Below are positions 1-64,000 of a stretch of DNA of 64,000 nt, one piece after another. Every line of letters begins with the position of its first letter. The first letter of the stretch is position 1. The DNA is from the human T2T-CHM13v2.0 reference genome, Homo sapiens: assembly GCA_009914755.4 (NCBI GenBank), contig CP086569.2:4320001-4384000 (forward strand), given 5' to 3'. Below the pieces are notes generated by a model. The model did no database searches, had not been told where the DNA came from, and saw nothing but the letters and a program-made list of their open reading frames with translations. Position numbers and translations under genes: made by a program.

Positions 1-621
1 TCTGCTAGGACAGTTCAGAAGGAAAATGTGGGTTTGGAGCCCCCAAACAGAGTCCCCACTGGGTCACTGCCTAGTGGAGCTGCGAAAAGAGGCCCACCAT
101 CCTCCAGACCCCAGAATGGTAGATCCTCGGTCAGCTTGCACCATGTGCCTAGAAAAGCCATAGACACTCAGTGCCAGCCTGTGAAAGCAGCCAAAAGGGG
201 GGATGTATCTTGCAAAGCCACAGAGGCAGAACTGCCCAAGGCCATGGCCTCTTGCATCAGTGTGATCTGGTTGTGAGACATGGAGTCAAAGGAGATCATT
301 TTGCAGCCTTATGATTTGACTGCCCCACTGGATTTTGGACTCACATGGGGCCTGTAGCCCCTTCATTTTTCAAATTTCCTCCATTTGCAATGGTTGTATC
401 TACCCAATGCCTCTACCCCTATTGTATCTACAAAGTAACTAACTTGCTTTTGATTTTACAGGCTCATAGATGGAAGAGACTTGCTTGGTCTCAGATGGGG
501 TTTTGGAATGTGGACATTTGAATGAATGCTGAAATGAGATAAGACACTGGGGGACTGTTGGAAGGGCAAAATTGTGTTTTGAATTGCGAGAACATGAGAT
601 TTGGGAGAAGCCAGTGGCAGA
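1..621 (+). mobile_element. THE1/MaLR internal region, 3' portion, cut off by the window start
   Basis: Collinear at roughly 80% identity with 6693-7312, the internal region of the complete THE1 copy downstream. It is followed directly by a THE1 LTR. Confidence 0.6.
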
Positions 622-984
622 ATAATATGGTTTGGCTGTGTCCCCACCCAAATCTCATCTTGAATTTTACCTCCCATAATCCCTGCATGTGGTGGGAGGG
701 GTCCAGTGGGAGGTAATTAAATCATGGGGGTGGGTTTTTCCTGTGCTGTTCTCGTGATACTGAATAAGTCTCAGGAGATCTGATGGTTTTACAAGGGTAG
801 TTCCCCTGCACACACTCTTGCCTACCACCATGAAAGATGTGTCTTTGTTCTTACTTCAATTTCTGCCATGATTTTGAGGCCTCCCCAGCCATGTGGAACT
901 GTGATTCCATTGAAATTTTTTTCTTTATAAATTACCCATTCTTTGGTGTTTCTTCATAGCAGTATGAAAATGAACTAATACAAT
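622..984 (+). mobile_element. THE1 (MaLR) LTR, the 3' LTR of the window-truncated element
   Basis: Begins AATATGGTTTGGCTGTGTCCCCACCCAAATCTCATCTTGAATT and ends GAAAATGAACTAATACAA. Length is about 360 bp, and the THE1 consensus hallmarks are present throughout. Confidence 0.75.
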
Positions 985-1799
985 CTGTAAATGTTTTTCA
1001 GGAGCTAGAGCCTGTAATGGGGGCCTCATGACTCTACCTTGTGCCCTATCTTACTGTGGCTGACTTGGTATTCAAGACACAAAACAAAGCCCACTTTACT
1101 CTTTGTTCTTCTCTCCTTAAGCAAAAGGAATGAGTCAAGTTCATGGCTGTGAACTCTACTGTCTGAAGTTGTGGAAGGGATGTTCCAAATATACCCTTAG
1201 CTGCACCATTTGGTTTCTCCTAACATCATGTGCCACCCTACTTCATTGGCTCTAAGCCTGGCTTAGAACTAAGAGTTGTTTAAAAATTGTGGTCCTTGTG
1301 TCCTAGACTGCCTTTCAAGTTTACCTAGGATGCCAGAGAACTTTAGCATACAGTGGTGAGGCTTGCTGAGAAACTCAAATTCTGACCACTGGGATGGGTG
1401 ATTCCCCACTGGCTACCGTGTGTGTGCTGGCTGAGCGCAGTGTAACTATATTCTCCACTGTGACAAGGCAGCACTGAGTTCAGTGTAAACTTCCCCATTT
1501 TCTGTACCCTTTCTTCCCAAAGTGCACAGATTCTCTCTCTGTATAGCTCAGCTACTGCCAGTGGATGGAGGAGGGGTGGCATTGGACAGTCAAGACTGTT
1601 TCTCCTCCCCTTTGTAATGCTTTTTTCAGTAATATGAATATGAGTTTAAAACCATTACTTGGATTGCTCACCTGGATTTTGATTCTAATGATGGTGGTTT
1701 TCTGTGTGCAGATCTTTGTTAAAATTAGTGTTCCAATGGGAATGATGAATGACATGGGCTTCTGTTCTGCTATCTTGCTTGAACCACTCATCTTTCTGT

Positions 1800-1852
1800 T
1801 TTGATTTCTGTTTTTTCTTTTTCTTTTCTTTTTTTTTATTTTTGATTCTGGG
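1800..1852. repeat. T-rich (TTTTC/TTTCT)n low-complexity tract
   Basis: Direct reading: ttgatttctgttttttctttttcttttctttttttttatttttg. Confidence 0.5.
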
Positions 1853-2337
1853 CAATTTCACAAATCCACCAGCATCTGTGCCACAATGCAGAGGTCACAA
1901 TTTATACCGTCGTAAAAATACAAGATTTTCAAGCAGCTGTTTATGTTTCAATATTAATGTATATTTAGAAACAGCTTTTATGATTTAATAAAATGTTAAA
2001 ATTTATTTTATAGCACTGTTACCTAGTTGTGCATACTTCGACATTGCTTTTCTATTTTGGAAATGGTAGCACCTAGATTTAGGTGAAACTGGTTATCATC
2101 ATTGCTAATATTTCTCTTGACTTATGACAATAACAATTACTTTTCAAAAACCCAGTTAAACAACTTTAAAAATCGTATCTTGACAGTTTGAGGTGCATGT
2201 GATGTTATAAATTTCTGGTTCTTATTAACATGAAGTAAACACACTCTATCTTATCTCCCATAGATCAGATTATAACTAAAATCTCTGGACAAAATACTAA
2301 AAGCAATTATTGAAAATCTTAAAAAATAAGAATAAGG

Positions 2338-2756
<419 letters not shown>

Positions 2757-4296
2757 TCATCTCTCATATTGTCCAGTGCAGACTACCATATCTCCCAAAA
2801 TGACAATAAAGAATGAACAGAAATAGCACAGACTAAAACAGTTTGTCTTTAGTAAGAAAACTATATATGGTGTCCCATGTGAGAATAGTTTTTGTGTTTT
2901 GTTTTATTTTTGTTAACTTCCTAGAACTCCCTCAAGTGAGCCCCAGTAATGAAGGCGAAGCAATAGCGGGGTGGCAGTGGGCATGAAAGCACTAAAGATT
3001 CTATCTTGCTGCTTTTCCCACAAATGTATGTATTTCCAAAAGGGGTATGACAGCTGTGAGAAGAAATATCCTTGGCTTTTTAATCAGACCATCAAGAAAT
3101 CGAATCACTGAAAACTAGATAGTTTGAGGGAAATCATTGAAAAAAAAAAGGTATGAGAGGAATAGATACATTAAATATGTATATAATGTCCTGAACTTGT
3201 CTTTAAGTTGAACATGCATAGAAATAACTGGAATAAACATAGGTAAACTTTGAGAACTAGAGCACAGTATACATGACTTGTTCCAGACTAGCCCCAAAGT
3301 GGGATAAACATAGGACAAATCAGAAGAGCAGCGGAAAAACATTTAACATTAAACAAATATTTAAAACACAACCCACAGAAGGGAGTCAGGACTTCTGGTT
3401 TGAACCTAAACAGTTTGACTACTATATAAAACAACAAAAACAAAAAAAAAATCAACATTTTCCAGAAAATTTTAATAGGACACAGAGTCTCCTAACATAA
3501 TATTTAACATGTCCAAGATACAATTTCAGATTATTTGACATATAAAGAACAACAAAAAAAACCCACTTAACTCCCGTGGGACAAGACAATTATCAGACAC
3601 CAACCTTGATGTTTAGAAATGTAATTGCATTAAATAAAATAAAACAGTGAAGAAAGAGAACCAAATAGAAATTTTAGTGCTAAAAAGTACCCTCAAATTA
3701 CAAGAGAGATGTGATAACAGAATGGCATAACAGAAAATAGACTCAGTGAATTTCCAGAAAGGTCCATAGAAATTATTCTATATGAAAATCAAAAATTAAG
3801 ATAGATTTAAAAATTATGAACAAAGCTTCAGGGGTCAATGTGACAATATAAAAAATCTAGCATTTATATATTTTGAGTTTGATTATTATATAAAGAGAGG
3901 AGCAAGAGACTCTTGTAAAAGAATATTTGAAAATATGTCTGACAATTTCTCAATTTTTCTGAAATGTATACATTTCCAGGTCCAAGAAGCTCAGCAAACC
4001 ATAAGAAGGGTAAATTCACAGGAAACTATGCACAAACACATCATAGTCAAATAAGTTAAAGATTTTAAAAAAATCTTGAAAGGAGCCTAAGAAGCACATT
4101 ACACATGTGCAAAGTACAATTTTATTGACAATTTCTCATCACACACCAGGAAGATGAGAAAACTGTAGACTAACATTTACAGAGTGCTTCAAGAAAAGAG
4201 CTGAAAACAAAGAATTCTATCTTCATAAAACATATTATTCAAGACATGAGATAAAAACATATTCCATGTAAAGAAAAGTCAAAAGAGAGAATCTGT

Positions 4297-5125
4297 AGCT
4301 ATACTAATATCTGATAAAATATACTCTATTTGTCCATTTCTGCTTTTGTTGCAATTGCTTTTGGCATCTCTGTCATGATATCTTTGTCTGTGCCTATGTC
4401 CTGAATGGTATTGACTAGGTTGTCTTCCAGGGATTGAATAGTTTTGGATTTTTCATTTAAGTCTTTAAGCCACCTTGAGTTAATTTTTGTATATGGTGTA
4501 AAGAAGGGGTCCAGTTTAAATCTTCTGCATGTGGCTTGTCAGAGAATCATTTACTCATTGCTTGTTTTTGTCAGGTTTGTCAAAGATAAGACAGTTGTAA
4601 GTGTGTGGTCATATACCTGGGTCCTCTATTCTGTTCTATTGGTCTATGTGTCTGTTTTTGTACCAGTACTATGCCATTTTGGTTACTGTAGCCCTGTAGT
4701 ATAGTTTGAAGCCATGTAGGATGATGCCTCCAGCTTTGGTCATTTGTTTAGGGTTGTCTTGGCTATAAGGGCTCTTTGTTGTTTTCATACAAATTTTAAA
4801 ATAGTTTTTTTCTAGTTCTGTGAAGAATCTCAATGGTAGTTTAATAGACATAGCATTAAATCTATGAATTGCTTTGGGCAGAATGGCCATTTCAAGGATT
4901 TTGATTCTTCCTTTCCATTAGCACCAAATGTTTTTCCATTTGCTTATGTCCTCTCTGATTTCTTAGAGCAGTGGTGTAGTTCTCTTTGTAGAGATCTTTC
5001 ACCTCCCTGGTCAGCTATATTCCTAGATATTTTATTCTTTTTGTGGCAATTGTGTATGGGAGTTCATTCCTGATTTGGCTCTTGGCTTGCCTGTTGTTAG
5101 TATATAGAAATGCTAGTGAGTTTGC
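4297..5125 (-). mobile_element. L1 (L1PA/PB-type) ORF2 segment in antisense, the inverted 5' part of a twin-primed insertion
   Basis: The reverse complement matches the L1 ORF2 C-terminal half, roughly positions 4000-4900 of the consensus. It abuts a sense-oriented L1 3' segment. Confidence 0.75.
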
Positions 5126-5419
5126 CCATTAATGATAGAATGGATAGAGAAAATGTGGTACATATACATCAAGGAATACTATGCAACCATACAAAATGAG
5201 ATCATGTCCTTTGCATGGACATGGATGGAACTGGAGGCCAGTATCTTTAGCAAACACAGGAAAAGGACAGAAAACCAAATTTCACATGTTCTCACTTGTA
5301 TGTGTGAGTTAAATGATGATAAAACATGAACACACAGAGGGGGACAAACACACTTGGGCCTTTTGGATGGTGAAGGGTGGGAGGTGGGAGAGGATCAGAA
5401 AAAAATAACTAATGGGTAC
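5126..5419 (+). mobile_element. Sense 3' segment of the same L1 insertion (ORF2 end and 3' UTR)
   Basis: Begins CATTAATGATAGAATGGATAGAGAAAATGTGGTACATATACA, corresponding to the L1 WIKKMWHIYTMEYY region. It is broken at 5419 by the THE1 LTR. Confidence 0.75.
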
Positions 5420-7673
5420 TGATATGGTTTGACTGTGACCCCACCCACATCTCATCTTGAATTGTAGCACCCATAACTCCCATGGGTTGTGAAAGGAGCA
5501 TGGTGGGAGATAATTGAATCATAGGGGCAGGCCTTTCCCATGCTATCCTCATGATGGTGAATAAGTCTTATGAGATCCAATGGTTTCACAAAGGGGATTT
5601 TCCATGCTCAAGTTATCTTCTCTTCTCTGCTGCCATGTGAGATGTGCCTTTCACCCTCTGCAAGGGTTGTGAGGCCCCCACAACCACATAGAACTTTGAG
5701 TCCATTAAATCTGTTTCTTTTGGAAATTGCCCAGTCTCAGGTATGTCATTATCAGCAGCATGAAAACGGACTAATACAGCCAGTATTGGGGTGCTGCTGC
5801 AAAGATACCAGAAGATGTGGAAGCAAATTTGTAACTAAGTAACTGGGAGATGTTGGAACAGTTTGGAGGGCTTAAAAGAAGATAGAAAAACGTGGAAAAG
5901 TTTGGAACTTCCCAGAGGCTTGTTGAATGACTTTGACAAAATGTTGATAATGACATAGACAATGAAATCCAGGCTGAGGTGGTCTCAGATGGAAATGAAG
6001 AAATTGTTGGAAACTAGAGCAAAGGTGATTCTTGTTATATTTTAGCAAAGAGACTGGTGGCATTTTGCCCCTGCCCTAGAGATTTGTGGAACTTTGAACT
6101 TGAGAGAGATAATTTAGGCTATCTGGTGGAAGAAATTTCTAAACAGCAAAGCATTCAAGAGGTGACTTGGGTGCTGTTAAAGGCATTCAGTTTTATAAGA
6201 GAGGCAGAGCATAAAAGTTTGAAAAATTTGCAGCCTGACAATGTGATAGAAAATTCAATTTTCTGAGGAGTAATTCAAGACAGCTGAAGAAACTTGCATA
6301 AGTAAGGAGGAGCTGAATGTTAATCCCCAAGACAATGTCACTAGGACATGTCAGCGGTCTTCATGGAAGCCCCTCCCATCACAAGCTTGGAGGCCTAGGA
6401 GGAAAAAAATGGTTTTGTGGGCCTGGCCCAGGATCCCTGTACAAGCCTAGGGTCTTGGTGCCCTGTGTCTCAGCTGCTCCAGCCAAAAGGGTCCAACATA
6501 GAGCTCAGGCTGTGGCTTGAGAGGATTCAAGCCCCAAGCCTTGGCAGCTTCCACATGATATTGAGCTTGCAAGTGCACAGAAGTCTGGAAATGGGGTTTG
6601 GGAACGTCTGCCTAGATTTCAGAGGATGGATGGAAATGCCTGGGTGTCCAGGCAGAAGTTTGCTGCAGAGGTGGGGCCCTCATGGAGAATCTCTGCTAGG
6701 GCAGTGCAGAAGGGAAATAGGGGGCTGGAGCCACTACACAAAATCCCCACTGGGACACTGCCTAGTGGAGCTGTGAAAAGAGGCCCACCATCTTCCAGAA
6801 CCCCAAATGGTAGATCCATAGACAGCTTACACCATGCACCTGGAAAAGCTGCAGACAGTCAACACCAGCCCTTGAAAGCAGCTTGGAGGGAAGCTGTACC
6901 CTGCAAAGCCACAGGGGCAGAGCTGCCTAAGATCATGGAACCGATCTCTTGCATCAGCATGAACCAGATGTGAGACATGGAGAGAAAGCAGATCATTTTG
7001 GAACTTTAAAATTTGACAGCGATTTTGGACTTGCATGGGGCCTGTAGCTCCTTTGTTTTGGCCAATTTTTCTCATTTGAAACAGGTGAATTTCACCAAAG
7101 CCTGTACCCCCATTGTATTTAGGAAGTAACTAACTTGCCTTCGATTATACAGGCTCATAGGTGGAAGAGACTTGCCTTATCTTCGATGAGACTTTGGATT
7201 GTGGAATTCTGAGTTCATGCTGAAATGAATTAAGGCCTTGGGGACTGTTGGGAACGCATTAATGGTTTTGAGATCTAAGGACATGAGATTTCGGAGGGCC
7301 CAGGGGTGGAATAATATGGTTTGGCTGTGTTGCTGCCCAAATCTCATCTTGAATTATAGCTCCCATAATTCTCACATATTGTGGGAGGGACCCAGTGGGA
7401 GATAATTGAATCATGGGGCCAGGTCTTTACCATGCTATTCTCATGATAGTGAATGAGTCTAATGAGATCTGATGGTTTTATAAAGGGGAGTTTTGCTACA
7501 CAAGTTCTCTTCTCTTGTTTGCCACCATGTGAAATATGCCTTTCACCTTCCACCATAATTGTGTGGCCTCCCCAGCCACGTGGAACTGTTAGTCTATTAA
7601 ACCTCTTTATTTTGTATATTGCCCAGTCTTTACATATGTCTTTATCGGCAGCCAGAAAATGGACTCATACAGG
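5420..7673 (+). mobile_element. Complete THE1 (MaLR) LTR retrotransposon: 5' LTR 5420-5780, internal region 5781-7312, 3' LTR 7313-7673
   Basis: Two direct LTRs of about 360 bp, each beginning TGATATGGTTTGACTGTG / AATATGGTTTGGCTGTG and ending GGACTAATACAG / GGACTCATACAGG. Total length is about 2.25 kb, as expected for THE1. Confidence 0.8.
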
Positions 7674-7795
7674 CACCAGGCTTAATAACTGGGTGATGAA
7701 ATAATCTGTACAATAAATTCTCATGGTACAAATTTACTTATGTAACAAACCTGCACATGTACCCCTAAACTATAATAAAAGTTCAAAATAAAGCA
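7674..7795 (+). mobile_element. Extreme 3' UTR of the interrupted L1 (5126-5419 continued)
   Basis: ..TTACTTATGTAACAAACCTGCACATGTACCCCTAAACTATAATAAAAG.. is the canonical L1 3' terminus. It ends in A-rich sequence before the host L1M resumes. Confidence 0.7.
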
Positions 7796-10024
7796 AGAAA
7801 TAATAGACTTTAAGTTAAAAACTATCAGGCAAATGAAAGGTCACTACATACTAATATGAGGTTGAATTCATCAAGAAGATATAATAATAATATATATGCA
7901 TGGAAAAATATAAAATCTAAATATATAAAGCAAATATTAATAGATCTGAATAGAAAGATAGACTACAATACAAAAATAGAGGATTTCAATACTACCCTTT
8001 CAACAATAGACAGAGTAGAGAGAAAATCAAAAAGGAAATACTGGATTTGAACTACACTTTAAACCAAATGGACCTAACAAACATATATATAGCATTTCAT
8101 TCATCAGTAGCAGAATGTACAGTTTTTCAAGTGCATACAGAACACTTGCAGGGTAGATCATAAATAAAGCCACAAAAAATCTTTAAAACTTTAATAAGAT
8201 TGAGATCATATCAAGTATATTTCTGATCACAATGATTTAAAACTAGAAATTAATAATAAAAGGAATTTTAGAAAATTTACAAATATATGAAAAATACACA
8301 TGTATGTAAATAAACAATGGCTTAAAGAAGAAATTAAAAGGAAAGTTTAAAAATATTTTGAGGCAAGTGAAAATTAAAATACAACATACCAAAACACATC
8401 AAATGCATCAAAAGCAGCTCTATGAGGGAAGTTTAAAACAATAAACATTTATATCAAAAAAGAAGAAAGACAGCAAATACACAGCCTAGTGTTATTCTGT
8501 AAGAAACTAGAAAAAAAAAAAAAAACAACTAGCCCAAAGTTGGTAGAAGAAAGAAAATAGTAAAGATAAGAGCAGTAATAAACAAAATGGAGAATGTAAA
8601 AATAATAAGAAAGATGAGCAAAGCTGAATTGATTTTATGAAAAGATAAACAAAGTGGACAAACTTTTAGCTAGACTAGCTAAGAATAAAAGAGAGAAGTC
8701 TTAAACAAATACAATAAGAAATGAAAAAGAAAACATTACAAGCATTGCCACAGAAATACAAAGTATCATGAGACTACTATGAACAAATATACACCAACAC
8801 GTTGAGTAATGTAGAAGAAATGGATAAATTCCTATAAACATACAACCTACCAAGACTAAATCAACTTCATAGCAAGAAAACAATATGATTTTTATTTTTT
8901 ATGTGCAAAGGATGTAAATTGAATTGGCATTTCTCGAAAGAAGAATTGCAAATGGCCAAGAGATATTTGAGAAAAATGATCAGCATCACTAATTATTATG
9001 GAAGTGCAAATAAAAGTCACAATGTGTTACCACCTCACATCTGACAGAATGGCTATTATCCAAAAGACAAAAGACAACAAATGATGGCAATGATGCAAAG
9101 AAAAGGAAACCCTTGAAAACTGTTAGTAGGAATGTAAATTTGTATAGCCAATGTGGAAAACAGTATAAACATTTCTCAAAATGTTAAAAGTAGAACTAAC
9201 ATGATCCAGCAATTCATTGTCTAAGCAGATATCCAAGGAAATAGTAACACTTTCTCAAAGAGATCCATGTTTATTACATCATTATTCACAACAGTCAAGG
9301 TGTGGAATCAACCTAATAAACATAACATGGTGTATAAGCACAATGGAATACTGTTCAGCCTTTTGGAAGAAGAAAATCTTGTCATTTGTGAAAATATGTA
9401 TGAATCTGTCAAACATTATGTTAAGTGAAATAAGCCAGTCACAGAAAGAAAAAGATCATGTTATCTGACTTATATGTGGAATTTAAAATATCAAACTCTT
9501 AGAAACAGAGAGTAAAATGGTAGTTAGAAGAAGCTGTAGGGAGCGTTGAGGATTGGGGAGATGTTTGTCAAAGGACATAACATTTCAATTAGGAGAAATA
9601 AGTTTGAGACTGATTGTACATAATGGTGACTATAGTTAATAACAATATAACATATACTTGGAAATTGCTTAGAGAGTAGATTTTGTGCTGTCGCCTTCCT
9701 AAAATGATAGGTAGATGAGGTGTTTCCTCTGATACCTGGATTTTGCCTTTCCACAATGTATACGTATATCAAAACATTATTTTGTAAACCACAAATATAT
9801 ACAATTTTATTTTTCAACTAAAAGTAAACAAAAATATCCATTAAGAGTAAAGGCAAAATAAAGACATTCTTAAATGAGGGAAAACTAAGAGAATTTGTTG
9901 CCATTAGATCTGTTTAAAAGAAATTCTAGTGAAAGTCCTTCATGCAGAAAAAGAATAACAGAAGAAAAACAAAAATTTAAGAACGAGGAAATATAAACAA
10001 CATTGGTAAATATAATGTACTATT

Positions 10025-11272
10025 TTAGATCACTTGAGTTCTTTAAATTATGTTGGACAATTTAAAGAAAAAAGATATTATTTTACTGGTATGATTTTGA
10101 GCTTATCAATGTATGTAGATATGATAAATATGACAAAAATGAACATGAATTCTGCAAAAATTGAAGCAAGAATAAACATCAAATTTGTGGTGAAGTTTGA
10201 GTGAAAAAATGATGACATTCATGCTTTACAAAAAATTTATGGGGACAATGCCTCAAAGAAACCAGCAGTTTATGATGAATAACTCATTTTCAGAAGGGAT
10301 AAAAAAAGTTGAAGGTGAAGGCCTCAGCAGCAGACTATCCACATCAATTTCCAAAAAACAAATTCATCTTGTTCACACCCTATTTGGAGAGGACCCACAA
10401 TTAACAGGTGCAATAATAGCCAAAATCATGCACATAGCCATTAGTTCAGCTTACACAATTCTGGATGAAAAGTTGATGTTGAGCAAATTTGTCACTTGAT
10501 GGGTGCCAAAACCATTGCACCCAGGTCATCTGCAGATAAGAGCAGAGTTTTCATTGGAAATGTCAAACAATGGGATGAAGATGCTGAAACATGTATTCAA
10601 GGACTTGTAACAGGAGATAATACATGGCTTTACCAGTATGATCCCGAAGACGAAAGCAATGGCTATCAAGAGGTAGAAGTGTTTCAGTCAAAGCAAAAGT
10701 GGACAGATCGAGAAAAGGTAATGGCAACAGATTTTTCAGATGGTCAAGGCATTTTGCTTGTTAACTTTCTGGAGGGTCAAAGAATGATAACATTCGCTTA
10801 TTATGAGAGTGATTTGAGAAAGGTAGCCAAATGTTTAGGAGAAAACCACTGGGGAAAGCTTTACCAGAGAGTTCTCTGTCACAATTCCCATGCTTATTCT
10901 CATCAAATAAGGAATCCTTTACGAGAGTTTCAATGGAAAATTATTAGGCATCCATCATACAGTCTTGATTTGGCACCATCTGACTTATTTTTGTTTCCTA
11001 ATCTTAAAAAACTGTAAAGGGCACACATTTTCTCAGTTAATTATGTAAAGAAAAGCTGCATTGACATGGCTAAATTCCCAGGACCTTTAAGGCAGAATGA
11101 ATCGACCCAAATCATTGTTTACAAAACTGTTTGGAACTTGATGAAGCTTATATTGAGAAATAAAATTTATACTCTATATTTTTATTTTAAAATATCATTT
11201 TCCATGATCTTTTTGAAGTCCCCTTTTGTGCATTTATACATGTATAAATAAATATATGTATATTTGAAGCCT
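10025..11272 (+). mobile_element. mariner/Tc1-family DNA transposon, Hsmar-like (probably Hsmar2-type); the terminal repeats could not be confirmed
   Basis: Encodes a mariner transposase remnant. It sits in the inter-ORF spacer of L1M element B. The element ends are inferred from where L1M homology stops and resumes. Confidence 0.55.
10176..11017 (+). pseudogene. mariner transposase pseudogene, frameshifted with a premature stop
   Basis: N-terminus KFVVKFE, resembling the RAIFLFEFK helix-turn-helix. EDPQLTGAIIA..KFVT(R)WVP resembles the DNDQLRAIIEADP..KWVPHEL motif. First catalytic TGD(N)TW is present. The second LHDN is changed to LCHN. SLDLAPSDLFLFPNLK matches SPDLAPSDYHLF and is followed by a stop. 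The reading frame shifts by +2 at 10497. Confidence 0.65.
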
Positions 11273-12500
11273 GGAGCAACTGCTAAAGAAAATATGCAAA
11301 TAAATAGAGTTGCAAAGCCAGTATAAAAATAATACAAATAATCTAAAGATGGAGATACAGAATATGCAAAAATAAAACAAATGATGAAATAATAGGCCTA
11401 AGTACAAACATATAAGTAATTACCTAAAATGTAAATGACCTAAGCACACCATTTAAAAGACAAAGATTGTGAGGATTAAAAAACAAAACAAGACTAACGA
11501 TGTGCTGCCTGCAAGAAACCCACATAAACTACAGTTATTAAAAGGATGAAAAGTGGTATGTCATGCAAACACTAATTAAAAGCAACAACCTTGGGATGAG
11601 GTATGTTATATAAAAATAAAATTATTTACTCATCAAGGAGGCATATCAGTCCTAAATACACTTTCACCTAACAAGAGAACATCAGAATCCATGAAATAAA
11701 AGCAAACAAAATTAAAGGAAAACTAGACACATCCACAATTATACTTAGAAATTTTAACAACCACTTCTTAGTTATCAGTAATAACAGCAGATAGAAAATC
11801 AGCAAGAGTATAGAATACCTCAACAACACTATCAGTCAACATAACATAATTGATATTATAGAGCAGACTACTTAACAACAGAAAATCCTCTTTACAAGTG
11901 CACATAGAACATATGCAAAGATGTATCATATTCTGAGTCACATAACAAAACTTATAAATTTTATAATAATTAAAGTCACAAATAGTATGTTCCCTGAACA
12001 CAGTGGAGTTAAGTCAGAGATTTAGAAAGTTATTTGGAAAATACCCACATATTTGTAAATTAAAAACAATTGCACTTCTAAATTAAATAACACATTGATC
12101 AAAAAGGAAGTATTTTAATGAGTACAGGATTTTATTTTGGAATGATGTCAATGCTTTGAAACAAAATAAAGTAAGTAATTACACACCATTGGAGTATTAC
12201 TAAATGTAATTGATTTTGGCACTTTAAAATTGTTAATGGGTTTTTACTTCAATTTTTTAAAGTTTAATTTTAAAGGAAGTGAAAATATTAGAAGCCATTT
12301 TTAATAAATTAAAATAAAAATTAAATTACAATTATTTGACAATATTAGAAAATAATAAAGTTCTCAAATCAATAATTTAAAATTTATGTCTTAACAAACT
12401 AGAAAAGAGAGAATAAACTGATCCAAACTAAGAAGAAGAAAGAATATAATATAGGTAAAAGTAGAATTCAATCCAAAAGTTATTTCTTTAAAAAGATCCA

Positions 12501-12795
12501 GGCCGGGTGCGGTGGCTCACACCTGTAATCCCAACACTTTGGGAGGCTGAGAAGGGTGGATCACGAGGTTAGGAGATTGAGACCTTCCTGGCCAACATGG
12601 TGAAACCCCGTCTCTACTAAAAATACAAAAATTAGCTGGGTGTGGTGGCACGTGCCTGTATTCCCAGCTACTCGGGAGGCTGAGGCAGGAGAATCGCTTG
12701 AACCTGGGAGGCAGAGATCACACTAAGCTGAGATAGTGCCACTGCACTTCAGCCTGGAGACAGAGTGAGACTCCATCTAAAAAAAAAAAAAAAAT
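12501..12795 (+). mobile_element. Alu SINE, full length
   Basis: GGCCGGGTGCGGTGGCTCACACCTGTAATCCCAACACTTTGGGAGGC start and a 15-nt poly(A). Approximate target-site duplication AAAAGATCCA / AAAAATCCAT. Confidence 0.95.
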
Positions 12796-12880
12796 CCATA
12801 AAATAGAAAATATTAAGACTAACCAAGAAAAAAATATACTGTAAGAAACTAGGCCCTGTATTAATAAATATAAATATAGA

Positions 12881-12922
12881 CGCACACACACACACACACA
12901 CATATATATTTATATATATATT
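12881..12922. repeat. (CA)n-(TA)n compound microsatellite
   Basis: Direct reading: cgcacacacacacacacacacatatatatttatatatat. Confidence 0.85.
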
Positions 12923-12924
12923 AG

Positions 12925-13115
12925 TTAAGTGTGGTAATTGACACCTATAGTCTCATCTACTTGGAAGGCTTGGGCAGGAGAATCACTTGAGCCTAGGAGT
13001 TCAAGATGCAGTGAGCTATGACTGCACTCCTGCACGCCAGGGTGGGTTACAAAGAAAGACCTCATATCTAAAAAAAAAAAAAAAAAGAAAAAGAAAGAAA
13101 GAAAGAATGAAAGAG
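12925..13115 (+). mobile_element. Alu right-monomer-like fragment with an A-rich/(GAAA)n tail
   Basis: ..GGCAGGAGAATCACTTGAGCCTAGGAGTTCAAGATGCAGTGAGCTATGACTGCACTCCTGCACGCCAGGGTGGG.. followed by a poly(A) run and AAGAAAGAAAGAAAG. Confidence 0.6.
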
Positions 13116-14904
13116 GGAATATCACAACAGGCAACAGACCTTACATACATAAAAAGAATAAGAAATTATATGAAAAACTTGTAAACAAATTTTAAAACTT
13201 TTATGAAAAGGAGACTTTTCTTGAAATGCACAAACCATCAAAGCTCATGCAAGGAGAAGTAGATAAATCTGATAGTTGTGAAACTATTTTAAAAGTTAAA
13301 TTTATATTTAGAAACCTTCCAGAACATTTAACTGCAGACCCAGATGGCTTCACTGACAAATTTTACCCACTCTTTAAGGAAGAAATAGCATGTATTCTGC
13401 ATAGTTTCTTTCAGCAAACAAGAGAGGGAACCCTTTCCAACTCATTTAAGAGAAAAAAAAGATACCATTTTTGCATATCCAGATTAAAAAATTACAATTT
13501 AAATAATACAAATGAATAAACCTCATAAACATAGGTGCAAAAATCTTCAAAAAATAGGAAATCAAATTTAGCAAAATATAAAGAAAATGACACACCAAGT
13601 CAAAGTGGGATTTATCTTAGGAATATAAGTCTAGTTCAATATTTGAGAATAAATCAATGCAATACACAATATCAACAAACTAAATATAAAAATTATATAA
13701 TTATGTCAAATGATGTAGAAAAGGACATTTTAAAAAATTCAACATCTATTCATGCTAAAAATGCCACAAGCCAGGAATACAAGAATACTTATTTAACGTC
13801 ATTAAGGGCATTTACAAAAATTGTGCGTCATACTTTATGTGGGAGGCTGAATGTTTTCTTGCTAAGATTCAGAACAAGGCAAAGTACTCCACTCCCATAA
13901 TTTCTATTCAACCGAGTCCTGGAAGCCCTAGGCAGTGCAATAAAACACAAAAGAGAAGTGAAAGGCTTACATCTTGGAAAAAAAGAAGTAAAATTGTTCC
14001 TAATCAGCTCCTAAAACTAACAGGTGCATTTAGAAAGAACACAAAATACAAGCTGAATGCGTAAAAATCAATCTTATTTCTATGTAATAGAAACAAAAAT
14101 TAGATATCCTAATCTAAAACACAGTATCATTTATGATTATGCCATGAAGTACTTTGGTATAAATATAAAAAAAGTGATTAATCTGTATTTATAAAACCAT
14201 GAAATAAGTCAACTAGTACCTAAATAAATAGATCTATATTCATGGAAGAAATACTCAATATAGTTAAGGTGTTGAATCCTCCGAAATTGATCTATAAATT
14301 TACTAAAATCTCACAATTCTAGTGAAAGTTATTTTTAGATATAGAGAAACTGAATTTAAAACTTCAATGGATAGGCAAAGGAACTAGAATAGAATTGGAA
14401 AGAAAAGCAAATTGGAAAAACTAGTAAAAAGTTGGAAGACTCATAGTACCTGATTTAAGACATACCATTAAGCTACAGTAATCAAGATTGTGTTGTTTTG
14501 TAAAAAGATAGAAATGTGGATCAATAAGACAGGACAGAGAGTCAAGTAATAGGCCCACAAAAATATACTCGATTGGGTTTGACAAAGATGCAAAGGCAGC
14601 TTGATAAAACAAGAGAATTATTTGAAAACAATTTCTAGAATAATTGGACATCCATATGAAGAATATATTTAGACACATACCTTATACCTCATAAAAAGTA
14701 TCTAAAAATTGATTGCAGACTTAAAATCATAAAACTGTAAAAGTCATAGGATAAAACATAGAGAATATATTCTTATACTTGAGATAGAAAAATAGTTCTT
14801 AGATGTGACATAAACAAATACAATTTATAAAACTAAACAATGGATGATTTGGACCTCATCAAAATGTAAAAGTTTTTCTCTGCAAAAGACATTGTTAAGA
14901 GAAT

Positions 14905-17910
<3,006 letters not shown>

Positions 17911-19729
17911 AATGAAAAAAGCAAAGTACCGAATTTAAAAAAAATGGAAAATCACATAGCCTTCAAAAACCTTTTCAGAATATTTTCAAAACTCTCAATT
18001 CTCAGCAATAACAAAACTAGTGAGTCAATTTAAACATGGGCAAAATATATGAGCAGACGCTTAACCAAAAATAAATACACATGGCAAATAAATGCATAAA
18101 AAGATATACAATGGCATTAGATTAAAAACATAATGAGATACCACTACATACCTATTAGAATTGGTGAAATTTACAAAAATAATTAACAATCACCAGTGCT
18201 AACAAACATGCAAAGTTACAGGAATGTTTATACATTGGTGGGCAGAATATAAAAGGATACAGTTCCTCTGATAAACAATTTCAAAATTTCATATATATTT
18301 GAAGATACACTTAGTGTATAACCAAGCAATCCCACTTCTAGGTCTCTACCATAGAAAATGAAAACTTACATCTATACAAATGTTTGTACATGAATGTTTG
18401 TAGCAGAATTTTTATAATTGCCCCAAATTTAAAACAATTTAAATACTGTGTACATAAACGTATATAACGATTTTATTCATAACTTCCAAAAACTGAAAAT
18501 AAGTAAGAAATCCTTCAACAATTTAATTCATGGACAAATTATGGTACATCCATGCAATGGAATACTATGTAGTCACAAAAAGAATTAACTCTTAATACAT
18601 TCCATGACATGGATAAATTATGCACTACCATGAATAAAAGAAGCTTCTTTCAAAATATTACATACGATTTCATTTCTTTACCATTCTGGAAAATATTTAA
18701 AAAATATACATAGGAATGGAAAACAGAGTAGGGCTTATCAGATATTAGGGACAGAGGAAGGGTTTGACCTCAGAGGGATAGCATAAGCAGATTTTTTAGG
18801 GTGAATGAAATTATTCTGTGTCATTTTTGTCATTTGTCATTACACATATGCATGCAAGTACCAAAACTCATATAACTTTACATTGAAATTATACAATGTA
18901 TTGCATATAAATGTTTGAAAAAATTTAAAAAACTAAGTGCAAAAGAAGCCACTGTGTATTGTATTCATCCTATTGATTTTGGCTGTCTAGGCAATTTGGG
19001 CAAATCATTCTGTGAACACCTAAAAATCTTAGACAGAATATAAAAACTATCACTTAAAATAATTGGGGGAGGATAGAACAAGGCAGTGAGAAATTACAGT
19101 GCAAAGATGTGAAAGCAGAAAAAAATCAGAAAAGTGAAACAAGTTTTGGAGCCTATTTTTTCCCCTAAGAGAAATTGCTGAGTCTTAAGAGGCTGTGAAG
19201 AAGCTGGAAAGCTGACCCATACTTCTAAAAATTTCACATTGATTTGGATTGGGATGCAAAAGAGCTAAACTGTAGGAGAAGAGTGAATAGAAATTTGATT
19301 AGATATTTATGTGACTAAAGCTTATCTGTGACTCTTTTTTTATCCTTTTAATTATATTAGTCTGGTTTGCTAGTGTCCCTAGCCTCTTCCAATCAATTCT
19401 AATCAGTCATATGAAAACAGAAGATGACATGACAAAACATTAAGTGAAATAACAATTAATAGAAACAGTCACAGAGGGCATCCAACTAACAGAATTATGA
19501 GAGAGAAACTTTAATATAATTTTGTTCAATATGCTCAAGGAAACTAAAAACAAATTTTAAATTTTAGCAAAGAACCAGAAAATATACAAATAAAAATAGT
19601 AAAACTAAAAATAATTAAAAAGGTAAAAAGCTCAGTTGATTTGTTTTGAAAACAGATAAAGCTGAAAGAGTATACCTACCAGTTTAGAATCTAAATCCAT
19701 ATATTATAACCTACAAGAATATCTTTAAA

Positions 19730-20005
19730 AAAGGATAATTGTATATTTTCACTTATAAGTGTGAGCTAAATATTGGGTACACACAGACATAAAATGAGAA
19801 AAATAGACACTGGGGGCAACTAGTGTGGGGAAAGAGGATGGGGGAAGAGTTGAAAAACTACCTACTAGGTATTATGTTTACTACCGGGGTGACAGGATCA
19901 ATTGTATCCCAAACCTCAACATCACCAAATACACTGATGTAACAAACCTGCACATGTACCCCAAATTTAAAATAAAATATGAAAAAATGCAAAGTAGGTT
20001 GCATA
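19730..20005 (+). mobile_element. Short L1 3'-terminal fragment (L1P-type)
   Basis: ..CACTTATAAGTGTGAGCTAAATATTGGGTACACACAGACATAAAATGAGAAAAATAGACACTGGGG...GTAACAAACCTGCACATGTACCCCAAATTTAAAATAAAATA. Confidence 0.6.
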
Positions 20006-20392
20006 TTAAAATAAATAAAGAGTAACTAATAAATTTTATAAATTACAAACAGAAAATTCTTCATCCACAGATATGAATGAGAGGAAATGATAAAATATGT
20101 TTATGTTCATCAGGTAGAAGAAACATTATAATATGGTTTGGATCTGTGATTCTTATTCAGAATAAGAGAAAAATATCATTAGCATTAACCTTTAAAAATC
20201 AAGTTTGAGTGTTAGTATTTTTAGAGTAAACACTATAATACGAGGAAAAAGTGTTTAACTATCAAGCTTTTAGAAGAAGAGTGGGATGATAGCAAAAAAC
20301 ATCATTCCAAAGGCAATAAATAAGAAGCAAATGAACATAAGTCATGCAGTTAAAATTAAAAGCAAAGAGTAAAATGTTATATTTAAGTACCA

Positions 20393-20700
20393 ATACAGGA
20401 GGTCCCTCTTACCTGTGGTTATCCACTGTCAACTGCAATCCAAATATGTTAAATAGGAAATTCCAGAAATAAAGATTTCATATGTTTTAAACTGTGTACC
20501 ATTCTGAGTAACATGATGAAATTTTATGCCATCTCACTCTATCCCATCTGGGACCTGAATCATCCCTTTTTCTGGTATATCTACGGTTTAAGCTGTTTGT
20601 TACTTTGTAGACATCACCATTATCCAATTGAATATGGCAGTAATGCCATGCTTGTGTTTCCTTGAACAAAGCATATGGACCCTAAGAATAAGAGTAGTGA
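20393..20700. mobile_element. Short non-autonomous DNA-transposon-like insert nested in L1M ORF2; family not assigned
   Basis: The segment breaks the L1 ORF2 collinearity. The motif ..TTCCAGAAATAAAGATTTCATATGTTTTAAACTGTGTACCATTCTGAGTAACATGATGAAATTT.. resembles a human MER-type element that I recall only partially. Confidence 0.3.
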
Positions 20701-23239
20701 TGCTGGTTGTTTGGATATGACAAGGAGAAGCCATACAGTGCTTCCTTTAATGGAAAGATGAACATTCTCAAGTTAGTAAGAAAAAGAAAAGAAATCCTAT
20801 GCTAAGTTTACTAAGATTTACATAAGGATAAATCTTCCATTTGTGTAATAGTAAAGATGAAAAAAGAAATTTATGCTAGTTCTTCTATTGCACCTCAAAC
20901 TGGAAATATTACAACTACAGCACAATAGTTTATTTTGTGTTTAAATATTAAGCATGTAATATCATTTTAAAAACATAGAAATCATACAGCATATGCTCTT
21001 TGATCACAGTACAATTAAACTAGAAATCAGTAACAAAATGATTGTGAATAAAAGCCCATATTTTTATATTACAAAAATAGTCTACTAAATAGCTCATTGA
21101 TCAAAGAAGAAATGACATAAAATTTTAAATATTTTAAACTGAATTTACTGAAAATACTAAGTACAGAAGTTGTAGAAGGCAGCAAAGTTCATACATAGAA
21201 GATAATTTGTAGTATTAACAGATATTATAATAAAAAGACTGAAATCAATGAGATAATACATTTCAAATAATAGACAAAAACAGCAACTTAAACCTAAGAA
21301 AGTAGAAGGGAGGAATCATAAAGGTAATAATGGAAACTATTGCAATATAAAACAAGCACATAGAGATCATCCAACCCAAATTTTCCTTTTTTGAAAAGAT
21401 TAAAGTTGATAAATTTCTCAACAAAGACAGAAAATATTTAATCAAGAGTGTCAGAAAAAAAGGTACATCATTAGAGATTCAACAGATATTTAAATATAAG
21501 AGAATATTATGAGAAATCTTCATGTTAATAAATTTGTAAATTACTTAAAAAATGAGAAATTCATAGAGAAAGGCAGTTTATCAAATGTGACTTAACAAAA
21601 AGAAACTTGAATATTTCTATATTTAATGAAGAAATTAAATATGTAAGTAAAATGCTTTCTACAAAAAAATTCTAGCTTCAGGTTGTTTGACCAGTGAATT
21701 CCATTAAGTATAAGAAGAGGGCATCAGATAAATATTACATAAAATTTTCCAGAAAACAGAAAAAAATAAAATATTTTCCAAATAGTTTTAGGAGGTCAGC
21801 ATATTATTTTGTCCAGAGCATCACAAAGCCATTATCATTGAACTAAAATACAGACAATACTCTCTCATACACATAAATGAAAAGAAGCCCTAAACAAATT
21901 GTTTGCATATGGATCAATCAATATGAAACCTATTGCAATATTGGTAAAAATCTAGAAATTGCATGGCTGGCCTAATCTTTGTAATGTAATGTAACAAATC
22001 ATTTAAAAATTAATAGGGAAAATTAAGCAGTAATCTCAATAGATGTAAAAAATATGTGATAGCATTAAACATCAATTCATAAAAAATGCTTAGTGAACTA
22101 AGATGAAAAGGGAACTTTGTTAATGTAAGTGATGTTTACAAAAATTCTACAGCAACACCTCACAAAATGTTGATCTATTGTAAGCTTTCCGCTGACATTG
22201 AACAAGAATCACTCCTACTACTTTACATCAATATTTTACTAGAGATCCTAGCCAGTGTAACAAGACTAAACAAAAAAATGAAAGTTAGGAACATTGTATC
22301 ACAGTAACAAATCTATAAATGTTAAAATATATCATGATTGAATATGGGGAAAAAAGAATCTTCAGGTAAATTATGAAAAATAATGTGAGTACCAAAGTTG
22401 CTGAATATATCTATCTATGCATTATTTCTATATATTAGTGGAAAGCATTTAGAAAAATGGATAAAGGATACTATTTCCAATAGAAATAAAAGCCATGAAA
22501 TATCTAGAAATTACTAAAAGGGGTGTAATACTTTCACATTAAAAACTACAAAACATTTGAAAGGGATTTAAGAGCATATAAATAATGAATAGATGTATCA
22601 TGTTCATTATTTGTAAATGAGACAGTTAGGAGTATCAGCTCTTTGGAAGTTAAGAAATAAGCTGGAGGAATTACCCAACAGATATGAAGACTTATGATAA
22701 ACGTACATAAATTAATATAAATACACCAGTTAAGAGAATAGAGTCCTGTATAGTGTGATAGGAATGCCATAGAAAAAGACAAGCTGTGTGGCTTCAACAA
22801 TGGACATTTATTTTCTCACAGTTCGGGGGGCTGGAAGTCCAAGATCAAGATGTCAGCAATTTTTTGTGTTTTTTTTTCCCTGAGGCCTCTCTGGATTGCA
22901 GATGGCATTTTGCTGTGTTCTCACATGGCATTTTCTCTGTGTGTGTGCACTGCTGATGTGTCTCCCACTTTTTATAAGGACACGGATACTTTATAATATC
23001 CTAAATGTCTATCATCAGGTGAATGGATAAATAAATTATAATATATCATAACAAGAACAATACTTAGCAATAAATGAAGAAATAAACTACTGATACATGC
23101 AAGAACACGGATGAATTTTACAGCTGTAGTAATGAAAGAAACAAGCCAGACACCAAACAGTGCATACTGCATGATTCTGACACGAGAGTGCTGGGAAGGG
23201 AAGAGCATAGTCCCTTTAAATGACACAGAAGGTGGGAAG

Positions 23240-24060
23240 GGAAGTGCCAGGTAGAGAAAGGCAGGTCACTGCCTAGGGCTCCAGCCCCACGGACCTAGGT
23301 GAGGACGGGCATTTCCTGCCGAAATGTTGCATTTCCCAAGACCACCCTGGCCTGCCATGCCCCCATCCTGAGCCTATAAAAACCGGAGACTCTAGTGGGC
23401 AGACACAAGTGACCACATGTTGAGAGGAGCACATCAGTGGAAGAAGACGCAAGTGGCTGGTCGTCAAGAGGACGTCAAGAGGAGCACTCTGGCAGAAGAG
23501 CGCTCTGACAGGCACCTGCTCGCCAGCAGGCAGGCCATTGACGGGTGGGACAAGGGTGAGTTTGGCCGGGGCAGTCGGAGGAGAGCCGGGGCCACCAAGT
23601 GGCCCAACTCCATGGGAAAACCACCTTCCTTCTGGCTCCCCCATCAGCGCAGAGCTACTTCCACTCAATAAAACTTCGCACTAATTCTCCAAGCCCCTGT
23701 GTGATCCAATTATTCCGGTACACCAAGGCAAGAAACCTCAGGACACAGAAACCTTCTGTCCTTGTGATAAGGAAGGGGGTCTAATTCAGCTGGTTAACAC
23801 AAGCTACCCATAGATGGCAAACTAAAACGGCACCCTCTAACACACGCCCACTGGGGCTTCAGGAACTGTAAACATTCACCCCTAGACACTGCTGTGGGGT
23901 TGGAACCCCACGGCCTGCCCATCTGTATGCTCCCCTAGAGGTTTGAACAGCAGGGTATTGAAGAAGCAAGCCACACCCCCATTGCACACCCTGTGTGGAG
24001 GACAAGGGAACCTTTCCCATTTCAATTCCATGTATATTTATTTCAGAAATAGATGAAGCA
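23240..24060 (+). mobile_element. GC-rich LTR-like element (solo LTR candidate; family not identified) with promoter and poly(A) signals
   Basis: Abrupt GC-rich and CpG-containing block immediately after the L1M 3' end. TATAAAA at about 23377, AATAAAACTTCGCAC at about 23667, and GGTGAGT at about 23556. These are typical U3-R-U5 landmarks. Confidence 0.35.
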
Positions 24061-24439
24061 CTCCTTGTTGAAAACAATCAAAATCTTGCTTCTGAGAAAG
24101 ATGTATTTACTTACGTTGGGTACAGGAATTTTCTTGTTTCATAATATGAACATTTAATTTCAATGATATATAGAGTGTTGGGTTTATTTGTATTTGATAT
24201 ATTTGTATTTAGTGTATTGTATTTAGTGTATACATTTGTCAAGACTTAACTGTACATTTAAATTTATGCATTTTGTTGTATGAAAATTATTCTTTAGTAA
24301 AATACTTATAAATATTATCAGAAAAAAATGACTTGTGAGTAATCAACTGGATTTGCCTAGATATTTCACTTTTTAAAACAAAATAATTATAATTTTAATT
24401 TCTTAGTGTATTTTTATGTATCAGAGAGTTTAACTACTT

Positions 24440-24620
24440 CATATATATAAATTAATTTGATCCTCATATCTAACCTATGAAATAAATATTAGTATCAACA
24501 TTTTACATATTAGAAAACTAAGGCACAACTTTAAGTAACTTTTTCAAAGTTGCATAACAAGTGAGTGAAAGAGCTGAGATTCAAATCCAGGCAGACTGGC
24601 TCCAAAGTCCATGTTCTTAA
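24440..24620. mobile_element. MIR-like SINE relic
   Basis: ..AAAACTAAGGCACAACTTTAAGTAACTT.. CAAAGTTGCATAACAAGTGAGTGAAAGAGCTGAGATTCAAATCCAGGCAGACTGGCTCCAAAGTCCATGTTCTTAATAA resembles the MIR core. Confidence 0.45.
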
Positions 24621-25757
24621 TAATTGTCTTAAAATTAGTTACTTTAAGCAGAACTATCATACATATTATGAACATTTAAAGCTTCCTACTTATGTAATTA
24701 CATTTTAAAAGCAATCATACTATATCTGCTGGCTTTATAAAGTATTAACTTTGCCATATACTACAACTATTTCAACAAAAATTTTTGGCATCAATATTAC
24801 AAAGACACAGTCAGCTCCAATTTGGAGGTACAGTCATACTATTTCTTTCAACAAAATGATATCTTTTTAACATTTTAAATAAAATTAAATCCAATGAAGA
24901 CAGATGCCAAAAAAAAAGACTTCTATGCATCAAGATAATAGCAAAGTTCATCAATAAAACAATCTGCAAATCTCCCATTGAAGGGGCAAATAGCTTAAGT
25001 AGTCATTGCATAAACTCCTTATGCTTATATCAATTACAAATGTTAACTAATGTTATCAATACAAATGTAAATTTTTTCTTCTATTAGTCTGTTAATAAAT
25101 GTACTGAAAACAAAATTAGACAAAAATGTAATAAATATTATAAAATGTTTCATTTGAATTTGTTTGACCAACATAGTAAGATTTTCATTGCATAAAATAG
25201 CACAGGAAAGACAGAACACTTGTTGATTAAGAGAAATTTTCAGGTTTTATTTTCTAAATTTAGCCTTAAACAAAGTTATTGAGAATATGTACATAATAAA
25301 TTTTCTTTATATTTTAATTCATTTGTCTATTCAACAAGTATTTATTGATTATCTATTAACTGTTAGGCGGTACTAAATAAAACTATCAATTTGTAGATTA
25401 AAAATATTCAGATATTAGCAATTTTTTCTGGTCCAACCTAATACATAGTATTAAGCTAGGTACTAAGTATGATTCAGATTGAAGAATACAGTACATTTTT
25501 TTCTGGCCTCATTGGGTGATTCAAGGCTTGCATCACTACATAAGTGAGATAACAAGCCATAGTAATTTGTACTAAAGAGCCAAAATACTATGGGATTTTA
25601 GAAAAGGAGAAAATTAATATGGTCTGGAATGCATAGACAGATGGAATTTAACACTTCAATACATTTCTGTTGAGGCAGCTAAATAGTCATTTGAAAATAT
25701 GATGCATCTGTGAAATGTATGGATACTACTCTACATGATTTTTAAATTTTGGACAGG

Positions 25758-26828
25758 TTTTTTTTTTGACTTTTATTTTAAGTTCAGGAGTACAAGCACA
25801 GGTTTGTTACATTGGTAAACTTGTGTCAGGGGGTTTGTTGTACAAATTGTCATCACCCAGGTGTCTGGTACCCAGTAGTTATTTTTTTCTGATCATCTCC
25901 CTCCTCCAACCCTCCACCCTCTGAAAGGCCCCAGTGTGTGGTGTTCCCATCTATATATCCATGTGTTCTCATCATTTAGCTCCCACTTATAAGTGAGATC
26001 ATGTGGAATTGGGTTTTCTGTTCCTCTGTGAGTTTGCTAAGGATAATGGCCTCCTGCTCCAACCACATCTCTGTAAACAACATAATCTTATTTTTTATGG
26101 CTGTATAATATTCCGTGGTGTACATGCACCACATTTTCTTTACCCAGTCTTTCACTGATGGGCATTTAGGTTGATTCCATGTCTTTGCTATTGTGAATAG
26201 TGCTGCAACGAACATAAGCATGCATGTGTCTGTATAATAGAACAGTTTGTATTCCTTTGGGTATATACCCAGTAATGGGATTGCTGGATAGTATAGCATT
26301 TCTGTCTTTAAGTCTTTGAGGAATTGCCACACTGTCTTCCACAATGGTTGAACTAATTTACACTACCATCAACAGTGTATAAGCGTTCCTTTTTCTGTGT
26401 AACCTCACCAGCATCTGTTATTTTTTTACTTTTTAATAATAGCCATTCTGACTAGTGTGAGATGGTATCTCATGGTTTTTATTTGCATTTCTCTAATGAT
26501 CAGTGATGATGAGCTTTTTTTCATATTATTGTTGGCCTCATGTACGTCTTATTTAGAAAGGTGTGGGTTCGTTTCCTTTGTCCACTTCTTAATGGGGTTG
26601 TTTGTTTTTTATTCTTATAAATTTCTTTAAGTTTCTTATAGATGCTGGATATTAGACCTTTGTTGGATGCATAGTTTGCAAAAATTTTCTCCCATTCTGT
26701 AGGTTTTCTGTTTACTCTGTTGACAGTTTATTCTGCTGTGCAGAAGGATTTTAGTTTAATTAGATCACATATGTTAATTTTTGCTTTTGTTGCAATTGTT
26801 TTTGTGTCTTCATCATGAAATCTCTGCC
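25758..26828 (-). mobile_element. L1PA-type 3' end (ORF2 C-terminus and 3' UTR) in antisense, with a short sense-oriented ORF2 fragment at 26829-26890
   Basis: Poly(T) then CTTTTATTTTAAGTTCAGGAGTACAAGCACAGGTTTGTTACATTGG.. is the reverse complement of the L1 3' terminus. At 26829 it switches to sense ..[17 protein letters not shown].., suggesting a 5' inversion by twin priming. Confidence 0.85.
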
Positions 26829-28396
26829 GGTGCTCAATGGATGCAGAAAAGGCTTTCAATAAAATTTAACATCCATTCATGTTAACAACTCTATATTATT
26901 GTAATCTTAACACTGGAAACATCTGTAGATTTATTGTCCTTTTTTTCCTGTGGTCATATAGCTATTTAATACTATAATCAAAATGAATACATTATTTGCA
27001 TTATTATTATTTTCCACTGGGTTCAAAACGAATTATGAAACAACACAGCATTTATAAGACTATCTTTGTACTCCCCAAAATTTTGTATCACAGCACCTAG
27101 CAATGTTTGGGTTACTAAATAAATAGTTACTGATCTGAAATAAAATGTCATGATCATATAATTGTAGAAAAATTCCCTCATGGCTTCAATAGTAATGCCT
27201 CATTTTATAAATAAAAGGAGATATGCCAAATTGATGAAACAGAGAAATACACATTTTCTTTATTGTGCAATATATTTTGATATTTATGCAGGACCCCTAA
27301 AGCTCAACCTACAAATCATAATCAAGATGTAATAAGCTGCAATACTATTAATAATTAACTTCTGACAAGAAATAAGATTATTTCATTAGAAAAATAAAAA
27401 CTTCTTTGAAAGTTTTTTTCCATTGATGGACATTAGAAAGTATATTTTTGAAAAAAAATAGAAAACTTTAAAGTAAAATTTTTCCATCATGAAAAACAAA
27501 ATGTTATTGTTATATTGGTGACTCCAGCTTTGAAGTAAGCAAAGGATGGCAAAGAACACAAGCTCAATGGAATTCTGATGTTAGAGGATTAAGATAAGTT
27601 ACTATTATTACTAGTTTCCACGGTGGTATATTACTGAAATGTATTTTTAAGAAGTTCTGAAAATCATTTTATCCACAGCTAGCCAGGAGACAAATAATCT
27701 GCAAACTCACTCAAATTTGGCTATAGTTAGAAAATTAATTTCAACTTCTTCCTAAGGAACTGTGTACAGGAAAGCATGCTTCAAACTTACTATTTCTTTG
27801 GAGCCCAGGGGCTTTCCCTAAAAATTTGGGGGACAGATACTTCTTAATATATTAAAAAACACTTTTTTCTATTCATTGCAACTGGCTACCTCTATGTATT
27901 ATCAGTTCTACCTGTCATTTTTCTTAATTTTAATTTTATGCAATTACACTGACACTATAATATTATCTATGGGTTCAACATAAGACTATTAAGACAGTTC
28001 TGTGTATAAGTCATCTAAATAGATGTCTGTCATCTGTTCTAGTTTGAAAGGCATGCAAAAAAGAATATTGAGAAGTCACCTTTGGAACCCCATTCCAGTG
28101 TCTAATCACCCTTTATAGACACATTTTTCATGACTCCCTGTACTCAAAGTCAAAACAGAGCTTTATGTCTTCCTTCACCATAAAATGAATCCTGTGACAA
28201 GTTTCCAACCAAAGATTTTAATCATTAAATCCACACTATACTTGGAGCCTTACAATTTTCTTACAGATTAATTTCAACGGTTTTTTACAACAAGCATCAT
28301 ATCATTATATTAGGTTGAAAACTAGATTAATTAGGCAAATAAAACACTGGAGTCCCCAGATTTTTCTGTATAACCTGTAGATAAAAAGTGTTCTGA

Positions 28397-28532
28397 GGCT
28401 GGGCACAGTGGCTCACTCCTGTAATCCCAGCAATTTGGGAGGCCAAGGTGGGCAGATCACCTAAGGTCAGGAGTTCAAGACCAGCCTGGCCAATATGGCA
28501 AACCCTGTCTCTACTAAAAATACAAAAATTAG
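28397..28532 (+). mobile_element. Free Alu left monomer (FLAM-like) fused upstream of a full Alu
   Basis: GGCTGGGCACAGTGGCTCACTCCTGTAATCCCAGCAATTTGGGAGGCC ... CTACTAAAAATACAAAAATTAG, with no right monomer following. Confidence 0.75.
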
Positions 28533-28815
28533 GTGGGGTGCGGTGGCTCACACCTGTAATCCTAGCACTTTGGGAGGCTGAGGTGGGTGGATCACGAGGT
28601 CAGGAGTTCAAGACTAGCCTGGCCAACACGGTGAAACCCTGTGTCTACTAAAAATACAAAAATTAGCCAGGTGTGGTGGCCCGTGCCTGTAATCCCAGCT
28701 ACTCAGGAGGCTGAGGCAGGAGGATCTCTTGAACCTAGGAGGCAGAGGTTGCAGTGAGCTGAGATTGGCCCACTGCACTGCACTCCAGCCTGGGCAACAG
28801 AGTGAGACTGTCTCG
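28533..28815 (+). mobile_element. Alu SINE, both monomers present, no poly(A) tail
   Basis: GTGGGGTGCGGTGGCTCACACCTGTAATCC ... GGGCAACAGAGTGAGACTGTCTCG, followed directly by ATATATATACATATA. Confidence 0.85.
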
Positions 28816-29043
28816 AATATATATACATATATTTTGGTGTACCCACTCTTCCACTATGCAGATGATAAAACATTTGGTCTACTCTACAACTGCTGTACAC
28901 TTTTAAATGCTATAGTCTACTTCATAGCTTATATATTCCACTGAACTTTTCGCTTAAGACTCCAATAAATCTCCACAATAAATCTCAAGGGAGGAGCCAC
29001 TTAAAACAGACTAAGGCTTTCTAACCATCCTAAGGACAAACTC

Positions 29044-29349
29044 TTTTTTTTTTTTTTTTTTTTTATCTTTGAGACAGAGTCTTGCTCTGTCACCCAGGCT
29101 AGAGTGCAGTGGTGGGACTTGGCTCACTGCAACCTCCGCCTCCGGGGTTCACACCATTCTCCTGCCTTAGCCTCCCAAGTAGCTGGGACTATAGGCACCC
29201 GCCACCACGCCCGGCTAATTTTTGTATTTTTATTAGAGACGGGGTTTCACTATATTGGTCAGGCTGGTCTCGAACTCCTGACCTCTTGATCCACCCGCCT
29301 CGGCCTCCCAAAATGCTGGGATTACAGGCGTGAGCCACAGTGCCCGGCC
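29044..29349 (-). mobile_element. Alu SINE, full length
   Basis: 21-nt poly(T) and the reverse-complement Alu body ending ..GTGAGCCACAGTGCCCGGCC. A clean target-site duplication AGGACAAACTC(TT) flanks both ends. Confidence 0.95.
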
Positions 29350-30371
29350 AGGACAAACTCTTAATGCCATGAGCAGTTCATGGGAAATCCTAAATTGCAG
29401 AATTAATCTAGCAGTAGGGAAATGTGGGACCTTGTTCTGATCCACGACCACTCTGGAAAAAATCAACAGAGGATTGTGTCATTGCCAAGTAAATTTGAAT
29501 GCTCAAGGAAGACATTAGAACTAATTCGTCCAGCTGGAATATCTTTGCACATTATCTAAGCAGACATATAGAATACCTTGGGGCCTAGATAATTGTTTTA
29601 GATCAGTTCATCTTTTGACCCACAACCTCCAGAGCTTGTATTAAGGTTTGGCTTGGATTGATAAAGCTCAGCATGAAATCAAATAACTGGTAAGGAGTAT
29701 AAAATCTATGTTAATATTTTAATCTTAAAATAACTAATACATTTCTTCAACAGCCCTGAGTTCTAGAAAAGAACCAGAATTGTTAACAGAATAGTAAGTA
29801 CCTTGAGGAAAGAATGATCAAATAGCTCTTATGTTCCATCACTTTATTAAGTTAAAAAATATATATGTGTAACATGTTTATCTGTTTTAAAATGTTACGA
29901 CAGTATTAAAGTAGGTAGTTAGACACACATAAGCAAGACAGAAGAGGGCCCCCCAGGAATGTCAGTCAACCATTAGATAATGGTCAGGCAGTTGTTAAAC
30001 TGTCTCTCTAAAATAATAATTGGTCGCAGCCGGCGCCAAGGAAAGGCAAGCTCCTAACAGAAAACACCTGAAGGGGCTGATCAGCAGCCTCCTGATAAAA
30101 TCTCAGGAATTGTGCAAGTGAGCTCAAGCACAGCACTAAGACGCAAAATGGCAGAGTTTAACTGGTATGTGACCTTCCTCTAGGAACATTCGACTGGTAA
30201 GAAAAAACACCTCAAATGAGCATATGCACAGCTTCAGTAAACACCCTGCGCATACAGACCCTCCCGAGTGCTGGCAGGCCACTGTGCATATGGACAGCCC
30301 ATTTCAAGGAAAAATCAAGGGAGAAGAATCGGAAACCTTGGAACCATGCCTATGTATAAAAACATCAAGTC

Positions 30372-30796
<425 letters not shown>

Positions 30797-33700
30797 TCAC
30801 TCCTGCTCTAAAACTTGCCTCAGCCTCTCTTTCTGCTTTATGCACCTCAGCCAATTTATTTTCTCCAAGGAGGCAAGAATCGAGTTGCTGCAGACTTGTA
30901 CAGATTCATCACTGCTAACAACAGTACTAAGAAGGTAAAATAACTCTGCGGAAGTGTGTCTTCCTCTGAGTAGTTCATTCAGTACTTGATAAGCAAATAT
31001 ACTAAGCTCTATTTAATTGAGTTTAAAAAACTGTAAGTTACATTAATATAATACATATATGGCATTATATTATGAATCTAGAAATACAAGCAAAGCTCTA
31101 GCACATTTCCCCCAGAATTTAATTAGATAAAACTCTTTGTTGAGTCAACTCTTTGCTTTTCTCAGTCTAATTGAATGAACATTTTCATCTGTGAACTAAA
31201 CTAGAAACGTAACTAAAGTTTCTGTTGAAACCTAATTCTGAATAAATGTAATATCAATACTGGTGTCTTCTGTTTCCAAACTACATCTAAATACTCATGA
31301 ACTTCCTATGCATATAATTTTGTTTCTTGGCCAATCAACCCTAAAAGTTTATTTTGAAAAGTTACTAAATAAAACGTGGAATTTCTCTATTAAAATGAAG
31401 TATTATATAAACCAATAAGAATTCTTTTTGACAAAACAATTAATTCATTGAGTATAAAAATATTATGCAGTGACTAAATGCCAGCAGTTACATCTTTACA
31501 CAAGCAGGGAATGCACTAGCCAAAAAAGCACACCCTCAATTATTTTTTTTTCCCCCCAGCAAGTAGCTTCTCTGAGGAGGAGAACAAGGTAAAAGAGGCA
31601 GTTGGTACAAACTGCAGGTGGCTGGCTGCTGAGGGAGAGGTGTCATTTGGGAAGCACAGCAGGTGGCCTAAACTGAGAAGAAGATGACATTTAGAGACAG
31701 CAGCAGGTGTTTGCTATGAGGGAGAAGGACCTCTCTCCAAAGTTGTCAATGATTGCATTCGTTCATTTCTGCTGCAATAATCTGGTATTTGGCATTTAAA
31801 CTGACAGCACCAGATATGCCTAAAAATAATTATGAATCCAAACCTTTTGCTGGCTAAAAAAATATTACAAAGGCATTATTTCTGCTTATGATTGAATCAA
31901 AATACAAACAATTGACAAAATGTTAAAGATAGCATTATAGTTTTTTCAATTACATTTTTAAAAAGCAAGATTTTGAATATTTTAAGCAGATCAAAATTTT
32001 TGAATATAAAAGATATAGTCATAAATTTAATTCATCATTAAGAGTAGTAAAGTAGAAAGCTAATTGTTACTCAAATTGGTTTTTAAATGAATAGATTCCC
32101 AGACACTATGATCATTTTCATGGTGTAGAAGTTACCAATGCCAAAAGTTATCTACTTATCATTTAAAAGTAGAATGTATAAAGAGGAGACTTTATCACGC
32201 TTAAACCAAAAAAGAGATTCAATTATTGCAAGTTTGCATATGAGAATTATTAAGACAATTCAAGTAGCTTGCATGAACAATGCTAGAGATTTGGGAGGCC
32301 TAAAGATTAAAAGCTTCCCGGGAAACAAGAATAAAAGTGACGACATTGGCTGTGTTCTATTTTCAGATTCTAAAATTCATTACATTTGTAGAATGATCAT
32401 AGAACAATCAAAAGTCCATAAAATACTGTGAGTATGCCCCATAACTTTGAGAACTCATTTCTGGACAATTATTTATTCTATCCAACTTGTATTCTTTTTT
32501 CAGCTTTGGTCTGCTTGTAAAACTCACAAATGGCAATGGGACCATGCTAGTGCAATCACAAAGAGAAGCCCTGCCAATCATCCACTTTCCTACTCTCCAT
32601 AAGCAGAGACTCTGTGCAGAAATTCCAGCACGCAGAAGCAGAGGTCAGTCTGGGCTGTTTATAAATATGTATCTTGTAATCACTAAATATAAAGGGGCGA
32701 TGTTTTGAAGTTTTCGCCAGAGGAACCAGCAGCATTTCTGGATAACATTTTTCACCAGAGTGTGCAACTATTAATCGGTTCGTATAAAATAAAAAACAGA
32801 AATTGGAGGAAGCAGGAATATGATAAAAGGAAAGGGAGTGAGAGACAAAGGGTAATATGATACAGTAAATAATTTTTGATGTCTTAAATACTCATTCTGC
32901 CCAAATAAATTGTGTCTAAAGTGGTGGTTCAATCAAGCAAGTTGGGTTAAACCATCTAAAACATCAACAACATTAGTAGCAAAGATGACACTTGTTTATA
33001 ACCATGATGTGGATATAGATGCTGTGTTTTGTGTTTATGGTTAAACAGGAAAGTAGGAAAGTACGTGTAATGAGTCTGAAGCCCCTACTTTTACTAAAAG
33101 CTCTTACCATTTTTTTTCTCTCATAAGACAGACACTTACAATGAAAAATGTACACATTTCAATAGTCTTTCTTAGATAATTAAAGGTGACTTTTAAAGAT
33201 ATAAAATATATTTTAGGGTGTTAAATCTGCTGAGAGATTGCTAACGCAATAGAAAGAAATACTGTTCCTGAGATTCTGTTCTCAGAAGATGAAGAGCTTT
33301 AAGTGAACTTTTCAGTTGTTTTTACTCTGAGGGATTCTCCTCCTCAGTATGATTAATGCTTTCCACACTTGAGTAGAAATTCTCTTGGATGAAGCCTTTG
33401 ATAACTATCGTTTGTAAACTTTCGTAAACTTGCCATGCACAAAATGGAATATGGGTTATCTAACTTGAATTGAGAATCCTTGTGAGCATGCCAATTGCTT
33501 CCTTTTCTCCAGAACAAAATGATATTTGTGTCATCATAGAAAAATATATTCTGAAGAAACTGTGTTTCTGGACTATATAAAGCACTACAATTAATACATA
33601 ACATACAAACAAGCCACAGGCTCCAAATAAAGAAACAACTCTTTCTGATGGCTATATGTTCAAAAACAAAGCTCTTATTATTGGAAACAAATAATTGGGT

Positions 33701-34111
33701 CATGGTGAAGTCAATTCAATATTTCAGGCATGTTATCATTTACAAAGAGATTAATGTTTACCAGTATAAGAAATGGATATAGAAAATCAATTTCTGTGGA
33801 ATAGTAGGAATGATAAGGAGTCTGGGGAAAAGAAATATTTAGTCTACAAAACAAATAAATTTAAAAAGTGATTCCAATCTTTAAATACAGTGATATCGGC
33901 AGTATTTGTAAAATTCAGATGTTGAAAAAGTGGGAAAGATAGGAGATGTACCCACTGAACACACCAAAAAGCAAATTCATTTGCACCAAAAGAGCAATCT
34001 CTAATTTAAATATGTATCTTAACCTTCCAAACAACTCCCTTGCAGATTAACCTTTCAAAAAACTCCCGTATGTATACACTAACTACTTGTTAGTTAAATT
34101 GCTTAACCTCT

Positions 34112-34485
34112 TTGCACTTCAATTTGCTCACCTGTGAAATGTAGGCAACAATAGTGTCCATATCATAATGTTACTGTGATGGTAAAGTGAGGTAATGCAT
34201 ACAAGAAGGTTAGTGCCTTAAACAAGTTAAATACTTGATACACATCAATTATTATTTTGTACAGGATGGGGTTATTGTTAAAAAGGGTATGTGAAAAGAA
34301 AATAGCATGCCTCAAAATAAAATCATATTAAATAGTAGAACATTTCATTTTATGCATGATGAGCTGACATGTTAATATAGAAAAATATCTTGCCTAGTTT
34401 GATTTTTATATAAGCTCAAAGTTATTCTAAATTTGCATAGTTTCTGTTTTTTGCTATGTAATCCTTAAAAATTAGTTAAAAATTG
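34112..34485 (+). repeat. Left arm of a long inverted repeat (about 374 bp)
   Basis: TTGCACTTCAATTTGCTCACCTGTGAAA... is the reverse complement of 35851-35878. Homology at about 90% identity continues to ..GCTATGTAATCCTTAAAAA. Confidence 0.85.
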
Positions 34486-35504
34486 CAATTGTTATTCTGA
34501 ATGGTTAAAGCTTAATATACTTAGATTGTCCATCTGTCTGATTTATCAGTATTAGATTTATCAATGATATTAGATTGTCAATATTCTGAATGATTTTAGG
34601 AATATCAAATACATTAAACATAATAACTACATTATAGTAATATCATCTTTTTTTGATAACCATCTTAAGTAATTTTGTGCCCCCTCTAATTCCAAAGATT
34701 AATTTTAGTAGATAGTAAGTGAGGAATGCCAGAATAGTTTACAGAGAGATCAGATTTTCTTAATTATGTATTTTTAGCTTTCTTATCTGGAATAAGTACT
34801 ATTTAAATACTATGATAAAGGAATGGACATAAATATTTTACCTTTTAAATCAGAGTCTCTTCATCTATGCATTTTCTTCAATTGCAATTAAATCCTGAAT
34901 CAAAAACAGAAATAAATTTTGAGCTACTCATTTGGGGAATTAAGAGACTGAAGAAAATCTCCATTAATCAGAGGTATAAGAAGTTCATGTCTTAAGTCAA
35001 ATATACAAAGTCAAAACCATGACTACCTGGCAGCCTCACTTCAAAAATTCTGATCCTACCCCCAAACGTGTCTGTTCCATCTGTCTAGTCAAATGTGAAA
35101 ACGATTATCTGAAGAAAAAAAGGCTGTTTCATAATTCCATACTCTTAGTACTATCAAGTTATTAGAAATATTTTAAGGAGACTAAAAGTTTTCATAAAAT
35201 TGCTTCAATTTGCTTTTTCATTTCGTAAAATGAGACAAATGTCACCACCAACAGCTGACCATATATACTTGAAATGGGAAATTAACTCCAAAGTGTAGAC
35301 TTAATTATTTGTGGCATTCTTTTATTTATGAGCTGCAGAGTAGACACCCTGTTATGTACATTGAAAAAATATTTGAACCAAAAAATAAGAAAAAGACAGG
35401 TAAAAATACACAAACATAAATTAGTTGTCTGCATATCTAAAGCTCTCCTAGCTGAAAATCTACCTTGCATTCAACTTTTGTATCATCTACTAAAAAGCCA
35501 GTAT

Positions 35505-35878
35505 GTTTTCTTTAAACTACTTTTTAAGGATTACATAGCAAAAAATAAAAATTGTGCAAATTTAGAATAACTTTGAGCTTATATAAAAATCAAACTAGGT
35601 AAGGTCTTTTTCTATATTAGCATGTCAACTCATCATGCATAAAATGAAACGTTCTACTATTTAATATGATTTTACTTTGAGGCATGCTATTTTCTTTTCA
35701 CATACACTTTTTAACAATAACCCTATCCTGTACAAAATAATAGTTGATATGTGTCAAGGACTTACCTTGTTTAAGGCACTAACCTTTTTGTTTGTATTAC
35801 TTCACTTCACCTTTAGCAAAGTTATGATATAGACGCTAATGTTACCTGCCTTTCACAGGTGAGCAAATTGAAGTGCAA
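35505..35878 (-). repeat. Right arm of the inverted repeat (reverse complement of 34112-34485)
   Basis: TTTTTAAGGATTACATAGC ... TTTCACAGGTGAGCAAATTGAAGTGCAA. A spacer of about 1019 bp lies between the arms. Confidence 0.85.
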
Positions 35879-36582
35879 TTGGTTATTTAATTATATGAAA
35901 TATATTAGATATTCTTCCTGGTCAGTTCGTTAAAGTACAAGAAGCATTTATTCATAGGTTGAATAAATAGCTGTCGCTAGGTATAATTTGATAGATAAAT
36001 TCTATCAAATGTATCACGCATTCTAATTTGTCTGCAGTAAAGTCTGAAATTTCATTGAAATCGCATTGCAGGGTTAAAGAGTATAATTTCCAGGATGTGC
36101 TGTACTTGTCAAAATCCAAATAGTAACCAGGGAGCTATCACAGCATGAGTTTGTTTGTTAAATGACAAATTGGTGTCTAAGCACTGAATGACTAAAACTT
36201 TCTAAAACTTTGGTTTTATGCATTTTAATTGAGGTCGAGGTGTGGGAAAAAAAAATCTGGATCCTGGGTATCTGCCAAAGGCCAAAAAAAAAAAAAGACT
36301 TCAACATGGGTAATACAAAATCTAGAACAAATAGGAACAGCATTCATTTCAGGAATTTCTGCAGGTGTGTTTGAATTCTTATATACTTAAATATTTGTAA
36401 ACAACAAAGTATAAATTTGGCAGCTACTTCACCACTTCAACCATTATGTCTATGTAAATGTCTTGAAAAGCATGGGTCAGAACTAAAAGCATTAGTTACT
36501 TCAATTTGGAAAAGTTGTCTCAGACTTTCGGGTAACAAACTAAGTTCATTATATTTCTTTTATAAACACAGGCATGGATGGA

Positions 36583-36620
36583 CACACACACACACACACA
36601 CACACAAACACTCACACAAA
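36583..36620. repeat. (CA)n dinucleotide microsatellite
   Basis: Direct reading: gacacacacacacacacacacacacaaacactcacaca. Confidence 0.9.
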
Positions 36621-37559
36621 ATTATCATACCTTAATCTACTATTTTTGTCCACACCACACTAAAGTTAAACTAAGTCAAAATCTTAGAATCATATTTTGC
36701 TATTTATTCTCCTTTATTCTCTATATCCAGTTGATATCGCTTTGATGACTGGAAGAACACCAGGGTTCTTGGTTTTGAGCCAATAGGATTAACGACACAG
36801 ATATATGTGGAGTGGTTTTAAGGAGCAAAAAGTTTAATAGGCCAGAAATAAGAAAGGAGAAAACAGCTTCTTCATATAGAGACAGAAGAAGGAGGGCTTG
36901 GAACAAAAAGGAACCTCATCTGTGGCAGAAAATTTGTTGGTTATATTGGGAGGCTGGAGGAGGCAGTGTCGGGTTTACATAGGGCCCAGGGGATTGGTTT
37001 GACTAGGTGTGTTATTTATGTAGCCAAAGAAAAACCTGGCCCTTCCACCTTACCTTTTTAATATGCAAATGTGGGTTGCCATGATGTTTTGAGCACATGG
37101 TGTTATTTGGAGGTGGCCATGACACTTGACACAGGTGGTGACAAGGAGAAGATGGTGGGAATCGGCATGTTGGGTAGACCCAGTTACCATTTGTTGGCAT
37201 TTGTATATTGAAGCTTGCTGGCTTGGCTTTCTAAGCCACGTTTCTGTTAGTTTTTACCAAAAACCTTTACCCTGTTTACTTGCCTAAAAATTATTTTTAA
37301 ATAACTTTTGTACTACAATCAAGTACAAACTTTTACTAATTCATCTTTTGTAACTTCTCATGAATCTGGCACTTTATCTTCATTTTAATTTTTACTGCTA
37401 TTATCAAGGCTGTTAGTGACAATTCCTAAACAATTGCTTACAGTCTGTCCCCATTCATCTACCAGCTGCCTCTGCCACCATCTTTCTAACATTACACTGC
37501 TAAAGGCCAGCATTTATTAGCACTAACTATACAGTGAGTGCTAGGCGAAAGGATCTACC

Positions 37560-37930
37560 AAGACCATTAACATTTAATTTTCACAATAGCCCTATGAGAT
37601 AAGAACTATTATCCTCAATATACTGATAAAACCCTGAGCCTTAAAAAAGGTGGAATGACACAGCTATAAATTGTGGAAACAAGATTTGAACCCAGGATGT
37701 TTAATTCCAGAATGATGTTATTGAGTTTGTTACACTGTTTCACTGAACAATAATTTCAACATGTTAACACATGATCTGGAAATTGTCTATGACATCTCAT
37801 CACATATAGCTAATAAAGAGCTAACATTCATTGAGTGCCGACTCCATGTTAAGTAATTTATGTGAATTATCTCATTTAAACTTTTCAATGGCCATATAAT
37901 TTACAATTATCTCCATTTTACAGAACAGGT
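37560..37930. mobile_element. Two MIR-like SINE relics, roughly 37560-37720 and 37800-37930
   Basis: ..TTCACAATAGCCCTATGAGATAAGAACTATTATCCTCA.. and ..ATTCATTGAGTGCCGACTCCATGTTAAGTAATTTATGTGAATTATCTCATTTAAAC...CTCCATTTTACAGAACAGG.. resemble MIR consensus segments. Confidence 0.4.
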
Positions 37931-39323
37931 AACAGATTGAGAGACTTGTGAATGCCACACTTTAATCTCATCTCCTCCCCACCACCCTGAAATCACAAGC
38001 TTGAACTGCCATCCGGACCTGAGGCAACCTTTCCCTCATTAAGACTAAGTTTCTCCTGTGTGCAGAAATATGAAGGATGGAAGGAAAAGGAAGAGATATC
38101 CGGTACTATTGTAGTCATTTATCTGTGGATTGTCAATACTCTTGTGTCTAACATCAATCATTAATAACCTGTGTTTGGTAGGCATGAAAAGGCTGGCTGG
38201 GTTGTGTGAGTTCTTAGATGGACCTATAGCCAGAATAAGAACAGAAATGGTTTTCACAATCACCTTGACACTTCTTAAAAGCTATTGAATCTAACAACTA
38301 TTTATTTCTCCTGTTCTAATTTTTCTTATACAAATTGGGAAGACAGAATTTGGAGTCAATGGCAAGTGGTAGTATAGCAGGCTTGGTCAACTCTGAAGCC
38401 CTGAGAAATGTATTTAGCTCTCTTTATCGCAGTGGTTCTTAAAGGGTGTTTCTGGAACAGCATTATTAACATAACTTATAAACTTGTGGGAAATTCCAAC
38501 TCTCAGGCTTCTCTTCAGATGTACTGAATTAGGACCTAGAGGTGGGGCCAAGCAATGTGTATTTTGGCAGTCCCTGAAGGTGATTCTGACACACGATAAA
38601 GTTATAAAAACCACTGCTTTAGAATGTGAGATATTTAGCACCACTGTTTACTTCTGCTTTAGGTCTTATTTAATAATTTCTGGGCAATATAATAAGCCTA
38701 CAGTTTAGAAATCCATTTGTGTTCTGTTCTTTATCTTGACCATTCATTTTTTTGGAAATCAATACCTTGTATCTCAAATTTTCTCATGCTATAGTTACTG
38801 TAATTTATATTAAAAATACTGTATATAAAAATAAAAATGTTCACCATATTTCTCCTTTTCCAGAATATCAAATATATTGTTATTATCACTGATGTTGTTG
38901 AGAATATCCAAACGGTATTTTTAATAGTTTCATTAAAGAAATTAAAAAACAAAAGCAATTTAAGGGAATTGCTGAGACAAATAATTTGATTCTCATGATT
39001 CCTCCAGAGTGGAATAACTGATGTATAATATTGCTGTCTTCTAATTTCTTTTTCTTAGTTTGTGGGTCTCTTTGTGTGTGTTTCACAAGGCATATTCTCA
39101 GCTACAATAGCATTAAAATGTCATTAAAGAAACACGTATTTATGAATTATATGTTTTAATAACACAGTATTTTTAAATTTGTGGTTAATTTTATTGTTAT
39201 ATAGACAAAATTAAATATAGTTTTAAAATAAATTTATAAAAATTTTTATTCACTAAGACTAAATGAGTTAATTTAAGCTGCAGATTTATAAAAATAGATC
39301 TTTAATCTGTCCAATATAAACTG

Positions 39324-40078
39324 TTTTTTTTTTTTAAATTTTACTTTAAGTTCTGGGATACATGTGCAGAACATGCGGGTTTGTTACATAGGTATACACG
39401 TGCCTTGGTGGTTTGCTGCACCCATCAACCTGTAATCTACATTAGGTATTTCTCCTAATGCTCTCCCTCCCCTAACCCCCCAACCCCGACAGACCCTGGT
39501 GTGTGATGTTCCCCTCCCTGTGTCCATGTGTTCTGATTGTTCAACTCCCACTTACGAGTGAGAACATGAGGTGTTTGGTTTTCTGTTCCTGTGTCAGTTT
39601 GCTGAGAATCATGGTTTCCAGCTTCATCTGTGCTTCATCATGAGGACATAAACTCATCCTTTTTTATGGCTGCACAGTATTCCATGGTGTATATGTGCCG
39701 CATTTTCTTTATCCTGTCTATCATTGATGGGCATTTGGGTTGGTTCCAAGTCTTTGTTATTGTGAGCAGTGCTACAATAAACATACGTGTGCATGTATGT
39801 GTCTTTATAGTAGAAAGATTTTTAATCCTTTGGGTATATACCCAGTAATGGGATTGCTGGTTCAAGTGGTATTTCTGGTTCTAGATCCTTGAGGAATCGC
39901 CACACTGTCTTCCACAATGGTTGAACTAGTTTACAGTCCCACCAACAGTGTAAAAGTGTTCCTATTTCTCCACATTCTCTCCAGCATCTGTTGTTTCCTG
40001 ACTTTTTAATGATCACCATTCTAACTGGCATGAGATGGTATCTCATTGTGCTTCTGATCTGCATTTCTCTAATGACCA
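39324..40078 (-). mobile_element. L1PA-type 3' end (about 755 bp), 5'-truncated
   Basis: 13-nt poly(T) then AAATTTTACTTTAAGTTCTGGGATACATGTGCAGAACATGCGGGTTTGTTACATAGG.., with low divergence from L1PA. It ends at ..CTAACTGGCATGAGATGGTATCTCATTGTGCTTCTGATCTGCATTTCTCTAATGACCAT. Approximate target-site duplication ATAAACTG. Confidence 0.9.
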
Positions 40079-41899
40079 TAAACTGGATTTTTACCATTGT
40101 ATTACAAAGTTAGTAATACTTACACATTTGGTTAATCTGATGGACTAATAATTCAGCTGCAATATATCAAATCTGTCAGTGCACTGATTATATCTCCCAT
40201 GGAAGATTTTTTTTATCTTTTGATTCAATGAAAGTTTCTTGTATGAAACCAAATTTCATACAGTTCTAAAAAATCCTTTAGAAATTCATCATTTTAGTTT
40301 TGTTTTCTAGGCTAAAGCAATTTACTGTCTACCATCATATGTCTATTTTTTTAAAAAAAATGCCTTTTCCTACAGAAAGAAGTTATAAAATTAAATAGAG
40401 GTGTAACAAGTAGGATTTTAAGATTACACATGGTTGTTTTGTGCTAGTTAAAAAGAAAAGAAGATATAATGCTTTTAACAAATGAGAACACTATGTATGT
40501 TTATACATATAATACATATTTAACATTGAGTTGTTAACTGGGAAAAAGGTTGTGGTATTAAGCATGAAAAAGAAGAGAGTTGGGAGGCATTTCAGGCATT
40601 GTGAAAGCATCTTTATTCACACTGTAGCCTTGTTACACACAGAACAGTGAGGATATGCTTTCATATAACTGGCTATATCTCCCTAATTGGCTATATAAAT
40701 TTCATTAATGTCATTGTTAACTTATAGAGTAGTAACACATAAAGGATCTTGAATGCTTTCAAATACTATGGATAATAAGAAAATAATTAAACTTGCCATT
40801 CCACTTTGTGTATTTGAGTATTATAATGTATGAATTAAGCTATGTGACTATTATGAAGTCACAGGCAAGCAGAAAGAAATGGTCTTGATCAGTGTCTAGT
40901 CAGTAGTCCTGGGGTAAACTGACCATACAACGCATGTATCTGCTTCCTGTGGTTTGTCTGGATTCAGGTGAAAGGTTTCCACCAGGGGATGCATCTGTAG
41001 TCTGTCAAACTATGTAGATAGATATGGTAAACTGATCTGACCACATTCTACAACTAACTACAGATTAGTTTACTTGCCGTTGGTACACTTGGTCGTATAA
41101 CTCAGCCACTTACTCAGCCTAATCCTAAAGTGATACCTTCCTGTGAATTGGAGAACTGTATTTTCAAATAAAGCTTCACATAGCAAACATTTCATAAAGA
41201 TCAATTCACCTTGAGACAACTAAAATGTTCTGTCTACTTCAGCTCATTCTAGATGTCATTTCTCTCACAAACATCTCTGACCTACCCTTACTTCCATTTA
41301 TTTGCTTCTTTCATTTCTATTCATTAGTTTCTTACAAACCTGCCTGCAGAGATTGTTCTGTCTGAGATTTTTCGAAACCCCTAAGTAATAATCAATTCAT
41401 GTAATAGAGAAGTTGAAACTTTCTGTGATAGTCTTAATGACTTCTTTATGGTGAAAAATATTTAAAGAAATTATCCTGAAAAGAAACATTTGCTAAGGAA
41501 TTTATCTTTCTTTTCAATTTACCTCTCAAATGCAAAATCATGATAGGATGAAATAGTAATACATGTGAAAAAAAATTTTTTTCTGAATAAGAAAAGCCCC
41601 TCTGGCATTATTTCTGCAGGGACTAATAGACCCACCTATAGCTTTATGTAGATGAAACACAGTTAGTTGGGTGGTCAGTGCATCTCCACAGTGGAATGAG
41701 AAAGACTCAATAGGTCTTTTTCATCTCTACTTCTAGATTCTCTGATCAAATATCAATACTTAACAATTTTAACCAGTTATATTTAAAAAACAGAAAAGTA
41801 CACATAAGAAAGAGAAATAAAAACATAAATAAAATATGTAGGAAGCAATATGTACTCAGACTAAAAGTTCTGAATAAATTGTAGGAGATGGTATATCTT

Positions 41900-42620
41900 T
41901 TATTTTTAATTTTTTATTATTATACTTTAAGTTCTGGGGTACATGTGCACAACGTGTAAGGTTTGTTACATAGGTATATATATGCCATGTTGGTTTGCTG
42001 CACCTATCAACTGGTCACCTACATAAGGTATTTCTCCTAATGCTATCCCTCCCCCAGCCTCCCACCCCTCAACAGGCCCCAGTGTGTGATGTTCTCCTTC
42101 CTGTGTCCATGATCTCATTGTTCAATTCCCACTTATGAGTGAGAACATGTGGTATTTGGCTTTCTCTTCTTGTGTTACTTTGCTGAGAATGATGGTTTCC
42201 AGTTTTATTCATGTCTCTGCAAAGGACATGAACTCATCCTTTTATGTGGCTGCATAGTATTCCATGGTGTATATGTGCCACATTTTCTTTATCCAGTCTA
42301 TCATTGACGGGCATTTGGGATGGTTCCAAGACTTTGCTATTGTGAACAGTGCTACAATATACATACATGTGCATGTGTCTTTATAGTAGAAAGATTTTTA
42401 ATCCTTTGGGTATATACCCAGTAATGGGATTGCTGGGTCAAATGATATTTCTAGTTCTAGATCCTTGAGGAGTTGCCACACTGTCTTCAACAAAGGTTGA
42501 ACTAATTTACACTCCCACCAACAGTATAAAAGCGTTCCTATTTCTCCACATCCTCTCCAGCATCTGTTGTTTACTGACTTTTTAATTTTTGCCATTCTAA
42601 CTGGCGTGAGATGGTATATC
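41900..42620 (-). mobile_element. L1PA-type 3' end (about 720 bp), 5'-truncated, with a 15-bp target-site duplication
   Basis: TTATTTTTAATTTTTTATTATTATACTTTAAGTTCTGGGGTACATGTGCACAACGTG.. ending ..CTAACTGGCGTGAGATGGTATATC. GAGATGGTATATCTT occurs at 41885-41899 and again at 42608-42622. Confidence 0.9.
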
Positions 42621-42769
42621 TTAAGGCCTTAACCCTAAATCATAACTTCCTAAACAGAAACTGCATATAAAGAGCTGTTTTTCTTACTAGTGGTACAGTT
42701 TTATCAGATGCTTTTTATTAAGTAGATTATATTATTCTACTTAATAAATACAGATAAGTGGAAACATAT

Positions 42770-45400
42770 GAAAAAAATGCTCAACACCATTAGTTATTAG
42801 GGAAATGCAAATTAAAAACACAATGCACTACACAAATATAAGAATAGCAACAAAACAAACAAACAAACCTGACAAGATCAAATTCTGTTGAGGATGCAGA
42901 GCAAAAGGCTTATAGAAAATTTTAATAACATAACTAGACATAGCTGCTTCCAAATTTAAAATATGATTAGAACTTTTTGTTATTTAATTTGAGCAGAAGA
43001 TGAAAATTTACACAGATTAAGCTTTCACTTAAATGCAATGAGAAGGGAATAGCCTATTAAAAAACATTTAACATATCTACAGCTAACATCTATACCTAAT
43101 GGTAAAAGAATGAATGCTATTGTAATAGCAGGGTCAAGACAAATATCTGCTTTCACTCCTCCTATTAGCATCACACTGGGGATCTTAGCCTGCGAACTGA
43201 GACAAAATAAAGAAAGAATTGACATATAGAGTGCATACTAAGAAACAAAACTGCCTCTATTTTCAGAGGACATGACAGTCAACATACAAAATGTACAAAA
43301 AGTTCTTAGATCTCATAAGTGAACTTAGCAAGGTCTCATAATGCAAAGAAAATATACAGAAATCAATCATATTACTATATTACAGCAATTAAGAGTAGAA
43401 ATCTGAAGTTTTTAAATGACGTCAGTTACAATAGTACTAAATAAAATTAAGTACTTGGGTATAAATTTAACACAATATGTGAAGAATGTCTGCACTGAAA
43501 CTTACAAAACGCTGGTAAAAGAAATCAAATGTCTAAATCAATAGAGATGAAAAAGATATTTCCCTCATTCATAAATTAGAAGGTGCAATATTGTTAACAT
43601 GTCCATCCTTTCTCATTTGCTATATGCACTTAATGATATTCCTATCATAATCCCAGCAAGCTTTTAGTGAGATATCAGAAGCTGATTCTAAAATATATAT
43701 GGCAAAACAAAGGAACTACAATAGCTAAAACAATTCAGAAAAAGAAGAAAAAAGCTAAAGGGCTCCCACTGTCCAATTTCAGGACTTATTATAAAACTTT
43801 AATAATTAAAGCTGTGGTATTGGAAAAAAAGATAACATATACATCAACAGAATAGAAGAGACAGCTGAGAAATAGGCCTATAAGAATACAGTTTATTGCT
43901 TTTTACAGAGATTCACTAATTTAATAAAGAAAGGATTTTTTCAACAAATATTGCAGTATCAACTGTAAATCCATATGAAATTAATAAACTACAGGCATAT
44001 ACCTGATACATTATCCAAAAATTAACTGAAAATATGTCATTTACCATAATGTATAACAAAACTATAAAACTTTTAAAAGGAAACATGAGACAACCTATAT
44101 AATCTTTAGTTTAACAGTAAGACTTAACTAAAAAATACAAAGCGTGATCTACTTTAAAAATGTTAAATTAGACTTTATCAATATTAGAATACTTTGTTCT
44201 GTAAAAGACACTGTAAGGAGAATGAAAAGGTAACACGCACACTAAGAGAAAATATTTGCAGTTAAAATCACATCTCCAATAAAATCTTCCATGTACAATA
44301 TATAAATAACACTCAAAAGTCAACAATAAGGAAAAAAGCAACAAAATTAATAAATTTTAATAAATTTAATAATTTTTTAAGTCTAAAAAGACACTTCCCC
44401 AAAACAGATATGTGAAACCATGTGAAAAAAATACTCAACATCATTAATTATTAGGGGAATGCAAATTAAAACCACAATGTACTACACAAGTATTAAAATG
44501 GCAACAAAACAATCACACACACACCTGACAAGATAAAATTCTAGCAATGATGCAAGTTAACAGCAACTTTAATTAGTTGCTAGATGATATGCAAAATTGT
44601 TCAGCCACCTCTGAAAATGGTTTAGCAATTTTTTACAAATGTATACATACATTTATCATATGATCCAGTAATTCCACTCTTAGATATTAACAAAAAGAAT
44701 TGGAAACTCGTATTTACTAAAAGCTTGTAAACACATGTTTATAGCACTTTCTCTTATAATCACAAAAAGAAGAAGCCAGAAATCCTTCAACAGGTGAATG
44801 GATAAACAAGCTGTAATATATCCATTGAATGTAATAATACTCAGCAAGAAAAATGAACAAACAGTTGATTCAAACGACAGTGTGGCTAAATCTAATATAC
44901 ATTTTGCTAAGCATTGTATTATTCCATTTGAAAAGCATTTGGGTAAAGGCAAAACTATAGGAATGAAAAACAGATCTGTAGTTGCCAAAGATTATGGGAA
45001 GGAAGATTACGTGGCTACAAAGAGGACACACAGGAAAATTTTAGGAAGATGCGCTGTTTTGCATGGTACTTTGGTGGTGGATACATGACTAAGCATTTTT
45101 CAAAACTTATAGAGCTGTACAATCCAAAAGATAAACTTTACCATATGGAAATTGCAAAAAACAAAACAGGATGTCAGGAAACCCAGGAAGGATTGCAGAC
45201 AAGAAAAATGAACCCAGCTGTGTTGTAATTGTATAACATAACTTCACGGAAGGGTTCGAAAAGAAAAATAACAAACCTAAGTAACTTTGACAACCAGTGT
45301 TTTGAGTAGATTAAATAAACAAGGAAGGCAAGAATAAACCCTGTGGGGCATAACTAACTGAGAAATATCAGTGTTTATGTTAATAGAGATACAAATATAT
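42770..45400 (+). mobile_element. Ancient L1 (L1M-type) ORF2 C-terminal region and 3' UTR
   Basis: ..ATGCTCAACACCATTAGTTATTAGGGAAATGCAAATTAAAAACACAATG.. at 42775, and again ..ACTCAACATCATTAATTATTAGGGGAATGCAAATTAAAACCACAATGTACTACACA.. at 44437. The L1M 3' UTR motif ..GGTGAATGGATAAACAAGCTGTAATATATCCATTGAATG.. is present. Confidence 0.55.
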
Positions 45401-45497
45401 AAATATAGAGATAACTATAGATGTATATATTTATATATGGGTTAGTGTACATGCACTCATACATATTATTTCTGGCTCAGTACACAGAGGGAGCTTA

Positions 45498-45797
45498 GAA
45501 AGGAAGAAGGAAGGAAGGAGGGAAGGAAGAAAGGAGGGAAGGAAGGAAGTCAAAACGGAAGGGGTGAAGGAAGGATGAAAGGAAGGAAGGAAGGGAAATG
45601 AAGTGAGGAACGGAAGAGGGAGGGAAGGAAGGAAGGAAGTCAAAACAGAAGGAGTGAAGGAAGGATGGAAGGAAGGAAGTAAAGGGGAATGAAGCGAGGA
45701 ATGAAGGAGGGAGGGAAGGAAGGAAGGAAGGTAGGAAGGAAGGAAGGCAGGAAGGAAGGCAGACAGGCAGGGAGGGAGGGAGGGAGGGAGGGAAGAC
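45498..45797. repeat. (GGAA)n / (GGAAGG)n purine-rich microsatellite, about 300 bp, with an internal duplicated unit of about 95 bp
   Basis: Direct reading: ggaaggaaggagggaaggaag... The two units are GGAAGGAAGTCAAAACGGAAGGGGTGAAGGAAGGATGAAAGGAAGG.. and GGAAGGAAGTCAAAACAGAAGGAGTGAAGGAAGGATGGAAGGAAGG... Confidence 0.95.
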
Positions 45798-46712
45798 AAA
45801 GGAGCCCATGTGAAAGAGCAGCTCCAATGACCAAATCTGAAATAGTTTGAGAAACAAAATTAATAATGATAGTTTTGGAGTTGTGGAGGGGGCTAAAAGG
45901 TAGATACACATTAGCAGTTCCATACTGATTAATAAATGACCAAATAAATAAATAAACGAGAAAAGAGACATATCTTTAGTCCAGAAGAATTCCATATAAC
46001 ACAGGAATTAAGAGTGATGGGAATAAAAAGTAATCAGTGGAATACTACAGCAGTAATTGTTACAAGCAAGAACCATTAATGACTGCTAAACATTTTGGAA
46101 GCAACTTTAAAAAGAAACAGTATATTTGAATAGACTCAAATTATCTTCCCAAACATACTTACTAATTTCAGTGGTGTTTTTCCTAACAAGTGTCCACAAA
46201 GTATTTGATACTTCTCCCTCCAAAACCTGGGGTTTAATTCTCTTTCCTCTGAGCGTGGGCTGGATTTAGTGACTCATTTCTGAAAACACAGAATGGAACA
46301 GGAGAAGTAGTAACTTTGCAGTGCAGAAGCCTGGAAAATACCACCTTTGTCAAGTGGTCAAGTTTAACATCACCAATAATAAGTAATGCAGATATTATTT
46401 TACCCCAAAATGGTATGATGAGAAGAGTACTTTATCTCTGTGTTATTCCCCCAAAATCTGTTTCCTCGGTATAATCATGAAAAAAGAGCAGAGAAACAAA
46501 AATTGGGAGAAATTCCAAAATACCTGACCAGTAGTCTTCTAAAGTGCTGATGTCATTAGAACAAGGAGATAGTATAACATGATAGAGAGAATACTGTGTC
46601 TGTATTTTAGTGCCCAGTTGTACCAGAGTAATTTCTGAGCACTACATGCATCAGTCTTTGTATATTTTTGCTTGGTATGTGCAACCAGGATTTGAATTTG
46701 GTCTCTTAATTA

Positions 46713-47063
<351 letters not shown>

Positions 47064-47094
47064 CTATATAATATAATTTCTAGTACTGAATATT

Positions 47095-47235
47095 ATACTT
47101 TTAGTTTAGCACTACTTCCACTTTTCTGCCCCACAATAATTTTATATATAAAATTATATTAATATAAATTATATTAATTTTATATATAAAATTACATTAT
47201 TCTATTAATAATAATTTTAATCTTATGTATAAATA
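47095..47235. repeat. AT-rich low-complexity block with internal short direct repeats
   Basis: aattttatatataaaattatattaatataaattatattaattttatatataaaattacattattctattaataataatttta. Confidence 0.45.
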
Positions 47236-49359
47236 CCTACTAGAATTTGGACGGGAGTGAAACAGTGAAATGCCTTGCTTATCCTTTGAAAAATTATATT
47301 TTGGGAAATATATAATTGCTTATTTCTGCATTACTATTGTTTGCAAATGCCTTGTGGGGAGGTGTCTTTTACAAATCAACATTTAATGGCACATACAAAA
47401 TGAAAATATACAAATATTGGGACTTTTAAAATAACTACCTAAGAATTGACACATTGACATTTACTTCAATACTTTACTATCAGATTTATTCAGTTGATAG
47501 CAAGGTGGAACTAGATTTATGAAAGAAAACCAATAGAATATAAAAAAATAGTGAAGAAAACACTCCCCATTGTCCAAACTGTCATTTACTTACGAAAGCT
47601 AAGCCAAATCTCATGCTTAGTAATAAACATACAATGTTACAGAATATTCCATCTCAAAAATCATGGTTTTGAAGGAAATTATGAGAATTAGATAATTAAT
47701 GTTCACCTACTCCACACATAAGTAAAACATTTCCTAATTAAATCCCTGTTAAGAAGATAAGAAACTACCAACAAGGCTAAATTATGACTTTATCATACTA
47801 CAAAGAGTGAGAATTAAGACACAGTTTGTTGAGGAGAATCCAGATACATTTAATATAGGTGTCCAGAGACTTTGTAGCTGTGACATGGGAAGGTTATCCC
47901 AGGGAAATTTTCATAACCCTTAGTTCTCTAAAATGAGTACTCATTTGGCTTCCGATCATTTGCTTAAGCTGCTAGAGGCTGGATTGAATAAAGCTGCCCT
48001 GAGGAAATTATTTGGAAATCTAACAGTTTTCCCAGTATATTTTGTCAGAGGAGAATCTGAGGAAATTTACATATCAACATTGACAATATTCTTGTGAGTG
48101 TCTAACACTCAATTTCGTACCTCTGAGTTAAATCTAAAGAGTTAGGGGCACTATTACTTAATCTGTATCTATGTTTTGGCATCAAGTCTTCAACATGAAA
48201 TAAGCAAGCCAAATTATAGAGTCCTTATGTGATCTCTTCAAAATGATCTTATTTTCCAAAATATGAATGACCTATAGAAAGAAGAGTTTTAGTGCCACTA
48301 AAGAAGAGCATAGGCTTTAGAAGGCGAAATAAAGATGATTTGAAATGTGTTTGTTAACATAGAAGATATTGCTGATATGGTGAAATTATTACACATGGAA
48401 AATTATATGCATAATGAAGCAGATAAAAAATGGAAGTAAATATACATTCAAAGAAATGAAAATGGGCATTTTAGGGAGCCTGAAGCTCTGTAACTGGACA
48501 AAGTAAGACAAATGTAAGTAGAGGAGTCAGTTGTAAAGGACAAATTGTAACATTGTCTACAACAAGCCAAACAAGGAAGTTTAGAAAATAAATAATTCAT
48601 TTAGTCCCCATAATTTATTTTAATTATTTCAAGGTCAGTATATAATGACCACTCAAAATTTACCACCTATCATTTTTACACACTATCCAGTGTTCATCTA
48701 ACTGTCATAATGGATAATTTAGGAGTATGAAATATGGATACTGTTCATTCAGGTATGTATGCTAAGCCAGCTTCTAGAGATTTCTTTATATTTATTGTAT
48801 TTAATTTATATTTTAATATAAATATGCTAAATACCATAAAACATAAACAAAATATATTTTGCTAAGTAGAAGATAAAAAGACCATGAAGATTTTACAAGT
48901 TTTTTCATTGCTGTCTATTTCATTTTTAATACCAATGAGATGAGAAGTAATTGTTTACCATACTTATACTATGGAAGTTGTACTTAGCAAATCAGGAAGT
49001 ACAAAAAAATTTCTAGTAACTCTGTGATCAAATTTTGAACATTTTTATATCAAATCCAAGTAAATTTTTAGCTGTACTCTTGAATAAGTGATTTTACCAG
49101 TGTGTATCCACACTTCTCTAAATACAAAATGAGAGTAATCATATATATCTAATAAGATTTCAGTAAGTTTGTAAAGTGATAATTCATGTTAACGGCTTAA
49201 TGTAATACATGACACATAAGTGGTAAGTGTTAATATCAGGAGCCAATTATAATCTTGAAAGACATAGTCTCAAAAGCCATAATCCTCAAAATTAAAATCC
49301 CAAATTTTATCATCCTGAAATAATTCTGGAAAAAATAATTTAAAATAAATTTACATTTT

Positions 49360-52300
49360 GGAGACTAGGCTGAGCAAGATGGTGAAATAGAAGGCTCTAT
49401 TGATCGTCCCCTCCATAAAAAAAAACACCAATTTAACAACTCTCTACACACAAAAAAAGCACCTGTATAAGAGCCAAAAATCAGGTGAGCACTCACGATA
49501 CCTGGTTTTAACTTCATATCATTGAAAGAGGCACTGAAGACGTAGAAAAACAGTCTTGAATTGCCAATACTACCACTCCCTGATCCACCAGCATTGGAGG
49601 CATGGCACAGAGAACAGTTCTCCGTGCTGGGGGCAGGGGGCTGGGGTGGGGAAGGAGAGTATAGGAGTTGTGAGGCACTTAACTCACTGCTGTCCTGTTG
49701 AAGCAGGAAAGAAAACCAGACCAAACTCAGCTGACATGCACCCATGGAGGGAGCATTTAAACCAGCTCTAGCCAGAGGGGAACTGCAGATCCCAGTGGTC
49801 AGAACTTGAGTTCCTGCATGCCTCACCACCGTGGACTTAAGTGCTCTGGGGCTCTAAAGAAACTTGAAGGTCAGTCTAGGCTGTAACTCCTAGCTGAGTC
49901 CTAGTGCTGAACTGGGCCCAGAACCAGAGGAATGGGAGGGCACAGGAACTACTCATATACCAGCTAGGGAAGCTAAGGGAGTGCTTGGATCTCTCCTCTA
50001 AAGCCAGGTGGCAGAGTTTGTGGCTCCAAAGAGATCCCATCCTTCTGTTTGAGGAGAGGTGAGGAAAGAGTGTGGAGAATTGTATCTTGCATCTTGGATA
50101 CCACCTAAGCAACAGCATGATAGGGCACTGGTCAAAGTTGTGAGGCCTCTTTTCCAGGCCCTAGTTCCTGGACAAACCCTTGGCCAGAGGGAACCCACTG
50201 CCTTCAAGGGAAGGACCCAGGCCTGACAGCATTCATCATCTGCTAAATAAATAGTTCTTGGTCCCTGAATAACCAGCAATGATACCCAGGAACCACATCA
50301 AGGGCCTTGGGTAAGCTTCTGAGACATATTGGCTTCAGGTGAGACTCAGCACATTCCCTGCTGTGGCAGCTAAGGGGTAAGACTCCATCTACTTGATAAA
50401 AGCAAAGGAAAAAGTAAAGGGGCCTTCATCTTGCACCTTAGATACCAGTTGGCCACAAAAGGTAGAGAAGCAAGTGGGCTCCTGAGGTCTCTGATTTCAG
50501 GAATTGATTCTCGGATTGCATTTCCGGACCTATCCTAAGAAAGAAGGGGGCCCACTGGCCTAAAGAGTGAGTCCCAGCCCAGGCAGCATTTACCACAAAC
50601 TGACTGAAGAGCTCTTGGGCTTTAAGAGAACATCAGTGGTAGTCTGGAAGTACTCTCCATTGGCCTGTGGTGGTGAGAGCCATGGGGTAAGGCTCCCCTG
50701 CTTTTGGAAAGTGGACAGAAGAATGAGAAGGATTGCTTCTTGTAATTTGAGTGCCATCTCTGCCTCAATAAAATAGAACACCGGGTAGATTTCTAAGGAT
50801 TTTGACTCTGGTAACTAGATCCAGGACAACACCTCTGGACCTGCTTAGGGCCTAGGAGAACTTGCCACCCTGAAGGGGAAGACACAGGTCTGGGTGACTT
50901 TGCCACCTGCTGATTGTAGAACCCCAGGGCTTTGAGTGAACATAGTCAGTGGCCAGGGATTGGTTAGAACAGGTCATGGGTGAGACCCAGTTCTGTGTTT
51001 CCTTCATGTCTGACCCAGCACAGTCATAGTGGTGGTGGCCACCAGGGGTACTTGTTTCACTTCACCCTCAGCTTTAGTTGGCTCAGAACAGAGAGAGAGC
51101 CCATTTGTTTGAGAGAAAGTAATGGAAGAGAACAAGGGTCTATGCCTGTTAATCTAGAAAATTCTTCCAGATCCAGCCCAAGACTATCAAAGCAGTACCT
51201 CTATGAGTCTGCAAGGACCGTAGAATTATTGGGCTTGGGGTACCACCTAAAGCAGATACAGCTTTGATCACGGTACTCAAATCTTTCCAAATATCTGGAA
51301 AACCTACCCAAGAAGGGCAGAAACAAATAATACCAGACTGTGAGGTCTACAATAAATACCTAACTCTTCAATGCCTAGAAACAGATGAACATCTGCAAGT
51401 ATCAAGACCATCGAGGAAAACATGACATTGCCAAAATGCATTAAGTAAGCCACAGGCTTTGTTTCTCCTGGAGAAACAAAGATATGTGAAATTTCAGACA
51501 GAGAAGCCATGATAAGTGTTTTTAGAAAACAATGAAATTCAGGATAATATAGAGAAGTAATTCAGAATTCTATCAGATGAACTGAAATAATTTTAAAAAA
51601 TCAATCGGAAATTCTGAAGATAAATAATGGAAGTTATACACTAAATAATTCATCAGAGTATTTTAATAGGAGAATTAATCTAGCAGAAGAAAACATAGCA
51701 AGCTTGAAGACAGGCTACTTGAAAATACAGTCAGAGGAGACAAAAGACAAAAAAAAAATGATGCATACCCAGAGAATCTAGAAAATGTCTCAAAAGTGAA
51801 AATCTAAGAGTTATTGGCCTTAAAAGGAGGTAGTGAAAGAGATAGGTAGAAAGTTTATTCAAAAGGATAATAACAGAGAACTCCCTAAACCTAGGGAAAG
51901 ATATCAATATCCAACTACAAGAAGGTTATAGAACACCAAGCAGATTTAATCAAAAGAAGTCTATCTCGATGCATTTAATATTCAAACCCCCAAAGATCAA
52001 GGATTTAAAAACAGGTTCCAAAAACAGCAAGAGAAAAAAAATATTATTCAATGAAGCTCCAACGTCTGGCAGAAGACTTTTCAGTGGAAATCTTACAGGT
52101 GAGGAGAGAGAGACATGACATATTTATAATACTGAAAAAAAAACAAACCTACTACCCTCGAATGGTATATCTGGCTAAAATATTCTTTAAATATGAAAGA
52201 GAAATACTTTACCAAACAAACAAAAGCTGAAGAATTTAATTATCACCAGACCTGTCCTACAAGAAATGATAAAGGGAATACTTCAATGAGATAGAAAAAA

Positions 52301-55203
52301 ATGTTAATTAGCAGTAAATAATTACCTGAAGGTACAAAACTTACTAGTAATGTAAATACACAGAAAAACCCACAATATTATAACAGTGGTGTGTAAACTA
52401 CTTTTATCCTAAGTAGAAAGACTAAACAATAAACCAATCAAAACTAATAACTAGAAAAACTTTGAAACCATAAAGAGTACAATAAGATATAAATAGAAAC
52501 AACAAAAAGTTAAAAAGTGGGGGAATAAAGTTAAATCATAGAGTTTTTACTACTTTTCATTTTTTGTTTGTTTATTGTTTATGTGACAGTTTGCTATTTT
52601 AGCCTAAAATAATAGTATTTGCAAGCCTCATATAACCTCGACCCAAATAATCTATAACAAATACACAACCATTAAAAAAAGGAAGATAACCATATCACCA
52701 GAGAAAATTACCTTCAGTAAAAGGAAGATAGGAATAAAAGAAAGAAAGAAGAGAAGAACACACAAAAAAAAACAGAAAACAAATTATAAAATGTTAAGAA
52801 TAAGTCCTTACTCATCAAAAATAACATTGAAAATAAATGGACTACATTTTTCCAATCAAAAAATTAAATGGATAAAAACACATAGTGGCTAAATGGATTA
52901 ATATGCAAGACCCAATGGTCTGTTGTCTAAAAGAAACTCACTTCACTTATAAAGACACACATGACTGAAAATAAAGAGATGAAAAATGATATTTCATGAT
53001 AACGAAAAACAAAATAGATCAGGAGTAGCTATATTTACATCAGTCAAAATAGATTTCAAGACAAAAACTTTAAGAGACAAAGAAGCTATAAAACTATAAA
53101 ATGATAAGGAGTAAGTAGAACTGATCAACAAACTCAGTAAAGTTGCAGGATACAAAATAAACATATAAAAATCAGTAACATTTCTATATGCCAACAGTGA
53201 ACAATCTGAAAAAGCAATTTGAAAAGGAATCCCATTTACCATAGCCAAAAGAAAACTAAATAGTTAGAAATTAACTTAACCTCAGAAGCTAAATATTTCT
53301 ATAATGAAAATTAAAAAACAGTGATTAAAGAAGTTGAAGGGGACACACACACAAAATGCAGAGATTGTCTATGTTAATGGATTGGAAGAATCAATATTGT
53401 TAAAATGTTCCAAGGCAATCTTGAGGTTCAGTGCAATCCCTATCAAAACATGAATGACATTCTTCATAGAAATAGAAAAAAAAAACACCCTAAAATTTAT
53501 ATAAAACCACAAAAGACCCAGAATATACAAAGCTATCCAAAGCAAAAAGAACAAAACTGGAAGAATCACATTACCTAACTTCAAATTATACTACAGAGTT
53601 ATAGTAACCAAAATAATATGGTACTGGTATAAAAAAAGACCCACAGAGTACTTGGATAGAATTGAGAACTCAGAAATAAATCCATATCCCTACACTGAAC
53701 TCATTTTCAACACAAGTGTCAAGAACATACACTGTGGAAAAAGCAGTCTCTTGTATAAATGATGTGGGGAAAATTGAATATCCATATGCAGAACGATGAA
53801 ACTAGAACCCTTTATCTCACCATATATAAAAATCAAATCAAAATGGATTAAAGACTTAAATATAAGACCTCTAACCATGAAAGTGCTACAAGAAAATAGC
53901 GGGGAAAATCTCCAAGTAATTGGTCTGGGAAAAAATTGCTGAGTAATATCCCACAAGCACAGGCCACCAAAGCAAAAATTGACAAATGGGATCGCATCTA
54001 GTTAAAAAAAATCTGCACAGCAAAAGAAACCATCAACAAAGTAAAGAGACCACCTACTGAATGGGAGAAAATATTTCTAAACTACTGATCTGACAAGGAT
54101 TTAGTCCCCAGAATATATAAGGAGTTCAAAAAACTCTATAGGAAAAAATCTAATAATCCCATCGAAAATGGGGAAAAGATCTGAACAGACATTTCTGAAA
54201 AGAAGACATACAAATGGCAAATGGAGATATGAAAAGTGCTCAATATCATTGATCATTAGAGAAATACAAATCAAAACTACAATGAGATGTCATCTCATCC
54301 CAGTTAAAATGGCTTATAACCAAGGCAGGCAATAAGAAATTCTGACAATCATGTGGAGAAAAGGGGACCCTTGTACCTTGTTTGTAGGAATGTAAATTAG
54401 TACAACCACTATAGAGAACAGTTTGAAGGTTCTTCAGAAAACTAAAAATAGAGCTACCATATGATCCAGCCAACCCGCTGCTGGGTATATACTCTCCAAA
54501 AAAGGAAATCAGTATATTGAAGAGATACCTGCACTCCCATGTTTGTTGCAGGATTGTTCAGAATAGCCAAGATTTAACAACAACCTAAGTGTCCATCAAC
54601 AGATGAATAGATAAAGGAAAATTTGATACTTATACAGAATGGAGTACTATTCAGCCATAAAGAGGAATGAGATCCAGTCAATTTCAACATGTATGGACCT
54701 GGAGGTCATTATGCTAAGTGAAATAAGCCATGCACAGAAAGACAAACATCACATGTTCTCACTTATTTGTGGGATCTAAAAATAAAAACAATTGAATTCA
54801 TGGAGACAGAGAGAAGAAAGACAGTTACCAGAGGCTGGGAAGCATTGTGGTGTGGTAGCGGTGAGGTGGAGATGGTTAATAGGTTCAAATAAATAGAAAG
54901 AATAAGACCTATTATTTGATAGCACAACCGGGTAAATATAGTCAATAGTAATTTAACTGTACATTTTAAAGTAATTTAAAGAGTATAGTTGGATTGTTTG
55001 TAACAGAAAGGATAAATGCTTTAAGGAATGAATACCCCATTCTCCATGATGTGATTATTATGCACTGCCTGCCTGTATCAAAACATCTCATGTATCCCAT
55101 AAATATATACATCTACCATGTACCCGCACAATTAAAATGAAAAGCTTTTAACAAGTTAAAAAAATAAAATAACAGGTATTAAAAAATAAAATAACAGGTA
55201 TGA
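49360..55203 (+). mobile_element. Near-full-length older L1 (L1PB/L1MA-type): 5' UTR about 49360-51300, ORF1 and ORF2 remnants with an internal deletion of most of EN and RT, 3' UTR and A-rich tail to 55203
   Basis: 5' end GGAGACTAGGCTGAGCAAGATGGTGAAATAGAAGGCTC, resembling the L1 GCCAAGATGGCCGAATAGGAACAGCTCC start. The 5' UTR contains repeated monomer-like units. ORF2 jumps from about aa 90 of EN (..RDKEAIKL) to the post-RT segment (..[33 protein letters not shown]..) near 53110. The 3' end reads ..TACCCGCACAATTAAAATGAAAAGC. Target-site duplication AAATTTACATTTT at 49347-49359 and AAATTACATTTT at 55204-55215. Confidence 0.8.
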
Positions 55204-56089
55204 AAATTACATTTTAAAGGGATGTTTATTTGAGAAATCTAAAAACACAGCAGAAGAGTTCCCAGGCCACTTTATGTGATACAATAGGCAATAATAACAT
55301 ATATATTTTTTTGCGAGCATAAGCACTGCAGTATACTCATGACAGTCACATAAGTAAACCAGTTATAAGCAGATGAGGTGTATTCATATAGAAATAGGTC
55401 AAAAAGAGAAATATATAATTGCATATAACTGTGGTGGGTAATTGTGCGAGCTCAGCTGTATAACTGCAGTCACTTGAAATACTGTGGTGAACAACCTAAG
55501 ACTTTTGACAAGATTGATCAAAAATCGCAATGGGTCACCACCTCATGTGCAGTCATTCATAGAGCTGAGATCTCGAGAAGTTTTACCTTTCACAAATGCA
55601 CATGTACAAAAGGACATCTCTTCATTTATTGAGGAAGTTTCAACATTTTACATACACAATGCTTACCCACAAAGTCAAAGTTGTGATAATGCACTGTTGT
55701 GGAGTCAAATTTCTGACAGGCAACGTAGCAAAGCCTCTCCCTGTTCTCAGAGAGAGACCAAATCGCCTTCTGTATTTTCTCTCCCCTGATTGAATGGTGC
55801 CCACCAACACTAACAGCAGATCTTTCCTATATAGTCCACTCAGACTCACTCATGAATCTCCTCTGCAAACACCCTCACAGACACACTCAAAGTAATACTT
55901 TACCAATTTTCTACGTATTCCTTAATCCAGCCAAGTTGACATCTAACATTAAGTACGTAAGTCCACTCGTGTCAACTTTTCACCCATATTCATCTCCTTA
56001 AACCATAATTTTCAAATAAAGACAATAACACTTCACATGATACAACTAACATGTTTCAATTATCTTGTATACAACTAAAAACATACTAA

Positions 56090-56285
56090 TCTTTTACTCA
56101 GAATTCTGTTTTCAGAATTTTAACATTCAGGATTTTAATTTTGGGGGAATGCAATTTTCAGGATTTTAGACATTAGATATTTTAGGCTGAAAGAATTCTG
56201 ACTTTAGGGATTTTGATATTTTAGGATTTCAGCTTCCTAATTATGCTGTTTCAGGATTATGACCCAAACCCATTAATATTACCAT
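56090..56285. repeat. Degenerate tandem array of a unit of about 25-35 bp built on TTCAGGATTTTA / TTTAGGGATTTTGA
   Basis: cagaattctgttttcagaattttaacattcaggattttaattttggg..ttttcaggattttagacattagatattttaggctgaaagaattctgactttagggattttgatattttaggatttcagcttcc..gctgtttcaggattatgac. Confidence 0.45.
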
Positions 56286-57039
56286 CATCATTACTGTGAA
56301 AAGAAGATGAGATATATGAGAAAGAGAGAAAGCTTGGCAAATAAAAAGTTATTCAGTGGATGGCTCTTCAAAGCTGAAGGGACGTGTAAATGAGTAAAAA
56401 AAAAAGCTGAAAATGTATTAAAATGAAGATAAATGAGGAACAAAATCAAGAAGATAAAACATGGGTAACTTATAAAAGGGCCTTAAAGCTAAAAACTGTT
56501 AATGTCTTTATCAAGAAATTGGGATGTTGTTCTCAGGGTATTTAATTATAGACTTGAGCAAATCACTTTTCCTCTCTAGGTTTTCTTATTCGTAAAGTAA
56601 GGGAAATAAACTTCTCTTTATCTTAAAGGAAGTTCTCCTCTGATCTTAAATTCTAAATTAAATCTGATACAAGTATTGGTGGTTAGGCAGTTGAGAATTT
56701 TAAGAAAATGAGGAAAACCGTTCGAACAGTTCACAGAAATGAAAAGACATTTAGGCTAAAGAGCATGTGAAGTGAACTCAAACTGCTGACAGTGTTTTTG
56801 TTGTTGATACGTAAAGTCAGATCAGGGATGAACTGTGATGTTGGAGATAGCACCAGTAAAGAAACCCCTTTTTAACATATGTCGAAATACGGGTGGAAAA
56901 AGAGACCAAAAGAAGAGTGGGAAGTAACTGTACATTTATTTTTTCAAAACAATTTAAAGAAGCAAAGAAGCAAATTACCCAGCTAAGCCCTGTAACTGAA
57001 AGCCTCTTTCAGGGATAGTTTTTTGCCCTTCGATATCGG

Positions 57040-57530
57040 CCCATCAACACTTAACACACAGTGCCTGATACAGAAATGTCACCTAGTAACTGATAATAAG
57101 AAGTTAAAAATATATATTGTGTCACCCAAAACGCCTTCTCTTGCTTCCTACGTCCACTTAAGTCTGTTTCACCTCTGCATTCCTACTCTTCCTTCCCTGA
57201 GACAGACTTTCTCTTGCAAGAACTTTCAAAGTAGTTGTCTCTCAGATACATCTTTCCTCTGATCTGTCTTTCAAAATGAGGTTTAAATCACCTTTCTGAA
57301 ACCCATATCTAATCTTGTCACTTTAGCAATGGTTATTTACAAGATGAAGTCCAAATTTCTTATTATGGTGTCACAATTTATCTCAATACCCTTTTCAGCC
57401 TTACATTGAACCTTTTCCTCCTCCCCCTACTCATTTCTCACACATCATAGTTGCTGCCTGCCTAGTCTTCTCCAGTGCCTAGCACTGAGTAGCCAGAATA
57501 AGTGCTCAGTTTATTTTCTATGGGAGTAAT
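57040..57530. mobile_element. Ancient MIR/L2-like relic
   Basis: ..GAAATGTCACCTAG.. and the 3' motif ..CCAGTGCCTAGCACTGAGTAGCCAGAATAAGTGCTCAGTTTATTTTC.. resemble the MIR-type AGTGCCTGGCACATAGTAGGTGCTCAATAAATATTTGTTGA ending. Confidence 0.3.
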
Positions 57531-60500
57531 TAACTTAAACTCTTTATGTATACGTCTATATTATAAAAATCTTTCACATTTTTGCTGAGCATTCCAGAGG
57601 GGAAACCATGAGTACGTCTCTCCACATTTTGTTATTGAAAAGCGCCAAAATTTTGCATATAGAACACACGCATCTATCATTGCTTCATCTAACAGGTTAA
57701 AATGGCTTTAAAATTATTCATTTATATTGATGTTACCTTTGGAAATTTTATTGGAAAATTTACTCTGCAAGGCAAAAGACTGAATGATTTTATGATAATC
57801 AACATACTTCCCAAGCACATTGCTCACTCGGATGTCTAATTAAGGAGTTTTAGCCTAAAACTGTAAATACTCTAGGAAATTAATTTATTATTATTTTTTA
57901 TTTATAAACAACTGCAATTTCAAAGTGGCAAACTAAAAATCTAGAAAAAAAAAGCGAAAATATTTGACACGGAAATTTCGTCCAAAAAATCCAAAACAAT
58001 TCATAAAAAAATATTTTCCTAAGAAAGAAGCACTTGGAACCCAATCAAAGTTTCAGGTGCTTATTTGTGATAGATGTTTTTCTGATATCTACCAACTGTA
58101 ATCATAGGGACTTGTTCCTGAAAAAAACAAAACAAAACAAAAACAACAACAACGAAAACAGAGAAGTAAGCTAAAAGCCTAAATTGTAGGTGTGTTCTAA
58201 CCACTATTAACAGCCATTTCCTCATATTTGAAACTTCACTATATACATTAAATGAATGTGCTCTTGATTAAACCTATCAAAAGCTGTTTTTCCTGGATAT
58301 TCTTCAAACTTTAAATTAAGGTAACTACAGGGAAACTTAAACGATGAACACAACTGGGAAAATTATTTTAGGAAGCTAAATCTAACCCCAAAGAATCTTG
58401 ATATAAAGGTAATGTTTTATCTTTTTGAAATGTTAACTCAATCAAATATTGCTTCCTACATGTTGAGGGTTTTACTGTCAACTGTATGAGTAAATAAACA
58501 CTTGATGATGGTTTGGCTAACTTTTAGGTAACACATTGTTTCATAAAATCCATGCAAATTTAAATAAAATCAAATTTGTAAAGACAACAATCATACATTT
58601 GTTAGGATTTGAATTTGATCAAAGGGGACATTAAGGCTTTTAGACAGAAATACAGCAATTAAACTTACAGCCATGTTATGTTCTCTCTTACAAATCTAAA
58701 ATGTGGGTTCAAAAACCTTTCTTTAACAGGCATCCTTAGAGACTGTAATCCAATTTGGAATGAGAATACAAAAAAAAAAAAACACACACAAAAAAAACCT
58801 AAGAAATGACTGGCATTTTTACGTCGATGAATACGTGAAAATGTATATACTCCTACTGTTCATAAATCTTGATGCTGCAAACACTTTATTCTTTGTTCCT
58901 GCAGGATACATTTATCAGCTTCATAAGTCTGCTTTCCATTTCATAACTTAAACAAGAAAAAAATTTTAGATAGTTTTCAAAATATTCTCCACATTTTCCA
59001 TTTATTCTCTACGTTGGGTAGATGTATGTGCAGTTGTTGCTATTTGGCCTCACCACATTTGTTTCTATTCCATTTTATCTGTCCAGATTTCCAACAACGT
59101 AATATTTCATGTTTTTGTCACTCGTATGTAATATGAAGTATCCTTCTGCAGACAGGGTTAAGTTAATAGCTTTAAAAGCAAACATAAATGTTTGTTTTTC
59201 TAGACCTACAGAGGGTACTGCTAACAGGATCTCAAGGTTTGGTGACAACCTAAAATTCTTTACACAGTGGCCCATCTCGTAGCTTGCAGTAGCCATTATT
59301 CAAAAGTGGCATCCCAATGAAACACACCATCTGTTAAGAGCTGGTATAATCCCCTTCAACACTGAAATTGAGCTGGCTATGTGTAACAAATAGAATGTAG
59401 TAAAAGTAACAGTGAGAAACATCCAAGGCTAGGTTATAGTAAACCTTCTAGCTTCTGCATTGATATCTGGCAACATATTACCTGACAGAAGCCAGCCACC
59501 ATGCAAGAATTGACAACTTGAAAGCTCTTTGCAGTAACAAAGCTCAAGCCAGCCATGTGGAGAGTCCGGAGAGGAAGAATAAGATGCCTAGCCAATTCTC
59601 ATGTCTTCCCAACATCCCAACTAAAACGTTAGCCATGTGAGTGAAAAAGTCGCCTTGGACATGCAGTCCAGTCTGACCTTTGGATGCCTCCATCTCCAGT
59701 TATACACTGTACTTCAACTACATGAGAAACTCTAAACAAGAGTCACCCAGCTAAGCCCAGTAAACACACAGAAATAAAGGAAATGACAACAGATAACTAT
59801 TTCATTTCAAGTCACGAAGTCGCATTTTATGCAGCAATTAGATAACTGATACATTAATTTTTGGTTTTGAATCTGAACGTGTAAAGGTAGTTTTTATTCA
59901 CCTTTTTTCACTATAGGATTTTGAGCTTTACAAACAGTTTTCAGTGTAAAATAAGACATGAAATATTAGAAACCTTAACAGAAGGCCATGGATAATGAAG
60001 GAATGACCAGAGGGAATTAGAGAAAAGTGACATAAAAGTCTGATGGGGTCCAAAGGAAAGAGGGATTGAAAGAAGGGAAGTCCACAGGGAATGATTACTA
60101 ACAGATTAGTAACAGGTAGGCATAGCCCTGTAAGTAGCTCATAGAATCTTGAAAGAAGGTCAAACTGTTTAAGAAGTAGGTGAGGTTAGTCTGAAATTTT
60201 CCACTCCAGCTTGACTTTGTATTGGTTGTAAGAAATGACTTGAGCCTAAAGAAAATAATTATTCTACCTGTCTGTGGAATTTTATGTTTGAACAAAAATC
60301 AGATTCTTTTTCAGTAATAAACAAGATTGTCCATTTTTCCCTTTGTATTAATAGCAGAATGAAAAACAAGCAAAAAGCCAAGGAACCTTTCTACTGCAAT
60401 AAGTTCTTATTCCTATTTTACACTGTCTCTAACCTTCTGGCAAAGATGCCACACCATACATTAAATATGTGATAAGAGTTAAACAGTTATTTTATTAAAA

Positions 60501-60719
60501 CTAGAGTTAAAAATCATTGTATTAAAATTATTTACCAATTTAATCCAGTTTCATATCTAGCTTTAGAAAAACAAATTTCAAGAAGAAACTGAAGTGCACA
60601 AAATGTTTGGATTTTTGTTTTGTTTTACTTAAAAAGAAAGAAAGCACAATACATGATTGCTCTATGAGAAAATTAAATGTATCATTTACAATATTAAAAT
60701 TTTAATAAAAACTATTCTT

Positions 60720-64000
<3,281 letters not shown>

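What the first reader, a model, noticed from the sequence alone, without database searches (positions are those of the whole stretch)
34112..35878. Long inverted repeat (about 374-bp arms, ~90% identical, ~1 kb unique spacer) in otherwise unique AT-rich sequence
This is the only sizeable structure in the window that is not a standard interspersed repeat. Arm A (34112-34485) is the reverse complement of arm B (35505-35878). I aligned them by eye from TTGCACTTCAATTTGCTCACCTGTGAAA through GCTATGTAATCCTTAAAAA and saw scattered substitutions and small indels throughout. The 1019-bp spacer has no ORF and no repeat that I recognise. The arms match no human transposon terminus that I recall, and the flanks show no clear target-site duplication. 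A local inverted duplication (palindromic segmental duplication) is therefore more likely than a long-TIR DNA transposon. A structure of this kind can form a hairpin or cruciform, can be a fork-stalling or rearrangement hotspot, and if transcribed would give a long dsRNA stem, a possible substrate for endogenous siRNA or ADAR editing. About 10% arm divergence means the duplication is old, unless gene conversion has kept the arms more similar than their age would predict.
Basis: seen in the sequence. Interest (0 to 1): 0.5.

Follow-up and report, generated by a model that had tools for sequence, protein, structure and literature searches.

The report
Old local inverted duplication carrying MIR
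A 370-bp stretch of primate DNA, made of the tail of an ancient MIR SINE plus about 226 bp of unique sequence, was copied in reverse orientation 1 kb away tens of millions of years ago; it is a real but ordinary genomic scar with no sign of function.

Summary
The inverted repeat is real. Arm A (34112-34481) pairs with arm B (35878-35511): 331 of 368 positions match (89.9%), with one 2-bp indel, and the spacer is 1029 bp. Fuzzy homology runs about 15 bp further out, and nothing continues beyond that on either side.

The outer ~160 bp of each arm is the 3' two-thirds of a MIR SINE; the inner ~226 bp is unique. Against the MIR consensus the arms share 41 differences, with only 9 and 15 private ones. 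So one arm was copied from the other after the MIR had decayed.

The whole unit has no target-site duplication, the window holds no other copy, and the spacer shows no transposase. Every other long repeat pair in the window is Alu or L1.

The best explanation is a local DNA-level inverted duplication, probably a replication template switch, roughly 25-75 Myr old. Which arm is the parent is unresolved.

Either strand would fold as RNA into a ~350-bp duplex, but expression could not be tested. With a 1-kb spacer and 10% mismatch, cruciform-driven fragility is unlikely.

This is an ordinary member of a well-catalogued class, so interest is low.

The parts
34112..34481 (+). Arm A, solid part of the inverted repeat
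   Evidence: Local alignment to the reverse complement of 35511-35878: 331/368 identical, one 2-bp indel; blastn E = 5e-119.
35511..35878 (-). Arm B, solid part (reverse complement of arm A)
34097..34111 (+). Fuzzy outer extension of arm A; its partner is 35879-35892
   Evidence: It aligns only under permissive scoring, and mismatches and a gap cluster here. Beyond it the flanks score at null level.
35879..35892 (-). Fuzzy outer extension of arm B
34482..35510 (.). Unique 1029-bp spacer (29% GC)
   Evidence: No second copy in the window. No homology between its two ends. Only small ORFs of 32-80 aa, and the 80-aa one has no Pfam hit. No Rfam hit at E<=1.
34091..34254 (+). MIR SINE fragment (consensus positions ~92-260) forming the outer part of arm A
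   Evidence: nhmmer E = 9e-12. Pairwise score 46.5 against 10.8+-1.5 for shuffles. The consensus was recalled from memory but is validated by three other significant hits in the window.
35738..35890 (-). The same MIR fragment (consensus positions ~100-260) forming the outer part of arm B
   Evidence: nhmmer E = 3e-5. Pairwise score 31 against 11.2+-1.4 for shuffles.
34255..34481 (+). Non-MIR, apparently unique inner part of arm A; partner 35511-35737. The arms differ less here (6.5%) than in the MIR part (16-17%).
34090..34102 (+). Outer copy of the short direct repeat TTAGTTAAATTGC bracketing arm A
   Evidence: The 9-mer TTAGTTAAA is shared with 34472-34480, and about 1.5% of null pairs reach >=9. 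The extended match is 13/13 with a 2-nt gap, null fraction 0.054. Borderline: either a microhomology substrate or chance.
34472..34486 (+). Inner copy of the direct repeat, TTAGTTAAAAATTGC
   Evidence: By direct reading of the sequences printed, arm B's two ends resemble this motif at about 8/10-8/11 positions.

Best explanation
This is a single-locus, ancient inverted duplication. A segment of about 370-385 bp, made of the 3' two-thirds of an already decayed MIR SINE plus ~226 bp of adjoining unique DNA, was copied in reverse-complement orientation to a site 1029 bp away on the same chromosome. The most likely mechanism is inferred, not shown. It is a replication or repair template switch in which a nascent 3' end left its template, annealed by short homology to the complementary strand about 1 kb away, copied ~380 nt backwards, and returned. 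In the four-point template-switch model this is a 3-2-1-4 or 1-4-3-2 arrangement. The AT-rich motif TTAGTTAAA(TTGC), present at both ends of arm A and in degraded form at both ends of arm B, is a candidate for the microhomology used at both switches. The arms have since drifted apart to ~10% (K2P 0.11). That implies roughly 25-46 Myr at neutral rates of 2.2e-9 to 1.2e-9 per site per year (rates from my own knowledge), or up to ~75 Myr if only the more divergent outer part is used. Today it is most likely a neutral relic. It encodes nothing recognisable. It could form a ~350-bp imperfect dsRNA if the region is transcribed, but in duplex DNA it is too widely spaced and too mismatched to be a strong cruciform or fragile site.
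For: Shown: the arm pair, its limits and identity. Shown: homology stops abruptly on all four sides. Shown: the outer ~160 bp of both arms match MIR, and the arm homology continues 226 bp past the MIR 3' end. Shown: in the three-way comparison, 90 sites are the same in all three, 41 differences are shared by the arms, 9 are private to A, 15 are private to B and 7 differ in all three, so the copying happened after most of the MIR decay. Shown: no TSD around the whole unit or around arm B, and no other copy of arm or spacer in the window. Shown: all other long repeat pairs are multi-copy Alu or L1. Shown: the 10% arm divergence rules out an assembly or cloning artefact. The layout matches patterns reported to generate single inverted repeats by template switching in great-ape genomes, including events where the return point precedes the departure point and leaves direct repeats (PMC7954356). 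Inverted duplicates are abundant in human DNA (4.3 million by a loose definition; PMC5398296). Folding potential: 344-353 arm-to-arm base pairs in the MFE of either strand, and -498.5 kcal/mol for the joined arms against -143+-6 for shuffled controls. The spacer effect on fragility comes from PMC10164571.
Against: No orthologous sequence and no genome-wide search were available, so single-locus status is shown only for this 64-kb window. The ancestral one-arm state was never seen. The microhomology motif is statistically borderline (p about 0.015-0.054). The hints about which arm is the parent are both weak. MIR-head similarity continues outside arm A but not outside arm B (anchored extension p = 0.046), which favours A as parent. 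The nearly perfect direct repeat around A would, read as a target duplication, favour A as the insert. Reported short-range template switches are usually tens to hundreds of nt, so a 380-nt copy over a 1-kb jump is at the large end. The MIR consensus was recalled from memory, although the window validates it.
Confidence: 0.75

Rival explanations
1. It is a non-autonomous DNA transposon with ~380-bp terminal inverted repeats and a 1-kb internal region, a member of a known or new dispersed family.
For: The architecture (two inverted arms around a unique core) is what such an element would look like. Genome-wide copy number could not be tested; four collection scans found nothing, but those collections are prokaryotic or metagenomic.
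Against: No TSD flanks the unit. The arm ends are not sharp: the outer 15 bp are degenerate. The outer 40% of each 'TIR' is a heavily decayed, 5'-truncated MIR, with 41 decay substitutions shared by the two arms. That means ordinary genomic DNA was copied, not a transposon terminus. The window holds no other copy. The longest spacer ORF has no Pfam hit.
Confidence: 0.05
2. The arms are two independent insertions of the same interspersed repeat in opposite orientation, like an inverted Alu pair.
For: Both arms contain MIR sequence. Inverted SINE pairs are common, and one inverted Alu pair lies in this window at 28536-28759/29122-29345.
Against: Independent MIR copies would each carry their own decay. 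Here 41 differences from the consensus are shared against 24 private. Identity is 84-90%, whereas each arm is only 61-65% identical to the MIR consensus. Homology continues 226 bp beyond the MIR 3' end into sequence with no other copy in the window. Both arms stop at the same points.
Confidence: 0.03
3. Arm A is an RNA-mediated (L1 target-primed) retro-insertion of a transcript from the arm B region. The repeat TTAGTTAAA(AA)TTGC would be its 13-15-bp target-site duplication and TTAAAAA a vestigial A-tail.
For: A direct repeat brackets arm A, and its 13-15 bp is, from general knowledge of L1 insertions, a typical TSD length. The arm ends in ...CCTTAAAAA just before the repeat.
Against: The repeat is only borderline significant (p 0.015-0.054). 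There is no real poly(A) tail. The repeat does not start at an L1-endonuclease-like A-rich site. By direct reading, arm B's two ends resemble the supposed target duplication (about 8/10-8/11 positions), which a true TSD should not. A retrocopy landing 1 kb from its source is very improbable a priori. The outer repeat copy lies inside the MIR alignment.
Confidence: 0.05
4. Whatever its origin, the structure is now a functional, transcribed long-hairpin RNA locus (an endo-siRNA, ADAR or innate-immune dsRNA source), kept similar by selection or by arm-to-arm gene conversion.
For: The predicted stem is very stable. The inner 232 bp of the arms differ by 6.5% and the outer part by 16% (Fisher p = 0.001-0.007 on the MIR/non-MIR split). 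About 7.8% of human intergenic inverted duplicates are expressed (PMC5398296).
Against: After correcting for the change-point search the unevenness is not significant (permutation p = 0.08). There is no Rfam family at gathering level and no known miRNA. 37 mismatches break the stem into perfect runs of at most 45 bp. No expression or conservation data could be consulted. The 17:10 split of transitions into pairs that would be G:U wobbles in + strand versus - strand RNA (counted) does not single out one transcribed strand.
Confidence: 0.05

Closest known systems
Inverted duplicates catalogued genome-wide with Inverted Repeats Finder (Warburton et al. 2004 method; Chen et al. 2017, PMC5398296)
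   Same: Two reverse-complement arms around a unique spacer in non-coding primate DNA, with arm identity above 80% and a predicted stable hairpin if transcribed.
   Different: The arms (370-385 bp) are long for this class, which is dominated by very short arms. The spacer (1029 bp) is just over the 1000-nt cut-off that study used, so this locus would have been excluded from it.
Short-range template-switch mutations, four-point model (Loytynoja & Goldman 2017; Walker et al. 2021, PMC7954356)
   Same: A nearby segment is copied in reverse complement and inserted, producing a single inverted repeat. The 3-2-1-4 or 1-4-3-2 ordering fits. A return upstream of the departure point leaves flanking direct repeats.
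   Different: Published events involve templates within tens to hundreds of nucleotides and are found as fresh mutation clusters between great apes. This one copies ~380 nt across ~1 kb and is tens of Myr old, so its junction microhomology can no longer be read cleanly.
FoSTeS / MMBIR / ODIRA replication-based inverted rearrangements (PMC2621351; PMC10766186)
   Same: A nascent strand switches to the complementary template at short (micro)homology within or near a fork, giving inverted copies.
   Different: Those models explain kb-to-Mb copy-number variants, triplications and palindromic junctions with short interruptions. Here the result is a small, clean, two-copy insertion with a 1-kb interruption.
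Inverted Alu pairs (IRAlus), the main human dsRNA and A-to-I editing substrates
   Same: ~300-bp imperfect inverted arms within about 1 kb on one strand, with similar predicted duplex length. A true example lies at 28536-29345 in this window.
   Different: IRAlus arise from two independent SINE insertions. Here the arms are copies of each other and include non-repeat DNA.
Large sex-chromosome palindromes maintained by gene conversion (e.g. PMC8327919, PMC3723533)
   Same: Inverted duplication with a unique spacer. The lower divergence in the inner part of the arms could reflect a past conversion tract.
   Different: Those have arms from several kb to Mb, >99% arm identity and testis genes. This one has 0.37-kb arms, 90% identity and no gene.

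Membership tests
Locus-specific inverted duplication (inverted duplicate) | Two reverse-complement arms, well above chance, separated by a unique spacer | tested here: met
   331/368 identical, E = 5e-119, 1029-bp spacer with no second copy.
Locus-specific inverted duplication (inverted duplicate) | The arms derive from each other and not from independent repeat insertions | tested here: met
   41 shared against 9 and 15 private differences from the MIR consensus; homology continues 226 bp past the MIR.
Locus-specific inverted duplication (inverted duplicate) | The arm sequence is single-locus in the genome | not testable with these tools
   Shown only within the 64-kb window. The public collections scanned are prokaryotic or metagenomic and gave nothing.
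Template-switch inverted insertion (four-point model / FoSTeS-MMBIR type) | The inverted copy of a nearby template is inserted with point order 3-2-1-4 or 1-4-3-2 | tested here: met
   The geometry of arms and spacer fits either order.
Template-switch inverted insertion (four-point model / FoSTeS-MMBIR type) | Microhomology at both switch junctions | tested here: inconclusive
   The TTAGTTAAA motif lies at both ends of arm A, with degraded equivalents at both ends of arm B, but p is only 0.015-0.054 and the junctions are eroded.
Template-switch inverted insertion (four-point model / FoSTeS-MMBIR type) | An ancestral or outgroup allele lacking one arm | not testable with these tools
   No orthologous sequence could be obtained.
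Long-TIR DNA transposon | Target-site duplication flanking the whole element | tested here: not met
   No direct repeat of >=5 bp at the outer boundaries.
Long-TIR DNA transposon | Multiple dispersed copies with conserved termini | tested here: inconclusive
   No other copy in the window; the rest of the genome was not searchable.
Long-TIR DNA transposon | A transposase remnant or family-specific internal sequence | tested here: not met
   The spacer ORFs are at most 80 aa, and the longest has no Pfam hit.
Inverted SINE pair (two independent MIR insertions) | Arm similarity confined to the SINE, and no higher than expected from two independently decayed copies | tested here: not met
   The arms are 84-90% identical to each other but 61-65% to the consensus, and the homology includes 226 bp of non-MIR DNA.
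L1-mediated retrocopy | Poly(A) tail plus a TSD that is unrelated to the source flanks | tested here: not met
   Only five A's are present. The candidate TSD is borderline, and by direct reading it resembles arm B's ends.
C/D-box snoRNA snoU6-53 (RF00377) | Score at or above the Rfam gathering threshold; C and D boxes with a terminal stem | tested here: not met
   19.1 and 23.4 bits against a threshold of 36. Only model positions 1-33 align (C box plus guide-like stretch). There is no D box and no match to the rest of the bovine snoRNA.

The most novel reading that the evidence does not exclude
The structure could be a transcribed long-hairpin locus. Its inner 232-bp stem would have been kept more similar (6.5% against 16% divergence) by arm-to-arm gene conversion or by selection on a dsRNA product. 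That would make it a non-Alu, MIR-bearing endogenous dsRNA or hairpin-RNA gene born by template switching.
Probability: 0.05. Interest if true: 0.45.

Novelty: new member of a known kind. Interest (0 to 1): 0.15.

Why it matters
It matters little beyond bookkeeping. It is a clean, datable example of a mid-sized inverted duplication: a 380-bp copy made across a 1-kb jump. That scale falls between the tens-of-bp template switches described in great apes and the kb-to-Mb inverted copy-number variants seen in disease. The embedded MIR acts as a built-in outgroup, which shows without any other genome that the arms were copied from each other. If the region turned out to be transcribed, it would be a non-Alu dsRNA source of about 350 bp. 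Nothing here shows that it is.

Tried and rejected
1. Extending the arms. The outer and inner flanks, tested at 100, 200 and 400 bp, align no better than random window segments. The duplication is therefore bounded and is not the conserved core of a larger eroded palindrome.

2. TSD searches. There is none for the whole unit or for arm B. Only a borderline repeat brackets arm A.

3. Deciding which arm is the parent. Anchored extension of the MIR head beyond the arm edge gives 5.5 for A (p = 0.046) and 0 for B. This is too weak to settle the question, and it pulls against reading the repeat around A as a target duplication.

4. Finding orthologues or extra copies. Exact-product look-ups of two spacer or junction ORFs found nothing. 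Four DNA pattern scans, two of metagenome contigs and two of genome contigs, also found nothing. These collections are not primate genomes, so the negatives say nothing about human copy number.

5. Rfam. There are no hits at gathering level in the whole window. The only sub-threshold hits are snoU6-53-like at equivalent positions in both arms. Published bovine SNOU6_53 primers show that the similarity does not extend past about 27 nt, so I rejected this as a snoRNA or a demonstrable snoRNA retrocopy.

6. Uneven divergence as proof of gene conversion or selection. The a-priori MIR/non-MIR split gives Fisher p = 0.001-0.007. A search-corrected change-point test gives p = 0.08. I left it as unexplained and suggestive.

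7. Strand bias of wobble-compatible transitions. The split is 17 to 10 (counted), which is not informative.

8. Assembly artefact. This is rejected because artefactual fold-backs would be identical, not 10% diverged.

Full report
**Observation.**
- The repeat finder reports two adjoining inverted blocks: 34181-34481/35511-35811 (301 nt, 91%) and 34112-34175/35815-35878 (64 nt, 86%).
- A gapped local alignment merges them into one arm pair, 34112-34481 against the reverse complement of 35511-35878. It has 331 matches, 37 mismatches and one 2-bp indel, which is 89.9% identity. blastn gives E = 5e-119.
- Under permissive scoring the homology extends about 15 bp further out, to 34097/35892, with clustered mismatches and a small gap.
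- Alignments of the next 100, 200 and 400 bp of outer and inner flank score no better than random window segments. The arms are therefore bounded on all four sides.
- The spacer is 34482-35510, which is 1029 bp. Otherwise the description is accurate.

**Context.**
- The window is primate DNA, with nine Alu 5' heads. It contains L1 reverse-transcriptase remnants and a mariner-type transposase remnant.
- A whole-window repeat scan shows that every other long direct or inverted pair belongs to a multi-copy network, either Alu or L1 3' ends.
- The 34.1/35.5-kb pair is the only strictly two-copy relationship, and it has the highest identity for its length.
- Neither the arms nor the spacer has any further copy in the window at E < 1e-3 with a word size of 7.

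**What the arms are made of.**
- The outer ~160 bp of each arm is the 3' two-thirds of a MIR SINE, in the + orientation in arm A.
- I recalled the MIR consensus from memory, so I validated it on the window. nhmmer finds five significant matches: 24621-24434 (E = 5e-21), 37720-37505, 37945-37818, and the two arms at 34091-34219 (E = 9e-12) and 35877-35749 (E = 3e-5).
- Pairwise scores are 46.5 for arm A and 31 for arm B, against about 11+-1.5 for shuffles.
- The MIR ends near 34254. The remaining ~226 bp of each arm (34255-34481 and 35511-35737) matches nothing else available to me.

**The embedded MIR works as an outgroup.** In a three-way alignment of arm A, arm B and the MIR consensus:

| Site class | Count |
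|---|---|
| Same in all three | 90 |
| Arms agree with each other, differ from consensus | 41 |
| Only arm A differs | 9 |
| Only arm B differs | 15 |
| All three differ | 7 |

- Two independent MIR insertions would not share 41 decay substitutions. Their similarity also would not continue 226 bp past the SINE. So one arm was copied from the other long after the MIR inserted and decayed.
- This rules out an inverted SINE pair.
- It also makes a transposon terminal inverted repeat very unlikely, because the 'terminus' is ordinary, aged genomic DNA.
- In line with that, the unit has no target-site duplication. The spacer ORFs are at most 80 aa, and the longest has no Pfam hit.

**Age.** These ages rest on neutral rates of 2.2e-9 to 1.2e-9 per site per year, which come from my own knowledge rather than a tool.

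| Region | K2P distance | Age |
|---|---|---|
| Solid arms overall | 0.109 (26 transitions, 11 transversions) | 25-46 Myr |
| Outer 136 bp | 0.186 | 42-77 Myr |
| Inner 232 bp | 0.068 | 16-28 Myr |

- The best change point, 34249, sits at the MIR 3' end.
- On the a-priori MIR/non-MIR split the difference has Fisher p = 0.001-0.007. A permutation test corrected for the change-point search gives only p = 0.08.
- A later gene-conversion tract over the inner part, local rate variation and constraint are all possible, and I cannot separate them without outgroups.

**Junctions and mechanism.**
- Arm A is bracketed by a direct repeat: TTAGTTAAATTGC at 34090-34102 and TTAGTTAAAAATTGC at 34472-34486.
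- The shared 9-mer is reached by about 1.5% of null region pairs. The extended alignment is reached by 5.4%. This is borderline.
- Both ends of arm B carry degraded versions of the same motif, about 8/10-8/11 positions by direct reading. A true target-site duplication of an insertion should not look like that.
- The simplest reading is a DNA-level template switch. A nascent 3' end leaves its template, anneals through this short AT-rich homology to the complementary strand about 1 kb away, copies ~380 nt in the reverse direction, and returns through the second copy of the motif.
- This geometry is the 3-2-1-4 (or 1-4-3-2) arrangement of the four-point template-switch model. In great-ape genomes that arrangement most often yields single inverted repeats. 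Variants in which the return point precedes the departure point leave direct repeats (PMC7954356).
- The event is also related in principle to the FoSTeS, MMBIR and ODIRA fork-switch models (PMC2621351; PMC10766186), though on a far smaller scale.
- The mechanism is inferred and the microhomology is not proven.

**Which arm is the parent is unresolved.** MIR-head similarity continues outside arm A (anchored extension 5.5, p = 0.046) but not outside arm B (0), which weakly favours A as the parent. The near-perfect repeat around A could instead be read as marking A as the insert. A model in which A is the parent and the repeat pre-existed as the switch substrate reconciles both observations. I prefer it at roughly 60:40.

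**What it does now.**
- No function is indicated. Rfam finds nothing at gathering level in the whole window.
- As RNA, either strand folds with 344-353 arm-to-arm base pairs. The joined arms reach -498.5 kcal/mol against -143+-6 for shuffled controls, with perfect runs of up to 45 bp. If the region is transcribed, a long imperfect dsRNA would form, comparable to an inverted Alu pair such as the one at 28536-29345 in this window.
- I could not test expression. In one survey, 7.8% of human intergenic inverted duplicates were expressed (PMC5398296).
In yeast, lengthening an Alu-IR spacer from 12 to 100 bp lowers IR-induced recombination about 300-fold, and a 1.5-kb spacer lowers gross rearrangements about 31-fold. 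Divergence reduces instability further. Only in long single-stranded regions do widely spaced, diverged repeats stay active (PMC10164571).

**Side lead.** Both arms contain, at equivalent positions, a ~27-nt stretch resembling the C box plus U6-guide region of the C/D snoRNA snoU6-53. The hits are 34351-34411 at 19.1 bits and 35599-35641 at 23.4 bits, against a gathering score of 36. The E-value is 0.05 for the 3-kb search and about 1 when scaled to the whole window. Only model positions 1-33 align and there is no D box. Published bovine SNOU6_53 primer sequences (PMC5679375) have no counterpart in the arms. I treat this as unconfirmed, probably chance.

**What could not be done.** Exact-product look-ups of local ORFs and four pattern scans of metagenome and prokaryote genome collections returned nothing. 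I therefore have no orthologous locus and no genome-wide copy count. Those two checks, set out in the next steps, would settle single-locus status, the date, the parent arm and the junction structure.

**Verdict.** The feature is an old, locus-specific inverted duplication of MIR-plus-unique DNA, most likely from a local template switch. It is an unremarkable member of a class that numbers in the millions in the human genome (PMC5398296), unusual only for its arm length. Interest is low (0.15). The most novel reading still open is a conserved, expressed hairpin locus, at about 5% probability.

Noticed in passing
window 34351-34411 (+) and 35599-35641 (-): A ~27-nt motif in both arms resembles the C box plus U6-guide region of C/D snoRNA snoU6-53 (19.1 and 23.4 bits, gathering 36). 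Arm B matches the consensus at 24 of ~27 positions. There is no D box and no similarity beyond ~30 nt.
   Followed up: partly
window 34112-34249 versus 34250-34481 (and partners in arm B): Arm-to-arm divergence is uneven: 16% in the outer MIR part and 6.5% in the inner unique part, with the change point at the MIR 3' end. Fisher p = 0.001-0.007, but search-corrected p = 0.08. Possible causes are a gene-conversion tract, constraint or chance.
   Followed up: partly
window 28536-28759 and 29122-29345: A canonical inverted Alu pair, 84% complementary with a 362-nt spacer. It is a more typical dsRNA and editing substrate than the finding itself.
   Followed up: no
window 24434-24621 (-), 37505-37720 (-), 37818-37945 (-): Three further MIR SINE copies detected with the recalled consensus (E = 5e-21, 4e-10, 4e-6). 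Two lie only 1.6-2 kb to the right of arm B.
   Followed up: no
window 45500-45791: An (AAGG)n microsatellite-like array of about 73 units at 71% matches. It explains the strong purine skew at 44-46 kb and the spurious Ser/Pro/Leu-rich ORFs on the minus strand.
   Followed up: partly
window 10496-11017 (+): A 173-aa ORF with a mariner-type transposase DDE fragment (PF01359, E = 1.8e-5), a fossil Tc1/mariner element.
   Followed up: partly
window 14984-15370 (+) and 63504-63914 (-): L1-type reverse-transcriptase remnants (PF00078). L1 3'-end copies at about 17.2-17.8, 25.9-26.5, 39.5-40.1 and 42.1-42.6 kb form most of the long repeat pairs in the window.
   Followed up: partly
window 1-797 versus 6692-7486, plus 5373-5721: Direct repeats of 75-80% identity spaced 6691 bp apart, with a third partial copy, in a GC-richer stretch. 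They might be an old LTR pair or a local direct duplication.
   Followed up: no
window 36582-36618: An (AC)18 microsatellite about 700 bp to the right of arm B.
   Followed up: no
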